A stretch of DNA of 53,957 nucleotides, counting the filler, from Porpidia crustulata (taxonomy: Eukaryota), in the NCBI GenBank assembly GCA_964255105.1. It is 3 parts of 3 records of this genome, joined end to end, with 100 filler letters (N's around TTAATTAATTAA, not from the genome) between each part and the next. Parts side by side here need not be neighbours in the genome. Positions count along the whole stretch, not along the records: positions 36,055 to 53,957 come from CAXUWE010000200.1; 2 more parts are not named here. One strand, 5' to 3'. The notes beneath the pieces are model-generated. The model searched no databases. It saw only the letters and a program-made list of their open reading frames with translations, and was not told where the DNA came from. This document shows positions 1 to 53,957 of the stretch, piece by piece (the first letter of the stretch is position 1; each line of letters opens with the position of its first letter). The translations under genes were made by a program, and so were the position numbers.

Positions 1-10
1 CCCTTCCCCA

Positions 11-3000
11 TTATTCACCCTCCAACCCCATCTCCACCTTCCTCAGAGTGGCCTTTACTGCTGGGGATCTCTCTCTTAACATCGCCTCTTTGAATTCGTG
101 AGTAAGCACGTCCCGGAACCGACCCCCCTTGGCCTGACGCAGTGGTACCATTGCCACAGCTACCTCGGCGGCCTTAATACGGGTTTGCTCCACGGCGTCT
201 GCTGACGAGCGGAATAGCGAGTGTACAAAACCAACTAGAACATCTCCAACCGCGTCCACTTGGCCCAATGAGTGTAATTTGGTAAAGAGGGATTTCTCGG
301 CGTCGAAGATGGCGTTGAGTACCATTTTGCTCCCACTTTGAGAAAGGACTTTCTCTACGATCTTGAGTGTTTGGGTGAGATGGGCCACGAGGTTGGTCGT
401 CGACCCTGGGTGAACACTTTTCACAATAGCCGACATGGCGTTCGCAAGGATTTCTTCCATGACGGCTTTCGAGCTCGGACCAACGCCAGACGGTTCATCG
501 AGATCCATGTCATCCGCTTCGCCCAGCCCAGCTTCGATCATTGGTTCCGTAATCTCAAATACTTGGGAGTATAGGTCGACAGAACCGCGCAGCTCGACGA
601 AGTCTGCAAGGCATGCCAAGGCATGGGGGCGGTATCTGGGGTTATTACGTTTAGCTTCGCGGAGAATTATCTTCTGCATCTGAGATGCTATCACTTCATC
701 TGTTGCTAGGAAGTGGCTGTATTCTATAAACCTTATGAAGGACTTGAGAATCTTTTCTTTGCCATCCCAGGTCTTGCTTGCTAAGGCTTTCTCAAGCGTT
801 GGCCAGATAATTTTGGCATTCGTCTCACTGATTTCTGAGCCGGAGGAAGTAACGACGCTGGCAACGGCGAAGGCGGAAATGTGTTTGAGGGACCAGCGGG
901 AGGAGTCGAGGTACTTATCTGACAGGGAGATAATTTCCTTTAGATATAGCAATACTGCTCGGGACCCTCCAACGTTCTCGTTCCAGGCCTCCTGAAAAAG
1001 GACTTTGGCGCGATCGTATGGGTCGTGTTTCGCGACGAAGACGAAAGGGAGGACGTCACTCGCGAGGGCATTCAATCGATCTGTGGCACGCTTCGAAATG
1101 GCAAGTATGATATCTCCAGCGATAACTCGGTGACGTTCATCTTCGGATTCAAAGTAGAGTTTGTGGGCAAATGCAACAAGCTTGAGTATCTCTCCGTCTG
1201 ATGCCAATCTTGCAAGATAGCCGCAGGCAGTGGCAAACGACGATGACACAGTCTCATTACGGTCAAGGACCTGTTTTCGAGCAAGATTCAGGGAGTAATC
1301 TGCGTGATCTTTGAAAACGAAATTGTGCCTCGTCGCAAGAGATACAAGTACACGAGCGGCTCCTACTTTGGATGGAAGCGCCACGGCAATCTTGACTACA
1401 TTCTCCAGACTTGACAAGAGCTTTTTCATCGTATTTCCGTCCAGGGCATCCAAGCACCTTTCAATAGCCTCCATCACAGGCGAAGACCTGACAGCATTTA
1501 GGCGAACATCGTCAAGTTCCTGGGTGGTCATCCCGTATTGTTCAGCATTGAGACGAAGGTACTCAATCTGCTCCGGCTCTAGTGCACCCAGAAGCTCAAC
1601 CAAGCGCCCTACAATCTCCGGTATGTAAGGCTGTATCATTTTACTAGTGCTACTTTTGATTATCTGCAACAACGCTGTCAGGGCGAAGAGCCGGACTTCT
1701 GCGGCGCTGGATTCTATTCCGGAGGGGCTGAGAAGGAAGGGAATTACGTTCTTTAACATGGCGTCTGCACCTGTGGATGAGGAGTCTCCCATTTCGAGCT
1801 TGCGCGTCAATGTGCCCGTTAAGACTCTTGCTAGCTCCATAGCTGCTTTACGGACGGATTCTTTGATATCATCACAAACCTTCGCAAGTAATCAGTATGT
1901 GAGAAATATATGCGAGTAGAGAACACAGTACCATAAACGTGAGTGTCCAGACCTCACCAAGGTACTTCTCGTACTTTTCCACAGGTCGACCTTGCACTAA
2001 GTCCGCAATAGCAGCGCAGCTGGCTTGTCGGACACGCCATTCCCGGCCAAGGATGTTCTTTATTAAGTCTTTCATAATGGTATCAAAATTTTGATCAATG
2101 ACAGTCGAGGGGTCCTTTACCAGAGCTGCCCAGATATCATTCATTGAGCTCCTTACATTAGTATTTGGGTCAAATCGATATCGAAATAAAGCTGGATATA
2201 GCTTTGGATTTTCTGCTAGATAGCCATCAACGCTTGAATCAGATAGTATGTTACTTAAGCCAAAACGTCCGAAAGCAGCGCGGCTTGACCAAATGGCGTT
2301 GTTGGAAGCGAGAGACATGAATCGATACACGAGACTAGGATCGCCGACTTCAGATGCCAGGCTCATGATGTCTTTATAGGTAGTGATAGATCCTTCTCCT
2401 GTCGGTAATGCTCCTGGATCGAATAATTCTGTATCGTCGGAGACATTGCCGGCTGTACCTACGCTTGTACCTGTGAAAGATCCCACGAGGTCCCGTATCA
2501 GGTCGTCCTTGAGAGCCCGGTCTCCCTTTTCGTAGACAAGTGTCAAGCCGCGAGATGCAGATTCCTGGTTCAGGGAGTCACGATCCGCTAGAAAGCCTTT
2601 GAAGGCAACCTGACATCTTCGTAGCCGGCTTCGTACTTCTTCGAGGTGCCCGCAGTACTGCACGAGACAAAGGAGCCATATCACGACGGCTTGTCTGAGA
2701 GCTGGTTTTGACTTCTGACAATCTGCTAATACCTTATCGAGTATTATTGATAGAGTTTCCTCTCTCTCTGGCGTCCGAGGCGGTGTGCCCTCGAAATCTA
2801 GAGCGGCTACTAAAGATTTCGACCGCCAGCCAACAGCAGCACAGCTCAAAGCAGCACCGACCGCAAATTGGATGGGTGCTTCTCGAACTTCGTGTAGCTC
2901 AAAGAGTGTTTCAATGACTTTAGGTAAGATAGAACTACCAGCTTCGTCTTCATGACATTGTATTGCGAAATAGCCCAAAGCTATAATAGCCTTTTCATTG

Positions 3001-5998
3001 CCACCTCTGGCACTCTCTCTGAGCTTCTGTAGCATCAAGGCAGCGGTATGCGGGGAGGGAATAGTCTTAGGCGTGAGAGCGCCAAAAAGGCTCAATTCGG
3101 CGATCGCAACCATGGCACCATCAAGCAGGAGCTTGTCCCGGCTACCCTCTAAAATGTCCAAGATAGAGGTGACAAAAGTAGATGCTATTTCATTGTAATT
3201 AGGGAAATCCTTGACACGACATGATACTCTACTCAGTAGATAGGCGATTGAAAGGATACCGCCGTGCGTTTGAAAGACTTCGGTCCCAACAGCTTGCCGC
3301 CAAGAGTCTATTTTCTGACCAAAGACTTTTAACATTGTTTGAGCTTTTTCGTAAGGGCAATTTTCATGCGACGCTAGAAGACCGAAAACATGAGACGATG
3401 TCTCTCTCAGTTCTTGCCGATTTGATAAGATGGGATTTCGTAAAGATGAGATCTTGCTTGCGAGCCCGCCTATGGATAAATCAGGGAGTAGAGCGCAAAG
3501 CTCCAAGACACTTTCATGAGATGTACTCAGGTCTTCAATAGTAGGATCCACAACACTGCTGAACGCAGCATCGAGAAGGATCTCAACGGATGTTTGAGAA
3601 CGAAGGTCGTCATTGACCACATCCTGGAGGCATTTCCTTACTTGAGTACGTACATTCTCGTCATTTGCGATGAGAGCATCAATGTTGCGCGCCCATTGTG
3701 CATCAACAACAGGGGCCGCGCCGATAGATCTCAAAGCTCCATCCAGCAATATCTTACGACAGAATAGGATTGCCGGATCGAATGCACGGTGTAGTTGGCG
3801 GCGAGCGCCTCCCAGCCTGTCCAACTCCCAGCTAGGATGTAGCCCAAACAGTTGTTCAACGAGATCGTTGAATTTCGGGAACCCGTATCCCTTGTCCTCA
3901 AGTTTTTCACCACTCGCAGAAAACATGTCAGTTTTGGGCGGATGTAATGTCCTATACCAGTGCGGATCCAGACCTTTGCGGCCCTCTTCGATGACCTCGT
4001 GCCGTTCATTAGCGGTACCACCCATTGCTAGCAAATCTATTCTTCGGGCTGTTACGTTGTTGTAGGGAAGACATCGATTGGCAAAGCGTACAGCCATGAA
4101 TCGTGTGCTTCTCACAATTGTAAATCCGGACTCGTCTGATCCACCTATTTCCAAGGTCATGTGGTAGTAAAATATGATTGTCAGTGATTTCTCGAGATCT
4201 TCATCAATCTCGCTACCAAAAGCTCCCAGTACGCTGCTCAAGGCTTGTTCAATGCTGTAGATTACATCTTTGCCCGATGAATCTGTGCTAAGTGATCTTA
4301 ACAGCCACCGAAGCAGGTCGAGATCTTTGCCAATGAGGAGTTTATCAAGATATGCTGCTACCAACAGGCCAATGCTCTCGTAAGCATAGCTTCGCGAGCC
4401 CAACTCAACTGCACTAGGACGAGAGTCTTCACTGAGAAATACTGGCCAACCCTGACCCTCAATATAAGCTCGAAGCTGGGACACCAAGACTGGTGCAAAG
4501 GCACCGATGTCATCTTTGGAACTCATGCGCGCAAGCCAATTTGTGAATGCAAAAATCTGTGATCGGAGTTTAGAGGCTTCGCGGCCTTGCTTGGGGATAC
4601 CAGAAGTTCCGTTTTGGATAGGCGCCTCTGAGGAAACAAGTCCTTCTCTGATGATCTGGATGCTTTCTGAAATAAAAGAAGAGCATTGCTTTGATCTGCA
4701 AAGAAAGGAAAGAATTTTGAGTTGAAGTGGTACCCGTGCTGGAAGGGAGCCTTCAGCGCCTCGAGTTCCCAGGTATACATTAAACAACTCCTTTATGAGA
4801 ACAGGGTCCTCGAACGAAACAGCGGATGTAGCTCGTTTCAAGATGTCGTCCGCAATGTCCGACAGGCGTGAATTTGGCTCGGCGCTCGCGAAGAGCGCAG
4901 GCAGGAAGCGCTCTGAATCAAGGAATGCTCCACTGGCGAGGAATTTGGCTGCTGAAACCTTTGTCTCCGTAAGATTCATGCCACCACCAGTGCTCGGATC
5001 CCACGTGTCCTTTCTGCCATGAAGCTGTAAGAAGCTAAATTCCCGAGTGCTCAGCCCTGAGCAGCGTTTTGCATCTGTTAAGTTGATGTTGAATAAGAAA
5101 AGCTTACCCAGCCATGTAGACACAAACTCAGCATTCTTTAGGTCTTCGCTGAAGCCTAAGCTGGCTCTCAGTTGCGCGTCATCTTCGCTTCCCCTCGCAG
5201 GTAATTCTAATTTATGAAGCAGCTTTAGAAGCAAGTTGAACACAGTGGCTGCACGTGCTGCGGATTCTTGCGCGTCTACACGAAGACCAGCTAGTAGAGT
5301 AGGGAGCAATTCCAGGCGATCCTTTACATCTTATGATGAGTTAATGTCTCATGAAATTTAGAGGATCTTAGATTACCTTTATTGGCAGCCTATCTACCCC
5401 TTGTTGGACATAGAGTAAGTCGAAGTGGCGGATCAAGGAATGATGATTATCCTTATATTGTTTCAAAAGCGCAGCTACGGGAAGCTTTATCGATCTAGGA
5501 AGTAATGTTTAGCAACATCCAAGTACAGAACATGACTGAATTCTTCGACTGAGACCACCGATATCAAATTTTGACAAATTTTGACAAAAGTCATATGCGA
5601 CTGAGCAAACGAAGCAGCGCGATGTCTAGACGAAAGCAATGCGCATACCGCGGCTTGACTCTTGTATTGATATGCTGACAGATAGAGATGACCTAGGAAC
5701 ATGGACGTAATCAGCCAAGCTCTAGACCGAGATTTTGGCGTCAGGAATTGTAAGGAGATGTAATTTTTCCAAAGACAAACATGTGCCGATACAAAATCCA
5801 ATCGCATATTGAGAAATTCACCTTGTTCCGAACACTTTCAAAATCTGAAGCCAGCTTCAACAGCAGCGGCGGTAGATACGTCTTCAACATCGACTCCAGT
5901 TTCGCATCCGACTCGGCCAGCGCAATACGTAGCTCAACCTTGCCCACCAGAGACAACTCCCTTGCCTCCGGCGTCTCGCTCGACGTTGTTGTAGACAT
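11..5998 (-). CDS. ECM29: Proteasome adaptor/scaffold Ecm29 (HEAT-repeat protein), multi-exon
   Basis: N-terminus 'RELSLVGKVELRIALAESDAKLESMLKTYLPPLLLKL'; small exons 'VISICQHINTRVK' (~5692-5649) and 'IKLPVAALLKQY...IRHFDLLYVQQG'; Ecm29 motifs 'STYKD-like TTYKDIMSLASEVGDPSLVYRFMSLA', 'LYPALFRYRFDPN', 'EWRVRQASCAAIADL'. ORFs 1872-5309 and 11-1840 are joined by a GT-AG intron near 1880-1931. Confidence 0.93.
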
Positions 5999-6633
5999 CC
6001 TGTAGGGTTCGGTCCAGAGATATCATAATCTTGTCATGGTAGCCTATTGTGAAAGGGAGAGTGGGGGTATCGCAGATTTCATTTTTCAATTTTGATCATT
6101 CCTTAGGCAGGCACTGCTGGCGTAAGGTATACTGATGACAAGATGGCGGATTGATGCAGAGTGATTGGTGATATATCGCCGTTACTATAAGTCTATACCT
6201 CTAATGGACTAGCTTCGTCCATCCTTGAGGACTCCCTAAGCCTCTTCAGACAGAAAATCCTAGAAAAGCTGCTTTATGTTGCAGATGTGACCGACTGGGC
6301 TCATCAAACTTTCCCTTCAATCGTACCTGTTGACGACATATTCATTATAGCTAGCTACCTGATTTCCCTTTTTTCTACAATTTTTACATCAGCCGCTCCA
6401 TATCGCTTTTTCTCTTCGATTATTTTGTCTTTCCATGCGACTGTACAACGCTAGATGGATCTGCAAATCGCCGCCTTCGACGTCTTGCTTCGAGGAGCAT
6501 TCAGACGTGCTGTGTCGCAAACCATGCACAGCCTCCCAAAAGGTCTTCTGCCTCTGCCGCGGCCGCAATACCCGAGCGCCACCCCACCGGCTCCAGAGTA
6601 CCCAACATCAGACCACACCGCCCCCTCACCCAC

Positions 6634-8981
<2,348 letters not shown>

Positions 8982-9927
8982 GCTGTGAACACTCTTCTGG
9001 CTGTAAAACTAGGCAGCCAAGTCCTCGCCTGATAAGGCTATAATTATATTGAGGAGACAAGGTAGAGAAGAAGTGTGAGGCGTAAGGTTAGTCTGCCCAA
9101 ACCGAAGGCCCTGATACGTTGGATCTCGCAAATTGTGGCCCCAATCAATTATTTTGCTGTAAAACTCGATTATTGATCTATAGATAGCAGTCGAATCGTA
9201 CAGAGCGAAGATAGGGCATAGTATTGACTATCGCAAATAGTTGTATAGTGAGTAAGTAGGTCATCGATAGCGGTATTGCTCTCTCCCATTCTCATTCCCT
9301 GGAAGTATTGAGTAGGTGGTGGGTGGGTAGGGGGTACTTCGAGGCTGCCGTGTACTCTAAACCAAGATAGACAGACACACAGATAGACACAGCCCGGGCC
9401 GATCCCCCGAGGTCACTCAAGGAGTCTAGTATACTTTAGCCCTAATTGAATCTAAGCGAAAAGCACGGTCCAGCCCTCAATTAATTAGTAGTCACGCACC
9501 ACGGTAGTGTACCGAGTGTGCAGGTGTGTAGGTCTTGTTACGGTCTACTGGGTACCCACGATGCTCAACGTTCGTGCATTTTGGGGGCTCATCTGAAACG
9601 CATGCACAAGATGAAACGAAAGGGGCAAAAGGAAGATTCTACTGCATAGAAGTATGTCGGCAACTTTGTCTACCTCCCTAGATGCCACGTGCGACTTCCT
9701 CACCTGATGCCCCTTTCTTGCATTACGCTTCCACATTAGTATACATATTGAGCACAGCCCCAGGCCGTTGGGCCTGCTCCCAACTCTACCATAGGCCATT
9801 TGCCACCTATGCAACGGACCGTTATTGAAACGCCAACATCGCAATCATGAGACGAAACACACCATATCTCCACATATCGTACACTCTTCATATCGTACAG
9901 GACGTCCTTTCATCAAATCACTACTCT

Positions 9928-12605
9928 TCACAGGCGGCAACTGACCACCTGCAAGCCTCGATCGCGAACGAACTGGATCCAATCTACGTCCAAAGCATAG
10001 CCCACCCGGATGTAGCCTTCTTTCTGCTTCTCGTAGACCGCGTTCAGGAGCTGCTTGGTGGCCCCCATGTTCCTGCCGATGCTGTCTTGCTCCATGATGC
10101 CCAAGAACTCAAGAGCTTGCTCCCGGTCTGCAGCAGAAGTAGCCGCGATGCCAGCCATGAACAACGGGAAGACGATGTATTTGCGCTCTAGATGACCGTT
10201 GCTGATGATCTCGCGAGCGAGTTCGATGATTTCTCGTACATATTGAGAAACCTCGGGGATATCTCCCGCACCGGTTTCGAGCTGTTGACTTGCCCACATA
10301 CTCGTGTGAGAATAGATGATGCATGCTCGATATAAAACGTAAGACTAGGTATCAGATGAGCCTTTGGCGTTATGTTTCAATTGGGGACCTTGGGATCTCA
10401 AATGGCAGAAATTCTCCACTTACATGTTCAAAAACACCACGAGACTGTACGGGTACGTGGCGGTTACAGTAGCCCAAGGCTTCAGACACCGACACTTGTG
10501 CATGCCATGTACGCCTCAACAAGTCCTGTAACTCGGCCACACGTTGTTGCCTTCGCATGAGCTCTGCCGCGGAGCCGAATGCATTTGGCTGCCGTCTATT
10601 TTCCTGCCGTAGATCCCGTGCTAGTAATCCAAGACGTGCGGCCAGAAGTGCAATCGATCGATGGTGTTCGAGCTCGGACTGTGCTGCATGAGTGTCATAA
10701 GAGACGATTCCATTAGAACCTGCTGAGGTCGATTGGTTTTCGTCAATCCTCGCGTCGATGAGACCATTGTTGATCATGGCCTCAACAAATTCCCCGCTAC
10801 CGCTACCGCTAAGTACCGCATGTGTGTCGATGTGGAAAACCCACCAAGTTACGGACTCAAATGTGTCAACACCAAGGGCCTCGTGCCTCAGAGTGATAAT
10901 TCGGAGGAGCTGACTTATGTGCTGCGACCACAAGTTGGAGTCCCCGGGCTCTGCTGCTGCAATCTGCTGGAGCTATTAGCAAGACACTGAGTGCCTTGTC
11001 ATAGAAGGTACGCACCTCGTAAAGGAGTAGAGTGAAGTGAGTCAGTAAGGTTCCGTCAGACGATAGATCTGCTGGACTCTGAAGGCTATACTGTAGTGAT
11101 GGAAGCGCCTGTTGATAATGCTGTAGTGCATCAAGGTTTTGGACCCCCGTTGAATGGGCCATACTTAACGCGGAAAATGCCATCATGGCATGATAGAGCT
11201 GGCAGGTTACAAGTGTTAGTAAACGATGAGCTAGTATGAATTGCCTTGTGATGCTGATGAAACAGGGCGGCTAGGATGAGATAAGAAATCTTCGTGGGAC
11301 TTGTAATATTTGCGAAAAGTACACATACAGGAGGGAATCGAACAGCCTCGGTTTCTAAGACGTCTTGTACCGATCGTCTGCCCGTCTTTTGGGGACTGCC
11401 TAGGGAGTCGTTTTGTACTTGGCCGAAATGACGGCATACAAAGTTTCGGTAGTAAGATACTAGCCGCGCATCTTTCCCGTCGAGATTCGCAATATCTATT
11501 GCTTGTGGGCTATGACTCGGAGACTGCGTACGTTGACTGATGGCCCCAGAAGAGATGACCGGCGACGGCGTCATCCTGTGGGTCCGAGAATGAGCACTTA
11601 CAGAGCCGGACGCTGGGGTTCGCCTTGGATTGTCCTCGAATTCGTCTAAGATCAGTATGTCGGGATCTGAGGAAATGTCTGCGCTAGACTTCCTACTTCC
11701 AAAGCTATGGGCACGCTGATGGTCTGCTAGAATGTCATCCAACGTCGTTACTCTGTTATTTAATCCCATATCCTTGTCGCCTCTGTACTCCTTAAGGTTT
11801 GAAAAACTCTCGAGTGTAGCAACAACGTTGTAAGTTCCTGGTGCTCGATGTTCTGCCTTCCTCTCCCGGTCCTCGTCATTGGTGAGAAGAGCAAACGGTA
11901 AGAGTAAGTCATCAGCTGCCCGAGATATGTGGCTGAACCTAAAGGCAGATTTGGAAGAATCTGGACAATCAGTACTCCTCACTTCATACGCATATATATC
12001 AACTTACGATCCCACGCGGAGTCGATGTTGCCGCCAGTATTCTTCCTGCCTTGCATTTTCTCGACCACACGAGGGGTCTCATCTTTGAACGAGAGACGAG
12101 GACTGTAGTCGCAGGGATGCCCCAATCGACTGCAAGGCTAGATAAAAAATCCAATAATTAGCATATCCTTTTCTCGATATTGCAAATGAAGAAGATAGAT
12201 GACTTACGGTGCATTTGGGCCTAGCCTCATCGCATCTACATGATAATAGATGAGCGGCAGTCTACCATTTACAGAGGGAGAAGGATAGACCGACTTGACC
12301 TTGCGCATCTAAATCATGTTAGCAAACACATCTCGAGGTGCTCCAAGGCGAGAAAAGCTAACCCTACACGTCCTAAGAACAAATCCAAATTAGCCCCGAG
12401 TTCAAAGCATACCGATCAGAGATACGCACCAACACCCAAAACGAGACCTTGGCGGCAGACGCTGGTGAGCAACGTTGGTCTCATTTTGTCTACTATTCTG
12501 GCTGTTGGGACTAGAATCCCGCGTCAACGGCTGCTCGAGCCTTGGTGCTATGGTCGGCAAACGCTCTCTTGGCTGCCATGACAACTGATCTTGGTTGCGG
12601 TGCAT
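9928..12605 (-). CDS. Zn(II)2Cys6 transcription factor with C-terminal fungal-specific TF domain (Fungal_trans_2-like), multi-exon
   Basis: Spliced zinc cluster '[35 protein letters not shown]'; C-terminal 'ALQHYQQALPSLQ', 'WWVFHIDTHAVLSG', 'IVFPLFMAG', 'DVDWIQF'. Confidence 0.88.
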
Positions 12606-15600
12606 CGGCGGAGAATTTTACCGTGACTGGTTGAAGATCGTTGATCCGGCGATGGTAAGTGAGATATATTCGGGAAAAGTTTACCGACGGGATGTTGGGT
12701 GAACAAACAGGGTATATGTACTGGTTCCCGCGTCGTTGAGAAGTTGCAATGAAATGGTCCAAAGTTCATGAAATGCCGATGAGGAGCCTTATAAACAACA
12801 CAGTTCGATTGACAGTGGAGATGAAAAGCCATATACTCTTGGACAAGCTCCTATCACTCAGGCTATGAGAAGATTTGAAACGCTCTAGTTTTCATGTAGC
12901 ATATTGCTCGAAAGCAAAGCTTTTGCACGATGGTCGGATCAACACGATGAGACGACAGGGTAATGCATCGAAGAGGCGCAGACAACTGTGGATAGCAGTC
13001 CCTATGATGTGCGAATTATGACAGAAGCGAGAATCTGATATGCCCATGTGGCATGTGGACGCCGGCATGGAAAGCGAACCGGGGGGCGTTGGACTTAGGA
13101 TGCATTCATGAGTGGTAGCGAGTTCCCAACGTGCGCATTGGTAGCCTGTATAGTGCAGACAAGCCGGGAGGCAGCCGTCACCGTAACACTGGGTGTCCCT
13201 GACGTTGGTAAGTCCTGACGTTGTGGTCTGTGGATTAGCCCGAACGACTGCTGCTGCAGATGCAGGATAGTTTTGCATTGGTGAATCGACGTTGCGACAT
13301 TGAAACGTCGTGGCTGTGTTAGACCCCTTATGGTTTAGATGTGAGAAATCAGGAGTCGACCGACAGATGGAGGAGGGCATTGTGTTTGGGACTGGGGACT
13401 GCGAACTTCGTTAGGGTTTGGTGGTAGGCTTGGACAATTTGCCCTAGGATGTCGTATGTAGAACCAATCAGAACCCGGAATGCTCTCGGTGGGAATTTCC
13501 TCGCCCAAAACTATAGTGGGGTGAAGAGCCATAAGGCCCAATTCGGCAAGGTGAAGATTCTCGATAGCCTTCTCATTCGATTTCTTCCAAATCGTCTCTT
13601 TGTTGTTATTGCGTATTCCTTGACATCTGATTGATAAGTTAATGATGCGCAGGACTAGGAGCTTGACGCAGTCATCACTTAGACCCTTCAAACTTCTCTG
13701 ACAAATTTCCATTGAGTCCGACAACGTCTCTTCCTATTCCCACTGCAATCAACGCTGCTCGCTCCGTTATCCTACCTGTACGTCCTGCGGCCAAGGGCTG
13801 GGAAGAAACAAGTTCTCTTCGAGTCTAGTGTCGCCCGAATATGCTGTTCATGTACGATGCAGTCCAATCGGACGGGTCCCCGCCGCATCGCCGAACAAGG
13901 CAACAGACGACTTCCCTTGTTCATCGCCTAGAATGTCATAGTTCTTCTATCCTGCACTTCTGTATTTTTGGTAGCAATATAGAATCATCGCAGTCTATGC
14001 GAGTTGCGACCCCCTTCATACCTTTAAGTGCAGACGGCGCTGCCATGGGGGTTCCAATTCACATCATGTTGTCCTGAACTGCCTGAGTGTCTGACGCAGC
14101 TGAACTCGGGATGATTTGCTGAACTCCATCCTTCCAACGTCAACATTGTCTCATCAACAAACCCCATTCAGAGCTGTGGACTGCACACAGATCTCATTAC
14201 GCGTTCACAGTCGTGGATGACTGTACCACCCTCAGCGATTGCTACAGCCTACAGCATCAAAGGCACACCCACGTCTTGTGGCTATCGTGTCTTATAGCCA
14301 TTCGTCGACTCCCTCCTCGATCCCATAATATTCAACTTCATTGATGCGTCATAGCCTGTGGGAGAGCGACACAAGCGACATAAGAGGTATAGCAGGCGAG
14401 AGCCGCCTTTGACCGCTACGAGCAACAAATTTGCTGTGCAAACTACAACGGTGGGTACGAGTAGAAGCTTGGCATCTTTACCGATGGCCCCAGCAAGTCA
14501 AGAGAGAGTACGCCGTTCATTTGGAGATACTATTCGGAGACTTTCTATATCTTGCGACGTACCTTGAGCCAATGCTGTGGGATAGAGAGATGGCTAAGGA
14601 AGGCTTCACAGCAAGGGTTATCTTCGCAACAGTGCAATTCTCTAGGAACGACACAGAGGCACACCCTGGCCATTGTCCCAACCCTTGGGCCGTTTCTCTG
14701 CTTAAGAAGCCAGTGTGCCGCTCCGTATGATTCGCCGAATGACTCCTGTGGCAACACCACAATACCCTGGACCATCATGCAGGATCCCGTTTCTATTGTC
14801 AAGCTGGCGCGCTACCTCCTCATCCCGATCGTATCCATTGGCGGCGATTGCTAGAGGGTCTCCCAGATTGAATGCTGCAGGTTGTACCCATCGTTCTTTG
14901 CTTCAGCATCGATGCAGTCGATCTCATGAGCGTACTCTTAGCTTCCACACGTTGAAGACGATCACATTGAGCATAAGAAGATCCACCATTGGAGGGATTG
15001 TCACTCTGGGATCCGAATTCGATGCAAAACAATTTACTTTATGTACTAAAGCAAGTTTCAGCCCTGATTAAGGTGTGTGTAATGAAATACTAGACCTTGG
15101 GCCCCCCACGACCCTGCGTATACCGAAACCACTGCACAAGGCGCGCAGGCTTTGTGACGATTGGTACCCATGCACCGCCCTCATCTACAGAACGATCCGT
15201 GGACAAACATTTGAATCCACGAACCAAACGGTACCCATGGGTAAAGCCACTTTAGTGCAGCCCACCACTGATAGAGTGGGAAACGTATATCAGTACAGGG
15301 CATGTTGCCTTGAGACTTTGCCCCATTGTTGGAGATTCACATTGCCCTGGGATGTGTAGAGTCATACTTTCATGTAGGCTCGAAGCGCTTTCCCCTTTTC
15401 TTCACAGTCAATTAATGTTCTACCCCACCGTCACTCTAGTAAATCAGCAGAGAGCTTGCGTAATTCCTCTATTTGACGGAGTTGGCTTATTGATTTGCTC
15501 TAGTACACAGATCTTGATTGGGGCTCGATGTATCTCAGCAAGTCTAGTGTGTAGCAAGCTTCTCGTACTGTCCTTTGTACCGTTCATGACCTCAACTTCA

Positions 15601-15746
15601 AAGATCCGACCAGCCGCCATGCTTCGAATTTGCGTTCATTCAATGAGGAAAACATGCCACTTGTGCAAGTATCTCCTCTATGTACAGTATTTGTATCCAA
15701 CAAAACAAATCCCCATCCAACACCATTTTATTTCGCCTTGCTTCCG

Positions 15747-16405
15747 CTATCTATAAGTGGTTGCAGAGGGCGATACGTCATTGTTCGTGAGGGATCCCCG
15801 AGCAATAATCACTTGCGGTCTGTCCCCAACTTCAACAACCACATCGAAATGGTATTCCTTGAGAGCCGTCATGTCTTTTTCATGCGCCAGACTAAAGCCC
15901 ATGAGAGATAAGGCCAACACGACTCGGCGATTGGTCAAGACGAAATCCCCGGTCTGATTGCCCGCCGCCGTCATACGAATCCCAACGCTAAACGCCGGAG
16001 GTACGATTCGATTTTCCACGTATGGGAAATCATATAGCGGTCTTGGGTGTTCCGGCGAGAACCCATCCTTGATGTAGGCCTCATAGAGGGCTTGCGTCAA
16101 TATTCCGGAGACTGCTTGAGCCATTATCGATACATTTCCCGGATGGAAGTCGATGCCGAATGATCCAGGCTCGTTCAGTGCGGCAAGTCCAGGCATGACC
16201 AAGCTTCTGGGTTTACTTTGCGCTCGTCAGTCTTCATCATGAGCTCTAAAGGGCCACTGCTGGGGCTCTACCCTTCCTTAAAGTATGGTTCAGGCAATTG
16301 AAGATTCCGGTGTAGATTTGATGGAGTACTCATCACGCCCAGACTCCCCCAGAGACATAGGCACCACGCAACAATGGCCCAACCTGGAATTTTAGTAAAA
16401 GACAT
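15747..16405 (-). CDS. Small putative secreted protein of unknown function (2 exons)
   Basis: ATG 16405 gives a hydrophobic leader MSFTKIPGWAIVAWCLCLWGSLGVMS. One intron with a weak GTAGAG donor (~16271-16216) joins it in frame to ORF 15747-16202. Confidence 0.55.
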
Positions 16406-17638
16406 TTGAAAGAGTGGCGATAATCGGCATCAGTAATTTACGATTTTGGTGCAAATGTCTAGTCAAACTGCACAATTGTGAAGAATAGGTATGATATTGT
16501 TCTTTATACGAAGCCTGGTGTATGACAAGCTATAAACGGACATGAACGCAATGGCCATTCCAACATCGTACCCTGCTTTCAGCAACGCCCACTTGTGAGG
16601 ATGCGACATGCGCTTTGGAGGATCGATCAAGTTCTCGAGCCGCAAATATGAAACAGGCAGGCGAACGAATCTCTTTATCGATTGTCTAAACACGGAATGT
16701 CTTTTTACTTGAGACAAACGGTTTTTACACAATTTTCAGTTCTTCTTGACTGAGTATACGTTGAAAGTTTGAACTATGACGTCACTAGAAACTTGAAGCA
16801 TTTTATTAGGAAACTGTTTAGCTGGATGGGTTATATTTCCTTATGTTCTTATGAGCCTCTTATTATGATTGTAGTGTGCATCGGAAAGATCACAAACAAT
16901 TTCACAAACTAAGGCAAACCAAGGGTTTTTGGCCATTGCCCTTATTCACCGTATATGATTTCAACATTGTCCGATTCCTTTTGTAAACCTACCAGACAGT
17001 GAGATTACGGCAAGCTCGAGAGTAACACAACACGAACAGGGAGTGCGACAGTGGAGGATCCGAATATGACTCGAATCTGGCCGACTGCCTTGCCACTACC
17101 ACAGGTCGAGTAATTGGCCGGGAAAAGAATCTTCTCCAAAATTCTTATCTAGGAACTAACCGGAGAGATAGAACGCGAAATTTCAAGCGCTGGTCGAACG
17201 TATAGAAGCCTTCGGTTCCGATATCATTCAGGCATTCAAAATCAAGCGTATCCTGCCTTCACCCACGCGCAACAAAGTGAAAGCAACAAAGAACTTATGG
17301 CTCAAGTCGGAATGTTGAAATATCTGCCATTCTCATAGGTTCATGTCTGCTTCTCTCAATATTAGCGCTTTCCAAAACCGCCAATCGCAAGAGCGCTTCG
17401 CGCCTCACTGCTTCGAAGCCGAATGAGCACACTGTTCGGAAAAGCGCGTCACTCACTAGCTTCTCGACCGTGGACATTGGGTTTTCCCCTTGCTAACGAC
17501 CTTATCTTAATCAACATGAGGCCTTATTCGGCTGTTCCCGAGCCCAAGCATGCATCGCTATTAAGTGAAGGGCGATCGCTCAGTTTCCTCTGAACCCACC
17601 GCTTTGCACCTTTGGGCGTCTCCTAGTCAGCAGCAGCG

Positions 17639-17940
17639 ATGCTTGCCTTTATCCATGCGTTAAGGTGCTGCTTTCTGCTACTCTTGCCACTGACAGCTAT
17701 CGCCCATCCGACAGACCCAGGCGGCCTGCGCAATGGGGTCGATACGAGAACATCTCACGATGCGGTCAAGGGTTTCGGTGGCTTTGAGCAAGTGTTCGGG
17801 GAGGCAGATCGAGTGCTTGTGAGGGGAGCAGATCGTGCACCCGAGACATCGCCGGCGCTCAAACGAGTGTCGAATCTACGCGTTGCACAATCAACATCCA
17901 ACATCAAACGCCGCGATCTCACTACCACTAACGCCACCAC
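17639..17940 (+). CDS. Putative secreted protein, 5' part only (runs into assembly gap)
   Basis: Signal-peptide-like MLAFIHALRCCFLLLLPLTAIA-HP and dibasic KR/RR sites; the frame is open until the N-run. Confidence 0.5.
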
Positions 17941-18040
17941 NNNNNNNNNNNNNNNNNNNNNNNNNNNNNNNNNNNNNNNNNNNNTTAATTAATTAANNNN
18001 NNNNNNNNNNNNNNNNNNNNNNNNNNNNNNNNNNNNNNNN
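17941..18040. other. Artificial scaffold spacer (N44-TTAATTAATTAA-N44)
   Basis: Exactly 100 bp with a six-frame stop linker at 17985-17996. Confidence 0.97.
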
Positions 18041-18059
18041 CCCCTAACTCGCATCAAAA

Positions 18060-21000
18060 CTAACCCATCAATCTAAGCACGCCCACACAAACAAAAATAC
18101 AAATCTTCCATCGCTTGCTCTTGCTTTTGCTTGTGAGATTGGATGCTTGGCCTTGGGATGGTTTGGCTATTGCAATTCCAGTATCTTTGGTCGGAGGGGG
18201 TGAGATTGTTGTACTGATGCTGCTGCTGTTGCTCCCACTTCCCACCCCACTCACACTCCCAACACTCGTCACCGCAGCACCAAACCCACTCATTATCGCG
18301 CCTCCAACGACCGCACTCGTCTGCGCCCCAGGCATGGTCACAATCGCGGTGCCGACCATAAGTTTCCCGTCGGGACCAAGAGATATTGTGGTACCTGAGA
18401 TTGTGGCGGCGGGGCCGTTGGCAAAGAGAGTGGTGCCGGCGACGGCGACGAGGCCGGAGGGGAGGAGGGTGAGGGTTTGGCCGGCTGTGGTGATGGTTTG
18501 GATGGCTGATGTGAGGGAAGGGAGGGGAATGGTGCTGGTGCCGATGAGGATGCCGGCGCTGTTAGGGAGGATGGATATGGGGGTTCCTGATATCATTGCT
18601 GCAGGCCCATTGGCGGATATCGTTGTGCCGCCAATGGCAAATCCCCCTGGTAAGGCCGTTAGGGTCTGACCAGCTGCTGTAAAAACCTTGGAGCCATCAG
18701 CGGGTAGGGCAACGGTGCTGCTTCCGACGACGATTCCTCCGTTATTGGGAAGCACGGATATTGGTGTGCCAGATATCGTTGCTGCAGGCCCGTTGGCGAA
18801 TATGGTTGTACCAGGGACGGCAAATCCAGACGGAACAGCTTTAAATATTTGGCCAGCAATGGTGAAAGAATTTTGAGAGGTCGGGAGGGCAATAGTAGTA
18901 CTACCAACAGCGACTCCTCCACCATTGGGAAGGATGGATACCGGAGTACCCACGATAGTAATACCTTGACCGCCTGGGCTGATCGTGGTTCTGCCGACAG
19001 CAAATCCAGACGCCACGGCTGCGAAAGTTTGCCCAGCCACAATAAATCCTTGAGGGGCGGCGGTGGGTATGGGAATGGTACTACCTCCAACAGCGACGCC
19101 TTGCTTATTTGGAAGAATTGATATCGGGGTGCCTGATATGGTGATACCTTGACCGCCAGCACTGATCGTGGTACCCGCAACCGCATATCCGCCTGCCGAG
19201 TTTGCGGCAAAAGTTTGACCGGCGACAGTAAATCCCTTGGAATTGTCAGCGGGCAGAGCGACGGTGCTACCACTAATAGCTATACCCATATTGTTGGGGA
19301 GGAGAGATATGGGTGTTCCTGAAATGGTGAGGGCTGGGCCGCCCGGATTGAGAGTGTTACCTCCAGCGACGAACCCACCCGTTGGGTTTGCGGAGAAAAT
19401 TTGACCTGCTGCTGTAAATACCGGCAAACTGGCGACAGGTAGAGAAATAGTGCTTCCACCAACTGCAATCCCTCCACTGCCTGGGAGGATAGATACTGGG
19501 GTACCCGAAATAGTCACAGCTTGACCACCAGCGCTGATAATGGTTCCTCCAGCGGCAAATCCACCAGCAGGATTTGTAGTAAAAGTTTGACCACCCGCAG
19601 TAAACCCAGGTGCGAGTACAGCACCAGGGACCGCAGCTACATTTTGATTGGAGTTCTGAGCCGCACCAGGGCCAAAAGATGGTGGAATGATGATAGTGCT
19701 ATCACCAATAGCAACTCCTCCACCACTGGGAAGTATGGATATTGATGTTCCAGAGACGACGATACCCGGACCACCGGCGCTTATTGTGGTACTAGCTATG
19801 GCAAATCCGGCAGGGTTTGCAGTGAAAGTCTGGCCAGCCGCGACAAAAGCAGGATTATTAAGCTCATTATTACCAGGGGAGCCACCCGTGTTTTGGTTGG
19901 GATTTTGCACTACGCCAGGGACAAAAGGAGTTGGCATAGCGACGGTGCTACCACCAACAGCAATTCCTCCGCCGCTGGGAAGAATGGATATTGGTGTTCC
20001 CGAGACCACAACACCTTGACCACCAGCGCTTATGATGGTGCTGGCGATAGCCAATCCAGCCGGATCTGCAGTGAAGGTTTGACCGGCTGCCGTAAAAGCA
20101 GAATTGACTGGATTGATAACACCAGGGGCACCACCTGTGTTTTGGTTAGGATCTGTGGGACGCTGTAGTTGTGCGGCAGGATTTTGAGTGGCTTGATCTT
20201 GAGCAGGAAAGGTCTGTTGGGCCGCGTTATTAACGGTAGGATCTGCCTTTGGAACAGGGGTTTGTGCAGCTGGGTCTCGAATAGCAGAAATCTGTTGAGC
20301 TATCTGTTGACCTACATTGGTAGCAGCAGGATCTATTTTCGGGGCAGGATTCGGAGTGGCTGGATCTTGATTTACAGGATTCTGTTGAGCTGCGTTATTA
20401 GCAGCGGGATCTGCCTTTGGGGCAGGGGTCTGAGCGGCAGGGTCTTGAACAGCATTACTCGGGGCAGCTGTAGCTTTTGCAGGGTCCACGGACGACGCCG
20501 GTGCAGGGTTTGGACTTGGCGGTACTGGAAGGCGCGGATCCTGGGATGCAGTCTCAGGCGCTTGACCAGCGGATGGGGCATTCTGGGAAGATACAACTAC
20601 ACCAGAAAAGGAAGTGGCGGCAGGGTCTGAAGGGGACATGCGCGATCCAGGACTAGCTGCCGTAACAGGCACGGCCGATGGCTGTGCCGCGCTGGTAAGA
20701 GCGTCGACCTTTTGCAAGGCACGAGATGGATCGAACACCATAGGCCCGGCATTGAGGCAAGTTTGCCACTCCGGGGCCAGTCTATGCAGCGACGCATCCA
20801 TGACAAGTAGTGGATTGTGCTTGACATAATTCAGCTGACTGACTGTATCGTTGACGTTGCAGGATTGAGCTTGAGATGTCACATTGTAGTAAAGGTCGTT
20901 GTAGTTGACACGTTGAATCAAATAATGACATTTGGCGGCCTCGCCAGGAAAGGCGGTAGACTTCCATCCAAAGGAAGATATGACAGTAGGGTCGTAGGCA

Positions 21001-21770
21001 AGTGTGGTTTCCTTGATGAGCCTATCATATGTTTGTTGTAAGTATCCAGGAAAGCATGCCTGAGTGGCTTGCACGTTGGTAAAGACTACATATATGGAAG
21101 GTGACGTATATGTGCTTTTATAAATGTCAGTGTCAGCTGCAACGATGTCGGGAAGATAACATACACTAATGAGCCACTCAATTCTTGAATAAATGTAGTA
21201 GTGCTGGCGGGTAAAGTCGCATTGCCAGTACTCAGATCATCAGGAGGCCAATACATGATCCTTGCTTGTTTCGCCATCACATTACATTTGCTACAACACT
21301 CGGCAGGAGGAGTGTATGGAACGTTGATCTCAGAGGTCACGGATGTCTCTGTGGTGCTGGATGTTGCCGCCATACCCAAGACGAATATGGAACTTAGGAC
21401 CGTGGATACGCCAGTGACGTGTTTTGAGTAGAAAGCTGATGCAACACTGACGCAGGAACTGGAAGCAATTTGCCAACCGCTTGTGAAGTCAAATAGACCT
21501 GGTGGGAAACTTGAAGTGCCATTAGAGGAGCCGTTGAACGAGCCTTTCAAGGATCCAATTGAGGTGCCATTGGAGAAATTGTTCGAGGAACTATTAGAGG
21601 AAGCACTCAAGGAGACAATTGAGGGGCCCATGGAGGATGCAGTCAAGGGGCCCGTCGAGGAAAGACTCAATGAACCAATTGAGGTTAGAATAGAAGGGCC
21701 CATAGAGGAACCAGCGGTACCAATTGAGGTGCCAAGAAGTGTGCCAACAGAGAAATTTCCATAACGGGCA
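18060..21770 (-). CDS. Large repeat-rich cell-surface/cell-wall protein (adhesin-like, possible GPI anchor); 5' end unresolved
   Basis: ORFs 21086-21703 and 18060-21074 are joined by an intron (~21165-21115) giving 'TYTSPSIYVVFTNVQATQAC'. Cys-containing N-domain, P/Q/A spacer, nine G/T/I/A-rich repeats, Ser/Thr stretch and hydrophobic C-terminus 'WKICIFVCVGVLRLMG'. Confidence 0.75.
18340..20100 (-). repeat. Nine imperfect coding repeats, consensus approx. FTAAGQTFTANPAGFAIAGTTISAGGPAVTISGTPISILP.GGGIAVGSSTIALP
   Basis: Nine (A/G)GQ(T/I)(F/L)...GT(P)ISILP units counted in the 1004-aa translation. Confidence 0.85.
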
Positions 21771-24554
21771 GCTATGTTACTTGGTCAGACGGTAATCTCT
21801 GAGAATAATCTGATCTTAACGTTTAGAAACATGTAGCCGACAACTCCAATCCTGATTATTCAAGGATCTAAAGGAGATGATATCTTTCCAAACGAGGTCG
21901 TAGAACTCACACAGCATCGCATCTGCTTCACCCATACAAAAGGCCACCGCAAGAACTCTATGATAGATCTTCATTGTCGCGCAGTATCATTCCTTCTCTC
22001 GATATCAACGCGCTTGAAGCTAGGTGAAAATTGTATGATCCCTGTTGCCGCGCATATATGCGGTGGTTTATCCAGTGCACCGACAAGACCTTTGCTGAAT
22101 CGAAAGAAAAGAGACACCTAACGCAGTCACCAAGGAATGTTGATACAGCATAAATGAGTCTCAAGGAACGAATATTAGCCCCCCGGGGATTCGACAAAGA
22201 TTTGCCGGTTCACGAAATAAGTATGCGCAAGTCGCGCCACCTTGGTGCATCGTCTTCAGGCGTGCTGACGGACCCCTGCCGAAAGCTGAAAAACACAACG
22301 CTAGCCAGAAACCAATCAATTTCCCAGTACGGGATGAGAAGATTCTTGACGAGAAGATTGACCTGCGGGGCATCTTGGCATACGCGTGGCCAAGTGGTTT
22401 TGTGTTCGCTGGCCTGATTGACTCCAGTATATATGAAATTTCATCGGTTGATCAACTGCACCTCGAGTACTCTGTAGAGTCGTCGTAGTCATCTTACTTC
22501 CCCATAAGCCCGTGGAGCAACCCGTACTCTCACCGTGTCAGCGACTCGATGATTAAGCGCGCTCAAAGCGATCAAAACGACTCCAATCCATCCCACAATC
22601 TTCGCTCAAGACACGATGTCCAAAGACGGATAACAGGCACTTGCCATCGATAGAATCCCCTAAAGCCTAGCTCCGCAGTCGTTGACGCCAGCGGGCTGCC
22701 ATCAGAGATTAGGACATGGCCACTAGCCAAACATCAGGCGAGTGGCTGGGCGTGCCCAGCCAGACCATGGTGATCCTATCTCTTTGAGCTCTGTCGAAAG
22801 GGCCACGATGTACGGGCCGCACCGCACAAGAGAGCCCAGTCCTCGCGCCAAGTCATGGTCGGTTTCAATCCTCAGCCCGTTCATAACGGATTACACCCGG
22901 GGGCTGAGCTTCTTGGCACTTAGGAAACTCCCGGGCGCCAAATCAAAACACTGAAGATCGGTTGGTGAACAAAGCGCCGCGAGTGAAGACCTGCACAACA
23001 TCGTCTTGTACTATCGTTTCATGTAACGAACGGATCACGTTGAGTTTTGGGAATAGCGTCGTGGCGAGAAACCTTTTTGATGGGTTGATGACCGGAATCC
23101 GGAATGGCATCAAAACGATGTGTTTTAGTCTTGTTGATAAATTATCTGAATGGAAAATGGACATTAGTCAGCTATCTCTGCGTGATCGTAGTTAGCTGTA
23201 GGGTTTAGCGTGACCGTTGGTTAATAAAAGCGTCACGACTGCTTACGAGTGACGTCGTTCGCATCAATATCTTTTTTCCTCGTCGCTGTTTATAAATTCA
23301 ATCCAGCTGTTGTCTCCCTTTCACAAAAACGTTATTATCTGTGAGAACCTGAGCGAATAGTTCGGATGAGATAATTCATCGAAGATAAAATACGATGGTG
23401 AAAGAAATGCAAGTGCAAAAACACAGGCTGAACAGGGATTTGAACCACAAGAATTCTACCACTGAACTATCCTACCGATATGTTCCAATGTCGGTAAGCT
23501 AGTATATATAGATAGTACAAGTCGACATCCTATGCTTCTGCGATCCTCTCAAATTACCTCTAATCGTGCAAATCAAAACCCTAAATGTTGACAAGTTGGC
23601 CACGGAAACTCGTAGCCATCTCTTCACAGAGCAAAAGCACTCGGCGCAGGTAACTACGATTGATACATATCTAGGTCAAGCTGCAATATACAAGCATCCA
23701 ACGCCATATCCACGTCGCCAAAGCTTCTTTGCCAAACCTCTACTTATCTACTCCATCAACACTCCAACACGCCTGCTACCTAGAAATGGTCGCTCTCGTC
23801 ATTCTCTTCTTTACATTCAAACTAATCAGCAAAGACTGAAGAGCATTCATGGAAGAAAATATCGCACTCATAGTTCCCTACGACGAGCATACCACCGCCA
23901 TGGATGAATTATCGAAGTGCTCCTGCTCTCCACCAGCAGCGGAATCCATGATGCAATGGAGACATACTATACATGGAGCCTCTTCGTCGAAATCGACCGT
24001 AGTGGCACTCGAAAGATATTCCGAAACCTTTTGAGGGTTTGGCATTCACCAATTACCGAACAGTCGAAAAGCCTACAATATATCAATATGAATAAGCGAC
24101 GTGGGCCACAATGGTCTACTATTGATTGGAGCTGCCAGCTTTCCCCAAATTCGCGTGGATCGTTCCATCATAGGCTACTTACTCAGAAGAGCATCAAGCA
24201 TGGGATGAAAACTTCAACCATCGCGATAATTAGTTTAGGTGGGTTTTCTCAGAGGTGTGAATCAGACGAGGAATCTGTGTCTCTAGTGTGAAGCTGTCTA
24301 TACTCATTGGCTGCATGCTCTACCTACGTCTTTGTGCCTGGCCTACGAAAATCTCAAAACACCGAGGTGCTCACAGGTAAACCCCTTCCTAAGGAGACAG
24401 TATTGACAGGAGTAAGATTTGAATGTCATGTAAGTTATACGGTACGTTGAATTCGAAATCTGCATGTCGAATTCAAGATTCGGTTGACGCTATACAACAT
24501 CTTCGGTTTACAGTCCGAGTGATCAAAGAGTGGGTTCAAAGATCCTCAGAATTC

Positions 24555-27251
24555 TCATGTCGTGTCATTCTTAATGTCTAAATCGTCTTCACAGGTTCGT
24601 CCAAGAGTCACACCCTTATCAGGCATTTCGGAAGTAGGCGTCTGCCAAAGGGGACCGCGAACATCTGCAGAAGAGCTTCGAAAGTTTCTGGTCGACCTCG
24701 AAGCAGGAACAACGAGGTTCCTAGAGTGAGAACGAGGCCTACGGTTTTCAGAAGAACGGGTCCTAGAACGCAACTTTGGCGGTGATAGCTTCTGGGGAAC
24801 GTCAACACTTTCCTTATTGAGTGGGTTGTCGATCAGACGCCGCAGGTTACACTGTTCCTCGTCTCGAAGTCGCCATGCTGACACTCCATTCCCTTCCACA
24901 CTACCTTGTACTTCCTCGTAAGGATTGTTCCTGATCCACGACGACCATTTTTGTACAACTTTTTTTGCATCTGGAATGTTTATTTCGAACCATTCTGTAT
25001 GAGATCTGAAACATCCTTGACATCGTGGTTCTTCTCTTCGACGGCTTCGGAGTTCTGTTTGAATCAATTTCTCAACGCGAAACACGTGAGGCATCGGGCC
25101 GCATTCATCTGAAAATTCGGGATAGAGAAGGTAAACACTGTGTTTGCACTGTCTTTCCCAACCTCGTAGACGATGGGTTATGTTTTTCGTTGTGGCTCCA
25201 ATTTTAAGCAACCCAAAATTGCCGGGGAACCAATACACATAGATCCACCCTTCATGTCCCAGCATTGATTCCGACTTTAGCAAGGGCCTTTTGATTGCGC
25301 CCTCGACAGCTTTCTCTACGCCAACATTGCTCCTTGTCTTAGGACGATAAGGGAGAAAGTTTCGAATAACAGTGTTTTCGTGGCAGGAATCCCAAGCGTA
25401 CTTCATACCCGAACGAAGTGTAATTTCGTTTCGGAATATTGGAACCTTCTTGCCTCCCAATGAATCATGTTGAGGGACACCCGGCCTAATAATGGCTTGT
25501 CCTTTGGATTTATTCCTCATATCTGGAAACTGGTGCCCTTGCAATTTTCCAGGGCTGTGTCCGAGCTTTTCCCACCAGTCTTCAAGCACGATATCCACCT
25601 TGCGTAGATGGTTTCTTTTGCATGTCACAAGGCAAGCAAGTCTCTTAAGTTCGTCAAGGAATCCAGTCATCTCGTTGTCGGCATTCAGCTTCCTGAGTCG
25701 ATCCAACGTATCGCAAGCTTCCGGCCAATTATCCCCCTTTACTAGATTTGTGCATCTCTTAAATTTCGTTGTCAAGCCTGAACACACTGACTGATGAAGG
25801 TCGAGAACCTCTTCAAGAGCTCTACCAGTCGCGTTTAGCTCGTATTCAGATTTAATCAATGTTCTAGAAGGAGCAACAATGATTTCTTCCACTCTATGTT
25901 CATCAGATTCCACGCGTGAAGCCTGCATGGTACATCGCCCGTTCTTCTGGGAATCAGGCGCCGAGTCAATGAGGCTGTCAATCTTGACAGAGCGTCCAGT
26001 CTCAGTTACCCTGACGCCAGCGTCGCTCGAATGTCGTGTACTTGGCGACTCAACAACATCAGTAGGATTCGAACAACTCGAAGCGCGAGCACGATAGGAT
26101 TGTAGGCTGTGGCTGGTTTGATGATGCTCTGATGATGCGACAGCCCTGAGAAGATCTTGCTTTGTCGAGATAATAGGTTTTCCAGTAGATTCTTTTCGTC
26201 GTTGCTCATCATTCAAGATTCCATCAAATGACAATTTCCGACGTGGTATCCTGCGATCGCCCAATGATTTATTAATTAGGTCGCTAGCATCAGTGAGTTT
26301 GCTGTTTTCTTCATCCTTGAAATCGGGATATTCAGAACGTGTCTTGTTGTCAGCTGTGTTCTCGAAATACGAAAGGTCTAATCTCTTAGGTTTTGTCTGA
26401 TGTCCGTCTTTGCCGAAACTGTCATGCGAGGGAAGAGGTCGTCCTGGTTCTGTAAGTTTATATCGGCGCAAGGTAGGAGACTCGATGTCGGCTGATTTTC
26501 TATATAAAGGAGATTCAGAAGGTGAGGTATGAGGCGTGTGCAGTGCCTCCGTTCCTAGTTTACGAGAAGATGGTGTGCTCCAAGAGCTATATACTTCGTC
26601 GCTCACTGCTGAAGTAGATGATGCTGGGGTCTCTGGGGATGAATTGAGGTTTTCTAACCACACTCTTCCTATGTCTCCTGCTTGCCATTTATGCCAACGA
26701 GTGCACAATAGCTTTTCTGCAACGTTCACTAGATCATTAAGTGGTACCTGCTGACCTCGAAGGGATGTCAAGGCGCCAACGGCCAAGTCGCTGTGGTCAT
26801 TGGAGTTGCTGCAACGCGCGGATGTTATTTTGTTACTTCCAATGCATCTCCAGTGTGGTTCCAATTCTGCATGATCTGGCGCTGGAAACTCTCGACTCTT
26901 GTGATTCCACACCGGGAACTCTAGATGAGAGCCGGCGCGGCCCTCTTTAACGTCTTGTAAAGAGCCATCCAGTATGCAATCGCTTTTGGAGCGGATGTGG
27001 TTCGTACGAATGGTAGAGGCTTCCGGAAAAAAGCTACCTTGAATCTCATGCTTCGTCCAGAGCGGAAAAATATCAGGAGCGTCTTTCGCCGTTCGTGGCT
27101 TACAGCTTGATGAACGATGACGGTCTCCAATATTTTTGGAAGAGAGATTGAGAGTGTGTGGCTCAGTGTCGTGAATTTGTATGAGTGGGGTGGTGCTTGC
27201 GCTTTCGGAATCCTTCTTGGCACCATGAAAAACGGAATTATCCTTAGTCAT
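24555..27251 (-). CDS. T5orf172/Mug113-type (GIY-YIG-like) domain protein with long low-complexity N-terminus, apparently intronless
   Basis: 'GWIYVYWFPGNFGLLKIGATTKNITHRLRGWERQC...VEKLIQTEL...CQGCFRSHTEWFE', preceded by a Cys/His motif 'CSGLTTKFKRC...CKRNH'. First in-frame ATG (MTKDNS) is at ~27251. Confidence 0.8.
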   Translation of the reverse strand: MTKDNSVFHGAKKDSESASTTPLIQIHDTEPHTLNLSSKNIGDRHRSSSCKPRTAKDAPDIFPLWTKHEIQGSFFPEASTIRTNHIRSKSDCILDGSLQDVKEGRAGSHLEFPVWNHKSREFPAPDHAELEPHWRCIGSNKITSARCSNSNDHSDLAVGALTSLRGQQVPLNDLVNVAEKLLCTRWHKWQAGDIGRVWLENLNSSPETPASSTSAVSDEVYSSWSTPSSRKLGTEALHTPHTSPSESPLYRKSADIESPTLRRYKLTEPGRPLPSHDSFGKDGHQTKPKRLDLSYFENTADNKTRSEYPDFKDEENSKLTDASDLINKSLGDRRIPRRKLSFDGILNDEQRRKESTGKPIISTKQDLLRAVASSEHHQTSHSLQSYRARASSCSNPTDVVESPSTRHSSDAGVRVTETGRSVKIDSLIDSAPDSQKNGRCTMQASRVESDEHRVEEIIVAPSRTLIKSEYELNATGRALEEVLDLHQSVCSGLTTKFKRCTNLVKGDNWPEACDTLDRLRKLNADNEMTGFLDELKRLACLVTCKRNHLRKVDIVLEDWWEKLGHSPGKLQGHQFPDMRNKSKGQAIIRPGVPQHDSLGGKKVPIFRNEITLRSGMKYAWDSCHENTVIRNFLPYRPKTRSNVGVEKAVEGAIKRPLLKSESMLGHEGWIYVYWFPGNFGLLKIGATTKNITHRLRGWERQCKHSVYLLYPEFSDECGPMPHVFRVEKLIQTELRSRRREEPRCQGCFRSHTEWFEINIPDAKKVVQKWSSWIRNNPYEEVQGSVEGNGVSAWRLRDEEQCNLRRLIDNPLNKESVDVPQKLSPPKLRSRTRSSENRRPRSHSRNLVVPASRSTRNFRSSSADVRGPLWQTPTSEMPDKGVTLGRTCEDDLDIKNDTT

Positions 27252-28806
27252 GATGGGAGAAACAGCGTTCAGCAATCTTGATAATAGCAAAACTAAGAAT
27301 CACTCAAAACGGCCTCGGATCATAATGGCGGACCTTAAGAAACAAGAAAGATCATCTGTAGGAAAGACGGGACAGGAATGAAATTTGAGGGGCACCATTT
27401 TGCAGCCAGACAGACATATTGCTTTTGATTAGTGGCGGCGGCACGACCCAAACGCCCGTGTAAAAGAAGGTCGCGGAGTAAAAAATTAGGCAGCAGCCGT
27501 CATAACATGATTGGGTTAGGGTCTGGGGGCCAAGGCATGGTTTGAAAGCAGTTGTGTGGCACAGACTGCTGTTCCGCAGTCCTAGCTACTTGAAATCGCT
27601 GGCCATTTACATACACTAAGGCCTCGAGCAATATGACTTGGGCTCTAGTACGAAGATTTGTCCGTGAAAGCTCGACCTCAAAAATCCTAGCATGATCGAG
27701 ATTTTCAGCAATATTCTCGTCGATCTGATGCGAGCTACTCCGAACTCGAACAGTTGATTATCTATGTACCATCCCATGTCTTGCTGGCGCTTAGTAGCGC
27801 CAGTCACACAAGGGAGCACAACCCATACACTGAAGGAAGAGGTTCTTTCAAGTAAATCACGGGACTGTCCATCGAGCTTCAAATAGTGCTCCGTAGAAGA
27901 ACTCCGCCAAAGTAATTAACTCTAACCTGAACAGTTTTGAAAAGATGAATCTCAGAATGGTGTTCACAACGATCCTGGATTTACCATGTCGACGTTGAAT
28001 GATCCTGTCCAATAGACGTAAAGTGCACAGAATGACAAGATGCAGGAAGCCTCGCCAAATCAGCAAGACACAAGCTCAAAGATACCGCGCGACTCGTAGA
28101 AATAGTTGAGAGAATTCTACGAAAAGGTTATGGTTTTCCCACGTCATATTCTAATGGTCTTAATTCCATAATCATTGAATGTATGAAACCAGATTCAAAT
28201 AAAAACCGATGTAGGAGATGTAGATATAAAGGTTTCAAGACAAAGTAAACAGTAAGATTGAGCATCAGCCATTGATATTTTATTAAAAGTCAGCGTTATT
28301 TATCGATGCTGAATCCGTTTTCGTACGCCAGTTCATCGTTCTTAAAAAGGAGAGGAGTTGATTTCTAGAGCACATGCACCGATGCTTTTATGAATTTTAA
28401 GACGAGGTCTTCGCTCGGAGAATTTTCAAGCAGCGCTTAATTCTAAGTCCATATGTATCAGCAATTGATCAGATATTTATGAATAAATGACGAGTAGTTG
28501 ATTGAAAATAACATGAGTTCTTTTATTAAACTTTACGTAGTTCCATAATTCTAAACCCAGGGCTTAGCGTGGCCGATTGAAGGGTGAGTAGGTACGAGGA
28601 TTTGTCCCGTTGATGAGTGAAAACTACCTAGTAGCAATACCTAACGTGCTGACCTCCTTGCGGATTTAAAAGAGAACCTTCCTTCTTTCCCTTACCCACT
28701 CTTTGATATTCAGTGGCTGCGGACTATAATTTCATAGACTTTGTGTAGTGAAAGCGCTTTCGATTGACTCTGACTTGTTTCATCAACTCATTTGACATTC
28801 TAAATC

Positions 28807-30106
28807 ATGGCTCCTAGGCCTGATATCGTTGTGCCAGAGCGTACCTCCTCAAGGTTCGCCCTCGAGCAGAAACGCATGTATCTCAAAGAAAGCCTAACAG
28901 AATTGAAGAAGAACCTTTCCTCAATCTCATTTGACGTCTCCCCAGTCGAGTACCATAAGACAAAAATAGCCGAGATCGAGATAGAGATAGAAGACCAGAA
29001 AATGCATAAAGCTTGGCTGGACATTGAATATGCAGAGCGAAAATTGACCGATACTAACTTCACCAAAGCACATCGCAACACCAACCGGCGAATCATAAGT
29101 CTTGGCGATGAATTATGGAAGCAGAGAAAAGCCCTTCGGCAATTGGAAGAAAATCGCGGACTGGCGCCTTCTTTAGGACCGGATACTGAGGAGGGCTTTG
29201 TGTTCGCACATCTGGCACTATACAAAGATTCATTCTCCACTAAGCGCTCCACAAGAGAGCAGACTGTGATGCGAAAAGCAGCTATCGAGACCTACGGTTC
29301 TACAGATGCAGCCCCGCCTGGCAAGCTATGGTGTCCCATCTCGCAGGATTATTTCGATGCAACTGGTATGCGAGCTGCTCACATAGTGCCGAGGATGCTC
29401 GGGCCTGCAGTGCTGGATTATATATTCAGGGCTGGCACAGGGTCTCGCCTGAACACGGCCGACAATTTTCTCATTGTTCATAATACCGCAGAAATACAAA
29501 TGGATAATGCAAATTTTGTATTAGTGCCAGTCGATCAATCCGAATCGCCACTTAAGACTTGGAAGATTTGTGCCACAACCACATTGCTGGTAGGAATGCT
29601 GATATTGGGCGTCGTCTTCTCATCGACGTAGACGGGCAGACAGTCAAATTCAAGACCAGAACCGACCCGCCGCACGATTTTTATATTACCATTTCGTCAC
29701 AACTCTGCTTCGCAACAAGCGAGACCGGCAGCCCGGATGGGAAGAGTTTTGGCTCAACCTGCCAACGGGTAAGCCTTTCGGGACTCCGGGACGGTACATG
29801 CGAGAATCGATGCTGTTGACGCTCGCCAAGAGCGCTGGAGATGTAAACGCTGATCAAGCAGCGAGATTGCTGGGGGAGTCGGGACAATCGACATTCGAAT
29901 AGAAGGGGAAGCTGGAGGAAAAGGAAGAGCTCGAGATTGGTAGACGCGTATTTGCGATTCATCAAGAAACAAAGTACAAAGGCGATGACGAAGATGACGC
30001 TCAGAAGAAAAACGACGGCGCAGAAACCAGCGATGAGGAGGAAGACGGTGACGACGAGGAAGACAGCGACGACGAGGAAGACAGCGATGACGAGGAAGAT
30101 CAATGA
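28807..30106 (+). pseudogene. Fungal HNH (HNH_2-like) nuclease-domain gene with two frameshifts and a premature stop
   Basis: Frame 1 gives 'LWCPIS...AAHIVP...NTADNFLIVH...WKI'. The next frame gives 'IDVDGQTVKFKT' and the third 'RPAARFLYYHFVTTLLR...GTPGRYMRESML'. TAG at 29900-29902, then an acidic tail to TGA 30104-30106. Confidence 0.75.
30031..30100 (+). repeat. 18-bp imperfect tandem repeat (GAYGACGAGGAAGACAGC) encoding DDEEDS acidic tail
   Basis: About four copies directly visible. Confidence 0.75.
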
Positions 30107-31702
30107 GAAACATGACAGATGTGCAGTCAGTATAGTCTTGATAGGTATTAGAGCGTCGCGAAAGAAATTTTATGATGGCACTCTATCGCTCCTGTCTTAT
30201 TGAGAATCTTCATACGCTAGAGAAGAATCAACATTTACTACTATTACCGCTCGATCTGGACGATTCTTTCGATCGACGTTCAATGAGGCGTGTGGGAGTA
30301 TCGCTTTATGGAAGAGAAAGAGGATGGGTACTTTAGTGGAGAGTATGTCGATTAGTGTTAGGCAAACCGCTAGGACGGCGCTGGATGTGGGTCTGTGACT
30401 TGGGGAAGGCTGTATTGGATGATCAGCTAATAATGATGCAGGACATTCACATATAAAGAGAGAATGCAACACTGGCTAGGCTCACGGCACAACTTGTACG
30501 ATTGAGTAGGGAAGATGAAGATGATGAGTTGGAATATTCGTTCAAAGTGGTGTGTAATATCTATTCTATTTGCGATCCATTGTCATGAGGAGGCGCCGAA
30601 TTCTGTTATTGATGGGATCCAGGCCCTGAAGGACCGCCGTTTGAGCTAATGAAGTACATGGGCGATTCAATTGCGGGATCCGTCTGCTTTTGGCTCATCA
30701 CTCCCTGCCACGGCACTGTTGCTGCCCCTTTCTCCTCTATACACGTACTTTCCTTTAGAAGTGGGATTCGTCGACACAGTTCCAATCCCATGCCATGGCT
30801 GTTGCCGCATGGACTCTTCTGTCCATCGCTGCATAGCTGGCGAAACATCTATCGCCAATGTCTGCTGAGATCCCTTTCGATGTAGGGCGTTGCTCCCAGC
30901 TGACCGATCTCGATCTAAGGTATTGAGGGCAATCAAGGGTGGAATGTTGTTTGCCTAGGTTGCTGGTAAGATATTGGGACACAGCACAAAAGGAGTTTTC
31001 TTCAAGAGACTCACTACTCTCTTCCTTTCCTCTAGCTCATTCTTGCCCTTGTGTCCCGGTTCATGGCGCTCATTTGAGCTGTGCTGTTGCTCGCCCTGGT
31101 TTGGCATGGTAGGAATGTTCTATTACTCATATCGGTCAGCGTTTCTAATAGTACACTACTGACAGTCGTCCTTACTCAAAGACTTTTGAGATAATTGGAT
31201 TCTTATGGCTCTTGGGCAAAAGTGGAAATTGGAATTTTGGAAAGAGGACCAGAGTGGAAAGCGGGTTCTTCTTATAAGGACACATTGCCAGCTCGCCATC
31301 GAGGCTAATTCGCTGTTCCAAGATATCATATATCCTTTTTGTTTGCAGGATAGGTCCAAGCTGTAATGTACAACCACATTCATAGCCATTCTGATGGCTC
31401 GGTTCGGTTAGCTGGGGATTAAACCTAGCCCGAAATGCTTTAATATCTCCTTTTTGACCGCTAATCGAATACGACTTAGTCAAAGTATCCTCCAATGAGC
31501 TGGATTGCTTCTTCAGAAACAAGCAAATCGAGGCAACCCAGGTACCCAAGTAATCTTTGCAAGGAGGAGTTTTCAGCTACTCCTCCCTATTTTGTACTAT
31601 CGCATTTCATCTTTCACCTCTGGCACCAAATATGCATTGATTCCTACAAACGCAGTATTGAGCGCTCCATAATTAGCAGATCAAAGATCCTACAAGTATA
31701 GA

Positions 31703-34700
31703 ATGGCTACTCGAACAGGGCGGCCCATCGTAAACGCCTCGTCGCAAACCCAACGCGCACGGCGTATCCCTGACCAAGAATGGGACGGCTGGCGTGAAAA
31801 GCTGGTCAGGCTGTATGTGGAGGAAGGTGTATCACGTAAAGAGATAATCGAAATCATGGCTAAAGAGCACAATTTTGTGATAACGTAAGTCAAGACTTGT
31901 CAATAATTTGATGGCATCTTTCTAGTAGAACTCATTAATGAAATGACAGCGACACACAACTCAAGCATCGATTTGGAAAATGGGATGTCAAGAAATTTAT
32001 CAATGATGCTGATATGGCAGTCATTTTATCTTTGAAAAGGAAACGTCAAGCAATGGGCAAAGATATTCTTTTCCAGTATAAAGGGCATATTGTTGAGCAG
32101 GAGCGCGTTGAGCGCGCGTTCAAGCGACGAAAAGATCCTCTCCCATCCCCGACTTGTGAGTGATTAAAAGATTCCTGCAACAAAATCCATTACTTACTTG
32201 ATCTTACAGTCATCCCTGCCTATATTAGAACCTATCAGTCGCGACATTCGAGTCCCCAACGGCCTGTCGATGCCCTTTCAAGTGGTCAGCAAATTGTTGT
32301 TGATGGCAGAGGAACACCAAACTCCGGTGGAACAGCTTACAATTCTCAAAATATGCAACGACGGGGATTCCCGATTAGTGCCATGCCTTCTTTTGATTCA
32401 GCCCTGAACATTGAACTAGCATTTCCTCATGTCATGGACTCAGCTGAAGCTTCCGCAGCCTTAAACGATATGACCATGGTCGATGCTCCTGTTCCCTCGA
32501 TTATTGAGTCGGTTGAGACAATTGAGCAGAACAATCCTTTCCAGACCTGCGAATTGGAGTCTGCAAGCTATGGTACTAATATGGAGCAGATCTTGGATGA
32601 GCTCTTCCCAAGGAATTCCCCTACACGACAGTCGAGAAATAGCAGCGTTCGCCTGTCCGACACGGATTGGCAGGCATTTATGAATTGGTCGCCAGACATG
32701 CTCTCGTCAATTGGAGCATCGGGTGGGACCGTTAGCCCAGCATATCGCCCGTTATCAACATTACCCTCTCGTCGCAGTGACAGTAGTCCTAGCCGTCAGG
32801 GCTTCACCACTAATTACAGATCCGAACGTCCAGATTCATTAAGCCGCTTGATGTCAACAGACGTTGATGCAGAAGTTCAGAATAAAGGTCCCATCATCGC
32901 GGACGGCATAGATCCTACGACACTCGTCCTACCACTTCAACTCATGAATTTGCACCCTACAAAGTGCCACAATATACGTGCACAATCACAACAGTACTCA
33001 GAAAATTCTGTTATTTCTATTCGCGATGATTTAGGTCGTAATAGATGGTTAGAGCCTGAGCTTGAAGACCTTCTCTGTTGGAGCTGTAAATCATTTGCGA
33101 AAGCTGTCCGTAAACGCCAGTCAACAAGAAAAGGGCATAACGATCTACTTGATGGAGAAATTGGCGAATCCAGTGAAAGCCGAGTTTCATCAAGCCCCAG
33201 TGGTCGAGCTAGGAAGAGAAGCTGGCCCGTATCTAATTTCCAACCAAGAAGGACAGGTTATTCTCTGAGTGTCTCACGGGTAGGCATACTTCGAGCAACA
33301 CTTGGTATTGTACTCAATAAAGGATCTAATACTAACGCTTCAGATGACTTTGTCGTGCTAAACCTCAAATTCATGCCTGCCGGGAATGAGCGTACGCAGG
33401 GGGTGTGTGCGACATTTGTCAGAGCAGTAAATGAACTTGCAGAGCCTCGTATCTGTCCATATGTTGCAGTATTCAATGTTGTTCCTGGTGATTCGGAGAT
33501 TTTTCGGTGCGTGTCATACAATGATCTGCCTGGTATTCAGAAGCTTTTCGACAACGGGGAAGCGTCTCCTACGGATGTCGATAAATCTGGGTTCTCTCTG
33601 CTATCGGTGAGGGTCCAAGCTATGCCATCCAACTTCGAGGGCTAATTCGGAAACTTAGTATGCTATTGACTTTGGCTGTTCGGATGTTTTTCGATTTCTC
33701 CTCGATGGTGGAGCCGATACGCAGAATTGTAAATTGTACGTCCTCCGTGCTACATAGCTTCAACACTGCAGCAGAGCTGATTACATACGTAGGTATAACC
33801 AGACAACTGATCTGATTTGCCTCATATGGCTTTCATTTCAAAATGTCGGTTTCGGCGAGCGCATGATCGACAGCAACGAGATATATCTTCAAGACTTTAA
33901 TCAGTGCGTGAGCATGACAGACATGGCTCTTCGCCATGGCTGCGATATTCATAACACAGTTCCCTGTAATTCTAACATACCCAATCCATTATTTCTTATC
34001 AGCAACTGCCTCGACCTCCCCGATACGTACGCTCCAGCTCATGAAGAAGCCCTAATTTACTTCCTCAAGATTGGGTATGATATGGAGGAGCGCAATGAGC
34101 AAGGACTGACGCTATTGCTTGACTTAGCGATGACTCTCACACCATCAGTCATAAAGCTTCCCAAGATTTTAATCAAGAAAGGAACCGAAATTCATGCAGT
34201 TGATATACATGGCTGTGGTGTTTTACATCATGCTTTTATGGGGCGTTTAAGCGACTGGAACCCCATAGGATCCGATTTCTGGGAGAATCTAGGATGTGGT
34301 CTTTGTGAAAGTATTGGGGATCTAATGCTATGGTTTAAGACCTATGATGAGAGGTATGCAGAAGACTATGATGACTTGAACCATGACCCTGGACCGCTTG
34401 TATACAATAAGCAATCGATGAGACATACTCATAGCCACCGTTTGCTTTCTAACATCCGAAACCGAGACGACGTTTGGGGAGCAGATTATCAGCTGCGCTC
34501 TTCAATGTTCAACCGTCATGAAACGTCAGAGTCGAATCTTCTTTATGGTGGCTGTCAAGCAAATCTGAATTCATGTGGTCAATACCTCGATGATCCTGCT
34601 GCAGACGATATGTTCACTGCGGATACAGACTCTGCAAACAACTTTCGAGATCAATTCTTGATTGAAGAATCAAATGCTTCTACAGAAACTGGCGCTGAGG

Positions 34701-35021
34701 CCGACGACCTCTGTTGTGATTCAAATTAATGGGGAGGATAGAGAATCGAATGATTATGTAATTGACTGGATCACTTGCAAAGACCGTTTTGGCGAGACCC
34801 ATTGGATACAAAACCCATCGCAAGTACTTAAAAAGCGTATGAGGTTCAAGTTGCTTACCCTCCTCGAAGCGGGATGTGATCCAAATGTTCTCGACAATGA
34901 AGGTGAACCGCCCAGTGACTACGCTAGACGGAAGAATTTATGGCCGCAATGGACATGGGCACTTCTCAACGCAGGGTATATCTATGACGTGGTAAAAGAC
35001 AGTTGGGTGCGCAGAGTATAG
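31703..35021 (+). CDS. Clr5-domain protein with C-terminal ankyrin-like repeats; multi-exon, apparent frameshift near 34720
   Basis: Clr5-like 'EWDGWREKLVRLYVEEGVSRKEIIEIMAKEHNFVIT|DTQLKHRFGKWDVKK'. Introns start at 31885, 32156, 33607 and ~33736 and keep frame. Ankyrin-like 'IQKLFDNGEASPTDVDKSGFSLL', 'AVDIHGCGVLH', 'LLEAGCDPNVLDNEGEPPSDYA' (the last in a different frame). Confidence 0.72.
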
Positions 35022-35954
35022 GGGGTGATGTCTCTTCTCTAGGAAATACCGCGGTGGCTACATCCAGACCTTAACACCATCACTTTGACCATTTCGAATG
35101 GGAGTGGATACTTTCGATTGTAGTGATGATAGGAATGTGATATCACGGCTACAAGTGAGCGTTCAAGCAAAGACTATTACCTCTAAAATGCTTCCAACCC
35201 GATGAACCGGCCTCATAAATGAGATCCACTCCCTTGATGCTGGAGTATCTGCCTTGAGCAAAAGGATATCTTTTGAAAGATCAGCGGGAATCATGGCCAA
35301 GATCAATAAATCTATCATGAATCAGAGATTTCGTTAAGCAATCCTGAAGTCAAACTGGAAAGTAACAGCAGCAAGCCGGCAAAGCAAGTCAAAGGTCTCG
35401 GAGATCAAGCGGCAAAGCCTAGGCGATATATCCTGTACACTGTGCCCTCCGTCTTGCCTAGTAAAGTGATGTTCCTAATAACAGGAAGCGACATCTCAAC
35501 GTATGCAGACGGTAAATCTTTACAGCACTGAAGCAACGCTGAAAAGGGTCTCGAGGCTTTTCGGGAAATCGGTAGTTATTGTTGTCTAATATAACACAAT
35601 CTTATAAGCTACTGTGCGATACGTACGAACGCTTAACAACCCGTTTCCAAAATTCTAACTATTCTTGCTCATCGTATCCACGAAGTGACTTCCTAGCCAC
35701 GAAATCCAAATCTTCCCCCTCTCCGCTCCCACAGCCTCTACATCGTTCAACATCCCAAATCCCCCCCACAAGTATCTGCTATCATACTCCCCACCTAACA
35801 CCCACAATCTCCATCTCCATCATCATCCTGGTTTCACTTCTCACATCCCAAATTCCTTCACTTGCTCCTTTTTCAATTGAATAGAGCGTCATTCTGATCG
35901 ATGCTCGCGAGGGGTTGCTGGGCTGGAGATTTTCGCGCGGTTTGGGTGGAGGTT

Positions 35955-36054
35955 NNNNNNNNNNNNNNNNNNNNNNNNNNNNNNNNNNNNNNNNNNNNTT
36001 AATTAATTAANNNNNNNNNNNNNNNNNNNNNNNNNNNNNNNNNNNNNNNNNNNN
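35955..36054. other. Artificial scaffold spacer (N44-TTAATTAATTAA-N44)
   Basis: Same 100-bp spacer, with the linker at 35999-36010. Confidence 0.97.
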
Positions 36055-36057
36055 GGG

Positions 36058-37223
36058 CTAACCAGTTGATGAGGTTAGGGAGATGTTGGTGTCTGGAGGT
36101 TCGGTGACGCTGATGATGTATTCGTGCTGCTGCAGGGTTTTGTTGTCGTCGACGGTGTATAGCATGAGGTGCTTGCCAACGCGGTAGCTGACAAGAGCCA
36201 GGGCGAATGTTGATCCACTCGGGTGGGAGAATCCGAATTTATCAACGGTCCAAGGCATGCTGCTTGTTGTGCTGTTGCTGGCGTAGCGAGCTTGAGTGAT
36301 GCCATCTGCGAAGTTTTGTTCCTGGAGTAAAACAACCAGTTCTTGCGATACGTTTTGGATGTTCTGGGTCCAATACGCGGCAAGGAAGGTGGAATTGATC
36401 CCCGTGTAGCGTCCGTTGAGATCGTCGTCTTTCCAGCCTTGGGCGTCTTCAGCTGAATTTTGGCGTGTCAGGAGTCCATCGTCCGGTGACATGTAGCACA
36501 AATTCTTGACCTATAGGTTGTTTGTTCATTAATTTTGAGAGAACAAAAGGTAGGAGGTACGTACAATTGGGTAGCGAGTACTAGCATAGAGGTATCCGAC
36601 CATTACTGCGATGGGTGTATTAGGCTTGACAGCACGGCTGACAATAGTCACCCCCCAGGCTGTACTGGATTCGGTGCTATTATCCTTGGCAGATTCTCGA
36701 ATCTTATTGTTATTGTCTTGGTAATAAAGTTTGTTGTGCGAGGTGCCATTGGGATCAGTCCATTGCGTTACCGCCAAGCCCGTGTTTGCATATGGTGCTT
36801 GAGTAGCTGACGTAATTAAGGAATTATTGGAGATGAATTTGGCATAGGAGTGGTAGTAGCAGCCTGTTTTCTATTACGCGCAGCCATAGTCCCACCGACA
36901 CCACCACCAATTGCGACTGCCAGTATGATTACGACCATCACTGACAACAGTATAAAAAACGTTTTGCGCTTCATGCCAAGGATGCTGCGCGCCTCTGTAG
37001 GACTTGATGCTTTGGATTGCAAGCCATGACCATCGACAACAACTGGTTGCTCGCCAGCATTGTCGTAGCGGATGATTTTCTCATTCTTGGGATCCTGGCC
37101 CACGATAGGAGCAGCATTGCCATTGTTCTCCAGCCAACGGTTATGGTTAATTTTTAAAGTGCTATGTTAGATGTCCTCTGATGCCGGTATGAGTCCTGTC
37201 ATCAATGGCCTCGATTCTGCCAT
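36058..37223 (-). pseudogene. Type II membrane protein with fungal fucose-lectin-like beta-propeller ectodomain; disrupted and abutting a gap
   Basis: TM 'ILGMKRKTFFILLSVMVVIILAVAIGGGVGG'; ectodomain 'TGLAVTQWTD...KLYYQDNNNKIRES', 'LVVLLQE', 'LMLYTVDDNKTLQQHEY'. In-frame TAA at 37167-37169 and a frameshift at ~36830. Confidence 0.6.
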
Positions 37224-39980
37224 GACATTGAATGTATTAGGGATTTTGACGACAGTTAGTTGCTGTGTCCTATAAATTAAGATACTGAATAATCGTCCGA
37301 TTTAGTTAGTGCGGCTTTAACGTCGTTGAATACTCGGTACTAATGTGCCACTGTGCTATACATAATCATAATCTTGATAAACAGAAGACGGGCCAGGAAG
37401 AATTGCAAAGTTTGAGACTGCCTCATGGATTCAAAAGAAATCTGAACTAGAGAAGAACTGACGGTGAAGTTTGACAGGGTGACAGCAGGCAGGAGGTATG
37501 CACCAAGGCGGCAAAGTAGCTGAAGGATCGGCTCGAAATTGGCGATCGAAAATCAAAAGGGATGAGGCTTGAAAATTCATCACTACGTCAATCAAACAAC
37601 ATCTTCGAGCCGCTCTGTTACCCTGACCTCGCCTCATTATTCCCAATATAAGATGGTAGCATCTTGGTGTGCCGGTTCGTTAGCATAGCAATCGAGTCAG
37701 ACCGACGTGACCAAGGCTCTGGCCTGCATGGTGATATTGTGATATGATTGCACGCTTACATGCCACAGTGTAGTGAGTGGGTGGCGCAAGAACACGGTAT
37801 GACGCCGATAGCTTCTTCTTGTTTTCTGACGAATCTGGCTTATCGCCATTTTTAGCTTAATGTAGACATGGCGACTCCGGCTCTCGCAGTGGATCTTTCT
37901 GCAGTGCGAAGACCAGAAGGAGTGATAGCGCAGGTTTATTGGCCTTCCTTATTATTCATATGTATTGTTCCAATAAGCGGATAGGAGGCAGTGCCATTTA
38001 CGATAATGGACTTGGAAGTGCCAAGAAAGTGGATTACTGAGATGGTTGAGGATTCCGCCGGATATGTGACGAAGCCGTGCGCGAAGGATTCTATCCCTGC
38101 CGCCACCGCATTTCTGCAAAAGCTAGATATTCACTGATGCCAATCCTGTCCATAGTAAGCAGGAAGGTAAATTCTAAGCATTCGAAAATCCTTGAATACA
38201 TCACGACGTGTCGATGTCTGTGAATAGAAAAGTCGTTGCTTCGAGTACAGTTTGCATTGTTTGTTGAGTACAGCTCGTTAAACGATGCGCTACAACTTAA
38301 GCGCAGTCTCAGCCTCTTAGGTGCAGTGGCTGGGTGGCGCGAGTGATACTGAAGTCGTTTACTAGTCCCGCCTAAACGGTCCGCTACACCTAGGGTTAGG
38401 GCTATATCGACTAGTTCTGATGAGGGCGAACAGTTGAGGGGTGTGGACCGTTGCGGGTGTGGGAACGAGTATCACTCGAAGCGTGAATTTCGAATTTCTT
38501 CGGAGCTACATCATTACTTTGAACGGATGTTACTGACTGCTCTCGGCATGATATACGGAAACGAATCAACCCCACTGTGACACAATCACTTTGCGCCTTC
38601 GAACATTCGAGTATTTTTATACTGAGCGTCCTTATTGCCCGCCAACTTCCTGCTTGTCAAGGACGGATGGCATACATAGACGGGATTGGCATCGTTGATC
38701 AGAGCTGGATTTTGCCGGGGCATTACAGACCTATGCTCCCCATACTTCCCCCCCTATCTACATATCCTCCCGATGTTCATTTGACTTTCCCCTGTACACG
38801 TTCTTCAGCTGCCTGAACACACGTCAAAGATGAAGCAAAGGATCAATTTAGGAAGAATCCATCCGCAAGGCTTTGTCCGTCGATGTTAATCAAATCTCGA
38901 GAATGCCGATACTCGGGGTCGCGAAGGAGATATAAAAGTAATTAGAGATGTCGAAATGGGCTGAGCTTGATCATCGAACCAATCAGCTTGTAAGTATATT
39001 CAACGACAAACGTAGAACCTTCACTGTAAATCTCACGGGAAGAATTCAAAGTCAACGCTCTATTGTCCTACTTCAGCCTGTACCGTCGTGGCATTCGGAT
39101 TCGAAGATATTCAAAATGATTTATCGATGTTCGATTGGCACTTTCAGTCAGCCTACCCATCCCAAGCGCCATACCAGGATGAGCAGCATATCAAGCTCTC
39201 CTGGTACCCGCTTTCCAACCTCATGGGAGAAATGCAAGTCTTTGAATGGAATAAGCGATGCCGCCACTTTTACTGTAGTACTCTAGAACACGCGGGAATC
39301 CAACCAGAAATCTTGGCAGAAGGCCGCTTCAGCTCGATCGCGTGTTGTTCTTGAAGAAACGAGAAGTGTCGGCCGATATCAGCTGCTGTCACATAGATAT
39401 TTAGATGTTGTAGCTGGAATCATAGAGATGAAAGTGGAGACGGAAAGATGATACTGAGATAGGGAAAGTGCTTCGATGATGTAGAGGATGAATGATTACT
39501 TAGTCATCGATAGGTCGCTGGCTTCTGCGATGAATCTCGATGTGATAGAGCATTGAATAAGTCGAAGATTGTCGACGTATCCGTTTTGTCCCTTTCTCGA
39601 GGAGTCCTATGGTGAGGTACTATTGCATCTTGCGAGGTTTATATGAGTAACATTCAGGGGAGATTCAGTTAAAGTCATGAGAGCAAAAAGAAGAGGACAG
39701 ATATTAGTGATTTCGAATTATCTTTGTAAGTGGTCAGTCAGTGCATGGTACTGAACGCTTAGCTAGCGATATCGACATATATTTGTCTCATTTGCGGAAA
39801 ACTCTACGCCAGAATTTGAGAGGTATATGACAAACTAAACCAAAGAGCTATGCGCTAGAGGAATAATCTTCATTTACGTCGTTCTATCCTCTTACTCTAC
39901 TCTGACAGTCATAGATTCTAGATTGGAAACGTTAATGCGCTGGTGATAATCCTGACGAGGGCTGAAGCCTAGACGATTCA

Positions 39981-42464
39981 CTATATTGCAGCACCAATTT
40001 GTCCTTGCGCATGCTGCGTTGCTGCTTTGAATACTTCTTCGAAAATGCCTCGGAGAGATTCTGTATCTGTCGCATTGGTGTAGTAGACGTGCAAAAGATT
40101 TTTCTTACCTTGCTCTTGCATTATATTGCGAAAGGGTTGAGCGTAGTAGTCCCTGGCTTCAGCGACATCACTGAAGCAGCTCTCGACGAAGTGACGCTTG
40201 CTGCGGAACTTTTCATCGAACAAATCTGATTTGTTCAGAAACAGGAAGACCGGGACATTGGAAAACTTGGAGAGTCTTATTAAGGGCTGGAACATCAGTT
40301 CTGCGTCTTTAATCTGAGTCTAAAATGGGAATATTAGCATTACATCTAATGGTGTTGGGCTTGATTGTAGCAGTGAACCGTTTTTTTGCTTACTGAGGTT
40401 GTATCTTCGATGAGACATGAATCGAATGCCCCCAGCGCTTCTACAAAAATCAAACAATCCACGTCTGTCATCGTTTGCATCCGATTTTTTCGCTCGCGAC
40501 GGGCACCGCCTACATCGTACACATGATGATTCGATCCTTTGTAACAGAACAGTGTCTCAGTGACTCCAATTGTTCGATTGCTGGCGTGTAAAAAGTCTTG
40601 ATTGGTCGGCAAGTACTCTTTGGAGAACAAGCGATCGATGTTTCTCATATAACTGGCCGCCAATCAGTGGAAGCCGACTCATATTCCTGAATGGAGCAAA
40701 CTACACACTATCCGAGATTGTCGTGAAGGGCAAACTCTCCACCACGTAAGACTGCTTTTTCAATGACCTCGTCACGCCAGAGCTCTTTCATTGGAGTCAG
40801 ATATGCCGATATGTTGAAATAATCGTCAAATCTGGAACAGCCCCCTAAATGGGTGTTAGTCCTTATAATGTGTGGTGCGTGGCTACTAATACATACAGCC
40901 CCCTAAATGGGTGTTAGTCCTTACAATGTGTGGTGCGTGGCTACTAATACATACGTTCATAGTAGAGCCTCATAGCCTCGTTAATTATCTGCTGGTAATT
41001 CTTTCAAATGTTTAGTACCGTTCAAAGATTTTATAGTTGGAGCACTTACCTCCACACTCTTGTCCTGGTACTGGAGGCCTAGTCTCGGCAGTTCCTCGAA
41101 AATAATACTAAGCGCAAAGAGCATGTTTGAGAAGATAGACGGCCGTATATTTTCATAGTCAGTTAATGAAAAGGAGTCGAGTCCATAGATGAGTCTCATC
41201 TGCTTGAGTATTGTAGTCTTACCAGCTTCACCAGCCCCTAGTTGCAAGTCGTCATTAGCACATGTCCAAAACTCAAATAGTAAAACGACACAATTACCAA
41301 GAAGCAGTATTTTAGTTGGCAACTGTTTTCCGTCAGGGTAGCCCAACAATTGATCTTCTGAAGATGTTGAGCCCAGCAGTATTTGCTGATGAACCTCAGA
41401 ACGGAGATCGAGAGGATTGATCGTGGCATAGCGGATATTCGTCGAAGCTTCGCGCTCAGGTCCTCTTCTGTGCCAGAATCTACTTGAAGCTTGTTCAACA
41501 TCTAAGACCGAAATGGGATAATGCTGGGGATTCGAAATTTCTCCTCTGAACACCGGCAATGATAAGACAGAAAGGGTGGATATCTACGAGAGACTAATTC
41601 CAGAAAAGAATGAAGAGGCCCCAATGGACTGAACGCTTGAAGGAATAGATGAGATGGAATCCCGCTTCGATGTCCGCACGTAAACTCGGGAAGAGTGAAT
41701 TTCAGACTGTACACCAGGATCCAGGCCAGTTTTGGGATTGCCTAAAGGTAGTAATACGGACCGCTCGTCTACGCCCGGAGAGGGTTTGATCGTTCTTGTC
41801 GAAGCGGCGTCAGTCATTGAAAAGATAGACGAAGCCATAGAGTCGTTTCCTGCTTCTAGACTAGGTTCCATACTGGCCAATCGCCTAGATATATCTTCGC
41901 TGTTTTGTAAGATACTGCCAATCGAGGTAGCAAGCTTCTCAACTGAGCCTTGAATTTCCACCGTAGTCTCACTACCACACGAAAGTATCAGAGGAACGAT
42001 CACATATTCCACTCAATTGACGTCAATCGTACTTACCACGTCAATATTGTTAGGATGAGGCTAAGAGAGGTTCGTGATTCCCGAACACGGGAGACGAGGG
42101 TGTTGATTCTATGCTCTTGTCGGGCCCAGCGTAGCTTCATGGTTCTAGATAACGGTTGATCTAGCTTAAAGGTATCCAATGTTTGCTCTAATTCAGATAT
42201 AGTCAAGACGCAAGATGTACTTATAACTACGATCGACTCTACCGAAATAGCTGCTCTTCTCGACTGCGGTACAGTGTCCATGCCATGGAGAAAGGGAAAC
42301 AGCTGTGCCAGACAGATCCTGAGGCTTGTTGCTTCTGCGACAACTCTTCGTGCTGTATCTGGAGCTTTTCGTTCCCGACCGATAAAATCAGTGAGTGAGT
42401 TTGCTATCTTGGCCACCGCAGCCGCTACACCAGTGATGGCGGCAATGATTGATAGAGGATCCAT
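39981..42464 (-). pseudogene. HeLo-like (fungal STAND N-terminal) domain fused to atypical G-protein alpha domain; one in-frame TAG
   Basis: Exons 42464-42037, 41971-41298, 41237-41050, 41000-40955, 40844-40709, 40652-40394, 40319-39981 total 2070 nt in one frame. N-terminus 'MDPLSIIAAITGV...APDTARRVVAE...LRWARQE'; G-alpha motifs KILLLGAGEAGKTTILKQM, DVGGAR, LFLNKSDLF, TNATDT. TAG at 41584-41586. Confidence 0.8.
40837..40954. repeat. 58-bp direct tandem duplication covering a complete 52-nt intron plus 6 exonic nt
   Basis: 40837-40894 and 40895-40952 differ at one position (ttataatg vs ttacaatg). Confidence 0.95.
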
Positions 42465-42978
42465 GAAAAGCAACAAGAGCGAGACGTATCAGCGATTAGC
42501 CAGCTGTATCACAAGGGCAGTCAATGCGATAGAGCTGCAAACATATGTGAAATCAAATTCCAGCCTGATAGCGATAATCCGACTGAAGAGGACCGGTGGT
42601 AGCCTTGTGCGGTTCACTGATGTGCAGGCACAGCCGAACGCCCCACTGCCATTGGCACTGCCTTGACTCAGGCGTGTCGGGGATGGATCTTGTGCCTTCA
42701 GCATTGTATGGTCAAGTAAAAAAGTCTTGCAATACCAAAGGCGTTTCGGGTTCCTTCTTTTTATGTGCGGCTCTTTCTTTGATCATCACGCTTGCTCGAA
42801 GTCGTCAAGAAGTCATCTCTCCGGAGGATCGTGGCGAAAAGTGGGGTCAAAGGACCAAGTCGAATTCAGCATGGTATCTAATTTGGAACTCTTCTACTTG
42901 CCTGCTTCTATTCTCCCTCTAATATACGATAAAATTAATATCTGCAATATAGACGGATGAGGTGAAGTAAGACCATTC

Positions 42979-43920
42979 ATGGCGCTAGATACACCCCTGT
43001 CAGTTGTCGGTCTCGTAACTGCCCTCTACCTCTTCATCCGCCTTGCCCTCCACGCCCATATCTACCTCCGCACATCTTCGTTACCCCGCTACATCCACCC
43101 TACCAAACCATCTTGGGCCTTTATCAGCGGTGCTACAGATGGGATTGGCTTTGGATTCGCACAGGAACTCTGCCAGCGCGGATTCCACGTAATCCTTCAC
43201 GGCCGTAATCCGAACAAGCTTCGAGATGTACAAGCGCGATTAGCTCGCGAATATCCTCTAGCAGAAACCAAGATCTTTATTTCCGATGCCTCTCATCTTA
43301 CGGGTGATTTGGAGGAACGAGTACGGAAGTGCATTGAAGATACGGAGTTGAGGGTTTTGATCAACAATGTTGGAGGCCAAGGGGGTCTCACGAGGAAGAC
43401 GTATCAGACGTTGGAAGAGAGTACAGAAGAGGAAGTCGACAAGGTCTTGAACTTGAATGCACGCTTCGCAACTCATCTGACCCGTGCCCTACTTCCCATA
43501 CTTACACGCCACTCGCCCAGTCTCATCATGAACATCTCCAGCAACGTTGTGCTCGGCTTTCCCTACCTTGATGTCTACAGCGGGTCCAAGGGCTACATCG
43601 ACGCTTTCACGCGGGCTCTAAGTGCAGAGATGGTGGCCGAAGGTAAGCAGGTTGAGGTGTTAGGGATACGAGTGAGCGCTGTACGGAGCGCGGGGAACAA
43701 TTCTAGAGAGGGGCTTTTTATTCCCACGTCAAGACGGATGGCAGAAGTCGCGTTGGAGAGGGTAGGATGTGGAAGGGTGCTTCTATGTGCTTTTTGGCCT
43801 CATGCATTGCAATTAGGCCTGATGGAGATGCTGCCAGAGAAAGTGGTGCAGTGGGTCAGTGTGAGCACCATCAAGGGACTGAAGGTCTTGAAAGAGGAGG
43901 AGGAGAAAAGGGAAAGGTGA
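42979..43920 (+). CDS. Short-chain dehydrogenase/reductase (17-beta-HSD / 3-ketoacyl-CoA reductase-like), intronless
   Basis: N-terminal hydrophobic anchor, 'SGATDGIG' Rossmann motif, 'LINNVG', catalytic 'YSGSK'. Confidence 0.9.
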   Translation: MALDTPLSVVGLVTALYLFIRLALHAHIYLRTSSLPRYIHPTKPSWAFISGATDGIGFGFAQELCQRGFHVILHGRNPNKLRDVQARLAREYPLAETKIFISDASHLTGDLEERVRKCIEDTELRVLINNVGGQGGLTRKTYQTLEESTEEEVDKVLNLNARFATHLTRALLPILTRHSPSLIMNISSNVVLGFPYLDVYSGSKGYIDAFTRALSAEMVAEGKQVEVLGIRVSAVRSAGNNSREGLFIPTSRRMAEVALERVGCGRVLLCAFWPHALQLGLMEMLPEKVVQWVSVSTIKGLKVLKEEEEKRER

Positions 43921-44445
43921 GCTGGATGGGAGAGAAATACAAGGCCTGTAATCTGACCGTATGCTTACGGTCTCGAAGCCAGCAAGACACAGAGCCTTAG
44001 GGACGCCGGTGTAACTGCAAATGTCTGTATAGTTGGTTACATTTATTTTAGAGACTACTGAAATCGCTAACTTAGAAGCGTCAAAATCATTCAGGTGATA
44101 CAATCTGATAAATGAAAAAAGTTGTCCTCGCAACACCCTCCACAAGCCATTTAGTTCGCTCAACGAAAGTCAACAGGAAGAGGAGAGAATGGGAACATCT
44201 GCCACTTGTAATATGTCTTTCAGGTCGGGTATACCAGATGTATCGAAATGGCGCTAGAGCAGCGGAGCCCGCTATCATCAAAGCTTTCGATAGCCACCGA
44301 TCAGACCATCCGCATTTGATAATTGCGGACCCAGCGAAGGTCTCATTTGGGAGATCACCGTTCTCTTGGGCATTGTCTTTACTCTTTATATCTGTTTGGT
44401 GACGGCGCCCAGTTCCCTTCCTGAACCGATGCTGCTCTTGACGTC

Positions 44446-45798
44446 TAATCCAGCGAGCAAAGAACCTCAGCGCTCATCAGCATAGACTATTCGCTACAAT
44501 TCCCACCCTCCGGAGTGTTGTACTTGTACAATGCTGGTGCAAGATACAGCTCTACACTCGCATAGTCTTCAACTCGATCATCCTCGTCGCCCTCTTCATC
44601 GTTCATCAAATCCATCGTTTGGGCATTGTACTCAAAAGAGCCTTCCAAATACGAGAACCTGAATTCGGCCTTCTGTACTGACATCTCGATATCTAGCTCA
44701 AGTGCTCGTCGAGCAATCTCCACGATATGAGCATCAGTGGATGTCTTTACATGATTCAGACGTAGATGTTCCATGGCCGAACGGCCGACTTGTTCACTGA
44801 TGCTGCGAAGTCGCTCACTCGACATGTTCTGTTTCGCAAGCCGTGCCGTCATGGTCAGCCAATCCTGATACTGTGATGATTGTGCCAATTGGGTGGTTGA
44901 GGTCGACGTTACTAGTCTGGTGTGTGAGTTTCTATGCTTGATGGAGCAGGCAATCTGGACTTACGAGGGACAATAGCAACCGTAAGGTCTACAAGAGTTT
45001 TGGCATCGCCAGCCCACCGAGACCTACCGAATACTTCTTTCTCTAAGATAGCCCATATGAAGGCCTGTAATATCCTCGAGACGCCTCTTGGCGTCTCAAA
45101 ATACTGCTCGATGTTTGTTCCAATGGAGTGTAACATCTGGGCAAATTTCGAGGATAATGGGTCTTTTGAGAGGACACTCTAGCATCTGCTATCGAACTCG
45201 GGCGGAAGACTGTTTGCGTTTTCGACCAATTCTCAATTACTACCCTGAGTGTCTTGGTTTCCTTTACAAAATATCGGTCATCTCTTTTCTGCTTATCCGC
45301 CTCGTGCATTTTCGCGATCAGCGTCACCATTTTTCTCATCTCTCGGTCTTGATCGTGAATGTGCTGCCCTACTTTCTCGAGAAAACGTCTATCGCCCTGG
45401 GAGCTCGTTCTTGAAGCAAGCGCACGCACTTTCGAAGGAAATTCGTCCGACGAGGACCCAGAACTCTTAGAAGAGGATGATTCCAGCTCCTCCGACTCTA
45501 TCAATTCCGGCTCGGCGGAGGCTCGATCCATACTATCGACAGACTCCTGGGCTGGTCTCTGGTTCTGTTTGTCTCTCGACTTGCCCGACCCTTTGGGCTT
45601 CCGATGTTCGTTTCCTCGATCGCGCCTCGTCATGCCAGCAAACCACGAGAGCTTCGGGTGTCGTTTATCCGCCATATCTCGATCTTTGTATCTCGAAGAA
45701 AGCACCGCAGAAGATGATGCACCGGTATGATTGTCTAGTAGGCGAGTGCGCTGTGGTGGCAAGCTTCTATCAAGAAAGCTGCCTATACTAGATTGCAA
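44446..45798 (-). pseudogene. Fungal protein of unknown function, apparently disrupted
   Basis: Three consecutive ORFs (45043-45798, 44912-45136, 44487-44888). A frame change at ~45180 has no credible intron. An intron lies at ~44963-44912. TAG at 44487-44489 interrupts the protein-like C-terminus 'LAPALYKY..GGNCSE*SMLMSAEVLC'. Confidence 0.5.
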
Positions 45799-46506
45799 GG
45801 GCTTTGTACCAGATCACGAATCCAAAATACAGCATTGCCAACCATGGCTTCGAGGATTCTAGTGTATGTGCTTTTTATACTTATGAGTGAAAGTGGGCCT
45901 CTGCGGGAACTGCAGAAAGGTCCCCAAATTCAATGGTGGGAGGTTCACTCTCACAGCTGCTTCATTCCTTATTCATGGCCAAGAACGAGTGAAGCTCGCA
46001 TATGACATAGTCATATGCACATTTCCTCGCGGTTCACGAAGAAGCAGTGAATGGCAAGGCTCCAGCTCCAGCATTATCAAATTCCATTCTGCGTCACTGA
46101 TACACAAAGCACGTGTGTACATATGCACTTCACATGACTATCGGTCTGTACCAATATCAAATCCAGAGAACCTGTCTTCGAATAATGGAACCAGGAAATC
46201 ACATCAACGAGCGCGCCGCTGCCACCGGCAAGATTATGGTCAGGCCGAACCCCAAGACGGAGCAAAAGAGCTGCAGATGATTCCGCCAGGTGTAGCTTTT
46301 GGCGTACTCATCGAGGGCCCTTTTTGTATCTACACCAACCCTAGAGCCTAGGTGCGCTTTCTTCACAAGCATACAGGCATTCTTCCCCCTCTAAAATGTC
46401 TTTATCATACTAGAAAGCAACTCTTACTACTTTACTCCTTTCACCTCTAATCTCTGCTGTGCTCTCAGCTCCTTCAATTCTCTATTTTATTCCTTCTCAT
46501 CACGCT

Positions 46507-47560
46507 CTATCGTAAGTAAGGGGATATCGAGACGCCGGCGGAAGTTTTGTTTGATGTTTTTTTTGCTGAGTTGGTTTTTGTTGTAGAGGAAGAGTTACTT
46601 CGTTCTTCTGTATTAGCTAAGAGACTGACTAAAACTTGTGCAGACGGAGTGGATCCATTAAATGGATCAGCTGGTGCACCCTTTGTGATCATATTTTTCC
46701 AAAATTCGTCAAGGAGGTCTTCATCTCCTTCTCTCCTGAAGGATGTTGTCTACAATAACCCCCTTCCCCACGAACTTGATACCAAAACACCATCCAACAA
46801 GCCATCTCCACCCACAAATTCCCACAATCCTCAAAACACATCTCTATCTCAGCCCCCCATTCAAATCTTCCCAAACCTTTCCAGATACAGCATCCTTTTA
46901 ACTTCAAATCCCTTCTCACAATTGGCCGAGTACATGTTTATACCGTGGACACAAAATACCACGAAAATCTTTAGGAAATAAGGACTATATTTTACAGTCG
47001 GATTTAAAGCTTCGAACTCTCCTGCTAAAAAGCGCAAAACTACCAGCAGAATCCCAAAATCTATGGGCCGAATAATCACTAAGAGCATTAGCAGCGCATT
47101 GACAAGCTTATAGTTGAGAACATCCTGCAGAAACCCAAGAACCCAGGTGGAATATCAAAAACATGCATGATCGAAAGTATATGGAGGCGATCGTAGCTGT
47201 TTTGAAGATTTAGTCGGGGCGAATTTCGGGGGGGCTGCGCTTTTCTTGGGGTTTTTTGATCTTTTTTAATTTCCAATCCTCCAATCCTCCCTTGCCTTTA
47301 TCTCCACCACAATCTGATCATCTCCCACCCCATCGACGCTCGCTCATCTCCCCCATCATCAAAACCCCGCAACTCTCTCATCACCCTCTTTTCTCTTCAT
47401 TCTCCCTTCTTTCACAGCTTCTCGCCAAAATTCCTTCATTATCATATTGCTCATCAAAATAGAAAGTGCGGAAAGTGGGGCGATCGAGGTGCGAGATGAT
47501 GAAGATAGATACAGCGACACCTGATACGTAAATACTTTACACCACCCCCATATCCAAAAC
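46507..47560 (-). pseudogene. Degenerate coding relic of unknown origin
   Basis: One minus-strand frame reads as long protein-like blocks ('TWVLGFLQDVLNYKLVNALLMLLVIIRPIDFGILLVVLRFL...LYLERFGKI*MGG*DRDVF*GLWEFVGG...EDLLDEFWKNMITKGAP') broken by isolated stops. Confidence 0.3.
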
Positions 47561-47650
47561 ACCCATATATGCGTCATCATTCACGTATCCATCCGACTCC
47601 TTTTGATGACCTGTCCCCAATGTCACGTATTACACACCTCCCGAAACATA

Positions 47651-49066
47651 TCAAGCCGCCGTAACTCCCTGCCCCTGCTTCTGACTCACCCCAGCTCCCG
47701 CACCACAAGACCCCACAGGCCTCCTCTCCTGCACAGCCTTCCACGCGCAATCCTCCACCTGCAGCATCCGATCCATCGACGCCACGGCCGCCGGCTGCGC
47801 GAAAATGGTGATGTTCGCTCCGTGTGGGAGACCTTCATATACTATAGTCCGTTAGCGACAAGGCTCAATAGTCCGGCTATCAAAGGGTGCGTTACCGGTG
47901 GTGTTGAGAGTGCGACTCAAGTCTCTCCTAGGTAGAGGTGGCGGAGGGGCGTGGTAGGCGCGGCCACCGATACCGGGACGGCCGAGGCAGAGGGACATGA
48001 GGGTGTCGTAGGCGGTGCGGATTTGGAGGCCGGTGAGGGTGACAGGTTTGATGGCGGAGATGGCCAAGGTGCAGGATTCTGCGGGTATGGGTCAGCGGAT
48101 CTGAATCTTTGGGCTGAAGGGGGATTCTGGTTTTGCGGTGACGGACTCGAGTGTAGGAATTGAGGTTTATTGGGAGCGATTTCCATGCTGATGTTCAGGT
48201 GCTGGTAATCCGGCACTGGGATTTGATTGCAATCGGCCACGGCGAGGGCTCCGAGCGCGGCGTCGCATTCGAAGTTCTCATTTTCGAATGCTAGCCCTGG
48301 ATCCCACCAGGGGATCGTGCCGCCGATTTCCATCTTCAGAGATTGTTGCTCGAAGTATTCCGCCCGTCGGGCAAATTCAAAGCTGAGCTCGGTATCTGGC
48401 GGTGCTCTATTTTCGGCGTCTTCTTCGGATTTGCTGAGGTGGCGTGCAATCGATGGGTCGAAATTGCCAGGCATTGGCGCGTGTTTGGGCGCGCCGGTCA
48501 AGGTAATTGTGAGGAATAGAGAGCTTGATGCTTTTGAAGTCCTGGAATCAATAAAACGGTGCTAAGAAAATGGTGGTGCAGCGAAGTTCTTACGAAAAAG
48601 GCCAGAGATATCTGTCTGTGGTGCTGTAACGTAGTTGATTAGATTATCGAAGTCCTTTGTGATAAAGCCTCCAATTCCATTATTTTTGAAGACGCAGTAA
48701 TTGATTAGCTGATCTGCAGCTGCCCTAATGTCGTTGGGTCTGGCATTGTATGTCATGGCTCTAGCAGGACCTGCTATCTCAACGGAGATCCTACAATCAT
48801 CTAGGGAGGAGGTCTTAGTTGGACCGAGCGTGATCTCGATGGGGTCGGTCTTACTAACCAACGGCAGTACTCCATGGCAAGGCATATCGGGCTCCTGATG
48901 TATCGATGGTATAAGGTACATTCGTCATTCCCATGGGCAAATTCGTTCCCGCCGAAGTGCATGAAGAGAGCTCCAAATCCATTCCATAGCCTGCATCGCA
49001 AAATAAGAAGTTGTGCAGAGGGGGGTTTGGGCGAGCAACGAATCCCAAACCAGTAAGATTAGACAT
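47651..49066 (-). CDS. Cys-containing, secreted-type protein of unknown function, multi-exon; signal peptide not located
   Basis: Exons read 'LFCDAGYGMDLELSSCTSAGTNLP..YALP', 'DCRISVEIAGP...IRAAADQLINYCV..GIGGFIT', 'FECDAALGALAVADC', 'SCTLAISA...CLGRPGIGGRA', 'GLPHGANITIFAQ...DCAWKAV', separated by GT-AG introns. Stop TGA at 47651-47653. Confidence 0.6.
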
Positions 49067-51019
49067 TGGTCAAGGATAATTATCGTGATACGCTGTAGAT
49101 GATGGGAGAATAGATCTCCTCAAAATCTTTGTAGGCATGATGTATTGGCGCGACATGCGGGTGAGTCTGCGCACGTTGACAAATCGGTAGATATGCGATA
49201 GACCTCTGCGGCAATTGAAGATAGGCGAAACAGACAAACTTTTTTCCGAATAAGGTCTATATTCATTAAAGCGAGGTGACCCTACGTTTGAAGTGAGGTT
49301 TCATTCTCATGGCTCTGTCGGTATTAACGACATGGCTGTAGATGGTTGAATTGAAGTGGTCATCTGCGGTTGACTCTGCAAGATTCTTGGGCATTCACAT
49401 AAATCCACAGTTTCATGGAGAAGCTGTGAGTCAGTGAGCCGGGAATCAGCAAGACAATCTTATTGCTTTAGAGTTCCATACCTCCATCAATTGGTGTCGC
49501 GAATTGATACATAGATTGATAGATCTGAAAAGCTGAGAATAGTATTCGTAATCGTCTTTCAAGAGGTCTACCAATCCATTTAGTACCTCTGGAATGTGAT
49601 GTCCATTTGAAGTGGTCGTGCGTTTCTTGTAGTAGTATAGCTGAGCCGCTCGTAGCTAATCAAAAATTTCTATCAAGAGACGAAATGTTGAGGAGGAGGC
49701 GTCTTGAAGCAGTTCGTCTGCCAGATCCATTGGTAATCTCTCCTCCCTAATATTGGCCGTCCCTAGCTCTCAAGGTAGTAGCCATCACATTGAGCACTTT
49801 TGCTAGAATCCTTGTTAATAGCTCTAAAGGCCATCTTCCAAACGTGAGTGTGCTTGCGGGGTGGCACGGGCCAAGTCACCTCGATGAAATATATGTATAC
49901 ATGGGATGGATTGCAAGCTCGAGCCTGCCGTAACTCAAATGAGTTGAGATTGATTGGCCCTGTCTCTGTGACGCAATACAGATAGAACAAGTTCTCCAAA
50001 GCAAGGTGTGGTACTATACAACGACTAGAATATAAGGGATAGCGACACGATCCCGGGATTACGATCAGAATGCAAGCCAATGAAAAAAACCAACTTCGAG
50101 GTCAGCATCACTAGAAGAGTGGAAGAAGTGTATGCGGGAGTAGGCCATTTAACCGTTTGAGCGCGTAGAAAATTCGCGTGAAAGTTAAAAAGGAGCTTAT
50201 GACGGATTTCGCATGTAGAATGAACAGCTACATAAATGACCTGGACCGCATCAAAACTATGCACAGAAACTGGTGTTGTCAGTCAACAAGAGGCTTGCTC
50301 TGACTGGTACAATAACAGCTTTGAACGGGTGCTCGCAGGACATCAGATCGGACCATTGAGCCTTGCCACAAAGCACTCTCATAGTATACCTCTACAATAG
50401 GCTCCGCTGACATCCGCAAGAGTCGATGATTAGTTGAAGGAGGAGAGACACATGGCGATTGGCCCGAGGTACAGACTCCTTGGTGTTTGACTGCCAATAG
50501 AAGCCAATGTAGGTAAACACTATTTTATTGTAGGCGAAGCAGAGACAGCAGAATGAGTCACTGCTATGCTATTATTATGACTACTGTCATTATCACTTGG
50601 GTAGTGGTAACAGGGAGCTTGGAGGCTGAGGTAAAGGACACTTTGCTTCACTCGATCTGATAGCTGATGAGGGCGGAAAACGCGACTGCTCCCGCTGCTC
50701 TCGTCACTTAAGCGGCCAGCTAGGCTTAAAGCAGGCGTATGACATAATCAGCCGAGCTGTCTATTCCGTACTGGGAAAGGTCATTCTTTTTTTTATTCTT
50801 TGCAGGGCTGAGAAGGCCACATCGACTTAATCTTTCAAGTCAAGTCATAAGGACACCGATGCGCTTGCAGAACTCCAAATTCTCTTAATTACTCCACATA
50901 CTCTCTTCACTGTTACCTCCCCTCACATAGTCTCCTACACCCAACGTATATTCAGCGACGCCGTGACCTCTGACTAGGACTCACAACCCCCCAAGTGTAG
51001 CTTGTTTAAATCGTTCAAA

Positions 51020-53447
<2,428 letters not shown>

Positions 53448-53957
53448 ATGCGGTTGCGTGTATTCGGGATACAAAAGAAAATGGTGGGGATCCGGGACGG
53501 TGGTCACCGGGGGGAGACTATGTAAATTAGTTGAGCTGTGCGACTTTTTTTTTGTAATGTAGGTAGATTGCATGACCTGCGGCTTTGGCTGCGATGTGGG
53601 ATACACAAATTTTTCGAAACAAAGAGGGTTGGTCGTCCTTTGTGTGTTCAACTTGGTGGGAAGATTTCCTCCATGCATCAATCTCTCCCTTCCCCTTTCT
53701 CTCAGCACCTTTGATGCAGCTTCATCTCTGCGACCAAAACCTTGCGCTACACGGAACAGCCGGACGGGGAAAAGATGCTCGAGTCGAGCCCACACACACA
53801 CGTTTCCAATCTACGGCTATCCATTCCGTAAGAGAACTACGAGGAAACAACGATAGCAGCATCAAGTCCGCCCCTTTCGGACCGTAATCATGAAGATCTC
53901 ACTCCGTTGTATTTACTCACTAGCATACATAATAGGAACCCACATGCAATTCATACC

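Follow-up and report, generated by a model that had tools for sequence, protein, structure and literature searches.

A HeLo-like domain fused to a catalytically impaired G-alpha: a probably inactivated member of an ascomycete gene family in Porpidia crustulata

We describe a gene of Porpidia crustulata (assembly GCA_964255105.1) that joins a HeLo-like N-terminal domain to a heterotrimeric G-alpha domain and carries an in-frame stop codon. It is very probable that the fusion is real and conserved, that its G-alpha is catalytically impaired and that the copy described here is interrupted. Taken as a whole, the proposal of an inactivated family copy, a three-part architecture and an MLKL-like mechanism is tentative, with chances that we place somewhat below even. 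HeLo-like domains are N-terminal effectors of fungal NLRs and amyloid-triggered killers, and extra G-alpha paralogs are a known curiosity of lichen fungal genomes. The occurrence of both in one protein family means that both need rereading.

Results and discussion

Gene model and locus

The window, i.e., the whole stretch of DNA that was analysed (53,957 nucleotides), contains the gene on its minus strand at 42464..39981. Rebuilding the gene from the window returned the seven exons of the original prediction with GT..AG borders at all introns, and the predicted junctions 42037/41971 and 41298/41237 were correct. The claim of a single 690-codon frame held for its length (2070 nt including the terminal TAG) but not for its openness, since codon 272 is a TAG, to which the prediction had merely hinted with the word 'repaired'. 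The following features were located:

Exon 1, 42037..42464, minus strand: start codon and HeLo-like (PF17111) N-domain up to residue 142
Exon 2, 41298..41971, minus strand: end of the N-domain, variable linker, conserved linker motif, second linker and beginning of G-alpha (KILLLG)
Conserved linker motif SSFFSGISLS*ISTLSVLSLPVFRGEISNPQHY, 41518..41616, minus strand: common to the G-alpha, Ras, RhoGAP and CRIB fusions
Premature TAG, 41584..41586, minus strand: codon 272, within exon 2 and the conserved linker motif; Q, E or D in homologs
Exon 3, 41050..41237, minus strand: P-loop (G)AGEAGKTT (41212-41235) plus the first part of the helical domain; PF00503 E 6.2e-10
Exon 4, 40955..41000, minus strand: 15 codons of the helical domain, bordered by AG (acceptor) and GTATGT (donor)
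Tandem duplication, 40837..40954, no strand assigned: 58-nt unit in 2.0 copies, 98% identical, doubling intron 4 together with 6 bases at the start of exon 5
Exon 5, 40709..40844, minus strand: helical domain (...GEFALHDNLGY); PF00503 profile positions 111-141
Exon 6, 40394..40652, minus strand: switch I and switch II; PF00503 E 5.8e-23, 82.0 bits
Exon 7, 39981..40319, minus strand: G4 NKSD, G5 TNATD, divergent C-terminus and terminal TAG; PF00503 E 6.5e-14, 52.2 bits

The seven-exon, 690-codon minus-strand model is genuine. Each exon aligned to homologs, with exon translations colinear with 13 homologs in the alignment, and tblastn searches with full-length homologs placed matches on the exons in order (best E 1e-66), the match of homolog P0001, a Cladonia borealis protein, spanning 41991-41065. 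The reading frame is kept whichever copy of the 58-nt duplication is used for splicing. Further, a Logan contig of run X1 (11,115 nt, depth 11), from a separate assembly that probably draws on the read set of the window itself, was identical to the window over 39900-42600 (0 differences), including the TAG and the duplication. At 80% likeness, runs X2 and X3, which come from other organisms of the same study, did not cover the locus. The GC profile of the locus was unremarkable. Pfam analysis of 16 long ORFs in the 28-54 kb part of the window identified SDR and HSP70 only, with no NLR or HET gene among the 16.

The N-terminal HeLo-like domain

Exon 1 encodes a hydrophobic N-terminal helix (MDPLSIIAAITGV...). 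Scored alone, exon 1 matched PF17111 with E 4.1e-4 and 20.2 bits over profile positions 1-110 of 209, below the gathering cut-off of 27.2 bits. All 13 close homologs matched PF17111 at E<=0.01, one of them (P0009, 27.8 bits) above the gathering cut-off. Of 133 relatives in the wider family, 118 matched at E<=0.01 (best E 1e-12). SesA matches were seen for 13 of the 133 N-domain relatives. PF17111, formerly Helo_like_N, is now listed as PigL_N in Pfam.

Profile comparison linked the family to a STAND protein. The family profile A2 aligned with residues 1-138 of P0286, a protein composed of PF17111, a NACHT-type (NPHP3_N) domain and ankyrin repeats, with an hhalign probability of 97.5% (E 5.8e-12, 135 columns), and hmmsearch of A2 against the same NACHT-ankyrin protein gave E 1.3e-10. 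When the A2 search was restricted to proteins of at least 1480 aa, three matches were obtained: a NACHT-ankyrin protein and two proteins with HDAC domains. Based on these similarities, the N-domain is a relative of PF17111 and is homologous to the domain found at the N-terminus of fungal STAND/NLR proteins. The predicted HeLo-like character was borne out by the relatives and by the profile comparison, with exon 1 alone staying under the gathering cut-off.

The predicted model of homolog P0013 showed a helical bundle over residues 1-188 (pLDDT 81, pTM 0.75). Among its top 26 VIA-align matches were MLKL (4btf_A, Z 8.8, rmsd 2.6, 100 aa), the Rx CC domain (4m70, Z 8.7), the MLKL N-terminal domain (6ux8, Z 8.2), the NRG1.1 CC-R domain (7l7v, Z 8.0), MLA13 (Z 7.1) and AtMLKL3 (Z 7.0); helical bundles in general can reach Z values of up to about 13, so that these MLKL and CC matches (Z 7-9) fall within chance range. 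Homology between the MLKL bundle and the N-module is therefore only suggested. Foldseek against the PDB gave no match at E<=0.001, and the A2 profile returned nothing significant among PDB sequences, where HET-S and MLKL were not found and the best non-significant hits were I-CreI variants (E 0.008) and an influenza M2 transmembrane peptide (E 0.05). In the accessible text of PMC9815663, PF17111 is treated as HeLo-like domains and aligned with the MLKL executioner domain, and according to the accessible text of PMC10197012, an N-terminal helix with transmembrane propensity is needed for HeLo/HELL activity.

A G-alpha domain without its catalytic glutamine

PF00503 matched exons 3, 5, 6 and 7 at profile positions 29-86, 111-141, 144-228 and 232-331 of 333, with exons 6 (82.0 bits) and 7 (52.2 bits) each exceeding the gathering cut-off of 48.8 bits. 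The helical domain is therefore included, and the full G-alpha fold that had been predicted was recovered. The domain is internal, lacks an N-terminal myristoylation/palmitoylation site and ends in a divergent C-terminal tail. The predicted protein begins with MDPLS and has no MG site, in agreement with the original prediction.

All nucleotide-binding boxes are kept in the window gene: GAGEAGKTT (G1), DVGG (G3), NKSD (G4) and TNATD (G5). In switch I of exon 6 (HASNRTIGVTE) the catalytic arginine is replaced by serine, and in switch II of the same exon (DVGGARRERKNR, 40481-40516) the catalytic glutamine is replaced by alanine (DVGGA). Canonical G-alpha proteins carried DVGGQRSERKKW in 33 of 33 sequences; their catalytic switch II glutamine, present in all 33, was found in none of the 18 fusion proteins with aligned switch II. 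Half of these fusion proteins (9/18) retained the switch I arginine, and the P-loop, DxxG, NKxD and TxATD were retained in the fusions despite the glutamine loss. Because the catalytic glutamine is absent, and in the window the switch I arginine as well, the fusion G-alpha, as judged from its residues, binds nucleotide at best and has no working GTPase timer. The GTPase-gated module proposed earlier would then not work as a hydrolysis timer.

The closest canonical proteins to the fusion G-alpha were named alpha-2, GanA or GPA2 (ca. 42% identity), i.e., group II proteins, and exon 3 showed 53% identity with the canonical group II protein P0165. By similarity, the fusion G-alpha goes back to group II of the fungal subunits (GNA-2/MagC/GanA).

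A conserved, fast-evolving fusion family

Exon 1 shared 45-54% identity with 13 homologs at 100% query coverage. Eleven of these are proteins of 605-744 aa with a full G-alpha domain (PF00503 E 6.4e-52 to 1.4e-89), which upheld the prediction that the N-terminal part and the G-alpha belong to one gene and added that the fusion is conserved. The four relatives with an organism name were all from lichen-forming fungi, one of them Cladonia borealis. From these comparisons, the locus is a member of a conserved, fast-evolving ascomycete fusion family of 600-750 aa whose named members are lichen-forming. No Pfam matches to NACHT/NB-ARC or to WD, ANK or TPR repeats were obtained for the window exons or the 13 homologs. 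No description of a HeLo-like/G-alpha fusion was found in the literature searched, which lies mostly outside subscription journals and bioRxiv supplements.

The linker motif is a Ser/Leu-rich stretch of about 35 aa within a disordered linker. It occurred in 33 of the 70 N-domain proteins with at least 280 aa and in 0 of 120 canonical G-alpha proteins, and it reached a pLDDT of 80-88 in both predicted models with flanks below 50. Together with the N-module it was also found on proteins with Ras (5/56), RhoGAP (3/56), PBD/CRIB (2/56) and GIT_SHD (1/56) domains as well as in a Cdc24/RhoGEF cluster, and the module is probably also fused to Cdc24. None of the five Ras-type fusions carried a C-terminal CaaX box. 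The suggestion that G-alpha may replace the NACHT/NB-ARC switch is changed by these findings, in that G-alpha is no specific replacement for NACHT, the same N-module being found on Ras, RhoGAP, CRIB/PBD and probably Cdc24.

For eight close paralogs or orthologs, mean pairwise identity was 0.88 in the N-domain, 0.82 in the motif and 0.72 in G-alpha; for distant pairs the values were 0.42-0.43, 0.49-0.51 and 0.29-0.31, respectively. By these identities, the G-alpha domain changes faster than the N-domain. The fusion G-alpha branches were long in a quick IQ-TREE tree of 44 rows, which came with a long-branch warning: the window branch measured 1.88, whereas the end branches of the whole tree had a median of 0.14.

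Status of the window copy

Given the in-frame TAG at codon 272, the window copy has probably become a null allele or a pseudogene in recent times. The stop leaves an N-module fragment of 271 aa at most. Behind it, the frame runs on for 96 codons within exon 2 to the P-loop, colinear with full-length homologs, and the window gene model has no in-frame ATG between the stop and the P-loop. The copy has also lost the switch I arginine and the conserved KKW tryptophan. RIP was considered as the origin of the stop and rejected based on indices that were not RIP-like, with TpA/ApT at 0.80 and (CpA+TpG)/(ApC+GpT) at 1.18, close to the rest of the window.

Two other readings of the stop were weighed. 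We regard it as unlikely that the gene is functional and that the TAG is a sequencing error, a strain polymorphism, or a codon that is read through or removed at the RNA level. A-to-I editing turns UAG into UGG in sexual-stage transcripts of some Pezizomycotina and would be the candidate RNA-level route. Functionality would account for seven exons that, a single codon aside, are in frame with consensus splice sites throughout, for the retained nucleotide-binding boxes and for the absence of a RIP signature. However, the TAG recurs in the Logan assembly (depth 11, 0 differences), which probably shares its reads with the window, homologs carry Q, E or D here and not the W that editing would give, and the losses of the switch I arginine and the KKW tryptophan fit relaxed constraint. 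It is far less credible still that adjacent N-domain and G-alpha genes were wrongly joined and that the TAG is the natural end of the first. A 271-codon frame closed by a TAG and two short proteins among the 13 homologs (299 and 380 aa) would suit such an artefact, but the stop sits in the middle of the motif, the colinear frame continues for 96 codons in the same exon with no in-frame ATG up to the P-loop, and 11 of the 13 homologs are fused. Of the two short homologs, one (299 aa) bears the label partial and the other (380 aa) extends into G-alpha-like sequence. An interrupted copy of a genuine fusion gene is our preferred reading.

Proposed mechanism

The membrane targeting, gating and death output that we propose for the family derive from its domain family and from analogy with MLKL. 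The N-module, a HeLo-like bundle with a transmembrane-like N-terminal helix, would bring the protein to membranes, and the hydrolysis-deficient G-alpha 'pseudo-GTPase' would act as a variable sensor or decoy whose nucleotide or partner state would govern exposure of the N-terminal helix. The outcome may be perturbed membranes or the death of the cell, in a context of surveillance or of non-self. The conserved N-module and the faster G-alpha can be read as a conserved effector and a variable sensor. Several observations speak against an MLKL-like model: the full-length predicted model (pTM 0.52) showed no confident domain packing and no structural basis for gating, there is no oligomerising NOD or amyloid motif to trigger a HeLo-type executioner, and the RhoGAP, CRIB and probable Cdc24 partners are not switches. 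The chance-range structural matches, the PF17111 scores below the gathering cut-off for exon 1 and for 12 of the 13 close homologs, and the lack of an NLR or HET gene among the long ORFs of the 28-54 kb part count on the same side. A complex prediction for the N-module (residues 1-330) and G-alpha (residues 355-696) of P0009, for which alignments were unused and which was run without controls, scored 0.00 and counts neither for nor against docking of the two.

The presence of the N-module on non-switch domains and in the place of G-alpha and Ras lipid anchors fits a plain localisation domain equally, and a membrane-anchor role is a near-equal rival to the MLKL-like reading. Here, the PF17111 module and the motif would form a non-lethal membrane or polarity-site anchor for atypical, GTP-locked G-alpha, Ras, RhoGAP, Cdc24 and CRIB signalling proteins, whose signals in lichen fungi could, for example, concern development or symbiosis, and no cell death would be involved; we judge this plausible, if somewhat doubtful. 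Such an anchor would fit G-alpha fusions that begin with MDPLS and have no MG(C) site, the lack of CaaX boxes in the five Ras-type fusions, and partners (Ras, RhoGAP, PBD/CRIB, GIT_SHD and Cdc24/RhoGEF) that are components of plasma-membrane GTPase signalling. The occurrence of the linker motif in 33 of 70 module proteins and the neutral current Pfam name (PigL_N) point in the same direction. Yet a G-alpha that evolves faster than its supposed anchor and has lost its catalytic glutamine in 18 of 18 alignable fusions is not what one usually sees in a signalling subunit that works, the N-domain shares homology with the effector domains at the N-termini of NLRs, and the long branches and the null allele resemble conflict genes.

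The MLKL-like reading can be extended further. Pezizomycotina may possess non-NLR, MLKL-like executioners in which a membrane-permeabilising HeLo-like module and a conserved latch motif are combined with catalytically dead copies of the cell's own G-protein and polarity proteins (G-alpha, Ras/Rho, RhoGAP, Cdc24 or CRIB) that serve as integrated decoys or sensors. If a partner, competitor or parasite tampered with G-protein signalling, or if non-self were met at fusion sites, an attack on the membrane would follow, and the lichen G-alpha expansion would represent an immune or partner-surveillance repertoire and not classical signalling. In this full form, the proposal is speculative and we think it rather unlikely.

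Significance

The window gene alone is probably dead and its value lies in pointing to the family. The loss of the glutamine, the faster evolution of G-alpha and the presence of the N-module on Ras, RhoGAP and CRIB proteins suggest that the expansion of G-alpha in lichen fungi may serve something other than ordinary GPCR signalling. Further, HeLo-like modules may be regulated in ways other than NOD oligomerisation or amyloid templating, and the family offers a testable system for a fungal counterpart of MLKL-type regulation.

Comparison with known systems

MLKL consists of a four-helix bundle, a brace and a pseudokinase. The family resembles MLKL and the plant MLKLs in combining an executioner-type bundle (Z 7.0-8.8), a conserved linker and a catalytically dead enzyme fold. 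It differs from MLKL in that the regulatory domain is a pseudo-GTPase (G-alpha) and not a pseudokinase, with homology of the bundles being suggested only.

XLG1-3 of plants are G-alpha-like proteins with degenerate catalytic residues and long N-terminal extensions. With these, and with A. flavus GaoC and U. maydis Gpa4, the family shares a catalytically impaired G-alpha-like domain, whereas the N-terminus of the XLGs, a Cys-rich/NLS region, bears no relation to the PF17111 domain of the window family. In GaoC, serine replaces the glutamine (PMC5869405), and the accessible text of this source describes GaoC as a G_alpha domain only, in contrast to the window family with its PF17111 module.

Extra divergent MagC-like (group II-like) G-alpha proteins of Cladonia and Endocarpon are covered in the accessible text of Armaleo et al. 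2019 (PMC6652019). The fusion family probably corresponds to these divergent MagC-like lichen paralogs, given a Cladonia borealis protein among the window's homologs and group II as the nearest canonical proteins. The accessible text of PMC6652019 treats the paralogs as G-alpha subunits and mentions neither a HeLo-like N-domain nor the lost glutamine.

Unlike HELLP, HET-S and NLR proteins, the family is devoid of NACHT/NB-ARC domains, repeats and a C-terminal amyloid motif; a G-alpha, or in relatives Ras, RhoGAP or CRIB, follows instead. With fungal HELL (PF17111) effectors and NLR N-termini, HELLP and the HET-S relatives it has in common the domain family, a hydrophobic N-terminal helix and a predicted helical bundle.

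Results

We read the minus strand of positions 39700-42800 and rebuilt the exon model of the fusion gene by script. Both confirmed the seven GT..AG exons that had been proposed.

Exons of the fusion gene in the rebuilt model
42464-42037, minus strand, exon 1 (142 aa)
41971-41298, minus strand, exon 2
41237-41050, minus strand, exon 3
41000-40955, minus strand, exon 4
40844-40709, minus strand, exon 5
40652-40394, minus strand, exon 6
40319-39981, minus strand, exon 7

The spliced length of 2070 nt equals the 690 codons originally predicted, terminal stop counted, but the frame is not open, since codon 272 in the middle of exon 2 is an in-frame TAG (41586-41584). The protein begins MDPLSIIAAITGV and thus, as had been stated, carries no MG lipidation site. 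A 58-nt tandem duplication at 40837-40954 (2.0 copies, 1 mismatch, 98% identical) copies the entire 52-nt intron 4 plus 6 exonic bases. It creates two equivalent donor/acceptor pairs, and the frame is kept with either choice: the outer splice sites preserve it, as does splicing both duplicate copies, which adds two codons. This young structural change lies in the same gene as a young nonsense codon. A Logan contig from sequencing run X1 (11,115 nt, depth 11) is identical to the window over 39900-42600, so that neither stop nor duplication is an artefact of the window's assembly; the reads are probably the same.

Using exon 1 as query, 13 longer proteins were matched at E<=0.001. Eleven of these (605-744 aa), among them proteins from Cladonia borealis and Psora testacea, contain a G-alpha domain (Pfam scan E-values 6.4e-52 to 1.4e-89); of the other two, the Haloplaca protein is partial at 299 aa and the Heterodermia protein has 380 aa. 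Each of the 13 matches PF17111 at E<=0.01, with scores of 17.3-27.8 bits, one of them above the 27.2-bit cut-off. Translated, the window's exons are colinear with the 13 homologs, and tblastn matches of homolog proteins follow the exon order. The two halves are therefore one conserved gene and not always separate genes.

PF17111, currently PigL_N in Pfam, used to be called Helo_like_N and is the HeLo-like domain found in fungal NLRs (accessible text of PMC9815663). Exon 1 alone scores a sub-threshold 20.2 bits. A HMMER search with exon 1 against 1.84 billion representatives gave 797 matches at E<=1e-3, of which 298 reach E<=1e-10; many are of about 143 aa, representing gene calls with exon 1 only. 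In an alignment of 133 relatives (A2), 118 matched PF17111, 13 SesA and one HeLo at E<=0.01, and the A2 profile aligned to residues 1-138 of P0286, a PF17111, NACHT-type and ankyrin protein, with an hhalign probability of 97.5%. AlphaFold modeling of the homolog P0013 from A2 yielded a helical bundle over residues 1-188 (pLDDT 81, pTM 0.75). Foldseek returned no match to this N-domain model at E<=0.001. An exhaustive VIA-align search placed MLKL (Z 8.8 and 8.2) within the top 26 entries together with Rx CC (8.7), NRG1.1 CC-R (8.0), MLA13 (7.1) and AtMLKL3 (7.0), although Z below about 13 may be generic for helical bundles, and IncA (10.2) and designed bundles equal or exceed these scores. Given the PF17111 and hhalign matches on one side and generic-range Z values on the other, the predicted HeLo-like identity has good support from sequence profiles, while the structural model is compatible with it without being decisive. 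The N-terminal helix (42390-42464; A2 positions 11-30; consensus MDPLSVAASVVGLL) weakly matches the influenza M2 transmembrane peptide (E 0.05-0.3), a similarity that is almost certainly chance and illustrates the helix's transmembrane-like character.

About 60-80 variable residues past the bundle lies a conserved linker stretch, approximately S-x-L-S-G-[ILV]-S-L-[AS]-[QED]-[VI]-S-N-[IL]-S-[VIA]-x-[SA]-L-P...[DE]-[LI]-x-N-x-x-x-Y. Among 70 N-domain proteins of at least 280 aa, 33 fit a loose pattern for it, against none of 120 canonical G-alpha proteins. Its pLDDT of 80-88 in both models (P0013 and the full-length homolog P0009), compared with flanks below 50, suggests that the motif docks onto a folded part.

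Among stand-alone proteins, group II G-alpha of 350-366 aa come closest (annotated as alpha-2 subunit, GanA or GPA2); those of lichen fungi are about 42% identical. Lichen-fungus proteins of this group (Lecanoromycetes, among P0164-P0177) mostly start MCF/MCL, whereas Eurotiomycete ones (Chaetothyriales, Eurotiales, Onygenales) begin MGC, a difference at the myristoylation glycine. We compared fusion proteins with 33 canonical G-alpha column by column. All 33 carry GAG[ED]SGKST, R[LI][RK]TTGI[TV]E, DVGGQRSERKKW, NKxD and TxATD; the window has GAGEAGKTT, SNRTIGV, DVGGA, NKSD and TNATD. Fusion proteins retain the P-loop Lys-Ser/Thr, and most retain DxxG and NKxD. The catalytic Gln is absent from all 18 with aligned switch II (A, T, S, G, D or others instead), and nine of the 18 keep the switch I Arg. 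With the nucleotide boxes kept and the Gln gone, the domain should bind guanine nucleotide and hydrolyse it poorly, acting as a pseudo-GTPase and not as a timer. A quick maximum-likelihood tree places a branch with 97% SH-aLRT between 16 fusion domains and 28 canonical ones; because fusion branches are long (window 1.88, median end branch 0.14 over all 44 rows), long-branch attraction may underlie this split. G-alpha is normally ultra-conserved. Here it is the faster-evolving part: among eight close relatives G-alpha reaches a mean pairwise identity of 0.72, below the motif (0.82) and the N-domain (0.88), and in distant pairs the figures are 0.29-0.31, 0.49-0.51 and 0.42-0.43, respectively.

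A Pfam scan of all 56 proteins of at least 300 aa among the 150 best representatives identified fusions to G-alpha (13), Ras/Roc (5), RhoGAP (3), PBD/CRIB (2) and GIT_SHD (1); in the other 32, Pfam found PF17111 alone or nothing. The ESM Atlas added three clusters.

Additional ESM Atlas clusters, all Ascomycota
G-alpha, 94 members, representative 644 aa, 87% with G-alpha
Ras, 77 members, 12% with PF17111
Cdc24/RhoGEF, 51 members, 12% with PF17111

The PF17111 module and linker motif are thus fused to Ras/Rho-type, RhoGAP, PBD/CRIB and GIT_SHD domains, and probably to Cdc24/RhoGEF (non-G-alpha relatives P0135, P0143, P0145, P0159, P0160, P0129, P0133, P0155, P0077, P0157 and P0118). A C-terminal CaaX box is missing from all five Ras-type fusions, which parallels the missing MG site of the G-alpha fusions. 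The N-module would thus stand in for the lipid anchors of proteins that usually act on the inner side of the plasma membrane. Separately, two histone-deacetylase proteins of 1500-1650 aa (P0284 and P0285, from two Teloschistales lichen fungi) are headed by an N-module 60-62% identical to P0013, and other module proteins (P0035, P0077) carry a DUF7923 or beta-lactamase domain; merging of gene models may account for some of these.

The TAG of the window copy aligns to Q, E or D of the strongly conserved homolog motif (...LSGISLAQVSNLSVLSLP... versus ...FSGISLS*ISTLSVLSLP...). Exon 2 then stays in frame up to the P-loop, and the scripted gene model has no in-frame ATG in between, so a separate G-alpha product is unavailable. 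The gene is otherwise intact and shows no RIP signature (TpA/ApT 0.80, composite index 1.18, similar in the rest of the window). Two further residues are missing from this copy: the Arg of switch I and, in the conserved KKW, the Trp. Our interpretation is a null allele of recent origin or a young pseudogene; sequence error, polymorphism, read-through or RNA editing are minor possibilities.

Genes near the fusion gene
42961-43917, plus strand, short-chain dehydrogenase (adh_short E 1.5e-24), divergent from the fusion gene, 497 bp off
51620-53346, plus strand, HSP70 gene in two parts with a short intron between them (E 1.8e-83 and 1.7e-128)

Pfam matched nothing in the ORFs at 32164-34726 (plus strand), and the long ORFs from 28 to 54 kb showed no NLR or HET domain.

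Discussion

We tentatively prefer an MLKL-like device, in which the HeLo-like bundle would attack the membrane, restrained and triggered by a sensor or decoy domain that is variable and has lost catalysis. Homology to NLR effector domains, loss of catalysis, the pairing of a conserved effector with a variable sensor, long branches and the null allele all point this way. An almost equally likely alternative is that the N-module serves as a non-lethal membrane or polarity-site anchor of atypical signalling proteins; this would fit the replaced lipid anchors, partners that are not switches (RhoGAP, CRIB, Cdc24) and the absence of an oligomerising trigger. Membrane targeting by the N-module, which we infer, is common to both. 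The full-length P0009 model has two well-folded domains and, at pTM 0.52, no confident packing between them. The original GTPase gating is better worded as gating by nucleotide or partner state. The proposal that G-alpha replaces NACHT is too specific because the N-module has other partners.

Interest rests on the fusion family rather than on the window's copy, which is probably non-functional. Together, these proteins form a set of HeLo-like fusions to GTPase and polarity machinery. The G-alpha fusion proteins are already in public databases under the labels 'hypothetical' and 'G-protein alpha subunit domain-containing'. Full-text searches of a literature collection with few subscription journals found no description of the HeLo-like/G-alpha fusion or of its loss of the catalytic Gln, and none of the linker motif that the fusions share or of the related fusions to Ras, RhoGAP and CRIB. 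Expansion of G-alpha among lichen fungi is already published: Cladonia grayi has five divergent MagC-like paralogs, also present in Endocarpon pusillum (Armaleo et al. 2019, PMC6652019), as restated in a 2025 review (PMC12161586), and the accessible text of both makes no mention of an N-terminal domain in them. The group II closeness of the fusion G-alpha agrees with these MagC-like paralogs as described in the accessible part of Armaleo et al. 2019.
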